A stretch of 64,000 bases of DNA from Chlorokybus atmophyticus. Its lineage: Eukaryota; Plantae; Mesostigma and Chlorokybus algae. Below, piece by piece: positions 1-64,000 of the stretch. A program made the position numbers and the translations under genes. The stretch covers positions 199,115 through 263,114 of the forward strand of contig RHPI01002161.1 of assembly GCA_009103225.1 (NCBI GenBank). Reading direction: 5' to 3'. The notes beneath the pieces were generated by a model. That model had not been told where the DNA came from, ran no database searches, and saw only the letters and a list, made by a program, of their open reading frames with translations. How positions within the stretch are numbered: the first letter of the stretch is position 1; each line of letters begins with the position of its first letter.

Positions 1-223
1 GGGCATCTGTGCCCCCGGTTATGGGAATAGCGCAAGTGCATCTGTATCGGCGAGTCACGTGACGTTAACGCACACAACAAGCAGCGGCGGCGGAAGCAGA
101 GGACAAGGACGGCGAGGAGGAGGAGGACAAGGACAAGGACGTTAGAGTCAACGACATCAGCGATGGTGATGCTGAACCTTTAGCTCACACCACTCACCTG
201 CCATCATCATCATCCAATCCGCC

Positions 224-3200
224 ATGGCGGCTGATCTTCCGGAGCCGCAGCAGCAGGCTGATGACACCGCCTCCGCCGCCGCCGCCACCTCCGCTGCCAG
301 CAACCCTGGCGGAGATGTCACCAAGGCCGAGGCGGGGGGTGACAGCAACAGCAATGGTAACATCGAGATATATCTGAGAGTGAGGCCGGTGAAGAGCCCG
401 TCTGAACGGATGAGCACAGACCCAACAGAAGGACAGGTGGGGGATGTTGTTACTGTTGTTATTGTTATTGTTGCTGTTGTATATTGGGTTTGAGTCTGGG
501 TTCTTATCATCACAGGTGAGGTTTAGTATCCCGAGGGAGGCGACGGCTGGTTTCATCAACAACACGCGGGAGCGGTACGACTTCAGGTTCAACGGCATCT
601 TCGCTCCGGACGCAAAACAGGACGAGGTATGGACACATCGCGCCCATATCTCAGGTCATGATGTCATCAACATCGACAGGGGATGCTGATAGTGAGATGG
701 AAAAGCATACAATGAAGTCAGTGATGAACGGGCAGGTGTTTGAGAGAGTCGCGCGCAAGGTTGTGGTTTCTGCTCTGGACGGCATCAATGGAACGGTGAG
801 ATCGCTATAGCAGAACTCACATAGCGCGTGGTATCAAAGCCATGCAGAGAGCGCAAGTCCAGCCATTAACTATACTCAGCACCCCCTGTTTTGGTCCTCA
901 TTAATGCTGTGTGCAAACCCATACAACAGGTGTTTGCGTACGGTCAGACCGGTAGCGGCAAGACATTCACGATTACTGGCGGCGCGGAGCGCTATGCAGA
1001 CAGGGGCATAATCCCAAGGCAAGGAGGATCAATGTGTGGCATAACCATGCGCGCGTAGACACACACTCGCACACATGCACGCACTTCCTCTCCCTCGAAT
1101 GTTCTGGTCCTGTCCTGACTATATGACGATGGCTCGCTCTCAACTTACCGTTGTTGCACTTGTCCCGTGCCCCCAGGTCCCTTTCCCTCATCTTCTCCGA
1201 GCTCTCCTCCCGCTCCGACTCCCTCTACGCCCTCCACGTCTCGTACCTCGAGATCTACAACGAGACTGGCTACGACCTGCTGGTCGACGAGCGGGGGGCA
1301 AAGGGGCTGGAGGACATGCCCAAGGTAGAGTGGGTGGGTGTGTGTGCGCGCGTATGTCCGCATACACACAGCTACCTAGCCGTGCACGCACGCACGCACA
1401 CATGGCCAGTCAACTCAGGACACGCACGCACATGTATAGACACAAAGTATGCATGCACACGCGCACCGCACGCACCACATCGTGCTCGTCTAATAGGCTA
1501 GCTGTTTGTCCACTGAAACCTATGTTGGGCATGCACAATGAGGCCACTCTTGTTTACCATCGCACACAATACAGGTGACTTTGATGGAGGACGAAGAGCA
1601 CAGGATCCATCTCAAGAACCTATCAGCTCACCGATGCATGTAAGTGGTGGTTACACACCTGACCAACATCTTACTGCGCGGTTTGTCACAAAGAGCGTGA
1701 CGTTGGTGTTGATGGATTTATGTTCTTACCTTTGTGTTCTCGCCTTGCCAGGACCGAGGAGGAGGCGCTCAACCTTCTCTTCCTGGGCGACACCAACCGC
1801 ATGATCAGTGAGACGCCCATGAACTTGGCCTCCTCGCGCTCGCACTGCATCTTCACAGTCAGGCAAGCACATAGCAACTTGAACAACTCATACAATACAA
1901 CCTCTACACACACCTGCACGCTGACTGCATCATATCATATGTTGACATCTTGGGATGTGTTTGTTTCGTGTGCAGCATCGAGGCGAGGAAGGCTGGTTCT
2001 GAGGTCGTTCGGAGATCGAAGCTTCATATCGTCGACTTGGCAGGATCAGAAAGGACGGCAAAGACGCAAGTCGCAGGCACGGTGAGCAACAAATGCTGCT
2101 GTTGGGTGCATATAAACTGAGCATGAGAGCTTGGTATACATACGGCTCTCAGGTGGTATCTGGTGCAAGCTGATTGTAAAGGCTGATGTTGTACCCTTGT
2201 GTGTGTGTGTGTGTGTTCGCAGACGCTGAAGGAGGCAACATATATCAACCTTTCGCTGCACTACCTGGAGCAGGTGCCGACTGCTTATCAGCACTCTGCA
2301 CAAGTGTTTGAAAGGCATACCACTGGGTTACAGACAACAGTGTTGTGAAGAAGTGAGTGTCATACAATAACGACATGTTGCATGTGCAGGTGATCATCGC
2401 GCTGCAGGAGCGTGCGCAGGGTCTCGCCCGCTCGCACGTGCCGTACCGCAACTCGGTCCTCACCAGCGTCATACGCGACTCCCTCGGAGGAAACTGCAAA
2501 ACCGTAACGTCGTTGTTGTTGTTGTTGTTGTGTCTGCTTTGCTGCTCTAGACCGTCTGAACAAGTGATATCTCTGCTCAGGTTATGATAGCGACGGTGAA
2601 TCAGTCTCAGGACCAGCTGGACGAGTCGATATCGACGTGCCGGTTCGCCCAACGCGTCGCCTGCGTGTCCAATGAAGTAATCTCACAACAATCACACACA
2701 CTCTCGCACATACGACTTCTTATACCCATTGCATCACATCTTATCTGCACGCCCCACGCTTACCGATCACACCTTTTTCCCTCCAGGCTTATGTCAACGA
2801 AGAGCTCGACCCCGCGCTCGTCATCAAACGCTTGCAGCAGCAGATAAGAGACCTCAAGGCAAGGGGAATGACAAGTTGACCTGTGTGTACATGTATCAAG
2901 TTCATTAATTTAAACAAACACGCACACACAACAGGAGGAGGTGAGGTTGCTGAGGGGTGAGCAAGAAGACCGCGGGCCATTGACCGAGGGCGAAATCGAC
3001 AACCTGCGCACGAAAATCGAGGCTTATATTGCCGATGACGCCGCAGATGCATCCCTCCCCTTAGGCGGTACGTGTCTATGTATGTGTCTTTATGCACACA
3101 CATACCCATCTCTCTGTCACTACAACCTCACATCCACATTCCAATATGGCAGGCCAGATGCTGTTCATACGTGCCGCCCACGGCGTGTTCAAGAGGATGG

Positions 3201-5455
3201 TACTGGAGGCCAGGCGAGGGGTGAAGGGCATGAGTGCAGGAGGGGGAGGGGGAGGAGTGAGTGGAGGAGGGGTGGAGAGGGTCAGAGGGAATGAGGAGAA
3301 GGGAGTGGAGAAGGTGGTTGAGAGGGGGGTGGCTGCTGCTCCTCCTTCAGATGTGTTGGATAAGTTGAAGAAACTGCAGCTCCAGGTGAGTGCATGGGTT
3401 GCTTAACCTCAGCATTAATTGCGAACCACGTACTCGCTGTAAGCGATTGCTTATGAAGGTACATGTATGTCGTCACTCCGGGGTTGTCATTGGGTGGGGT
3501 GCGTCCCTATCTTGTTCACTCTGTGCTGTATATATTGCATTGGATACATTGCAGTGCGCTTGACTGTATCACCCAACATTGCACACGCACTCACGGCCAA
3601 TGGAGTGCCTCACTCACTCATTCACTCACTCACTCACTCACTCGCTGACTGCACCATACGTTGTCATGCAATCTCTCTCACTCCCCTCACTCACTCTCAT
3701 TCTGATCCGATCGCAGGTTCAGCAGCGCGACAACGAGATCAGCATCCTCGTCTCCATGCTCAACAGCAAAAACAGCAGCGACCATCCCTCGCAGCAAGCA
3801 GGTCCCAAGCCTGGCCTTGGTCCCAGTTCCAACTCAGGTCCCGGGCTCGTCGTCCCTCCTAGCCTGGCCCCGCCCGGTCCCAGGATAGGCCAGGCGTCTG
3901 GGTGCGACCTGATCGCGAATGGGACCACGGATGCGCTCGTGGATGCGAGCTTGCTGGCTGACAGAAACAAGGCCTTTGAGATGTGAGTGTCATGATGCAT
4001 ATACAGACATGAATGTACGCGCGCGCACGTGTGGGCGTGTGCATGTTTGAATTTGCAAAATCTGTGTGTGCAGGTTTCGCAAGAGCTACCGGAAGAACGA
4101 GGCCATAGAAGAGAACAAGACTACCCTCAAAAGCAAATATGATGAAGCAAAGCAGCTTGGCGAAAACATAAACAAGTCACGTGAGGCAAGCACACTCATC
4201 CGTCACCATCGCTTCATTGTTCTGATCGTCACTCTCGCACGCATAACCAACACAACCACTAACACTTCCTTTGACCACAGTCGATCAACGCGTTGAAGCG
4301 GCGCGTCGAGCAGAGGCGAATGGCGCGGTCGGTCTCGCTGATATCCACGGGTGGGGCCGAGAGCTCCCCGCACGCTGCGAGGGAGGATTTGGAGGAGGCG
4401 CGCATGAAAGAGGAGATAGAGGCGGAGAAGGTGTGTGTGTATCTACGTGCGTGGGTGGGTGCGTGCGTGCGTTTTAATCTGGTTTGCGTGTGCGTGTGCG
4501 TGATGGTGTATGTGTAACTACCAATTGGTGCTCATGGTGTTGCTTGTTCTTGGTCAGGTTGTGTACAAAGAGGGTTTTGGGAGGCTGCGCGAGCTTAAGA
4601 GTGACATTGAGGGCCTGCACGCAATGCTTGAACACAGCAGAACACGGCTGCAGGTCAGTACCGATGTTGTTGAAAGACATGATATGATGCTAGTGGTGTG
4701 TCTGATGTTGACGTGTGTGGTTACAGGCGGACTTTGAACAGTGGCTGGGAATCATGTCGAGGCAGGCGCAGCCACAGCAGCAAGCACAACAAGCGCACGC
4801 ACAACAACAGGCACAAGTACAACAACGCCAACATGTTGCACCAAGCGCAGCATTCTCCGCATCTTCGCCCTCTTCTACCCCCAGTACAGTTGCAAGCACA
4901 CCCTCATCAAGCATCCCCTCTGCAAGCACACCCTCTTTCACTTACCCCAACACACCATCATCAACAACATCAAGCGCAATGAGGACTCCAAGCACGAACA
5001 CATCAGCGACAATGTCTGCGATATCGTCTTCGTTGTCGTTATCGTTATCAAGACCGCTACTAAGAGCAGTGAAGCAAGCGTGGGGAACCGAACAGCCGCC
5101 GACAACATCATTCCCAACGCCCACAACATCAATCCCAACACCCACACCATCCACATCAACCAGCATGAGCAGGAGCATGGACTACTACTCCACTGCTGGC
5201 AACAGTGCGGCAACGGGGTCAGACTCCACGCTGAAGCCGACCCAACAACACAGCTCGAGGCCACAATCAGCGCGAAGCACGGGTGGGGGAGGAGGCAAGA
5301 GTGCTGATGGGGTGTTATCAATGGCGGAGCAAAGAGCGTCAACCGTGTTGACTGGCAATGCTGAGGCTGATGCGGACATCCTGGCGTTCTACAAGGCAAG
5401 AGAGAGGCTGCTGATGATGCAGAAAGGGGGCACAACTGCGCCGCGTAAGGGATGA
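224..5455 (+). CDS. KIF6: Kinesin-9 family motor protein, KIF6-like (19 exons)
   Basis: Spliced exons give the motor motifs IEIYLRVRP, FAYGQTGSGKT (P-loop), SSRSH (switch I), DLAGSER (switch II), HVPYRNS and LGGNCKT. Later exons give NKAFEMFRKSY and the KIF6-type tail LTGNAEADADILAFYKAR. All 18 introns keep frame (14 GT-AG, 4 GC-AG). Stop TGA 5453-5455. Confidence 0.92.
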
Positions 5456-5763
5456 TGCATGTAGTCAACGTTGGGCCCCTTAGCTATGTATGTATCCCAT
5501 AACGCGACTTTGCGGTTGAGTGTGTCCATGTGCACAAGCGTATGTACAAAGTTAGAAGCGCTATGTGCGCGTATTGCGTGCACGAGCGCACAATCACATG
5601 GTCTATTTGCCAGATGCAACATCGGTACACGTATTGAGCTGATTAGCCACAAACTGCACACACAAGTGTTGAAAACGGTTTGAACGATGGCACAACGATC
5701 GCCAAAAGCGGTGCTCCAAGCACATCACGCGCATCCTACTCACTGCAAAGATTCAGGAAACAG

Positions 5764-7986
5764 TCAGAGTCCAATAACCAGAAGCTCCTCGTTGTTCAAC
5801 ACTGGCTCCATAGCAACTCGCAAAGCGTGCCTGCAATGAAGACGCGTGACTGTTAGCGTACATGATAATACATAATATATCCAGCGCAAAGACAATACCC
5901 TTTGCAGTGAGGCATGAGCTCTTATACGCTAAACGCTAAGTTCAATACAGCTGATGGTGAAATTAACTTACTTGTTCGCTGCGCGTGTGCGCGCCAACAT
6001 CTTTGCCCCCTCTTTGGCAACCGCTGCCAGGCTGCAACAGCAGGTCAGATGCCACCCTTGAAGCACAACACAAGACGACACAATCCAGACAACCAAGTAT
6101 TAGTGCCATGCAACCAATACCTTTGTACTTCCTCAATGGCGCTTCGACTAGGTGCAGATTTGTTTTCACCAGCAGCAAAGCTGCCGTATGCATCACTACG
6201 GTTGGAATGTCCTGAACTGTGCGGCTCTTCCTGCTTTCTAATGTCATCTCGTGGCAAAACACGGCGGATGTCTTCTGGTAACTCATCTTGAAGACTAGAC
6301 AGCAACTCTGCACAACACTTGTACGCATGACGCGCGGGATTGGCATACACCACAGCCAGCAGAGCAACTTGTCACAGTTGCACGCACCTTGTGGGTTGGC
6401 ATTGAGCAGTGCATTTTGGTAGAATGCTTCAAGGGAAGGACCACCACTGGCAGATGCATCCTGCTGCGCATTTCGGCTGCTTGCAACCACAGCGCTGGCT
6501 TCTTTCTTGCGATACTGCAGCTCTGCTGTGACTGCGGCAATGACGCTGTCCAGATCTGCGGCGCTGTTGGTGCGGTATGTCAAGGTTGTTCACACGGCAT
6601 CACATGCACTGGTTCAGTCAGCAGATAATGGCAATACTCAAATGCATGTATTGTGAGACAGAACAGCATAAGGATACAGCTGGCTGACAGAGGCAGACTC
6701 ATCGTACTCCAACTGCGCGCGAGGGTCGTGTGCTTTGCACTCTGCATCGCCGCCTCTCAGCGACACTTCAGCTGCCAGTTGCTCATCCAATGCACTCTCC
6801 TGCCCACCAATGGCATGCATGAGAAATGATGCGAGATTGCATCATCGTTGTGCGCTGTGAGTCAACCTCAACAACTTACCATCCAGCGCCAGAAGACTTC
6901 CATGTGCTGCGTGCCTTCGGCAGCGCTGACTTGCCCTCCTTGCACTTGCTCCAGTGCTGTAATGTGCGCCTGCAACAACAGGAAGCCATTGTGTCACCCA
7001 TGCACAAAGGAGGGTCCTCATGCAGCCAACAATAGCTGTGGTCAACACTAACTGTTTGGTTTGAACACACTTTGCCTGAAATGACTGGCTGCAAGCAGCA
7101 AGCTTGGTAAGCAAGGCTTACAGCATGCCACACAGCATGTACACAGCTCTGTGATACTGTCTACATGCTGTGGGCATACTTGCGTGGCTTCATACAGCGC
7201 AGCTTGCAAACAGCTTCAAATGCTGTCATGCTGCGGAGAGTGCTGGACTAACAGTACGTACCTTGAGCAGTGGAGGGTTGGTAAGAAGATGCAGTTCATA
7301 GGGCGTAAGGAAGGAGGCGGCGCTTCTACTCCTCGGTGCGTACTCCTCGTGCAGCTGACCAGCAAGAATGCACACAACTAAGCGGTTGCATGTTCGTTGG
7401 GAACCAGTTCCAAACAGCTCGGCACCTGCGTTTGCATGGCGGATATTGCATGCAGGCGGCGCAGACGGCACGCGAGCAACATGGACAGCTGCTGCGACTT
7501 CACCTGCACCCTCCCTTTCAACATCTGAGCTGCGTGCATGCGCAAGCCTGCCTGCACAAGGTAAGCATGAGACTTGCTGACAATGGCTTCATGCTTGATG
7601 CAAGCAATGTCAAGGGCAACATATGACAGTCATGACACAAAGAGCAGCAAACACACGCACACATGGACAGGCATGCACATGCACCTTCTCAGTGTGACGT
7701 GCATGAGAGCCCAGTCTCTGCGCGTCCCGCACATATGCCGCAGCAGCACTCGCAGCTGCACCGGCGGCTTTAAGAGCTTCGGTGCTCTCGTACATGTCTT
7801 CAGGGTAAGGCGGGAGCATCCCCCCTGCATTGCCTTGTGCACGGGCCTCATTGGAGGTTTGTTGTTGCTGTTGCGGCAAAGCCTTTCCGAGCAGATTCGT
7901 GCGCGAAAACAACCATCCCAAAGCTAACAGAATCTCCCTATCCAAGAGATATGCACACAAGAGTACCTTAGCATTCGGTATATACA

Positions 7987-8067
<81 letters not shown>

Positions 8068-9100
8068 NNNNNNNNNNNNNNNNNNNNNNNNNNNNNNNNN
8101 NNNNNNNNNNNNNNNNNNNNNNNNNNNNNNNNNNNNNNNNNNNNNNNNNNNNNNNNNNNNNNNNNNNNNNNNNNNNNNNNNNNNNNNNNNNNAGAGAGAG
8201 AGAGAGAGAGAGAGAGAGTGCGCGTGCTTCTTCTGCTCCACCTGCTTTGGGTGCTATCGGAGTTCAACGCAAAGACCGCCGCTCTTGGATAGCCCCACAC
8301 TCCAAGGTAGTGCTTGACAAAGTCAGGCACTGATGGTGCACACGTCGCGGAGTTAAGCAAGAAAGCAACAATCAACGACTGAGCACAGGCAGGGAAAAAG
8401 TCTCTCGCAGCAACAACGCCATGCATGTATTTACTAGCAGATTCATACCATACCATCCTCGGTGGCAGCCTCAGCGTTCAGCTCCGCCCACAGAGCTTCC
8501 AAACGCTGTCTGGCGGTCTTGTGGTCGGGCCACTGCGCCAGCTCGAGCGCGATGACGTCGTGCAGGGCATGCCACAACTGCCCGCACTGCGAGCAGACAT
8601 TGCAATGAGTAATTGCATGGCTTACTGACAAGACAGAAAGCAGCAGTCTGGATTGAAGCTATGAGAAGAAAGACTGTCAGCTGTACGTTACACTTGTGAA
8701 TAGCAATGGCAAAGCAGCAGGCAAGCAAGCATACCAAGCATACATGCAAAGCAAATAAGCAAGCAAGCAATGCAATCACACAGCCACCCAGCAGGCATGT
8801 ACGCAATCAAGCAGACCGAGAAAGCAGTCAAAGATAGCAAGCAAACAAGCTGAACGCAGACTCAAGCAAACAAGCAATCAAGGACATCAGGCAAGCTGTC
8901 ACTTAAAGCCACAAATTCAATGAAGAATAACAACCAAGTAGCGCATGCAGCTCATGATCAGGCTCCATGCTCTCTCTCACCGCGTCGGGGTTGTCGAACT
9001 TGGCCAGGCGGAGAAGCTCTGGGGTAAGGGCAGCGCTGACACCCGCCGCCTCCGCCGCCGCGCAAACCCACGCTATGCCGTCCCTAGCGCTGCTACCCAT
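5764..9100 (-). CDS. TEDC1: Tubulin epsilon and delta complex protein 1 (TEDC1/C14orf80)-like, multi-exon
   Basis: Spliced peptides PELLRLAKFDNPDA|CGQLWHAL, FVKHYLGVWGYPRAAVFAL, SR|EILLALGWLFSR and HMEVFWRWM match, from memory and in order, human TEDC1 blocks (PEIFRRAKFDRPEA, LCSQGYPRLAL, SRELLLALSWLLAR, FWRWM). The last exon (..VLNNEELLVIGL*, TGA 5764-5766) is less certain. Confidence 0.75.
7991..8218. repeat. (AG)n microsatellite containing an assembly gap (N 8068-8192), in a TEDC1 intron
   Basis: Directly visible. Confidence 0.97.
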
Positions 9101-9841
9101 GCCTGCCTTTCACTTCAAATCTGCTGTGCTCGCAGTGGTAGTTTCTAACAAGCTTGTCGCCGCCGTTGCCGCCGTTGCTGCCGTCGTTGGCCTCGTCGTC
9201 CTTTAGCTCGTCGTTGTTGTTGTGGTCATCGTCGTCGCTCTCCTCGTCGTCGTCAGCGGCCTGCTCATCACTTGCCTGCCCCAAGCCAGCCATCAGCCAT
9301 GGCCAGCAAGCATTGGTGCGTGCGTGTTGTTTGAAGGGAAGATTGTCTTTGCTATTGCTGCTTGGATGAACTGGCGTTGACAGCCAGTTGCTTGTTGATA
9401 GCCGTTGCTCGTGGCTATTATGGCTAGCCTTGTAGGCAGCGATTCAATAGCAGCTTGCTAACGGTCACAGCTGGGCTGTTTGACTCGAAGCAGCGGTAAT
9501 TGTAGTCGATGTCGTCGTTGTAGTCGACATGTTCCCTGTGCTGTGTTGTCAACTATGTTGGCTCTATGCGGTTAACACAAGCAAGTACCAGTGTCCAGCT
9601 TGTCAAGCTTGAGACTGGCACGCAGTAAGGGCCCGGCTAGGGCCTCTTGACATGCGTTTGCTTACACAGAGGGTTGTCAATAGCCAATCAGGCAACCAGC
9701 ACGGGTGCTTCTCAAGTTACTAGTCATGTACTTGAGCAGAGTAGTATGACGCTGCCAGCTGCAGTTGTTAATACACAAGTACTTTGTTTGTTGTCGTTCA
9801 CGACCTAATTGTAGCTCAACACTCCTTTGTACTTTCTGCAG

Positions 9842-10886
9842 TTTTACTGATATTGCGGCCGGCGAGGCGCACCATAGCCCCGCTGAGATCCGCCACGGAG
9901 CGTGCATCGTCAAGGGCGGCAAAGTTCTCGCCGTCGGCCACAATCGCCCTGGCCACGTTGCTGCCGCAGGCCTCGCAGTCCCGTCAATCCACGCTGAGAT
10001 GGTAAGCTGAATGCGTGCGCGTCCATGTGCGTGCATGCGTGCCTGCACGCGCGTGTATATGTATACGTGTGTGTGGGTGCTAGCATTGACAGCTTCACAA
10101 CTGAGTCTACGTTAGTACAGGAATTTGTACTCGTGACTGTTATTGTACACGCATATGTGTACACGTACGTGTGTAAGCATCTACTGTGCGTAAGCATGTA
10201 TATATGTTTGTATGAACGTATGTTCCTATTTCGGTATGCGTTTGGCGTGTGTAGCGGGTGATGTTATTGCTTATGTGATGTTGGTTGCAGGATGCTTTAC
10301 TTCGAGTCGGGCTGCATCGGCAGCAGCGTGTATGGTGGAGCGGTGCGGCGGCGCGCGCTTTCTCCAGCTGCCTGACCCGGCGGTGTGAAAAAGCTGTCCA
10401 ACGAAAAGAAGAAGAACAACGCACACAACTGCAACAACAACGATAAGACAATCAGCAACAAAGGCGTGCTGCTACAGCCGCAAAGCCGTCTCAACCACAC
10501 AGCATGCAAGAGTACCACATCAACCAAGGACTACGAAAACCACAAACCAAGCTGGTAAATTTTTTGCCTTAACACTTACATGATGTGGCAGTCGACATAT
10601 TCTGTATGCAAGTTTGAATTGTGCTTGTTTTCCGGTTCATTCTCAGGACAACAAAGCAAGGTGCGCCGTGGGGTGCAGACTTGTATGTCGTGCGCCTTGG
10701 ACGTGATGGAGGCTTGCTCGGTTCGGTGAGTGCACGTTTGAGGTGATGGTCGAGGTTCTCTTAAATATGCAAGCAGATGAATAACTTTTGTGGCAGAAAC
10801 CTTGCACCTGCTGTGTGGCGCTCATGCGTATCCATGGGATCAAACGCGTATTCTATAGCACACCAGAAGGGTTACGCCAGGACATG
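9842..10886 (+). CDS. Zn-dependent cytidine/dCMP-deaminase-fold protein (ends uncertain; middle exon has a frame/stop problem)
   Basis: Exons encode RHGACIVKGGKVLAVGHN...SIHAEM|DALLR, then GADLYVVRLGRDGGLLGS|KPCTCCVALMRIHGIKRVFYST, i.e. the HAE and PCxxC motifs of the deaminase superfamily. Start codon and last exon not resolved. Confidence 0.75.
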
Positions 10887-11644
10887 GTGAGCACATATGC
10901 ACTAGCACTCTTGTGATCTTACATGTTGCAATGGTGTTTCAGCTTGTGTCATTGCTCCTGTGATTGGTGTGCGTATGTGGAGTGCGGGTAACGATGAAAT
11001 GGCCTGCGCGGTCGCGTGTGTCATGTAAGCAACTGTGTGCATGCAGGTTATAAGCATGTGCGCAGAGTTGAGTTCAGGCGTGAAGCGGTTGCTGCAGTCG
11101 CCATGTGGCAAGGATGCATTGCCGTCTAGCATACTGTAGACCCTGCATGAGGGCAACATCATGTAGTAGAATAGTTGTAGTGATCCAGCATTGGTTTCTA
11201 GCTTGTCAGCTCATCGGGACTTGAAAACTGTAGCTGGAACTGGAACACAGCATCCTTCAAAAATTATCCAGTGTTCATGGCCGCTTGCATGGGGTTTGTG
11301 TGTCTTTAGCAACCAAGGAAAGTTAGACTCGTAGTAGAAGAAGAAGGACAACAAGTGGTAGATACTGCTGTGTAATTTACACAAATTATGGCTGCTTGCA
11401 TGGAGTCTGTATGTGTTTATCAAACAAGGAGTTGAAGACTGGCAGTAGTAGGAAAAGGCCAACAAGTAATCAGAGCTGCTTTGTGATTTACAAGTTACAG
11501 GTTACCTGTCGGGATGTGGACTCCAGTTTTCCTGCAGCTTTTGCACAGTGACAAGCGGCCAACTCGCTGCGGCCTGACTCGAGTCGCAGCGACACAAAAT
11601 TAATGCCCGACTTACGGCCTTGAAAGGCCAAATGGCAGAGGCGT

Positions 11645-11718
11645 TGGTCCAGACAGGTCTCGAACCTGTGACCTTCGCGTTATTAGCACGACGCTCTAAC
11701 CAGCTGAGCTACAAGACC
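11645..11718 (-). tRNA. tRNA-Ile (anticodon AAT)
   Basis: Reverse complement GGTCTTGTAGCTCAGCTGGTTAGAGCGTCGTGCTAATAACGCGAAGGTCACAGGTTCGAGACCTGTCTGGACCA folds as a cloverleaf: anticodon loop CT-AAT-AA, T-loop TTCGAGA, one U-U mismatch in the acceptor stem, no intron. Confidence 0.96.
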
Positions 11719-12412
11719 AATTGATGTCCACACACTAAAATATACATAAATATACCCTTTACAATAAACCATGTCATAATTGTTATCGATGAGCCCTGTG
11801 TACTTGGTGAACCCCGGTTCACATGCAGTGGTCAGTGACTTTGGCGGGAGGGCCTGTAGCACTGATGTGACGTGAGGTGGTGAGCTGCGGCGTACAGGAC
11901 GGCGGCGTTGAGGGCGGCGACGTGGCCGCGCTAATTAGGCGTCCTAGCAAGGCGAGTCACCGCTCATTTCAAGTTGTGCAACGCCATGCAAGTCAAGACG
12001 GCGATAACCGGCTGCCCCATTTCAAGAGAGGAAGCAATGGCACTGCTCGCCACCTCTTTGCGGTAAAGCTGTCGTTGGTTTCTAGCATGTGCGCGTCGAT
12101 GGCATTTCATCATACGTAGATTGCTGAAGCAACAGTACCAATGGTAGCTTTATCGTTGTCAGTGACCGGCTTGCTATGGATGTTGACGTAACTGTGTATG
12201 GTATATTACCTTTCTGTCGTCATTCGCAGCATCAACAACAGCAGCCTGAAGTTGTTGCTGAGGTCTTAATTGTCGCATTGACTTTATAACTGCAACCCCA
12301 ACAACAGTAGGCAGACAATTGCTGTTGCTCAGGTTAACGTTATTGAGGATAGCAACAACGGCAGCAGTGAGGTAAGGTCCACAACAGCAACCCTGGCAAC
12401 AGGGTGGAGAAA

Positions 12413-12623
12413 ACTGCTGGTTGCTGCATAACAGTACCCTCAACAGCAGCCAGAATCAAAGGTACTTCGTGTATTTACCAGTTACTGCTGTTGTGATGTG
12501 AACAACAACAACAACTGCTGGTTGCTGCATAACAGTACCCTGAACAACCCTCAACAGCAGCCAGAATCAAAGGTACTTTGTGTGTTAACCAGTTACTGCT
12601 GTTGTGATGTGAACAACAACAAC
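12413..12623. repeat. Imperfect tandem duplication, two copies of about 100-110 bp
   Basis: actgctggttgctgcataacagtaccct...cagcagccagaatcaaaggtactt...ccagttactgctgttgtgatgtgaacaacaacaac occurs twice back to back; copy 2 has a 10-nt insertion. Confidence 0.9.
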
Positions 12624-13422
12624 AGGTAGCAGTGGAGGTCGCTTGCTGCTGCTTGTCAGCCACGAAGATAATGTCAAAAACGGCAACAGCAAGCAGCTGA
12701 TGCGGACTACTGTTGAAGTAGTTGTTGCAATGTCAACATATTGGCAACGTATAGCAAGATTAAGACAGTTGCACCTCGCATTGCATGTACAGGTGCATGC
12801 AGGTGAGCAGGAGGAATATAATGGCGAAGGCGACTCCGCTGTCCAATGCTTGAGGATGCCCTAGAGCCGCCCACGCACAGTGAGCGGAGCAGGGTGATGG
12901 AGGCAGTGCTGAGGAGAGGAAAGGGAGGTGGAGTCAGCCTGTTGTCTGCTGCTGCTGCCACGGCTGTGCAGTGGATGCTGGGAAAATACACGCACTGTGT
13001 GCAGTGATTGAATGTGCATGCATTCATGCCGAACGGGAATAATAGCAGTTGTGAAGATAGCGGACCTGTTGCACATAGCCCGGTGGTGGCTGTAAACACA
13101 GGTCTTGTACGATGTGTCAGTGCTAGGCATGCATGTCATGCTTGTCACAACACTGCATTCTTTGTACACACACATATGCACATGGTAGCATAGGGCGGGC
13201 CGTGTTGTAAGCAGACACGGCCTGGTACATACCAGCTTTACCCTTACATATGCATCGATACAACAACCACTCCAATTAGCCAAGCTTAAGGGCTAGGCTG
13301 AGGGGGCTGATTCTATGCTGCCAGCACTACTCCTGTCCGCAGCTGCTGGAATCAGTAGATTCTCACGCTGATGCAACTTGCCTGCCTGGAAACTAATGCA
13401 ATTGCACAACGCAGCCTCACAA

Positions 13423-16100
13423 TCAATATTTCAATTTGGTACACACAACATTAAACTGTCCTTGTGTGCACTGCAATTGCTTTATCACTGCTGCCTGCAT
13501 GATCGGTTTATGTCGCCAGCATGCCAGCTCTTCCTCAGAGAAACTGCCGCCGTTCTGCCCATCCTGCCCTGATGATGGCGTTACACTCGGGGTGGACAGC
13601 GGTTGGTTGAGGTGCTCGTTGAACACATGCGATTGGCTGTCATGCGCAAAGCTGCAAAGTGATTACAGAAGTTAGCAAGCCTATCAAGGAGCCAGTGTGG
13701 AAGGAAAACAACGACAGGCACCTTGCTGAAAAGTCCCCATCGTGCTGATCGCGCAGCATTGTGCATAGTCTGTGCACCACCCAAGGAGGAAGGCAGCTTT
13801 GTTTCTCCAAAACCATTGTGTGGATTTTACCGTTGGCAGTGGCGTCACCCAGCGCAGGGTCAGGTGCATTAGATCCCAAGCTATGCGCAACATTGCACTG
13901 AACCTGCACAACCAAGCAAGTGTATCAATTAACCAAGTGACTGCCAGCAGGCTGATCAAGCTGGCTTCAAAAAGCAATACATATGTGTGCGTGAAACCAA
14001 CAGCTGAGTGACTTACTTGGTAGTGGCGCATGGATGCGTTGACAAATGCAACAGGTGCGTGCAGCTCAGGCACGTCGGACATGGCCCCAAAGCTAGCAAC
14101 CAGAGACCTGCACAGTACAGCTGCATCAGCACCGTCACTTGGCATGGCAGGCAGTAGCAGACCAGTGCCCCCTGTTTCATGCATACCTGTAATTCAACAA
14201 GAAGTCGAAAAGTGCATGCACACTCCTGGCGCCTTGCAGGCTCAACATGGACACTGGACTGTTGTCGAGCGCAACAGCAGCATCAATGTAGCGCATCTGC
14301 ACAGCACACAAGCAATCAGCAACACCAATTCTTGTGAAGTGCGCGACACAGAGGGCCACAGCAACGCAGATTTATGTGGTAACGTGGTCAAGGAGGAGCT
14401 TTATACCATGAATGTACCTGTCCCGCCTTGGTTTGCTCCATCTCCTTGAGTTCCAGCAGTGCAACCGGATCATCAAGGCGTGCATCACAGAGTGGCATCG
14501 TAAACGTAACATCATGCTCCCTGGAAGCTTGTGTTCAGATGCAGCACTGTTTGCAGGTCATAGGAGGACATCAGCAGTGAGGCTGTTAATACCTCAGCTG
14601 GTTGCGAAGCCCCTTTGTTGAACGTGTTATCACTGCTGTGCACTGCACAGTCCCGCTGACTCCCGCTGCGCGAAACACTGCAGAGAACTGCGTCGTGGTG
14701 TCTGCGTGTATAACTTTAATCACACCGCAATCCGGCAGGAAGTATTTCAAGTGATGACCATGCACGTGGCAGTCGTCTTACACAGAAAGCAGCTGCAGCG
14801 TCCCTTGCGTGTCATGTAATAGAGTGATCGCAGTGCATCCTCCCATGCTCTCTGCCGCGATGCTAACCAACTTTTCTCTGCGCAAGTCATGTTAACCATA
14901 CATATTTGGACTTGCGGCCAACCTGCTATTGTTGATACCTGCGGGCGTGGTGCTGTGAGCTGTTACGCTGCTCCTCACAGAAGGAGGCAGCACCGTTGCG
15001 GGGTGCGCCCAACTCAACAATGCACGTGCTAATTGCGCAGGTCGGCTGCTCGCAGGCACCTTACCCGATGCCACAAACGACTGAACGCCGAGGCACTCGT
15101 CATCTGGAGAAATTTGACGGCACCTGCGTGGATGATGTAATAATCGTGAGGTTTGCTCTGACGACATGTGAGCTGCAGTTGCTTCCTAACAGCAGGCTTT
15201 ACCATGGCTTACCAGTCAAAGGGTTCTTGCGAAGTGAAGCGCACCGAGGTTTTCAGACTCCAGTCAAATGGCGCATCGTCCAAAGGTCCCAAGATTGTGT
15301 TATTCGCGCTGGCAGGTGGCTTGCCGCCATGGTTGGCGGACACAGGCAACTGCAGCACCTGTTGAAACATAGCCATAGCTGCTTGGTCTGCCCGCAACAA
15401 TGCTGCACTTGCATGCATTGCCATGTGATATGAGATCTCATGCTGTACAACAGTGTGTACCTTTCATTGTACGCATACAGACAACAAAGAACGTCTTCAA
15501 TTGATGCCACATGCGGTCTGAATAAAATGACAACACACACACCTTTGCAAGTCCATTGTCCGCAGCAGGCACCGCCACAAGCTCTGTGGACTTCTGAGAC
15601 AAAGCGTTGGGGCGCAGGGCGGCACTGAGCGATTGAGATAGCTGCTTACGCCCTCCATCAGGGTTCTCTGCTGCTCGCAACACACCAAGAATCCCAGAAC
15701 CGCTGCATGGTAACACGACACATGAACACGGCTGTACGATCTGTATAACCTAAGTATGACGCAATTCACTTAGTCTCAAGTTGATAATGGCAACTGGCTT
15801 ACACGTTCTGCTCCACTCGCGCTACAGAGTCTGACACCGCCTTGGTCTGCTTGTTGTCTGTCTTATTCTGCACAAGGGCAAAGAAGTTGGCATCAAAGTC
15901 AGCCACCAAGCACTGCATTGCTCCAACAAAGGCATGCTCTTGCTGCACTGAATGTACCAAAAGCAGACCATGCGATGAGTTTCAAAGACACATACCCTAA
16001 GTTCACTTAAAGCGGAGCGCTTGCTTCCGGGCTTCGTGGCCGGGTAGCTGTCCGGGATTGTGGCCACCTGCCCAGCCCGATTACCGCCTAGCCTCGTCAT
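13423..16100 (-). CDS. DONSON: DONSON (downstream neighbor of SON) replication protein, multi-exon
   Basis: Exon peptides KRSALSELR, PFDWSLKTSVRFTSQEPFDW, STKGLRNQLREHDVTFTMP, LSLQGARSVHALFDFLLN and VPELHAPVAFVNAS match conserved DONSON blocks in order. Start codon 16100 is tentative. Confidence 0.82.
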
Positions 16101-16134
16101 CACCCATCAGGAAGCTCTCACTCCAGCAGCTCAC

Positions 16135-16142
16135 AAACCCTA
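16135..16142. promoter_or_regulatory. Telo-box (AAACCCTA) in the DONSON/EF-G divergent promoter region
   Basis: Motif lies 35 nt upstream of the putative DONSON ATG. Telo-boxes are established in green-plant promoters of replication/translation genes. Other copies at 46888-46896 and 56276-56284. Confidence 0.4.
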
Positions 16143-16796
16143 GTCCGCATGCTTAGGAGCGCACTGAGAGCTTCGCTGCTAGGCATTACACCACAATCTC
16201 AAGATTTGCATGCAAATCTCGTTGCAACCAGAAGGTCAATGTACCCAGGTCAAAACCAAGCATTGCAGCTCATCCTATTGTACAACCACAGGCATTACGC
16301 ATACAGCAGCGTCCATTCACACAAACCAGTTGCCTCACGATCAGCCTCAAGCAACCAGGTCACTACCACAGGCGGCTTACCAGACGTCCAGCTGTTGCGG
16401 CACGCTAAGTCAGCCTGCAAGCATCAATGAAACGCTCCACAGCAGCCTGCGACTAGCAGACTAAGACTAAGCTACCTAGTGCAGTCCAGCAAGCAAGCCA
16501 CAGTACCGACAATGAGCAGCCGAGCCACTCCAGCTCGCAACACTGCCGCCCCACCAGGCCACAGCCAACGTCAACGCCCAGCTTTGAAATGCAGCTGTTG
16601 AAAGGCGGCAAAACTTTACTTGGCTAAGTAACTCTGTTAGTTAGCCAGGGTTTGCCGCTGATTCTGTCCGAATTGAAGTTAGGCTGTATTACAGTATAAC
16701 CGCGGTTAGATTGAGCCGCCAGCGGCGGCGGCGGCGGCGGCGGAGGAGGAGGAGGAGGAGGACGACGAGGACACAGGCGGTGGTGGCGGGGTTGGG

Positions 16797-19700
16797 ATGG
16801 TGCGGCACAGGGCGCTATTGGCTCTGCTGCGCCGTCCCTGCACGCCCGTTGCTGCTGGCGGCTGGCACAGTGCTTATGGCGTGCTGAGCTCATGTTTTCA
16901 GGTGCTGCTCCTTGGTGCATGTGGTACTAGACTGTTTGATCTGCTTGACTTCGCTTGCACCTTACGGCGCAAATGTTACAGTGTTGGAGCAACCAGCTTG
17001 TCAGCTCAGAGTACGTTGTTGAAGCATGCAGGCTGTGTCAACTCTGCATGCCATCTACTCGGTTTGTGACATGCAGCAGCACCCCTGCTGTTGTTTGAAG
17101 AACAATGTAGTTGAGACGTGTAGTCAATGCAAATTGTTAGTGAGCTGCATGGTGAAGGAAACCATTGCACACGCATGATGGACTGCACACAGCTTGCAAC
17201 TGTACACAGTGATGTTATTGGCTTCATGCTGGACGTATAATAATCAGCAGCAAAGTGCCCATACGGTGAGAACAGCAGTATAAGCAACGACCAAGTACAC
17301 ATGCTGCTACTTGAATCGTGCTCTGATTATCACATGGTACTGTGCTTGTTGACAGCATATGGTTTCACTCTACTACTTGCATGCAGGCACACACAAACAG
17401 TCAGTCTCACATTGCAAACTGTAACAGGAAATCGTGGGGGTGCCAGTATGGGGCATCAAACCCGCTCAGTTTCGCGCTTATGCCGCCATGGCAGCCACAG
17501 CGGTGCGTTGTTGCTCTTTCCGAAACCTCTTGTTGATGGAAGGCAGTATTTGACAGACTAACGCGCACTTACTTTCAGGAGTCTCCTGACAATTACCTCC
17601 ATAGGCTACGTAACATTGGCATATCTGCTCACATTGACTCGGGCAAAACAACTTTGACGGAGCGCGTGCTTTTCTACACCGGACGAATCCATGAGATTCA
17701 CGAGGTTTGTGGCCGTGTGTTATGTAACCGTATTTATTTACATGATACTTCATTATCGCAGAGGCGTTGTACTCATGAATAACTCAATCAGGTCAGGGGT
17801 AGGGATGGGGTGGGGGCAAAGATGGACTCAATGGAACTGGAGAGGGAAAAGGGTATCACCATACAGTCGGCTGCAACGTATTGCAGTTGGGGCGACCATC
17901 AGATTAACATCATTGACACACCAGGTTAGTAGTTCGTTTGATCAAACAATATTGTTGTGGAAGGCACATTGCGTGGTGTATGACATGCCTGTCTGCAGGC
18001 CATGTCGATTTCACCATTGAGGTTGAAAGGGCTTTGCGCGTGCTGGATGGCGCCGTGTTGGTGTTGTGCAGCGTTGGCGGGGTTCAGTCGCAAAGCATAA
18101 CGGTCGATAGGCAGATGCGTAGGTATGCGGTACCTCGGCTCGCTTTCATTAACAAGCTGGATCGCACTGGCGCCGACCCTTGGAAAGTCGTGAGCCAAGT
18201 GCGTGCCAAGCTAAAGCAACATTGCGCAGCCGTCCAGGTATGAAGTGCATGTTGTCAATTGGTTATCATCATGTATGCCTGTAGCCATGACCGATGTGAT
18301 GCTCACGCAGTGCATGTGCCTTCTTGCATAGGTGCCTATTGGCCTTGAGACCGACCTTGTTGGGTTGGTTGACCTTGTTGATATGCGAGCCTACTACTAC
18401 GAAGGTGCCAACGGGTACGGTTCACAGCTGTGACTTCTGGTCATGTCAGCAATGAAAACTGCAATACATGCTATATGGCGTGCAAGCCAATATGTAACTG
18501 CGCGTGCGCAGGGAGAAGATTCGACAGGCTGAAATTCCTGACAATTTGCACGCGTTCTGTGAAGAAAAGCGTAAAGAACTTATTGAGACCGTGTCTGAGG
18601 TTGATGATACATTGGCAGAAATCTTCTTAAACGACGAGCCCATCACAGAGCAAGTGCTGCAGGTATTGAGTAACATTGCTGCTTTTGCTTGAGTTGCTCT
18701 AAGAGGTGCAAGAGCAGCTTACATGCAGTGCATGGTTATTGATGACGTGCACGAGTAGCTCAATTACAATACTTGTGCAGGCTGCTGTTCGGCGTGCCAC
18801 GCTGTCACTGGCGTTTATGCCTGTATTCATGGGCTCCGCATTCAAGAACAAGGGCGTGCAGTCTCTTCTTGATGGCGTCGTCGAGTACCTTCCATGTGAG
18901 TAGTAAAGATTAATAAACAGTAGTGAGCAAGCCACTCCTCTGCAAGTACTTACACCGTATGCCTTGCAACCTCATCCTCTCTTCTCTGCAGGTCCTCTGG
19001 AGGTGAAGAACCATGCTCTTAATCAGGCCAATAACGAGGAGCAGGTGGAGCTACACAAGGATCCCAGCGCACCGCTTGTCGCCCTGGCTTTCAAGCTTGA
19101 AGAAGGACGGTTCGGCCAGCTTACCTACATGAGGATTTACGACGGCACTCTGAGTAGGGGAGAACCCGTTTTCAATGTCAATAACAACAAGAAGATAAAG
19201 GTATGGGCAGAGAGACAGTTGGCTGATTGCTGTATTGTGTATTTATATTATGACTGCTTCAATATCCAACTATACTGATCTGTGTTAGGTACCAAGGCTG
19301 GTGCGCATGCACGCGGATGACATGGAGGACATCCAGGAGGCTCGTGCCGGGGAGATTGTTGCCATGTTTGGTGTGGACTGCGCGTCCGGCGACACATTTA
19401 CAGATGGAACCGTGCAGTACACTATGACCTCCATGAACGTGCCTGAACCTGTGATGTCGCTGGCCATTTCTCCCGCCTCCAAAGACGTGTCACCACAGGT
19501 ATGACATTAGCCCTGATTCTGATCTTAAGCCACCCGTTGACCCGCAAGTCCTGCTGTTGTAGCTAGGGTGTGTGGCCTTGTGATTGACACATGCGATTGC
19601 AGTTTTCCAAGGCATTGAACCGGTTTGTGAAAGAAGACCCGACATTCCGGGTGAGCGTAGATCCAGAGAGTGGACAGACCATCATCTCCGGCATGGGTGA

Positions 19701-21056
19701 ACTGCATTTGGATATCTATGTGGAGCGCATGCGGCGCGAATACAAGGTGTGTTCGTACACGTGTGCATGTGAGCGCAAAACATGCATTGCGATTGTTATG
19801 TTCAGCGCTGGGGCTATTCGCTTGTTTGCTTGCAGCTGTGGATGTACTGTGTCAACGCTTGCCAAACATGCTTGTGCCAAAGGTAAACACAGAGGTGGGT
19901 AAACCGCAAGTCAACTTCAGGGAGACCATCACCCAGTCGGCCACTTATGACTACCTGCACAAAAAGCAGAGCGGTGGTCAGGGCCAGTACGGTCGTGTCG
20001 CCGGGTAAGATTCACAGCGTGTTTACACTTGATGAATAGTACACAGTACTTGACTGGTGCTTTGGCTTAAGTTGCTTGCGCATATTTGTATGCACTCATA
20101 TGCAGGTACATTGAGCCATTGCCAGAGGACAGCCCTGAGAAATTTGTGTTTGAAAACGCCATCATCGGGAACGTGATCCCGCCCACATACATCACAGCTG
20201 TGGAGAAAGGCTTCAAGGAGGCCATCAACAGCGGCTCACTGATCGGTTACCCTGTGGAAGGAGTCAGGGTGGTTTTGAATGACGGCGCTACGCACACTGT
20301 CGATTCCAGCGAGCTGGCGTTCAAGCTTGCTTCCATTTACGCGTTCCGCCAGGTAAGCATGTTACATCCTGCTGGGTTGCAGTGCACCTGTCTGGTACAC
20401 CTTGCATCGTAGAGTGACAGGTTGGTTATGAACTTTCATGACACTGGGCTTGTGGTACCTTGATTGTTGTTCAGGCTTATAACAGTGCCAAGCCAGTGAT
20501 CTTGGAACCAGTCATGGATGTCGAGATCAAGGCACCGCAGGAGTTTCAAGGCACGATCATTGGCAACATCAACAGGCGGAAGGGTGTTATTCTTGGCAGT
20601 GACACTGCTGGTGACGACGTCACAATCCAAGCGCAGGTTCGTATGTTTGCTTTGTCCTTCGCTTATCTTGGCGCTGGTGTTATCCACGCATGATGGCGTC
20701 ATTGGTCACAGTCATATGTAGAGCCAAGCATTCCATTGCTGCTATCACAATAGTCACCTGGTACCAAAAAACCCTTGTTATACACTACAACACTACAATA
20801 CCCATACTAAACACATCACATATGTTTCTGCCAAGTGTGCACAGCACGATTTAGTCCGCTTGTCTACGGCGCCTTACCTTGACAATTGCTGCAGGTACCA
20901 CTGAATCAAATGTTTGGTTATTCGACGGATTTGCGATCGATGACGCAAGGCAAGGGCGAGTTCACGATGGAGTACGCCTGCCACATGCGCGTCTCACAGG
21001 ATGTCCAGGCAGAGCTTGTTGACACCCACAAGCACAGGAGAGGAGGGCAACATTGA
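16797..21056 (+). CDS. GFM1: Mitochondrial elongation factor G (EF-G1), multi-exon
   Basis: [122 protein letters not shown]-terminus is Arg/Leu-rich and presequence-like. Stop TGA 21054-21056; 5' exon structure uncertain. Confidence 0.95.
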
Positions 21057-22468
21057 TGTGGGGTGGTTTAGGATTCTTGATTGGTTTTGGGTAGACTAGG
21101 GCAACATTGTCATGTTAGCCATGATGTTGCGCATTGAGGGTAGACAGGCAGCATCGGCTATGGCTTTGTTAAGTTAATTGACTGGTAGGAATGTTGATAG
21201 CGGCAGTTTGTATTATAAGATAAGACTTTGTTGGCGTGTTGCGCAACTTCCCATCGTCGTGTGGTGAGCTGTGAAGCGGGTTGCAAGCAGTGTACGGTGC
21301 TGTAGAACACTCGCACATTTCTTGCCAGCACTTGGATGCAAGTGCAGCAATTGGACTGTGCCAATATATGCATGACACATACACGGCAACGGCACAGGCG
21401 ACATTATCTTGTTGACGTGACACTTGCATGCTGCAAGTGACCTAACCCTAATTGGCCTAGCGGCAGCGTCAGCAGCCCGCGGTATCGAGCTTGCGGGCGG
21501 TAAGCGGCAGCGGAGTTGTGAAGGAGGGCGGGGGAGTTCTTGGAGTCTGCTGCTGTCACTGCAATGCAATAGGCTGGTCGCTAACCACCATCGCCGCGGC
21601 GCAGGTAGTTGCTGAACACCATGCATGCTGGTCGGACTAATGGGGCAGGGGCTTAGCGTGTTGGGTACAGAAGGCAAGCCCGGTGGAACTGCTGGTGTAG
21701 AGTGTAAGCATGGTGTGTGCCCATTCTTGCATATTGTGTTGATGTGCTGTTGCTTTTCACCCTTTGCATGTGACTAAATCAGCATACGATCTTTTGTACA
21801 GAGCTGAGCCTGGACAGCAGGGATACATTCCTGGCAGTCCTGGTCCATTAGATACAGCAACTGATGGATCTCGGACTTATTCCACTAGATTCGGTGCAAA
21901 CACATGTTGCATAGTGACGCGCTAATTACCACGACTTGCTACATGGTTAACGCATTGGTCCGGAGCGTGCAACTACGTTGCGGCATTACTGACCAGAGAG
22001 TTCGATCAGCGTCATCTTCATACGCGACATCGGCCTGCACAAAGTCAATGTACGTCGCATACGTAGGGCAAAACGGAGTCACTGATGCCGCGCAACATCA
22101 CATTTTCATGCACAGCGCTTCAACCATGCCGCTGCATCAACTCTAATTGACGCAGTGCCATCAAAACCACACCATGTCAAACCGTCCTAAAGGCAGCCAC
22201 ACTTGACAACAGAAACTAACTACCCTGGGGCCTGTACACTCGGAAGCCCTATCCGAGCTCTATGCAAGTATGTACACTCTGAAGGCGCACACTTGTCCAA
22301 GACTCTTTGACCTTGTCACACCGCCTCTGCAAAACATGCGAAAGGGAAACAAAAAGCACAACACCACTTGGTTTCTTGGACTCGCTGGTTTGTTATTTGC
22401 AGCTGTCCGCACTGCTGCTCTCTGATGAATGGCCGGCATTTATCAGTCAGTCAGTCAGTCAGGAGCCT

Positions 22469-23461
22469 CTAGCTCGATGAATCATCTGATGCAATTGTGC
22501 CATAAGCTGTGGCTGCAGCCCGGGCCTCATTGTCGCCAGCTCCAGGACCTTCCATGCTCACTCTGCCTGTGCTTTTGCCTGGGGGAGGGCCGGCGCTGCC
22601 GGCAGTGGTGCCATAAGCAGCGGCAGCATCGCCAGAAGTGTCTCCGCCTACGTTGCCAGGGTACGCCTGGCCAGTCACTGCGCCAGCCCCACCAATGCCA
22701 GTATCTGCTGTGCCGTAGTCGCCACCAGCAGTGCTGGTGTAAGCTGCACTCTCAGGCTTGTCCTTAGCCGCGCCCTGCATGCAGATGACAACTATAAAAG
22801 CAAGAACCGCATGCTTGTTAATAACAGCTCGACCTCATGCACGACTGAGACGCTAGCAGCAGCACAAACGGTTGGCAACTTGCAACACCAACAATGAGAC
22901 AGCGGCACACCGCTCGGCGACGCATACTTCACTAGAGTCTACTACGTTCTGATTTGCACTGGTGCGTCAAGAACGTAAGGATACGCGTGGCGTGGAGGTT
23001 TCAGTATGTATGCCAGCTACTACCTCACCTCACTCTCTTGAATCGGACGGATCCCCTGTTCTTCTAGAGATCGGTAGCGGTCTCCACCGGCATCTGGGTC
23101 TGCGCTGAACCTGCAGGCGAGAACCATTTACAGTAAGCCAGGCAACATGCACTATAGCTTTGCACACTCAGCTTCGATCAAGGTCATGCATGCAGGCTCT
23201 GTAAGCGGCTTACGGAGCCTGCATACATGACCTTTTTTACAGCCAAGTGTCCGTAACGGATGGAATGTGCAAGTCGCAGCCAAGCTTTTCATACACACTC
23301 ATTCAACAGTAACGTTAAGCTTGCATGCATTGATGAGATGTTAACAACGCGAAAGCAACACGCAATCCTCTCCTGTACCTGTCTCCCTCGCCGCCCGGCC
23401 CGCTGAGCCTGTCTCCCTGCAGCTCGACCCCCTGCCCCCGCGCCGTGTTCAGCTGCGCCAT
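22469..23461 (-). CDS. Small Gly/Ala/Thr-rich hydrophilic protein of unknown function (about 155 aa, 3 exons)
   Basis: MAQLNTARGQGVELQGDRLSGPGGEGDR|FSADPDAGGDRYRSLEEQGIRPIQESE|GAAKDKPESAAYTSTAGGDYG...DDSSS*. Both GT-AG introns are frame-consistent. Confidence 0.65.
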
Positions 23462-24026
23462 GACGCCCCTAACAATCACCACTACACCAGAGCCTCCTCC
23501 GCTCAACAACTCTCCTCACCGTAATTAAGACCATCACTAGCAACCTCCCGCCAACACTCTGCCGCACCGCAGCAGCACTGTGCAAAAGCGACTTGGCTGC
23601 ACCGCTAACTCCTACTTTCATGTGAGCCATCTGATCATAGAGCCATCATCAGATCGAACGATCTATGTACGACAGAACGTTACCAGTGTTACTAACGTTT
23701 GCTGCTATCTCGGAACAAATCTTTCTCATCTGTGACAAGTTTTGCGCACAGCAGCGTCCGTTGCTGTCATACTCCGACCGTCTGATATCTTGATTGGCCT
23801 GATCGGACGGCTTGCGGTCAGAAAGTGCAGATGTATGCTTGCAGCAGATTTGCATTTGTGGCACAAAGCGGATGCCAATGATGACAGACTCGCATGCAAC
23901 ATGATGACCGGGATGTGCTGTGTGCTTCTCTGTGCTTCGCTCTGCTGCTGGAAGATCAGCTCTGTTCAGCTGTGCTGCTTGCCACGTAGTGATTGCGGAG
24001 GGTGCTGTGGCTGGGCGTGCGGTCCC

Positions 24027-26148
24027 ATGGAGCTTAAGGGTCGTAGGCATGGACCTAGAGATCAGCTTGATTGGGTAACGCTGCCAGTAAGTACCCGTTG
24101 GAGGCTCCGCCGCCGCTGCCACCGCCGCTTACGCCTCCACCTGCAGAGGGAGGGCTGGGTGGGTGGGTGGGCGGGTGAGTGAGATGAGTGTTGATGTTGT
24201 TGAAGTGCGGGTTGCATGCTATGCATGAGCTGTGTTCGCCAACTTTGTGCTATGGCAGTGCATTGGATCTTTGAAAGGATGGTTGGTAGCTAGCGGCAAC
24301 CTTGGGTTGATGTACGCGGATGCTGCGTTACTGTATTAATATTGCAGTTGTCACTCCTGCATGGTTGGGTTGTGATTGAACTTGCTTCGCTTGTCTGCTG
24401 CTTGGAGCTGCTTGGCTTATGCATTGGGTGATTTGCACACAAACACGTCTTGTCATACGGGAGCAACTTATCCGGTTCAGTCAATCTAGTGACACAGTCT
24501 GCTTGCTTTCAGGCAGGTTGCAGGCAGCGCACACCCAGCCCATGTAAAGCTGACACCAGCTGCGTAAGACCAAGACTAACCTTCCTTTGACGCCAGACCA
24601 ATATAGCCATCATGGTGCTGTGGCCATGGTTTGTCGTAATCATCGTGTACACCGTCTTTGTGCTGGCCATGTCAATATGGCTGGTCACCACAGAATGGCC
24701 CGGAAGCAAGTACCACAAAACAGATATCGCCCCAGTGCCTTATCAGGTGACGATAGTTTTGAGGTTCATGCGCATGTTGACAGTGACACCTGTGGTGTAA
24801 ACAGTCGCAGCATTGATGTCCATGTCACTCTGTACTTTGTTGTATTGAAACGTTGCTCCTTCAGGCCGTGAGCAGAGGGTGGCTGCTCCCAGCATGGGCG
24901 TTGATGCTTATTCGGGCAGTGTTCTTTGGTTATTCGCTGGGTGTGCTGATTTATGATCGTGTGCACTATGGCAGCCACAATTGGGTCTTCTTCACCGTGT
25001 AAGTGTGCATTGTGTGAACAGCTGTTCCACCGGTATAGTGGGGTCATATTTCTAGCTCCCTCGTATGTTATGTTATGTTATGTTCCATGATATGTACTGC
25101 TATATATTGCTTATGGAAGTGCTGTTCCAGGTGGACATTCACCCTTCTGTGCGTCTACTTTGGGGTAAGCTTCGGATGCAACAAATGCGTGCATCACTCT
25201 TATTCAAAGCCAAGCAGGCCAGTCATGAAGGAATGCTGAGCACAATGTTCACTGCTTTGCTGTGTGAACAGTTTGGCACCATTCTGTCACTGTGCCAAAT
25301 CTTGTTCAAGAAGCACTTGCACGATCGCCCTCTTCAAGGCAGGGCGTTGCCTGGCACCGATCATGGGGGTCAAGCATATATTATCGGTGATGGTGTGACA
25401 GCAGCCACGGCACCCGCTGCAGCACCGGCCGGCAGCCAAGCTGTGGACGTGTCGGGTGCACATCACAAGTCGCATGACATTTACGGCCAGTCCAACTTCA
25501 CTCGCTTTTTCGTGCACGTCTTTGTTATTCTGCATCAAGTAAGCAAGCCTTGCAGAGTGTGCTTTGCATTGCAGGAGGTGGTTTACTCGTGCTAACAATA
25601 CACTTCGATCTGTCACAGACAGTAGTTGTGTCTTCACTGTTTGTGACAATGGTGGTCTGGGCTGCGCTGTATCCCATCAGCCATGACCGAAGCCTACTCT
25701 CTTTCTCATCATACTCCGAGCACATTGTCAACTCCGTGTTTGTTATTGTGGAATGGTTCCTGGTAGACGTCCCCTGGCAGAAAAGGCAAGGCACTTCGCA
25801 CCCCATTGCCTCTGTTTCCTGTTTGTAATTGCTGCACGCACACGTGCACGTGCACGTGCACGCTTGTGCGAGTGTGCATGCATGTGGTTGCGCGTGATGA
25901 TAGCCGTCTCTCGCAGATATGTGGTGTTCTGCTACCTTTGGGGCTACATCTTCTGCGTCTTTACATGGATCCGCCACTCGGTGTCGCACGATTGGCCGTA
26001 CAGCTTCATGAACCTCAACAAGGCGGCCGCGGTCGCGTGGTACCCTCTCATCGCGCTGTGGTACGGTGCCACCTTCACCGTCCTGTACGTGCTTAGCCGG
26101 ATCAAGCACAGATTTGTGCGTAAGCGCGTGGAGAGACTGATCTACTGA
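24027..26148 (+). CDS. Multi-pass membrane protein, rolling-stone / FAR-17a-AIG1-like
   Basis: Spliced hydrophobic exons with FFTVWTFTLLCVYFG, YSEHIVNSVFVIVEWFL and FTWIRHSVSHDWPYSFMN, typical of this family from memory. Start could be the upstream in-frame ATG at 23901. One GC-AG intron (25796-25916). Confidence 0.75.
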
Positions 26149-27363
26149 GACAGACATGTCCGTTGCCGAGGTGGAGCTTTGCCTGTTTACCCCTAGTACC
26201 GCTAGCGTGTTGTGTAGGTTGTCAGTGTGTGTTGTCGTATTGATGCCTAGCTGACTCTGTTGTCGGCTACGTAGCTGTGCTGCCGTAGATTGTCAGTGTG
26301 TTGTGTACAGTTCGCTCGCGCTATTACCCAAGCTCATCGCTGGGTTGTAGTTGTATCACGTGTTATGTGTCGCTAAAGAGACGAAACATACTGTCCAGTG
26401 TGTTGCATGAATAGTTTGGTCTGTGTCTCATGCAGCTTGATGCGATTCTGATAAATACGAGAGGCTGGTATGTAGTGCCAGGTGAGATGTTGTTGCTCGA
26501 CAGTTTATAGTAACTGCAGGTTTCAGTGTACAAGAATATAGACTTCTTACATAGGACGCACAATAGCTGGGTAAGTACCATGTTGACGGTATGAACAAGT
26601 GATGCGGTCCAGGTCAAGCTAGCATGTGGTTCGCTGCATGTGAGACTGCCCTTGTGAGAGAAGCATCAGACCTACGGCAGATATGTGCTTCGGAGTTGAA
26701 TGCTGTGTGTATCGGTACAGCCAAGCATGTGTATACTCTGTGTCAATGGCTGTGTGTATTGATGCAGTGAACGCAACGGTGCCCCCTTTTCTAGGCTTGG
26801 ACACCAAACGCTGCCACATAAACCCCGCTGTGGTATAAAAACTTACAGCAGTAGACTAGCTGCTTGACGCAAGGGGGCTGATACTACTATGCATGCGCGC
26901 TTGCAATATCAGGCGATGTCGTGAAAACAAGCCGCCTACACCATCAGTCAATCGGCATTCTCCTGTTGCTCTGCTGTATGAATGGCATGGCAGACATACC
27001 CTATGGCAGTGTGCACCATATGGCCCTACCGTACATGCCTGGTACTTGTAGCAAGCGCACACGTCAAGTCCTATCGTCGGTACCACCATGGTCATCAGCA
27101 ACGTCACCTGACATGTATTCTCATCCTCGCACCGCTGCTCATAGTAGCTGTGACGTGTCCCTGCCGCACGTCATAACCGCAGTGCATCACTCACCCCAAG
27201 CCTGCCTTGTCAGTGACGCTGGCTCATCACTGACTCATCAGCAAGGCCAACAAATTCCAGACCTCTATTCTGCTTGAAGGTTCCGCACAGTTGGTTTGGT
27301 TCTCCCTTTGCTCTCTGCCTCAAGGGCCTTCTTCTCGGTGTAGGTGCTGGTGTGGTCGTCGTC

Positions 27364-28837
27364 ATGGCTGCGCCTCAGGCTGGCAGCGGCGGCGACACGG
27401 GTGCACAGGGAGGTGAGGACGCCCCGCCTGTGCTGGTCCGAGAGACGGGCGAGGGCCTCGGACCGGGCGGCGGGCCCGTCTTCGTTGTGGAGCCTCAAAG
27501 CGAGAGAAGGGCGGCGCCGGCTGGAGAGGTACTTGTTGTTGTTCTTGTCGTCGTCATTGTTGTGTGAATGATTTGCTCCTGTGGAGTCCTTTGTTGCCTT
27601 GTCTCCGGTATGGAAACGATGCATGCATGCATGCAGTACACCGCGGACCAAACCCATGCCATGCATGCATGCAATCATGCCTCAAGCACGAGATGGCCTA
27701 AGCCTGCACTGCTTGCATGCATGCGTGCAATTTTACGCTGCATGCCTGGTTCATACATGCAAGTATGTCGTCAATGGGAGAGATTGGTACGGCAGTATTC
27801 TGTATGCCATGCATTCTGGCTGCAGCAACTTGCTGCAGCCAGAAGATGATACGCAAGAGCGGTACCAACAACATGTGTTTTATTGACTGTTACGCCCACT
27901 CTCCGAGGGGAGGCTCCCTATGCATGCCTTGCTGTCAAAGCACGTGCATGCTTGCAGTGTTGATTACAGCATGCACGCGTTGCGGGCAGGTTGCGGATAT
28001 ACCGGTGGAGGACGTGCTGCGTGCGAGCAAGGACGCCGGTGAGGACGTGGACCGTGGGGACTACGCCTACTCCAGGGACGACCTCAGAGAAAAGGGCCAG
28101 CTTACAGGACAGCAGGTCAGAGTGACATTCCACGCATACTGCTCATCTGTCACTCACGATTTTCTCTCACCCCCTCTTTCTCCCACTCCTCCTTCCAGGG
28201 CGGTTCGAACGTGTTCGCCCTCTTTGACGACTGCGGCTGCATCGCCCTCCCCGTCGCAGCCAGGGTGGACCCCAACGCCCTCGGCGACGCTATGAGGAGC
28301 GAGCTCATTGCTTGGGTGCAAGACAACCGCGGAGAGACACTCGCCATGATGGTGAGAGGGTGATGTGTGCTTTAAGCTTTGAGGTGCAAGTGTCACAGCA
28401 CATGCATAATGGCCCCGTTGCTCTACCCTATGCATGCGCACTTACGTACGTACGTACATACATACATACATACATACATATGCCCACGGGCATCCATGCA
28501 CACACATATGCACATACCCGCACAGATGCATACGTGCTCAAACTTTCGAGAGCTGCATGTATTTGCCTACCCAAGTTGACCCAACATATGCAACCACGCG
28601 CGCACGCGTACATGCACATGCACACCAATGCATGCCAACATCTACTCTCCCCAGGTTGCTGGGGTGGTGCCATTGAGCGACGATGAGGGTGTAAGGAATG
28701 ACTACGCTCAGGCCAAGAAGGAAGGGCTCGAGGCGCTGTACGGCAGGCACGGGCCGGCCGCGCGGGCTCAGGCTGGGGCCAAAGGGCCTCAGGCTGGAGG
28801 AGGAGGAGGAGAGCCGTTGCCTGTCAGCTCGCAGTGA
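27364..28837 (+). CDS. Hypothetical protein, about 200 aa, 4 exons
   Basis: MAAPQAGSGG...APAGE|VADIPVEDVLRASKDAGEDVDRGDYAYSRDDL...|GGSNVFALFDDCGCIALP...|VAGVVPLSDDEGVRNDY...*. Three phase-0 GT-AG introns and GC-rich coding-like exons; no family recognised. Confidence 0.7.
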
Positions 28838-30229
28838 GAGCGTATGATCGTGGCGATGACTTGTTGTTCTGTGGTCTGGGAGTTGTGTACATACAGCGTT
28901 GTTGTGTTGCGTATGCTTGGTGAGAGATACTGTGTGTACAGCGCCTGTCCTTGCAGCCCAAGCCTCCAACCTGCGCGATTACCGTACTTGTTCATATAGC
29001 AGGAGGTGTACATCAAATGCGCGGTGCAACGAACATGCAATGAACAACGGCTTGAGAACAGCATTACACAGCAACTATTACTAGCAGCGTTTCAAGTTCA
29101 ACCACTGGGCTACACATGGTGACTGTTATGTGAGTGGTGAAGGTTATTTTTCATGCATGTCTCACATTGCCCGCACACCATGCATGTTGCCATAGTACCA
29201 TACCCTTTATATACAACTATATCACCATGGTACACTGATATCTACCACCTCGTTAGTCATGCAAGTTAGTACATGCGGTTTCAGATTACCTACCCACACG
29301 GGCTGCCCTGTACATGACATGCATGCGCATGCACAACGTGCAGTCCAGTCAGCATGCAGCAACACATGCAAGGTGTCGTACAAATGACATTTAGTTGACC
29401 ACCGGGCTACTACTAGCACGCTAATCTACTGCCTCTACCCGTTAGACATGCAGCAGTCAATATGCAGTTGGTAATCACCTGCCCACATGGGCGTTTGTGT
29501 GCCCTGTACAGTTTGCTGTGTTGCAGTGGCATCAGCATTGCTTGTGGGCTTGTCGCCACTGATTGCTTTCTTGAACTAGCTGCCTTCACCTTGTATTGCA
29601 AATCCAGGCGATCTCATAACATACAAGTATATGAAACACCTGTAGGATTGCGGCAGACAGGCTGCAATGGTCTGTCTGCAAATTGTCAGTCATGCATGTT
29701 GACATTTCGTTACGGCATGGGCCTTCTGTACAAAGAATGTAAATGAGATTGTGATAGCCTCCAGATTCAAGGCTTGTCGCACTGATATGTACCAACAGCG
29801 CAGCATTTCACATTTTTCACACATGCTCATGTGTGCTACATTACGAAAACAAAAACACCCAATGCAAGTGTGTTTCAACAAGTCAATGTTGCAGCGGATT
29901 GTTGCATGCCTGTTGCATGCCTACTGAACAATTGGCTGACAGCACGCCGCGCACAGGTTGTACAGACATGTCGCCAATTGTCTCGCGCATATCCTGTACA
30001 CCTGCACTGGCTGCAGCGTAAACAGCGTGCATGCGCACCCCCGTCCCACGCAAGTATGCACCGCAACGACGTGACACATAGTAGCACACCCTTTTTGTAC
30101 ACACAGCACTTCACATACCCTATACACAATCTGGATGGTGGCCACTGTATAATATGTACGGAGGCAACGAGCTGAAAACAGCTCACCAGCACAGCTGATA
30201 TACGTGTGAGGAGCCTGCACAAAACTGCT

Positions 30230-32418
<2,189 letters not shown>

Positions 32419-32799
32419 ACCTAAACAGCTGCGCTCACCAACTCCCGTCAGGCCCTCAACACCCACAGCGACAACCCCGCTCCTGCCGCCAACCACCTCG
32501 CCGCTGCCCTCACCGCCGCCGCCGCTTAGGGTTTGGCAGCAGTAACTGTAGCAGAGCATACCATCCTGGTTAACAACAGCTGTTAGCTAACCAGCTCAGC
32601 AGGCAAAGCGTTTCGCGTTAACAAGCGAAGTCTCCCATATCCGGTTGGTCTAACCGCGTGTGAAAGCTGCGACGGTTAGTCATTGCAGTCATTTAACGGG
32701 TTCGGCAGCGACAGCGGCCTGAAGTAACTTATGACCTTAAGTCAGGGTTAACCACGTGCTGAAGCGGCGGCGGTGGTGGTGGCGGTGGCGGTGGCGGCG

Positions 32800-34869
32800 A
32801 TGTGGGCTGCGAGGCAGGGACGGGCGTTGCTGGCCAGGGCGGCGGAGTCCTCGGCAGTGTTGAACTTGCGTGCGGCTGGCGCTGCTGAGACACCCGCTCG
32901 CTACCAGCACCTGTACGCTGCCTTTGCCACTGCTGCTGAAGAGTCTGGCCTGAGTGACTCTGGCAGCACCGCCGCCGCCTCCGCCACCGAGGCTGGCGAC
33001 AATGACGCACAGAGCACTAAGAAAAGGCGAAAAAGGAAAAGTCAGCCGGGGTCGCCTACGGGTACGCGTGACAACTGCGTTTGCATGTGTATGCAATGCA
33101 GTACACTTCAATTAGTGCATGCATGCGAGGTTGCATGGATTGTGAGTATTTGGCATTCCTCTCTGCGTCACGTCAACTGTACACACGATCCTGAAATGCA
33201 GCATACATGCAATCATGCATGCCAGTAAGCTATATATCCGCTTATAACGTCAAAGCAATGCGGTGTTTACACTAAGCAACACCATTGGTGTGTTGCATGG
33301 CAGTGTCTGGTCGTCATTCTAAGAAGTTGATATTTTGACAAGCAGAGAGATAGCTCTGGTCAAAATGCATGGCAACTGCCACTCAGTTACATTGCGTATA
33401 GATAACGCTATCGTTCGCTTTTTTGACCTCAACTGTGCATTGCAACGCCTTCTGCTGCTCAATTAGTAACTTGACTGCATCACTGTTTTCAGACTGGGAA
33501 AGCATGACAACAAGCTTTGAACTGGCGAAGCACCTCAACATGCAGATACAGACTGGCAATTTGCCTCCAGCAGAATCTGCTCAGCGGCTTGCGCGGCTGT
33601 GCAAGACTCAAGACGACATGAAGCAGGCAGTCGGCACAATCGCTAAGCTTGCCAGAGCCGTAAGCAGTTGTTTTATTGCATGATCGGGTAAAAGTCGACT
33701 GGCTGTGACTGATGAGCATGGCTGTTGTGTATTGAAGAGGCTTGCTGCAGCGCCGCACGTGCCTGGCACTGGCTTGGAGAGCTTCAAGGGGGATGTGCCT
33801 GGGGCTATATATTTGGCGTGCTTGAGAACGGGCGCCTGGACAGAAGGTGTGATGAGCATGTCAACTTGTTGATGCATTGTGTTGAAGTGTTGCCTCCAAC
33901 TCATCTGTTTGTTTCCTGTTGGCCCCAGGACTTAGCTTGTTAAGGCGGCACCATGAGCTTGGACTGCCACCTACAAAGAATACACTGGTTGAATATATGG
34001 TGCGTGTGCGTAATAAGAGCCGCATACCCATACTTCATACGTACTCTTCACTTCGTACTTTGTGCCAACAGCATTTGTGGTTGCCAGCACAAGGCGCCAG
34101 ATAGTGAGAGTGTGGTGGAAGTTTTCGAGCACGCTAAACAAGTTTTCCCGAAGCTCAGCTCGAAGTTGGCCACGCAGTATGTGAGGTACAGCCACTCAGC
34201 ATACGATTGGCGGAAAGGTCACCACCTTGTTGGATGATCCTTTTTGCCCCACTGACCAAAGGATTGTGCAGGGCGCTTTGTAAGCACCAGGACCTCGACA
34301 GGGCTGTGCAGTTTGCGCAAGAGGCACGCATCAATGACGTTGAGCTGGAACGCAACGCTTACAACTTGATGCTCATCTGTGCAGTCGAAACCGGTGCGTG
34401 AACAGTTTTACACTAACTGCGCGTGCACACACATGCACGCAAACGCCTGTACCCACATGCGTGTGTGCACGTGCGCGTGCATGTGCGTGTATGTTTGTGC
34501 GCGCATGCCTAAGCCCTGTAAACAATCTGACAATTGACTGCGTGTGTGCACATACGCACATACACACATGCATGCGCGCGGGGGGGGGCACGAAAACTAC
34601 CAGTCTTTCTCATGCTTCAACTACCAGCATCCCGCTTGCACGTGCAGACACGCATGCATACACGAGCATGTCTATTGACAGGCAGAAGCTTTTGTCATCT
34701 CAAACTGAGCACAGTGCATGTCGCTTACACGTGACAGTGGTCTTGTGTGTGTCCAGATAGAAAGGAGGTTGTGGAGCGGGTGCGAAGTGAAATGCAGGAG
34801 GGCGGCATTGCATATAATGAGACCACTGATCTGTGGCTTAGTAAAGCAGTGGAGAAGTTTGGACAATAG
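32800..34869 (+). CDS. Organelle-targeted pentatricopeptide-repeat (PPR)-like protein, multi-exon
   Basis: Presequence-like start MWAARQGRALLARAA. Later exons GLCRALCKHQDLDRAVQFAQEARINDVELERNAYNLMLICAVET and DRKEVVERVRSEMQEGGIAYNETT have PPR-like helix pairs. Internal exons and stop tentative. Confidence 0.6.
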
Positions 34870-35154
34870 TCTGCACAACTGCTGGCATGGTCATTTAGTC
34901 TGCTCCATGCAGCTGTGGAGTAACGAAGAAAGAACTCTTTCTCAACAGTTGTGGCCATTGACACTGGAGCGCACACGCTTCCTGTCTCTAATGTTGCAGA
35001 GCTGGCTCTGTGTGGAACTTCAGCCACAGTAAGACCCTCTTCACCTGATGACACTAACACCGCACCATAAAAGCCCCGTTGGCAAACCAATCACTATGTA
35101 CAAGTGTACGCACTCTGCACAGGCACCAGCTGCTCCCCAACGCAATGTCATACC

Positions 35155-36548
35155 CTACTTGCCCATCATCATCTTCTCAACCAGTTGGGGTCCATAGTTC
35201 TTCATGAGGTACTGCAAGGCGGCCTGTTTGGCCTGGGCGACCATACCATCATCATCTGCTTTGTCATCTTTCACCTGACAGAAGTTGACAAGAGCAGCTT
35301 AGTCTCCATCAATAACACGAGTAAAACAACATCAACATGGACAGTCCAACAAGTGTTGATGGTTGCGTTGTAATCTCACCGCAGTCGCAGTAGAGTGCCC
35401 GTACTTCTCCTTGATGAAGTCCATGAACTCCCCTTCCAGACCACCCATGGAAGAAGGCTTGACCGCAGCGGCCTCGTGCAGCTTGTCATCCTTCACATCA
35501 CCTTTGTCATTGAAGAACGACATGATCGCGCCCGCAAGACCACCCTGCGTCTGTTGTTGGACAAAACAGTCAGTCGTAAGCCTTATTTACAATGACACTG
35601 GTTGTTCTATGTCAAGTGGCATGGTGTCTTGTGTGCACTGCCGTGTGCGATACTGTATGTATGCGGGTGCGTGTGCAAGTGTGTCGAAGCATGCGCGCAC
35701 ATCTGTGAGAACATAAGTGACAGTGACACCAACCTTGGTCTGGTTGCCATACTCAGTGGGGTTGTAGCTCGCTTGTCCTTGATATGTGCTTGGCTGCTGA
35801 ACGCCAGGAGTGCCATATCCCGGACGTGACACATATCCAGCTCCCTGCTGATACTGCCCCTCCTGCCTCCTGTAAGCCTCCTGTGGGATCTGAGACTGAT
35901 ATCCGAGCTCGCTGCCTCCCTGCTGATACCCACCCTGCTGCTGGCCCTGGTACCCACTCTGAGGTGGATATCCACCCTGCTGAGCCTGATACCCACCGCT
36001 CTGCTGATATCCAGCACCTCCCTGCTGGTATCCCGCACCTCCCTGCGGGTACTGCTGCTGGGCTTGAAAACCACTACCTCCCTGTTGGTAACCACCTTGA
36101 TATCCACCGCCGCTTCCCTGTTGCTGATATCCAGCACCTTGCTGGTAGCGGCCGGCCTCTTGTTGGCGGCCGTATCCTCCTTCTTGAACGTACTCAGCTG
36201 GGCGGCCGCCTTGACCTTGGTTATATCCTTCAGCGTATCCTTCAGATGTCTGCTGTTGTCCGTGATGATGGTGACGCCCTTCGCGCCCATATGCGCCTTC
36301 TTCTTGATACCCAGACTGCTGGCGCCCCTGTGCAGCCTCATATGTGACGCTTGGCCATGCATGCAGACGCTGAACTCAGCCATGCTCACAATGACAACAG
36401 CAAGGACAGGCATACCTACGGCCATACCATCATGCATACCAGCATTGACCTAAGTCTTCACTCAAGCGTTTGCACTCACCTCTGAGGTGTAGTCAGAGTA
36501 GCGGGTGCCCTCACCGCTATACTGATCACCACGCCCGTACCCAGCCAT
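35155..36548 (-). CDS. Low-complexity Gly/Tyr/Gln-repeat protein with a short ordered C-terminus (about 310 aa, 4 exons)
   Basis: Exon 1 36480-36548 (MAGYGRGDQYSGEGTRYSDYTSE). Exon 2 35734-36327 is 198 stop-free codons of GYQQG-type repeats, in a frame only partly shown by the ORF track. Then TQGGLAGAIMSFF...EFMDFIKEKYG...|VKDDKADDDGMVAQAKQAALQYLMKNYGPQLVEKMMMGK*. All introns phase 0. Confidence 0.8.
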
Positions 36549-37789
36549 GTCGTCGTCCTCTTCCTCCTGCTTCTCCTCCTTCTAGTTGTCCTCCACCGCC
36601 GCTGGCTGCCTGGTCAACATGCAAACCTCAACATGCTTCAACTTGCTGCATGCGTCGTTTTGTTGCCTAATCCGCGTGGCAAATTTTGGAAGATCGGCTT
36701 GGGACCAAGGGTCGATATCCATGGCGAAGGGCGATGCTGGCAAAGCGTGCAGATATCGCACAGCGGGGTTGAGTTTGTTCATGAAGTCGAATAGGTTTTC
36801 TCACGATGTTTATTACGTTGCGTTAAACTTGCCATGACAGCAGTCAGTCTATAAATCTATCAAATCTACTATTTGGTTCATAAAAGTTGCAAGGCGGGTC
36901 TCGTGCATGCAAGTCGCACCGCATAGACGACATACATGCAGTTAGCACATCGTTGCTTCAATACATTCACATACAACACTACCGGGCTACATTCCCAGCT
37001 ACTGCAGGTCACTAAGTACGACACTACCTCATCTATTCACCTACCCCGTTAAACATGCATGCATGCGACAATCCACGAGGTTGTCATATACACGCATGTG
37101 CTAGAGTAAAGGTATCCGTATTTTATTGCATACTTATTAAGGTAAAATGGAGTGGCCCAAATAATCATAGCATGCATACACAGCAACGACAGTAAGGCCA
37201 CCGAACGGACAATTATTGTCTATGTTTGCAAGTTGGGAATGCAAACACGCACAGACAAGATCATATACAACAACACATGACGCGTTATTGTATATGGTTT
37301 TTGCAAACCCATGATACACCATTTTAGGGGCTGATTAGGTTCGTGTGCAGCGTGTGACTTGCAAATAGGTAGGCAGGGCAAAATATTACACACGGATATC
37401 TTAATCAATGTAATGATGATCGATTAAAAAGTTTATGGTTGATTATAAATATTATATCGAGTTGCATATTAATAACAACACCCATGTACAATATCACCTC
37501 TGCTTATGCACGCTGATTGCTTGAATCCAATTCGTAGACCGCTGCATGGAATAATGCAAGCCACTTCAGTACTATGGGTATGCGCTGCACGAATTCTCAT
37601 TGAACCAAGAATAGCCATTGTGTGCATATCCACATATACATACGCATACAAACATATCATGCAATATCGCAATGAAATGGCAATGTCACAATGACAATGT
37701 GCCATTTATAACGCATTTGCAAATGACATTGTTATTATATAACATGATTATCATACACAAGTTGCTTTGAGAAACTATGCATTATGGTG

Positions 37790-37791
<2 letters not shown>

Positions 37792-37826
<35 letters not shown>
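37792..37826. repeat. (TA)n microsatellite inside an AT-rich intergenic block (about 36850-38900)
   Basis: Directly visible. Confidence 0.95.
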
Positions 37827-37828
<2 letters not shown>

Positions 37829-39718
37829 GCATAGCTTCCCTCTTTGAAAGCGCTATGGTTGCATTTGCATTTTTTATATAGTCCGCATTGCGTACATATT
37901 GTGCAATTGCATGAAACGAGGTTTACGATGTTATGCGTAACTTTCAATTTGCATATAAAGCATTGATGGATTGTTTTTCTTGACTATTTAACATATTGCG
38001 CATTGTCGTTGACAATGTCACAATTTTGCTTGTATGCTTATTCACCTACGCACTTCCCGCAAATTTTCCTTTTAATGTGCGTGTAAGCAATGCATAATGC
38101 AGACCATGTTGTATGTTTGACAGCTGTCTTTAATTCATTTCAAAGGATTATGTCTCTTACAACCATGCTTCGAGAACGTACATCAGCCATTATAGTGTTG
38201 AGGATGCCCCTATTATTACACATATGTACATTTTAACCCAAGACGTGTGGCTATACAACTTTTTACTTATCTCACCATAAAGAAAGGCAAGACGATTTTT
38301 TTATCGTCTTTTTATTTCACACATGCATCATTACATGGTTAAAAACACAAAGTCGATTGGAAAAAAATAAAAAATCCATACAACATCTATGAACAGCCTT
38401 TTTCTCAATATTTTAATTAAAGAACACTTGCACCTTTATTACACTTGTGCGTGTATAGTATTCTTATGTTGTGATATCAGCATATAATATGTACTATTAA
38501 ATATTATGTGATATACGCGAATGAGCACTGTTTGCAATTATAATTGATGAATCACAATCATAACAATCATAACAAATTGATGATTATCCCGTCAACCTTA
38601 ACGATTGTGTTTCAAATTACGCGCTTTTGTTGGGTCCAACAGGCAGAGCATGCTTGAGCAAAATGATAAAATGGTCGGTACTGGAAAATATGCATGTGTC
38701 AATTGTACGGATATTTTTAATAAGCTATCCTTATATTATCAATGAGCCTGATACAATCTCAATGAAACAGCTTAGAATGTGCTGAGAAAAACTTATGCTG
38801 AAGATGTGCTGGTGTGCTGACTGCATGAGTGCATGGGTGTTGAGTGTCATGCCTTGCATCTGATGTAAACTACCTTGTCAATTTGCTGGCAGGTTGGTTT
38901 ACTCGGTAAGTCACGTTGTAATGCTTGAGAATTAATACATCCATTTCGGCAGGCTGCATGCGCGCAATCGTATGCACTTAACCCGGGAGGTGTATTCTAC
39001 CGGCACGGTTTACCGCGCCTTTTCAAACAATAACAATGATTTCACATTACATATGCCGCCGCAGCGGTCTAGGCAAAGCTGCTGCTGACACGAGCCCGGT
39101 CTGTAAAAACCACTGGTGGCCAACTGCAACACCTGCCACCGGCAACAGTCGGTCATGCAAACACAGCCACCTTGGCAAGCGTACCGGTGATACCCGCGGG
39201 ACAGCGGAAGTACGACTGGTCTCCACCGGCTGCCACTCCGCGGCTCCTCTGCCATGTCAGCTAGAGCGCGCCCCTCCGTCTGACACATTTGTCAGCAGCA
39301 AATCCACGACGCAGCCAGACCCCAGTTAACAGCACAGTTAGTCAGACCCCAAGCCTTGCGGAAATTCACGATAGCAGAGGCCAATCCCTATCAAAGAAGG
39401 TACAAGCGCTAATATCTGCTTGGAAAAAATGTAGCAAGACCGCGTCAAGTAACTGAGCCACAGCAAGCCTTTAACTGCGCATTTGTTCTGAAGAGACAAC
39501 ACTCCTGTACACGTGGCGCTGTACAGGCGGCGGCGGCAGTGGCGGCGGCGGAGGCGACGAGGTGAGGAACATTGCCGCCCTGCATGCTACACATGTAGCT
39601 GCGTTTGTAGAGCATCGCATTGCCCTATTTCGCACATTGTAGGGCGTGCATTGTGAACTCTGTGTGTACGGCAGGGCGCAGTGTGCAAGCAGAGAAGTTG
39701 TGTGCGTGCATGTGTGCA

Positions 39719-40996
39719 ATGGCGGCGGCGGTGGTGGCGGCGAGCTGTGCGCCCAGCGCGTTGTGCATGAGGTTAAGGGAGTTGCCGAGCTCAAGCGGGA
39801 GGGTGCGAGGCGGGGCTGCGGACATACAAGGTGCAGTAGCCAGGAGGCGCAGCTGGGAAACGTCCGTACCTGTCAGGGCTGTCCTGGAAGGCAATGAGAA
39901 CAAGAATGGGTTCTGGCAGGCACCCTGGCTGAATGTATGGGCCCGCAAATCCTCATCTGAACCTCCCAGCCAGGTGCAGTTGCATACAAGACCATTGTTC
40001 ATAGGATTCGCAATGACACACTTCATACACATGCACTCAGATTCACATATACGAGAACATGTGCATATGAACCAATGCACTTACAAACGGACTGCATGCA
40101 TGTGTTCAGTGCGTGTCACTTGCTGACAAGTCTCACGCATGCACCACGCAGCCAGCGGCCTCATGGTCGTCATCCCCAACGGCATCATCCTCGTCAGCAG
40201 CAATGGCAACCGCAGCCATGCAAGAGCTCGCGGAGGATGTTGCTGAGGAGGAGCAGCGCCTCGACCTTCTTGTCGCTGATGAGCGCTATGAGGAAGCTGC
40301 ACAGGTATGCTCATTGGTGTAACACTACATTACCTCCTATAATCAGAAACAAGCATGTTGCCTTCTTTTGCATTCACCGCTCAACAACTCCTTTCTTGCT
40401 CAGGTGAGAGACCACCTGGAGGTGTTGCGGCTGCGCTTGCGTGTGATGCAAACGGTCACGAGAACACCATTGAAGTTCCGAGTTGGGGATGTTGTACGCC
40501 ACAAGCGCTATGGTGCGTGTTTGTTGTTCCACAGTTGGGCGGTGGCCTCTCATACCTCATGGCCATATTGCACCTCGCTCATGTTAGATTACTTACTTAG
40601 TCGTTGAACAGGGTACAAGGGTGTGATATACGGCCACGATAACACATGTACGGCGTCCGAGACGTGGGTGAATATGATGCATGTGGACGCATTGCCCCAC
40701 GGCCGGTAAGCAAGTGGCTTGCAATGTATGTCCTTTTATGTCCGCATGTGTTCATGTGCTCATAGTGTGCTTGCTCACACAGAGACCAGCCATTCTACCA
40801 TGTGCTGGTGGACTTGCACGACAGGCCCGCGGTGGTGAACACGTACGTGGCGCAGGAGAACTTGGAGGATTACAGGGTGACGGGGTCCACGCTGATTGAG
40901 CACCCCCTCATCAAGGAGTTGTTTGTGGGTATTGATGATACGGGCTGTTATCGGCCTGGACGCAAGCTTCGATCAAAGTACCCCGATGACTGGTGA
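39719..40996 (+). CDS. Plastid-targeted UVR + YccV/HspQ domain protein, ClpF-like (5 exons)
   Basis: Ala/Ser/Arg-rich transit-like N-terminus; UVR-like EQRLDLLVADERYEEAAQVRDHL; YccV-like KFRVGDVVRHKRYGYKGVIYGHD, QPFYHVLVD, TYVAQENL, IEHPLIKELF. Arabidopsis ClpF also has UVR and YccV domains. Confidence 0.8.
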
Positions 40997-41470
40997 TGCG
41001 CGCCAAGGGGAGAGGGGTTGATCAAAGGCTGGTTGTATATAGTGGTGAGGCTGGCCTTGTGTGAATATGTTAGATTCGTTGCGTGAACGCAGAAAGCAAG
41101 GGACACGCTGTAACATATTGTAAACTGCGAGGCTTATGGTTTGTAACATTACATCTCTGGGCAGGGCTTCTCATGCCTCAATACCTGTGCTGTGAATCCT
41201 GTGGTTTGCGCGCAGTATAGCAGTAATGAGTCATGACAGATGCATTTGCACGACGTGAAGTAGTTTAGCTGCATTTGGCAGCCATTTGTGTGGCCACCAT
41301 GACAGAAGCATACTGCGCACAACTCATCGAACACTATTGACACTACCAGCAGTTCAACAGCACACGGCGTTTATGCTTTCAACTTGTGTGGCGCAGAGGC
41401 TGAGAGCGATTAACGGTGTGATTGTTTAGCTGCATATAGCAGCATGCATTTGTGTGGCCATTGTGTGGCC

Positions 41471-41802
41471 ATGAAATGCAGCTGGACACTCACACACTGG
41501 TTGTGCGAGTCGCAGTTAGATCGACACAATCAGAGCACAATTGGTGAAAGCGATAGCTGTATGTCATCAGTATCATTGATTGAGCACATCAGTTGCAACA
41601 ACAATGACATGAAGCATTGAAGAGGGAATGCAGTCCATGAAATGCAGCTGGACACTCAAACACTGGTTGTGCGAGTCGCAATTAGAGCGACACAATTAAA
41701 ACACAATTGGTGAAAGCGATAGCTGTATGTCATCATTATCATTGATTGAGCACATCAGTTGCAACAACAATGACATGAAGCATTGAAGAGGGAATGCAGT
41801 CC
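41471..41802. repeat. Tandem duplication, 2 x 166 bp
   Basis: atgaaatgcagctggacactca...gaagagggaatgcagtcc at 41471-41636 and 41637-41802, with a few substitutions. Confidence 0.93.
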
Positions 41803-41860
41803 AACCAATCGACCTCGCTATCCAAGTAACATGCGGCTACAGGTCGCAACACTGTCTCTC

Positions 41861-44800
41861 TCAGACAGTCAGCAGGCTGTTCCCATGCGGGCTCTCTACA
41901 CACTGCGGTGCCTCGGGATCGTGGTGCCACGTCCCGTCAACGATAAACTTGTACTCATAGACGCCGGGAGGCAACTGCATCGTCACTTGCCAAAGGGCCG
42001 GTTTGCCCGAGTGCCCATCCGGAAGACTACTATCGTCACGCGTAAGATCCACTCGTTCTGCCCACTGCAAGTACCATGCACATGTTTGGGAATGTGCATG
42101 CTTCTTACACAATGAGTGGTGCCATAACGTTTGCAACGCTCTCTAACCAAAAGTGACGGATGAGTGTCAAACTTAAGCATACCTCATTGAAGCTGCCGGA
42201 TACAGACACTTTTTCTCCGCCGCCTGCCCATCGAAGGACTGTTGGGATGGTTGGCGTCGGGGCAGCACACAGCATGACGCATGCGAGTGGTGGGAGCCGC
42301 AGACTTAGTGTGTACTGCTCTGCTGCTTTGCTGTGTGGGCTGTAGCCTCGGAAGTGGGGGCTGACATTGCCATCTGCAGATTGAGAGAACTGTTGAGCCA
42401 ATGCCTGCACACTGCATTACAGCACCTCAGTTCCAGCAACAGCACTACGCACTCATGAAGGTGGCTGTGGATGCGTTCTGTTGTAGTCGATCTGGAGTGT
42501 ACGCTGCGCTCCACCCTGAACTGGCTGGACTCCACGAGTGACTTCGCAGCATGTTGGTCTCAACCGCTTCAACCTGAATTGCAAGCATCGCATTGGACAT
42601 TCGTCACTGCCTGTTGGTAAGTGTCGTTCTAGCTGTACATATTGTCATCATCCCAACTGGAACAATCTCACAAAGTGCAAGCCACTCACGAGCCAAGCAA
42701 GCATACCTCTTCAAGGCCATGCAGTGGGTGGACATCACTGCCACCAAACTTCTGTGCATCGCTGTTGAGTAATAGACGCCATGGACCGCGATGTGGCACT
42801 CGCACTCTATACTTGTCGCGGACGGTCTGCAGAGATGGCCCATGTTGACGCATAATACATGGAAGCTACCGCAACATGAACTGCTGGCACCACACGTTGC
42901 CATGCTTACCGGTGTAAAATTGAAGGCTGCAATCAAGGGCGGATGGGGTGAGCGCGCGCGTCGCAGGAATATTAACACAGAGTCACAAGAGTTATCTACA
43001 TCTAACCATTGAAAGCCGTATCGCATGTAGTCGGCCTCGTGCAGAGCCCTGCCATGCATCATGTTGGCTTTTCTGTTGAAGACCCAGGGGTGCTGTTGTA
43101 CAAACATTCTCATGCCGCACCATGGATGCAAAGCAGAGACAGACTTACTTGTTAGCCACGTATGCACGATTCAATGCAGCTACCCATCGCTTGATGCCTT
43201 GATGATTTTGGCCATCCTGTAGCAGATGCCAGTCAAGACTTGAATCATGGCTCCACTCTTGCCACTGTCCAAACTCCTGCATTTGCAACATCTTGCTCAG
43301 CAAAGATAACAACCAACCACAAAGCCGCATCTCCACAGGTGATAGTGATGATACCTGACCCATGAATAGCAGCTTTTTGCCGGGTGTGCCATACTGATAT
43401 CCAAGCAGGAGACGCAAATTGGCAAATCGCTGCCACTCGTCGCTGGGCATTTTCCTCAACAGGGAGCCTTTCCCGTGCACAACCTCATCGTGTGAAAGGG
43501 GGACTATAAAGTTCTCAGAGTGCGCATACACATTGCGAAAGGTGAGCTTATTGTGACAGGTGCTCCTATGCTGCGTCTCAACACGAAAATACTCAAGGGT
43601 GTCGTTCATCCAGCCCATGTCCCACTTGAAGTCAAAACCCAGTGCCTCACGCGAGGTCTGAGTGCACTTGCGCCCACTGACCTGCGTTGCATAACAGACA
43701 CTATGACATGCTCATCCCAAGGAACACAAACGGGGAAGGAGGCGCGTGCAAGGAGCGTACCTGAGGCCATGTGGTGCTTTCTTCAGCAATGGTAAACACG
43801 CCATCATACTCTTTATGCACAACCTCGTTCAGCTGGCGCAACAGGTTAACAGACTGCCAGTTCTCTTGGCCACCAGTCTCATTGGCAATCCATTCCCCCG
43901 GTTTTCGCGAATAGCTGCAGACACTCACCATTAGCTAAGCTGTTGACTAGGCAAACTCATTTGCATGTGTTACCTGAAATACAGCATTGATGCCACAGCA
44001 TCAACGCGCAACCCATCTGCATGGTAGTGCTCCAGCCAGAACCGTGCGCTGCTCAGCAGGAAAGATCGAATCTCCGGTCTGCCATAGTCGAATATACCTA
44101 CACAAGTGTGCAACCCAAGATGACATGCATGAAGGCCATCATGCAATATTTGGGCATTACACGAACTACGACCACATGATCGTCACACCTGTTTTCCAAT
44201 CTGGATGAAACCCTCGTCTGGGATCACCATATTCATAAAGTGGGCTTCCGTCAAAGCGCGCCAGTGCATGCTCGTCCAAAGGGAAGTGAGCTGGAACCCA
44301 GTCTAATATGACACCAACCCCAGCATTGTGCAGCATGTCAATGAGTTCCATCAAGCCTTCAGGAGGCCCATAGCGTGAGGTGGGAGCAAAGTAGCCAGTC
44401 ACCTACAGGGGCAATGTCTATGGCACGGACATGGCATGTAGAGCAACAACAATGGCAGATTGCTCTTACTGCATACGCTGAGAGCAATCTCATGCAGGTG
44501 CAAGCAGCACACCTGATATCCCCATGAACCATAGAAGGGATGCTCCATGACCGGCATGAACTCCACATGTGTAAAGCCCATCTCCAATATGTATGGCACT
44601 AGAGTTTTTCCCAGCTCACGATACGTGAGACACCGGAAACTTTCATCTGGGTTGCGCATAAAGCTACCAAGGTGCAACTCATATATGGACATCGGGCCCT
44701 GACAGAACAATATGAGATAAAGGCAGGCGCGCTTGTGCTAGTCAGGTTGTAAGGGCTGGTCTGCAAGTCACCATACCTCTAAGTGGTTGGCGTGTTTGCG

Positions 44801-46290
44801 GGCATCCATCCATTTCCTATCTGACCACTGCGCCGCATCGACAACGTTAATGACCAACCCGCCGCATCCACTAACTTATACCCCATAGTTTGGCCTCCTA
44901 CCTTGTATGCGTGCAAATCCGTGACTACATTGTTTATTGGACACTGCCGTGGTGCTCCAGCTGGTAACGGTAATGACTGATTTGGGTAGGGCTCACCCGC
45001 AAATGAAAAGGGGTCACTTTTGTCACAGCGATTGTCATCACAGCCATGTATTTGGTACTTGTATTTGTACCTGCCATGGTGGATCTCAGTTAGATGTCAC
45101 AACTGGCTTGTGCAATATGACTGTAGAGTTGATGTTGCAGGCACAAGTGGCTGCCTACCCCGCTTTGACGCTTGGCACAAACACCTCCCATACACCACCC
45201 TCAACCCTATGCATTGGGGTTGCTTCATGACGCCAATCGTTGAAATCCCCTAATACCGCCACTCCCCGTGCCGAGGGCGCCCAAACAGAAAAAAGTGTGC
45301 CTACCTGTGGGCACCCTGTCAGATGCTCCGACATGCAACAGATGTAGATACACGGATGAGAGTGACGCAATGAAGTGATGTGTACCTGGGCATCAGAGTC
45401 ACGTCTACAGACGTGGGCTCCAAGCTTATTGTACAGCTGCGAGTGCAGCCCAGATGCCATGCTGGCAGCATCTTCGCCTGCGCAAACCGCAAGTTGTGAG
45501 TTTTTACATTGCTGTGACTGAAGATGTCTAGCTGTGACACATGCTATCTGCATGCTGGCCCATACCATCTGTGTTCTCTCTCCCAAAGGCCCCCCAACAA
45601 TTACTACCTACATGAGGCTGCTGGACAATATGCAGTCCACTCGTCAATAGTAACACGCCCACTATCCCTCACACCGGCTTTCATTCGCGTTACAGAGAAA
45701 GCTGACCACAAGGTGTGACCATACTGGACGCCTTAACATAACTGCTCAGCTAATTGGTCTTGGCCTAATCATCTTGTTCGTCATGCTACATGGACTGACA
45801 CAGTGTAATTACTGAATGGTGTGCTTTGATGCGGCATAAGGAACACCACTTATAACGCACAGTACAGCATGTGCATGCTGGTGCACGTAACGAAGTCTAC
45901 AACACTGTGGGTCTGCGCTAGCGCCACCTCACGATACTGACCGTTCATGCAATGGTGCAAGGTCTTCGTTTATGATCGCAAACTGCTGCCAAGCAGCTGT
46001 ATGCATGTGTGTACACTAGAACCTAGCGTTGCAGCTTATGCGATAGAAGAATAAGTGCGACAAGCTTACCCGTAAAGCGAACTTGCGAAATGCATGGCAC
46101 ACTTGAGGTGGCAAGACCGAGCCCCGGGCCGGGGGTGGGCCCCCACTGCAGCTCACCGGCCCGCGCCGTTGCTACAGCCGGCGCCACTTTGTTGGCTGCT
46201 TGTTTCTCGCATTCACATGCAGCGCATTGCTCTGTGAACTGCCCTTCAAAGGCAGCGTTGGACCCGCACCAATGCCAACAGTGTTGGGGA
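41861..46290 (-). CDS. glgB: 1,4-alpha-glucan branching enzyme, bacterial GlgB type, with an extra C-terminal AMPK-beta-type CBM48 (5' end uncertain, possibly up to about 47047)
   Basis: [137 protein letters not shown]; then [22 protein letters not shown]|W...[19 protein letters not shown]. Confidence 0.92.
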
Positions 46291-47144
46291 CTGCAGACAT
46301 GCATGTCAGTGTGGCAAGATATTCTGCCAGGTGATAGTGCACTCCTTCGCTAACATGCAGCAGTTGCAGTTCCTTATGCAGCACACACAACGTTTAATGC
46401 AAATACAACACCGGCGAAGTGCTCACATGGCACATAAAGCAAATCTGAGCAGACAACATGACAGAAACCCGTTGCAACACAACCTTGGCAAAAACAGTGC
46501 ACATGTGCTGGCCACAATTGCCGGAACTCCTAGATGTGTTGCTTAACTGGAAATTACGACAGCAGTGCACAATGCGGCTAAACGACTCACGGAAAACTGT
46601 CTTCAAGCTAGTGACTCACCTCGACCACGACGCTTCGTATAGGAAACCTGTGTCCAAGCAGACCACCGCCCCAATGATTAAAGCTTTGTTGGTGGTCCTT
46701 CAATCCGCAAGCAATGCGTCGCGGAAATTCAACAATGAGGTCGTCCAGTGCCACACGCGCTCAATAGCCCAAGTAACAAAACGAACAACTCTCAACCCTG
46801 TCCCGGACGCCTCTCCACACCTCGCCGCCCTCACCACCACCACCACCGCCGCCGCTGTGGTCTGCTAGTTCTCGGGTCCGGTCGCCAAAACCCTAAATGT
46901 TGCTAACGCGACAAAACTGGTCAGCACAGCGTAACCGGCCACCTGAAGGGGCGTCACTCCGTTATGCTTTCTTGGCAGGTCGCAGCGTAACCGCCGCCAG
47001 CTGGGCACAAGCCCCGTCTTCCGTCGGATCCGATCCGGGTCCAACATGATTTACGTCAGATTGCGAGCCGGTTCAACGGATGGGAGTCGGAACTCTTAAC
47101 GACCGGCCTGGTCTAGTCTGGCCTGGCCTGGCCTGGCGAGGCGC

Positions 47145-48101
47145 ATGGAGCGCCGGAGACTTTATCTTTGGGCCAGCGTCGTGGCATTGTGGTTTGCTGT
47201 CAGTGCCGCGTCTGCACTTGTAGGCAGCGATGCGTCGGCGGAGCAGCGTCATGACTCGCTCGTCATGGAGGTGGCTGCGGAGGACTTCGACGACGGGGCG
47301 GGCCCGCTGAGCGATGGCCATGCGGACTACATTGCTGTTGTGGTCTACACCAGCTGGTGCCGGAAGGTCAGTCTTAGCGGTTTGGCACTCATAAGGCGTA
47401 TAATGCATAGGATCAGTGCGCATTGCGTGTGTAACGCTCTGGTTTGCCCTCTGCAGGCTCGCAAGTTCCTTCCTGCTTATGAGGCGGCAGCGCAGCTGAT
47501 GCATACGGATGCCTCCTGGACTCTCACCAAGGTATATTTGCACACTTTGTAGCATAGCACTCAGGATGATGCCCTGAGCGCGTCTTGTTGAAGCACACTG
47601 TAATTGGCATGTTTTGACGACACTGATGTGCAGTTAACGTTAGAAGCGTACAGCGTTGTGCAAACAGAACTGTTGATGTGATGCCGATGATAACTAGGCA
47701 GTGTGCCTAAGTTCAGTATGTTTGTAGCCACCAGCATCAGCAATACTACTAGTACAACAGCAGCCATTGGTCAGCTGTGCAATGCAACCAACCTCACATC
47801 TAATGCATGGCTCAGTTTTCTCATTGCGCGCATTGACAGCGCTAGCCAATAGCACCAATGTCACTCGTAAATTGTGCAGGTGGATGCGGAGCTGTCAGAG
47901 AACTTGGAGCTAACACAGAGGTTAGGCGTTGTAGGTTACCCGCATCTGTTTGTGTATAGGAAGGGACGGGCAGAAGCCATAGACTCGCGCAGTCACTTGA
48001 AACTTGAGAAAATGATGGCTGGCAACTCCTTTGATGCGCAGCAAGTGGTGTCTCTGCTGCGGGACATGAGCAAACCCTTGCGTTCACGAGATGAATTATA
48101 A
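47145..48101 (+). CDS. ER-lumen single-domain thioredoxin/PDI-like protein with atypical WCRKA site and RDEL tail (3 exons)
   Basis: Hydrophobic signal peptide, VVVYTSWCRK|ARKFLPAYEAAA, K|VDA, cis-Pro motif GYPHL, C-terminus RSRDEL* (TAA 48099-48101). Confidence 0.8.
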
Positions 48102-48739
48102 TGCAATTGGGAGATGGCTGCAGTGCTCACCAGTCCAAATAAGCAATCCGATTGTCATTTCAACTGCTATGGCATGGTAACTGTGTTCATCGCTGCTATG
48201 GCCATGTGACTGCTGCAGCTATGATTTGCGGTTGTCTCTCGCTTTGCGATCCTGTCGCTTGGATGAGCCAATCCGTGCATTGGTTGTGCAAAATTTCTCC
48301 TGAAGGACTACACTACAGTCATGAGCGGCAGAGCAAGTTGCATGTAAGAGTACTGCAGCTATTCCCACAGTGGAATACCATCATCCATGTGCACGCTACC
48401 AAGTCACTTTCTGTAACACAGTGCATACTACTCAGCGATCACATATCACACCCTCAATGCGATAGGGTGTTGCTACAGCATGTGCTGCCAAGATATGCTG
48501 CTTCACAAGTGCATCCAGCAACTACACTACACCCCCGCACTTGTGACGCAAATTTGACAAAACCCATCTGCGGCATAACACCACTTCACCTGTTGGAAAC
48601 TAGAGGTTCAAAACTTGTGCGCCAGACAGCGCTCGTCCTGTGCCTGTGAACTCTGGATACCTCAATCTAAACGCTACCGCCACTACTGCCCCAGCAAGGG
48701 CAGTTTAAAGAATATTGTTAACAAGGTCTCAGCAACCAC

Positions 48740-51060
<2,321 letters not shown>

Positions 51061-52671
51061 GGTTGTCTGTTTTCGACTATCTGTTACGGGAAGGAAGCCA
51101 ATCAGTTAGCCACCGCTCTCGTCCTTGATGTCCGCCCTGTTGTCGCTGTTGTTGTCGTCGGCGGCGGAAGCGGTGGCGGCGGCTACAGCTGCTACTTGCA
51201 GTTACAGTTGACTGCGAAGCTTACTCGCAAACTGACGCTAGCCAATATCGCTGCATAGTGGTAATACTCTATAGGTTTTGCCCGCTTTCGGTCTCTGAGA
51301 CTCAGTTTTGGGCATCGATATCTCTTGACTCAACTGGTGGCTCAGAGCCACTGGCTTTGGTCAACAAGCAACTGGCGTTCTGACTTTTGGGTGGTTTGTC
51401 ATGAATCATTCGGGTGATGCGACGGTGTCGCGCGCTGCAACCTCGCGGAGATGGTCGCGGCGGGGCAGTCGGGCGGGGGTGGCTGCCAGGTTGGCACGCA
51501 GCCAGCGGGAGGGTGAGACAGATCTGGAGTCTAGTGTAGAACTGGACATGAAACTTGAGGCTTGTCAACCTCGGAGGCCAGCCATTTGCCCCCTGGTGTC
51601 AAATTGGGCAAAACAAACGGTTCAAATCGTTGCACAGAGTTCATGTCCATCACAGGTTGAGTGATGAACACATGAGTGTGTAATCCACATATTGTGTTAT
51701 ACAGTGTCATGCGCATATTGCATGGGAACGATTATGATACACGAGCACACTGTCTATTCCGACTATTGTGATTCATTGAAAGTCATGCTTATGCTTAAGA
51801 TCAGGATGGGCTTGACAAAGAAAAATGTTGTATTACTGTTTTCCTTGACCACTACATTCAAACCAGCTTGACTATTGTAACAACAATTGATAATTTCATT
51901 ATATGTCAAAGTATGGATTGAACATTCAAATAAAGGATATAAAAATCATACCACGGTTATAATTGATGGGTCGTATTATGGTAATAGACCAACGCCATGC
52001 ACTTTGTAGTACATATTAACATTCTTGCATCATACTAGCATATATTATCATGGTATGTGATATATCAATAATATGGCATCACATTGTACCATGCTTTGCA
52101 TGTTAAATGCATATGGATAAGAACATTCACTATGGCATCGCGCAATGTTGCATAAACGAAAATCAACATGCAATGTACAGATTTTGTCGAATGCAAGGGG
52201 ATTGGAACACATACCATAACTGCATCGCGTAATCGCGAAAATAAAACATGATTGTGCGATGTTCGTACTGAATAAACTTGATTGTACCTAAACAAGCTTG
52301 TTTAACCACAAAGGACAAACTGTAAAGTCACTTGAACGATTCAACATACCTTGGCTTGCATAGTTAAATAGCTAGCACGTGCACATACGCGTGTCTGGGA
52401 TTTGCAAGACACTGTGTTCATGTGAAATTGTTCAGAACGAACATCGAGCGTTAGTGGTAGCCAACACGAATGGCTTCACTATGTACATCAAGAAGATGAA
52501 CTGAAAAATGTACCACGGATACAATACAGTCACCCTAAAGCGCGTGCCTAACTATCAATGGTAACAGCACTCAGAATGAACTACCAACCTTCAATACTAC
52601 CAGTGCTAGATACTACTCGAGGGCGACCCCGCTTTGCACCCGCAATACATCGTATCACCGCCAGGCGTGAT

Positions 52672-53852
52672 CTACACCAGCAGCAGCACCAGGCACAGGG
52701 GCGTAACTAGCCATGTTGTAAATAGTTCCATGTTGACTGTGTTGTTACGTATGTAGGGGAAACACTTGTGTGCCATGGCAGCAATTTGGATGGAGGACAC
52801 ATAATAATATGAGAGAGCACGTGAGACAGAACATACGAGAGAGAGAACCCATGACGGGTTGGATGGATACATGGATGCTAGCTTACCACAATGATGCAGA
52901 GGGAGATGATGTGCAGGCCAAGCAGAGACGACGCGACGATGATAGCCTTCTTGGTCTCATGCAACTGCCAAACAACAGTCTCCGTGAGCCGATGTGCACA
53001 CATCGGCGGAGTGAGTTGATTGCTCTCCCTGGCTTCGAGATGCCAGGTGATGCACATTGGCGAGCGTGCATGTGTGTGCATGTGCGTGCGCGCGTGCGTG
53101 CGTAGTTTACAACCCTCATATGCTGCTTACCGACCGCCAGCATGTGAAGCACAGTCCAGCTAGAGTGAACAACCCGCCCTCCCACACAATAAAGAAGACG
53201 CAGGCCACGGCCAAGGACCAAGCGGGTCTGCCAAAAACTTCAAGGCTGCATTGGGGCCATATTTATGTCACTATGGGACCCAACACTGCAAGACGGGCGT
53301 GCCGTCACACACACGTACGCTCACATGCACACATCCGCCCACACCCACACCCACACTACAATTGTAATGCCATCACCTGTGTGCTGCAGGATGAGGTTGA
53401 GCATTGTTGTTGTTGTTGACAGCAAGGTATGGGGTTCTGCTCCGGCATGAGGCAGCCGAGTGTTGTTGTGATGACTACTATTGTTGGTGGTGATGTTGTG
53501 GCTGCTACTCACGTTCTGCTTGCTGGTAGCGAACAGCGCTACTTTAGCACAGCGGATGCTAGGAACAATCTGCCCACATATCTCGCACTCGTGTGTCTTG
53601 CGCTTGGCGAGCCAACGTAGCGCGCACACGTAGTGCGCAACCGCCATGCTGCCTCGGCAACCGCACCTGTATGACACAATCAACATGTGTGCTCCTGTGC
53701 GTGTGCATGTGTGCGCTCTCAATAAAAAAGGGACATGTGTGCACGTGCACGGTCGAGTGCACACTCCAGGGCCCCGCGCGTGTGCGTACATGTGCTGCAT
53801 GAAAGCAGCACATCTGTACAAGCACAAAGGCAGATATGACTACCAGTGGGAT

Positions 53853-53910
<58 letters not shown>

Positions 53911-54824
53911 CCTCAGCTGCGTAGGGCTTGTACCGCGCTCGCTCGCTGGCCTGGCGCAGTGCGGCCCATACGCCATGAAGCGACGCAGGTCCAGCCCTTC
54001 TTCCTATGCGTGTGCCATTGTGTCGCGTACACATGACCTTGGCCACAACAACAACAACAGTCACACTCTTCACTCACCTGCAGGCACAGAATTGCGGCAT
54101 GTGGCATCAGCGAGGCGGGTTCGCATCCTTTAAGATCCACACCAAGGCATATGCGGCAAGGGAGCGAATTGACCTGCATGGTTGAGTTTGTGTGTGTGTG
54201 TGTGCGTGCGCGTGTCGTAAGCTCAGCAACTCTTTGAATATATACTACTTGGCATGTAGCTAAATCAGTTGCAGTCAGCATGCCATACCGAGTTGCCCTG
54301 TGCGAAACGAACCCAACCTTATGACACACGCATACATGTAGCAAGATTGCCTTTGCTTTGCCATTGGGTCCAACCGTGACACAGTCTTCTAGTAACAACG
54401 TTCCCGACTTGGGACTTGCGACCACGAGTGCACAATACGGCTGATCCTGCCACGTGACATGTGTCGGCTCAGCAAGGCAGATTTTGTGCATTGCACTGTC
54501 GGCTGCAATGATTGTGCCTGCGGGCATGTGGGTGGGTGGGTGGGTGGGTGCGGTGTGCAATTATGCAGCTCTGTGCATATGCATTCCCACCTTGTGCTTG
54601 CTCTCAGAGTCTTCGCCCTCCTCCTTCCCGCTGAGACTGGCAGCGCCGGCGGTGGCGGCCTGGCCAGCGTAGGTGTTGTCGCCTGCAGGCGCCTGTGAGT
54701 GGACGGCGATGCTGAGGGGGTCGTGCATTGTCACCATGTCATTGTTGTTCGTGTCGTTGCTGTTGTGAACGATGACAACCACGCTGTTGTTGCACTCCTC
54801 CGCCACCTCATCCTTGCCCATCAT
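52672..54824 (-). CDS. RING-CH (RINGv/MARCH-like) membrane E3 ligase, copy A (7 exons, 3 TM segments)
   Basis: CRIC...CGCRGSMAVAHYVCALRWLAKRKTHECEIC gives the C4HC3 pattern. Hydrophobic exons follow (AWSLAVACVFFIVWEGGLFTLAGLCF; AIIVASSLLGLHIISLCIIV; TWLVTPLCLVLLLV*). GT-AG junctions keep frame. Confidence 0.82.
53856..53907. repeat. (CA)n microsatellite in a RING-CH copy A intron
   Basis: Directly visible. Confidence 0.95.
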
Positions 54825-54827
54825 CAG

Positions 54828-54829
<2 letters not shown>

Positions 54830-54883
<54 letters not shown>

Positions 54884-54895
54884 NTCTCTCTCTCT
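54830..54895. repeat. (TC)n microsatellite with a single N (54884), just upstream of copy A
   Basis: Directly visible; copy B has a shorter (AG)-rich tract at the equivalent position (about 58424-58448). Confidence 0.93.
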
Positions 54896-55580
54896 GCTGT
54901 ATTTTTTTAGAGTACTAGTAGTACTAGGTTCTTATTAGACTGGCGGAGGAGGAATTTATGTCCTGATTCCTGTGTCAGCGAGATTCAAAGGGGGAATCTG
55001 GCGCTGACACAAGCACCCTGCAATGTCGAACTCCTGCATTTTCCGCATTACTAGATTCTTGCACATTCCGCATGCATGAAGGTGTAAGGTGCTACACTTT
55101 ACGTCAAGCATTTGCACATGTTGAAGACATTGACTAGAAGCAGCAGACTCTCGGAGCACAATGCGAGTGGGAACATGAAGGCGGTTATCTAAGATCTTTT
55201 CGCATCGGGTGTTTATGATGTGCTGCAAATGCTATGTATTGTCAATGCAAACTTATGGAGCATCATGCACGTATAATATGATATTATACAATATGGAGCA
55301 TATTATGAATAACAAGCATAAAGCATGCATTCAAGACACGCAATGATCATACCATTAATATTGTGACAGATTTATACCATATAGTATATTTATGCAATTA
55401 GCTTATCACAGCAATTTTATACGACATCATCATTAAATAACATATGTGTTTTGCATGTTGCACATTTGCACTTAATTGCATTAAGTTGCATTAAATGTAT
55501 CGTTATTTATTTTACTCATTAAACATTTATACAAGGCTCGGAACTCTAGTAGAATAAAGGGAGAGACGGGGGAGGGGAGG

Positions 55581-56157
55581 AAAGCCCATCTCCAATATGT
55601 ATGGCACTAGAGTTTTTCCCAGCTCACGATACGTGAGACACCGGAAACTTTCATCTGGGTTGCGCATAAAGCTACCAAGGTGCAACTCATATATGGACAT
55701 CGGGCCCTGACAGAACAATATGAGATAAAGGCAGGCGCGCTTGTGCTAGTCAGGTTGTAAGGGCTGGTCTGCAAGTCACCATACCTCTAAGTGGTTGGCG
55801 TGTTTGCGGGCATCCATCCATTTCCTATCTGACCACTGCGCCGCATCGACAACGTTAATGACCAACCCGCCGCATCCACTAACTTATACCCCATAGTTTG
55901 GCCTCCTACCTTGTATGCGTGCAAATCCGTGACTACATTGTTTATTGGACACTGCCGTGGTGCTCCAGCTGGTAACGGTAATGACTGATTTGGGTAGGGC
56001 TCACCCGCAAATGAAAAGGGGTCACTTTTGTCACAGCGATTGTCATCACAGCCATGTATTTGGTACTTGTATTTGTACCTGCCATGGTGGATCTCAGTTA
56101 GATGTCACAACTGGCTTGTGCAATATGACTGTAGAGTTGATGTTGCAGGCACAAGTG
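55581..56157 (-). pseudogene. Isolated internal fragment of the branching-enzyme gene (exons plus introns), identical to 44573-45149
   Basis: Line-by-line comparison showed no differences over 577 bp. It has no start or stop of its own and abuts an N at 56158. Confidence 0.85.
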
Positions 56158-56395
56158 NGACATGATGAGCTCATTGACTGGCAGCGGTGACAAGCCCCAT
56201 CCACTGTCAGCGTTGGCATCGACTAAACAGGAGAAATGCTGATGGCGGCGGCTTTCGCTGACAGCTTCCTTAGGCAAACCCTAAAGCCGCGGTCGGCAGT
56301 GACTTGCAAGTAAATGAACTAGCGCGGAGGTGGTGGCGGCACACCCTAGACTGCCAAGTCACCATCACGACGACCCAAATTTTTAGCTTGTGCGT

Positions 56396-56458
56396 GCATG
56401 CGACAGCAGCTGTCGTATGCATGCTAGATCTCGCTTGGCAAGTGAGATCTAGCATGCA
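56396..56458. other. Two overlapping near-perfect inverted repeats (hairpins)
   Basis: GCATGCGACAG-CAG-CTGTCGTATGC (56396-56420) and TGCATGCTAGATCTC-GCTTGGCAAGT-GAGATCTAGCATGCA (56418-56458). Confidence 0.85.
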
Positions 56459-58464
56459 GATCCAGCCTTGGTTGGTTAAGTAACGTTACACAAACAGTTT
56501 GCGTACACAAGGGCCTTATGCGGTACACTTTGTTTATTTTGTTGTTGCGTCCGCACATTGGTGCTCGATCTTGCACATGTGTGCTTGTGCTACTCACTCG
56601 GGTGCGATTACCGCGTCCGCTGCCTGCGTCTTGTAGCACCTCTACACCCTTACGGTGCTCTCGTCATTCACTGTTTGCATGCAAGCTTATCTGGCATGCA
56701 CTTAAGCTGGCAATTGCACTTTGCGAGCTCCGAGCTGAGTTAGTGGTTGCAATGCGAAATCTCCTTTTACTTGGTTTAAGGAAACGATTATATGAAAATA
56801 CGCATGACTGTGTGCATGGCCCCAAGCATCTTTGTCCAAAATCTCGTTAACGTGCAACTCACTCCACAGCATTCAGTCATCACTAAAGGTGCTAGTGTGC
56901 CTGGGTTGCCTCGGTGTGTTTTTTTGTGCGCAGGTCGCACAGCGTTTCAAGAGCCACAAAATGGCTGGGAGCATGCCGAGCAAGGACCGCCAAAGGTTTG
57001 AGGCGAGGGAACTTTGTAATAGCATTGACAGACCTCATTCCGGATTCTTCCTCCGCCTAAGTTGAAAAGTTGGTCGACAACAATCAACTACCTACAGTGC
57101 ACTACTCACCAGTGTCTTTGGCCTTACAGCGAACCCAGCTTTGACAGTGAGGGAAATATGGCTACCACCTTGGGCAACCGCAGTGGCAACAACAGCAGCA
57201 ACGTCAAGAAGTTGATCTTTATTGGAGCAGCAGACTCCATCATGGCATGAGAAACACGATTATGCAGCGACGTCATTACGCGGGGTTGATGTTGCATATG
57301 GCTTACTTACTTTTGCCATTGGCGAGGGGATAGAAAAGACGGCCATGTGTGTGCGTGCATGCCACTTACAGTGTGCGTATGAGTGCGCATCCATACAACT
57401 CTCAGATTCATTTACATAATTGACACCAATTCACATAGCCGTGAATACGACTGCAAGGAAACAGCTTGGTTCAAACTCGTATGTTGATAACATGTGTGCA
57501 ACAGCAACCGCTGAGTATGAGGCTAAAGACACAATTGATTTAAACTTGTAGTTAACGTTTGGTAACTTGCGTGTAGTTAAAAATGCACACTGCGTCAAGC
57601 TAACATTATCAAGTTGCAGTGCAGCATAACAAAATGCATTGCTTGCTCAGTGTCATATACAAATTGTTGACCTGAAAAATAATGAACCATGTTCTTTACT
57701 TCAAGACGTCATGTGCAAGTATTGAAATCTTAACCAAGTTGCAAACCTAGCACACGCTTTTGTTTGGACTAAGCATGTGCTGACATTGTGTCACTATTTT
57801 TTATGATGATCAAAAGAAACAGATCGATAAGAAATTACAAGCTCTTTTAGGAGCTTATTAACCAAGCAATTGTGCTTTATACAATGTATGTGTGTGTTTT
57901 TATGGTAATGTCATCGTACAAACTTGCCTGTAAGCCGGTACAGATGCTTCACAAAACAAATGACTTTAATATTACGTAAGTTGCATGCATGCATGATAAG
58001 CATGCACCGATTATTTACTCAAGAAAGGATCCTCAACAAGTTTATGCTATTAAACTTTCCTTTACGCAATACAAACATTCTACACATGACGAGAAGAGTG
58101 CGAATTACCTTTAACAACCCTCGTTCTTGTTCCCATTCTTATTATGCTCTGCTCCCCTTGAATGTCACGACATGCACTTGCCTTGATTTAACATGCAGCA
58201 GTATCACCTTTATGCATGCCGAATGTGCAAGAAAATGGCAATGCCGAGTATATATAGGTATTTCTACGCGGGTGCTTGTGTCAGCAAGAGATTCCGCCTT
58301 CTCCTTGAATCTCTCTGACACAGGAATCAGTGTCGAGGGATTCCTCCTCCGCCAGTCCAATAAGAAGGAAGCACGCCGCTGCGCTCTGAAGTACAAACGC
58401 AGCGCACACACACACGCAGAGACGGAGAGAGAAAGAGAGAGAGAGAGACTTTGCCCACATCGTG

Positions 58465-60675
58465 ATGGGCACGGATGAAGGGGCGGAGGGGTGCAGCAAC
58501 AGCGTTGTCGTTGTCGTTGACAACAACAACGACACAAACAACAACGACATGCTGACAACGCACGACCATCTCAGCAGCGCCAGCCAACCCCAGGCGCCTG
58601 CAGGTGACAACAGCGACAACATCTACGCTGGCCAGGCCGCCGCTTCCAGCGGGAAGGACGAGGGCGAAGACACTAGTGAGAGCAAGCACAAGGTGGGACT
58701 GCATATGCACAGCTGCAGCATAATTGCACGCACAGCCACCCACGCACCCACCCACCCACATGCCTGCAGGCACAATCGTTGCAGCAGACAGTGCATTGCA
58801 CGACCTATGCCTTGCTGAGCCTCCTGTCATGTGGCTGACAGAAGCCGTTTTTTGGTAATATTGTGGTCATAACACAGTCCCAAGTTGACATTGCAATCTT
58901 CCACAAGTTTGTCATAGGGTGAACCAATTGTTAAAGCAAAGAATCTTGCTACATGTATGCATTTGTCATGGGGAATTGCATTTTCTCAAGTGGTGACTTG
59001 GTACTGCCATGCTGACTGCAATTGAATTCAGCTGCATGCGAAGTCAATGCTCAAAGCGTGCTGAGCTCTGACACCCACACCCACCCACACACACATGCGT
59101 GCAGGCCAACTCCCTCCCTTGCCGCATATGCCTTGGTGTGGATCTTGAAGGGTGCGCACCCGCCTCGCTGATGCCGCACGCCGCGATTCAGTCCCTGCAG
59201 GTAAGTGAAGAGCTGTTGTTGTTGTTGTTGTTGCCAAGTGGATGTGTACACGACAAACATTCGCACACGCACATGCACACATACAGGAGGAAGGGCTGGA
59301 CCTGCGTCACTTCATGGCGTGCGGGCCGCACTGCGCCAAGCGAGCGGACGAGTGCGCTACAAGCCCTACACAGCTGAGGTGAGTAGTGTGTGTGCGTGAG
59401 TGTGTGAGTGCATATGGCACTGGGAGGCAGAATTGCTTGTGTGCTTGCATGCAGTACATGTACGCACACGTGCAGCCCTGGTGTGTGCGTACACTCCAAG
59501 GCTGGCGCACGTGCATGCATGTGTGTCCCTTGTTCATTGCAAGCGCACATATACGCACACATGTGTACTTGTGTTCACATGCATACACACAGGTGCGGTT
59601 GCCGTGGCGGCATGGCGGTTGCTCACTACGTGTGCGCGCTGGGCTGGCTCGCCAAGCGGAAGACACACAAGTGCGAGATATGTGGACAGATAGTTGCCAG
59701 CATCCGCGCAGCCGATATAACGCTGTTCGCTTCAGCAAGCAAGAGTGGGAGTAACCACAACATTGCACCCAACACTAGTCATCACAACCAGCTGCCTCCC
59801 GTCGCAGAAGAAGCCATCCACCTTGATGTCATCAACAACAACCATGCTCAACCGCATCCTGCGGCATACAGGTGCTGGTTGTAGTGTGGTGTGGGTGTGG
59901 ATGGGTGTATACATGTGCGCGTGCGTGTGTGTGTATGTAATATGCCCATTTTGCAGTCTTCGCTCCCACAGTGATTGAATAGACTTTCCCCAAATGCAGC
60001 CTGAAAGCTTTTGGTATACGCGCCCGGGAGTTGGCCTTGCCCTGCATCCTCTTCATTTTGTATGAGGGCGGGTTGTTCACTGTAGCTGGATGGCTCCTCA
60101 GATGCTGGTCATCGGTAAGCAGCTGCATGTGGGGGTTGCAACCACATGCACGAGCACATATGCTCGCACGCTTGCCAACGTGCATAGCCCAGCATGATGC
60201 AGAGAGACCAACTGCATGTACACTTGCTTACTGAGATTATTGTTTCGGCAGTTGCATGAGCCCAAGAAGGCTATCATCGTCGCGGCGTCCCTGCTTGGCC
60301 TGCACATCATCTGCCTCTGCATCATTCTGGTGGGTGCATGCTAGCATCCATCTTTTATGGGCGTTTTCTTTCATCTCAATGCCAGCACAACGCACTACAT
60401 CTGTATGCACGTATCCATACAATTCTTATGTAAACATGCGTGCGTGCTCAAGCCCCTTCTATCTGTCCTCCATCCAGATTGCAGCCATGGCACACAAGTA
60501 CTTCCCCTACATACGCAACAATAAGTACAAGGTGGGACTTGTGTGGTGCCTCACGCCCCTGTGCCTAGCGGGCCTGCTGTTACTATTCGCGCCTAGCGGC
60601 AAATACTGCGGGCCTAAACCGGGGTCGCCACCGAGTAGTAGCAGTAACGACGCCGCATTTATGCTTATGTTTTGA
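58465..60675 (+). CDS. RING-CH (RINGv/MARCH-like) membrane E3 ligase, copy B (7 exons, 3 TM segments)
   Basis: Same exon structure as copy A: MGTDEGAEG...SKHK|ANSLPCRIC...LQ|EEGLDLRHFM...LR|CGCRGGMAVAHYVCALGWLAKRKTHKCEIC...|SLKAFG...|LHEPKKAII...|IAAMAHKYFP...MF*. Confidence 0.82.
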
Positions 60676-61231
60676 GCTTCTGATGAGAGGAATGCTGTGA
60701 TAGATTTCATTCTCCATTTGAGAGAGCTGAAGGTTGGTAGTTCATTCATTCCAAGTTGCTGTTACCATTTATTAGGTATGCTCTTTAAGGTGATTGTATT
60801 GCATCCGTTATCCGTTATTGCATCCCTTGTATATTTCGGTTTATTCTTTCTTGATGTATATATCTAGAGTCATTTGCATAAGCTACCACGTATGCTAGAT
60901 AATTCTGGTGTAAACACTACAGTTGCTGCAGTGTCTTGCTGACCCAGACACACGCATACGCAGATGCTGGTTTTGGCCCTACTAACTGCAATGGTGGTAC
61001 CTGTCGTATGTAGATGTGTTGGAGGGCTTCACTTCTGTGTTACCAACAAAATGGTGATGAAGTCGCACATGCTGCGTCTTTCCCACAACACGCAGTGCAC
61101 TTGCCTTTCTTACCCTCTGCATGGGAAGAACTCAAGTAAGGCCACATGCAAGGCACAGAACAGCACTACACCAGCCACAAACACACACGCCTCATGGAGA
61201 CATAGATTGCCACCTCTAAATCCAACACCAT

Positions 61232-61262
61232 GACAACAACAACAACAACAACAACAACAACC
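61232..61262. repeat. (ACA)n trinucleotide microsatellite
   Basis: Directly visible. Confidence 0.9.
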
Positions 61263-62474
61263 AAATACTACAATATTCACACCACTGCGGCAGCGGTCAA
61301 AGGACGCCATTGTCATCACACGAACGGCCGGGCCTCAGCTAGGCTATGTGCATCCGAGTCGCGAGTAACGAGAACGCGTAAATCAGGCATTGGCATCACG
61401 CCTGAAGGGGAAAGCTCAGATAGCAAAGCTGGGCTACAAGTAGCGTGTCTTCTTGCCTTATTCCGCCACGCATGTGTTTGCGAGTGCATTGTGTGTTGCA
61501 ACAACTTGAACATTCACACCTGCACACTGCTGCAGCGCTAGGGGTTGAGTTGCCTTCTTCATTCTTCATTCTTTTACTCATAAACCGCTGACAGTAGATA
61601 ACTATCAAGACAGTTAGAGCATGTTAAATACGAAATTGTATTGTATAACGAGTTTATGGATAGTGTACGAAAGCATCCATTACATTGCGACACTATCTCC
61701 TTCAGCGAAAAGAATTCTTCTCCTACAACATGACTGCCTCAACCTTGTGCGTTTTTGTTAGGGGGCACCCTGCATACCATGCAACATATTGCATGACATA
61801 ATGTGCTCAGTGACTTCTTCTGCTAAATAGGCAGGGAAGAAATAGTTGTACTACTGTGAACTTGACGGCTCCACACCATCCATAATGATGACGCCTAGCT
61901 GTGTTCAGCACTTAAAGATGCTACAAGCCTTTTTGTTACCAGCAATGCATTGCTTCATGCATAGGCCTATCAGTCGGCACGGTAGGAATGTAATGATGTC
62001 GACTCATTATGAATGACTTAATTGTTTGCATCAACAATTACATGGATGAGCCTCATTTGCACTAACGGGTCAAGGTTCTATGCTCCGGGCATGGATGCGT
62101 TTACATTGCGCACAGCCAACGCCAGTGCCATTTGACTAATGCAACCGCTCAAAACCCTTGCAAGGGAACGCCTAATGCTTCACGTAAACAATCGCTCTTA
62201 CAATTATCATCAAGATGTGTAGCGTCTTTCACGCACTGTGCATGAATGCGTCGCCGTTGCATGCAGAACTAAATGCTAGCGGCAAGCAATATGGACTGCG
62301 TGTCACATGCGATTTATGATTCATAAGTAGCCATTGAACGATCAATGCAAACACATGCAACCGCGGGTTGTTGATTGGATACTGATTAATTCAAGACTAG
62401 ATGATATGTGCATGGTACGCGGGAGCCTCTTTTGTGTCATATAATGTATGGTGCGCGTGTGTGTGGTGGTTACA

Positions 62475-62563
<89 letters not shown>
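62475..62563. repeat. Poly-G run of about 89 nt
   Basis: Directly visible; length may be a sequencing artefact. Confidence 0.85.
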
Positions 62564-63728
62564 CGTGTGCGTGTGTGCGCATATAATGCTTTTTATTTCA
62601 TGAACGCCCTGCATGCAACCAACAAACCAATGAGGTTAATCAAGGGAGGGTTTGCGGCGTTAATTACTAACCTTTATATAATGAGGATGTAACGTACGTG
62701 CTGATATGTATGTTACGTAATTCATGTATGCAGGTGTTTACTTCGCATGATATCTTGTGCATGCTATACAACGCAGTCATATAATTAACTAACCAACAAT
62801 GCCAATTGCATGCATGTCAATAACACATCGCATGACTATCATTCGTGCTACTAACATGAGAGCAAACTGTTCTCACACACCAATGAGTGACCCCGCCAAG
62901 AGCACGAGATAGCACACGATAGACAATATGCTTCTATTGAGGTTAGACAACATCACATCATACAGCCGCCTACCTAGCTTGGTTGCACGGTAAACCTTTC
63001 ACCCTCCTCAACAAGCGATCTTACTCAATAAGGACATGCTGCATATGGTAAGACAGAGGAGCGGCGGGTGACGGACGTGACAGACATATGCGTATGCGTC
63101 GTGCTGCACGTACCACCTTTGGTAAGATAAGTGGAAAATGGCTATTGTAGGACATGCCTGGTGCATGCACCGTTGAACGAACTCGCCTGTCTAAACGAAC
63201 GATGCAACATGTCTCTCTAGCCTAGGTGTGTGGAGACAGATGCACACACTCAATGCAAATGCTGCCTAAGGGGGGGTGTCACCAAGCCAGCATCATCTGA
63301 CGCTTGTTGGGAAAAGGACAAAATTTTTACCATGCTTGTGTGTGGTTATGAGTTGACAGTTTCCCACCCACACGGACATTGTGTAGCGTAGCCTACAGTC
63401 AAAGGAATCCAGCGTGTGCAGTAGGCTGCACACAAAGAGAAAGGTTTACTGGAATGAGCATCATATACCCTTACGCTGGACATGTACATATAAGGCAAGT
63501 GGGTGGGGGCCCCACATGTGTTATGCATGCCAAAGCACTTCCGGTTATCGACATATGAGTTATTGCCGAAAACAGGCACGGTGCATGTGCGTGTCTTTAC
63601 CGTTACCCCCACACAAAGGTTGTGTTGTTGCACAAGGGGCAACACGTGCTTCCAAACTACGTGTGTGCAGGCGTAGTGGTGATTTTGTCGTTACCATATT
63701 TAGCGGCCCAGACTAGCGCTGCCCACAC

Positions 63729-63735
63729 TATATAA
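63729..63735 (+). promoter_or_regulatory. TATA box (TATATAA)
   Basis: About 100 nt upstream of ATG 63836, followed by a CT-rich leader. Confidence 0.55.
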
Positions 63736-63835
63736 GCTCCCATCTCACCGCTCCAAATAGAACCTCGTAGTCTCTTCTCTTCTTCTTCTCCCACATTCTC
63801 TCCCACACTCTCACACCCTTTGTCTCCAACCAACA

Positions 63836-63950
63836 ATGGCTGCCATGCGCTCTCTCCTCCTTCTCCTTGTTGTTGCGGCTGTCGCCAACGTGAGCGCCAC
63901 TGTATCCCTCACACCCGGGAGCCACCCGGCTTCACAGGCAGCCACTCTAG
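63836..63950 (+). CDS. First exon of a secreted protein (gene continues beyond the window)
   Basis: caacaATG context; MAAMRSLLLLLVVAAVANVSA is a classical signal peptide; donor CTAG|gtgggt, then an intronic (GT)n run to the window end. Confidence 0.65.
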
Positions 63951-63956
63951 GTGGGT

Positions 63957-63959
<3 letters not shown>

Positions 63960-64000
<41 letters not shown>
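63960..64000. repeat. (GT)n microsatellite
   Basis: Directly visible. Confidence 0.95.

Follow-up and report, generated by a model that had tools for sequence, protein, structure and literature searches.

The gene studied here, a putative deaminase in nuclear DNA of Chlorokybus strain CCAC 0220 (now named C. melkonianii), raises the question of how its HAE half and its PCxxC half can be translated as one protein. Other species of Chlorokybus separated about 24-76 Ma ago (PMC8611356); RNA-seq data listed in that paper are ERR364371, BioSample SAMEA2242428 (CCAC 0220) and SAMN18221334 (SAG 2609), and genomic reads have the BioSample SAMN10351691. The gene is located in a stretch of 64,000 nucleotides that is referred to as the window. 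The frame in which exon 2 continues the HAE helix from 10291 (DALLRVG..., frame A) contains a single TAA at 10444-10446 and is otherwise open to 10554. The +1 frame (frame B) is interrupted by a TGA at 10373-10375, after which no stop occurs from 10376 up to the GT at 10555, and only this frame joins the good acceptor at 10646 (ttctcag/G; slashes mark splice junctions). The sequence TGT GAA AAA G is found at 10384-10393, and AAG acceptors are found at 10656 and 10660. A preliminary description of this region, whose coordinates all hold on translation and frame checks, had proposed a +1 frameshift, readthrough or U-to-C editing of the TAA, an ordinary intron, or a recent nonsense mutation or sequencing error.

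Exons were read by eye and then checked by translation on the forward strand. The probable first coding exon (9299-9315) consists of an ATG plus 14 nt, ends in phase 2 and is followed by the donor TTG/GTGCGT at 9316; the N-terminus MASKHC of a published model, P0001, maps to these positions, and the phase suits the acceptor at 9841. Exon 1 (9842-10001) covers the N-terminal helix, the first strands and the HAE zinc and catalytic motif, with HAEM encoded at its end (9990-10001) and aligned to the invariant HAE of the clade, and its donor is ATG/GTAAGC at 10002. It matches the Pfam family PF00383 over profile positions 17-58 (E=6e-4) with 20 bits, the gathering cut-off being 25, and is also matched by relatives in tblastn searches. 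Exon 2 follows the AG at 10289-10290, a strong acceptor (10290) by the local weight matrix, and would in the preferred model comprise 10291-10382 in frame A, carrying on the HAE helix (DALLRVG) before a GC-rich coding stretch. Its residues A3, L4 and G8 after HAEM agree with the family consensus HAE..ALR..G. Exon 3 (10647-10725) encodes strand 3 of the fold, GADLYVVRLGRDG, is supported by tblastn and ends at the donor TCG/GTGAGT at 10726. Exon 4 (10797-10886; donor ATG/GTGAGC at 10887) encodes the PCxxC zinc motif (KPCTCC...) together with the helix and strand that come after it, and is 64% identical to the relative P0039 over 22 aa (tblastn). The last exon (11047-11139) has 30 codons plus TAG, is in phase after exon 4 and is shared with P0001.

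Relatives of the protein were sought among 1.84 billion cluster representatives, a library that stands for about 15 billion proteins. The sole near-identical protein in this library is P0001, the EukProt/JGI model Chrsp134S02116 listed under "Chlorokybus atmophyticus", and a word search with the exon-1 frame or P0001 as query returned no further Chlorokybus-derived protein; looking up P0001 by exact match yielded no contig. Searching all representatives with exon 1 resulted in weak but specific relatives, and a family of 14 proteins (alignment A1) was seeded by one of them, P0031. The family consensus is HGAVLVKGG ... HAE..ALR..G ... KGA.LYVVR..K.G....SKPCP.C ... GVKRV.YT, and the relatives P0031 and P0025 pass PF00383 with 41.5 and 44.3 bits. 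Another strong match in the large search, P0002, was rejected as repetitive junk, and a PDB search with exon 1 alone was uninformative.

The family HMM was run against the locus one exon at a time. Exon 1 matches HMM positions 24-80 (43.5 bits), exon 3 positions 92-106 (13.0 bits) and exon 4 positions 111-135 (27.1 bits); the last exon gave no match in this exon-by-exon run. HAEM and KGADLY are separated by just 11 match positions of the HMM. For 10383-10554, no reading obtains a score with the family HMM, tblastn with nine relatives matches nothing, and MAFFT could not place the short pieces of exon 2.

Judged by its sequence, the gene is a member of a clade of small stand-alone CMP/dCMP-type zinc deaminases. 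This clade is little studied and also has members in amoebae and among small proteins of microbes or viruses. Its nearest known counterparts are the phage dCMP deaminases (PHROG 174; PDB 4p9c from cyanophage S-TIM5), with which it has HAE, PCxxC and the order of secondary structures in common; the clade profile matches 4p9c with E=2e-15, and clade members match phrog_174 with E=1e-14 to 6e-26. However, 4p9c lacks the approximately 10 extra residues (R..K.G....S) that the clade has between strand 3 and PCxxC, and in the Chlorokybus member the loop that separates the HAE helix from strand 3 is longer. Clade members fall under every equivalog cut-off of NCBIfam. Their score of 22 bits, compared with 219 for ComEB, sets them apart from dCMP deaminase proper of the DCTD, T4 cd or ComEB type.

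If the synthesis of the full-length enzyme depended on recoding, a break between HAE and LYVVR might recur in homologs, and the preliminary description had named homologs with one continuous frame as evidence to the contrary. In all 14 aligned family members, HAE and PCxxC lie in one continuous frame. In the two intron-bearing metagenome relatives, L002 and L004, the halves are joined through canonical introns. The loop between the HAE helix and strand 3 varies in length, with 15 residues in L002, 24 in L004, 15-32 among intact members and 15 to about 65 across relatives, and P0037 has a low-complexity insert of 12 residues in the same loop. Going by these sequences, there is no recoding site common to the relatives.

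A break that is similar on the surface occurs in a paralog in Balamuthia mandrillaris (L001:5300-6000; GCA_031835245.2, contig JAVKOQ020000454.1), for which the annotation has two genes, of 105 aa and 177 aa. Its HAE half stops at a TGA (5541-5543) just after the HAE helix, and its DLFVV/PCxxC half is in the +1 frame behind a purine-rich, T-poor run in which 5 of 184 nt are T. The frames would be joined by a 52-nt GT-AG intron (5528-5579), which covers the only T-containing part of this run, and a charged loop of about 58 residues would result. Thus, both genes belong to the same clade and have halves in different frames, a T-poor low-complexity run and an in-frame stop. However, the run in Balamuthia consists mainly of purines and not of A and C, the break is located elsewhere and the organism is unrelated. 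For the latter two reasons the Balamuthia break is considered a parallel and not a conserved feature, and such inserts in relatives suggest that this loop tolerates low-complexity sequence.

The selection of splice sites was based on local rules. A weight matrix was built from 13 confident introns and scored by leave-one-out, although this is a small sample: nine introns of an elongation factor G (EF-G) gene (17.7-20.9 kb), identified by peptide continuity, and four of the deaminase gene. The EF-G gene, of organellar type, covers 17537-21053 (+) of the window and has degenerate donors (GTTTGT, GTATTG, GTTCGT) and one AAG acceptor; its introns are a useful local training set. Splice matrices from two unsupervised EM runs were not used, since they had moved towards motifs that were TG-rich or resembled coding sequence. 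The 13 introns have 27-38% T, an AT-skew of -0.28 to +0.02 and a GC content of 38-50%. Local donors are degenerate, with GTTTGT, GTATGG, GTGTGT and GTTCGT beside GTRAGY, but G at -1 and G at +5 are each present in 12 of the 13. The acceptors are CAG in 11 cases, TAG in one and AAG in one. True sites score 3.7-9.8 bits as donors and 0.1-13 bits as acceptors.

Following these rules, an ordinary intron at 10383-10646 (264 nt, phase 2; donor GCG/GTGTGA, acceptor ttctcag/G) is the preferred explanation. Its donor has both conserved G positions and scores 4.0 bits, a GTGTGT donor is in use in the EF-G gene of the same window, and its acceptor at 10646 scores 5.1 bits. Exon 2 would end at 10382, and the intron would remove the A/C-rich stretch together with the TAA. 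Frame A would then be joined directly to the frame of GADLYVVRL, and neither frameshift, readthrough nor editing would be required. The existence of one intron that keeps the frame is weak evidence since such solutions are plentiful: there are eight GT..AG solutions with a single intron, of which 10383-10646 is the best, and more than 80 with two, including 10330-10477 plus 10555-10646. What favors 10383-10646 is that the frame is kept without a stop, that both signals are within the range of true sites and that the boundary falls at the end of an exon-like GC-rich stretch. The sequence 10335-10382 has 77% GC compared with 38-50% in the 13 introns, and the change in composition coincides precisely with the GT of 10383. 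The intron is further favored by the relatives, which match only exons 1, 3 and 4, by the lack of any scoring reading of 10383-10554, by the unbroken frame of all 14 family members and by the canonical introns of L002 and L004. The homologies of the exons, the arithmetic of the reading frames, the scores of the splice sites and the boundary in composition are observed directly; that 10383 is the donor actually used is inferred. The preliminary description had listed an ordinary intron among its models, and the tests point to this form of it.

Spliced in this way, the locus would be an intact nuclear gene with five introns, encoding a deaminase with some 176 residues. About 42 of these would form the loop that links the HAE helix to strand 3, a length inside the range of the relatives. 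We assign this reading a probability of roughly 0.55. An ordinary intron is put ahead because of the strong prior for splicing compared with a rare frameshift lesion, moderated by the odd composition of the removed sequence.

This composition is one objection. The disputed low-complexity stretch (10384-10554), which contains the frame-A TAA and an A5 run at 10389-10393, is A/C-rich and has only 10% T and an AT-skew of +0.63. This is far outside the 13 known introns, in which the highest AT-skew of 94 windows of 100 nt is +0.25. In contrast, the 92-nt tail at 10555-10646 is T-rich (41% T, AT-skew -0.31), resembles the known local introns and starts with a second donor-like site, CTG/GTAAAT. This site scores 5.9 bits, the 95th percentile of all GTs, and the stretch ends exactly at it. 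The contrast in A/C composition with local introns that the preliminary description had reported is therefore real and strong. Its impression that 10380-10554 looks exonic stands only in part: the stretch is unlike the local introns, but with a GC content of 0.47 it is also unlike the known exons (0.51-0.64).

Further evidence against the intron comes from the coding properties of frame B, which fits both the donor at 10555 and exon 3. Its GC3 is 0.70 compared with 0.35 and 0.36 in the other frames, and is still 0.65 once tandem codons are masked (P=0.017). In the seed codon model, frame B scores +6.5, while every known intron is negative in all frames, and both the positive score and the frame-B periodicity start at about 10385. 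In addition, the published, partly transcript-informed annotation retains 10394-10554 as a coding exon. The seed version of the codon model is the only one trusted, because the extended training set took up A/C-rich noncoding ORFs, and the model is weak on short exons, with exons 4 and 5 of the deaminase scoring about 0. Elsewhere in the window, T-poor A/C-rich tracts with long open frames and period-3 GC are found at 4738-5304 (+), 58390-58815 (+) and 62400-62597 (-); their translations are runs of His, Thr, Asn and Pro unlike real proteins, and they mislead self-trained codon models.

These coding properties could be explained if exon 2 extended over 10291-10554 and included a low-complexity loop insert that is, or recently was, translated in frame B, with a one-base lesion within 10376-10443. 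The lesion would most simply be one extra A in the A5 run. It could be a true mutation in the cultured strain, and thus a young pseudogene, perhaps rescued by a cryptic donor at 10383, or an indel from assembly or gap closing. This explanation is less probable, but it is a serious rival: the flanking splice sites at 10290, 10555 and 10646 are all good, the frame-B signal begins right at about 10385, and the stretch is not intron-like. The same loop also has low-complexity inserts in other eukaryotes, namely the 12 residues of P0037 and, if spliced, the insert of Balamuthia. Among the mutations and errors considered in the preliminary description, the serious rival is a one-base indel and not a point nonsense change.

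Several findings weigh against a lesion. The rest of the gene is intact, including both motifs and all splice sites, and the stretch is matched by no relative. An in-range, in-phase donor placed exactly at the compositional boundary would, by our estimate, be a coincidence of roughly 1-2%. This coincidence at the 5' edge and that of a good donor at the 3' edge of the stretch roughly cancel. Moreover, the period-3 signal can come from a decayed simple repeat of AAC type. At most one mismatch separates 31 of the 57 frame-B codons from AAC, and the same period-3 amplitude is observed in 3 of 29 other A/C-rich windows. Tandem Repeats Finder reported just a weak 9-nt array in the stretch, and there is no second copy of it within the window. 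That the frames of the stretch are open is mostly a consequence of its scarcity of T. Over all three frames it contains 2 stops, whereas 5.9 would be expected going by mononucleotide shuffles (P=0.028), and one or more frames are open in a third of the shuffled sequences.

For the variant in which the lesion is a sequencing or assembly error, the approximately 775x coverage with Illumina/BGISEQ reads makes an error in a 5-base run unlikely. At 7990-8220 of the window, a long (GA)n microsatellite is broken by an assembly gap of 125 N; the region was hence scaffolded or gap-closed, which bears on the chance of local assembly errors. Should the stretch be coding and carry a one-base lesion, the locus would represent either a pseudogene of very recent origin or an error of the assembly, which is equally ordinary.

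Both the good donor at 10555 and the frame-B signal would also be accounted for by other canonical splicing, in which a short intron leads from frame A to frame B, followed by a frame-B cassette exon ending at 10554 and then by an intron at 10555-10646. Candidates for the first intron are 10330-10393 (64 nt), 10330-10477 and 10383-10455. The frame would be kept without stops, the donor at 10330 (3.8 bits) has the hexamer GTATGG used in the EF-G gene, the acceptor at 10477 scores 2.8 bits, and a branch-like motif, CTGAC, is located 19 nt before 10393. However, the acceptors at 10393 (-3.3 bits) and 10455 (-0.3 bits) are at or below the bottom of the true range, and the donor at 10330 has a T at -1. 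The first introns of these arrangements would either include the stretch with 77% GC or have little T, and neither is true of any of the 13 known introns. With the acceptor at 10455 or 10477, the strongest frame-B signal (10385-10443) would fall inside the intron. A cassette exon is therefore considered improbable. Among the remaining sites, the donor at 10335 was rejected for its score of 0.4 bits, the donor at 10343 because it suits only the poor acceptor at 10660, and the acceptors at 10660 (-2.3 bits) and 10656 (-11.4 bits, the 3rd percentile of all AGs) on score.

Programmed recoding was the most far-reaching of the earlier proposals. It would involve either a +1 shift, at A AAA G (10389-10393) or at the frame-A stop CGA TAA G (10441-10447, antizyme-like), or readthrough or editing of the TAA at 10444 followed by the acceptor at 10656. 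In its favor, frames A and B are both open over 10376-10443, this overlap ends at the stop as in known +1 sites, and the splice sites flanking the long exon are good. As in +1 frameshifting of the antizyme or Ty type, a zero-frame TAA ends the region from which the +1 frame leads to the rest of the protein. Those systems differ in having what is missing in Chlorokybus, namely conservation, a stimulatory structure and a slow codon at the A-run, and here an intron suffices. The break is found in no homolog, no RNA structure was detected downstream at 10394-10520 (z=+1.5), and the codon after AAA is an ordinary GCT. The codon signal would place the switch near 10385, about 55 nt upstream of the TAA. 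Transcriptional slippage would need a longer A run to be efficient, and translation terminates efficiently at a TAA that is followed by G.

Programmed recoding as a whole is accordingly very unlikely. This also applies to its specific form in which the full 264-nt exon 2 is present in the mRNA and a ribosomal +1 shift yields the full-length deaminase, a proposal that nothing in the present results supports and to which we give hardly any credence. If it were true, frameshift efficiency would set the enzyme output, and such a system would, to our knowledge, be without precedent both among streptophyte algae and among deaminases. Of the forms of recoding, readthrough or editing has the lowest likelihood and is the weakest of the earlier models, since it needs the acceptor at 10656 with its score far below the true range and the translation of 10384-10443 in frame A, the frame with the poorest codon score.

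Returning to the intron at 10383-10646, the GT at 10555 may act as an alternative donor. It is located 172 nt (3n+1) downstream of 10383, so that an mRNA resulting from its use would have a premature stop. This arrangement resembles unproductive splicing coupled to NMD through alternative 5' sites: the donor-like sites at 10383 and 10555 bound a 172-nt stretch, whose inclusion would bring the premature TAA into frame A. Regulation of this kind would be purely conjectural for the locus.

The practical outcome is a corrected gene structure for a locus that most likely encodes an intact deaminase. The published model Chrsp134S02116 (P0001, 180 aa; 9299-11139 of the window, forward strand) omits the HAE codons and the whole PCxxC exon. 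Its donor at 9983 (-2.4 bits) and its acceptor at 10393 score below all 13 confident local sites. It is an artifact of forcing an open frame and should be replaced. Scans of this genome call for caution: with degenerate donors, and with every frame kept open by low-complexity DNA poor in T, an apparent frame break is cheaply explained.

The surroundings of the gene show some further features. At 9291-9301, the proposed deaminase ATG (9299) and the ATG of a divergent acidic ORF on the minus strand (9093-9293) are only bases apart around CCATGG, so at least one of these start assignments is doubtful or the 5' ends overlap. The 3' flank contains two tandem copies of a 105-nt unit (11277-11492; 74% identical, spacing 111 nt). 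A tRNA-Ile gene with anticodon AAT (11643-11719) is encoded on the opposite strand, roughly 500 nt beyond the stop codon of the deaminase.
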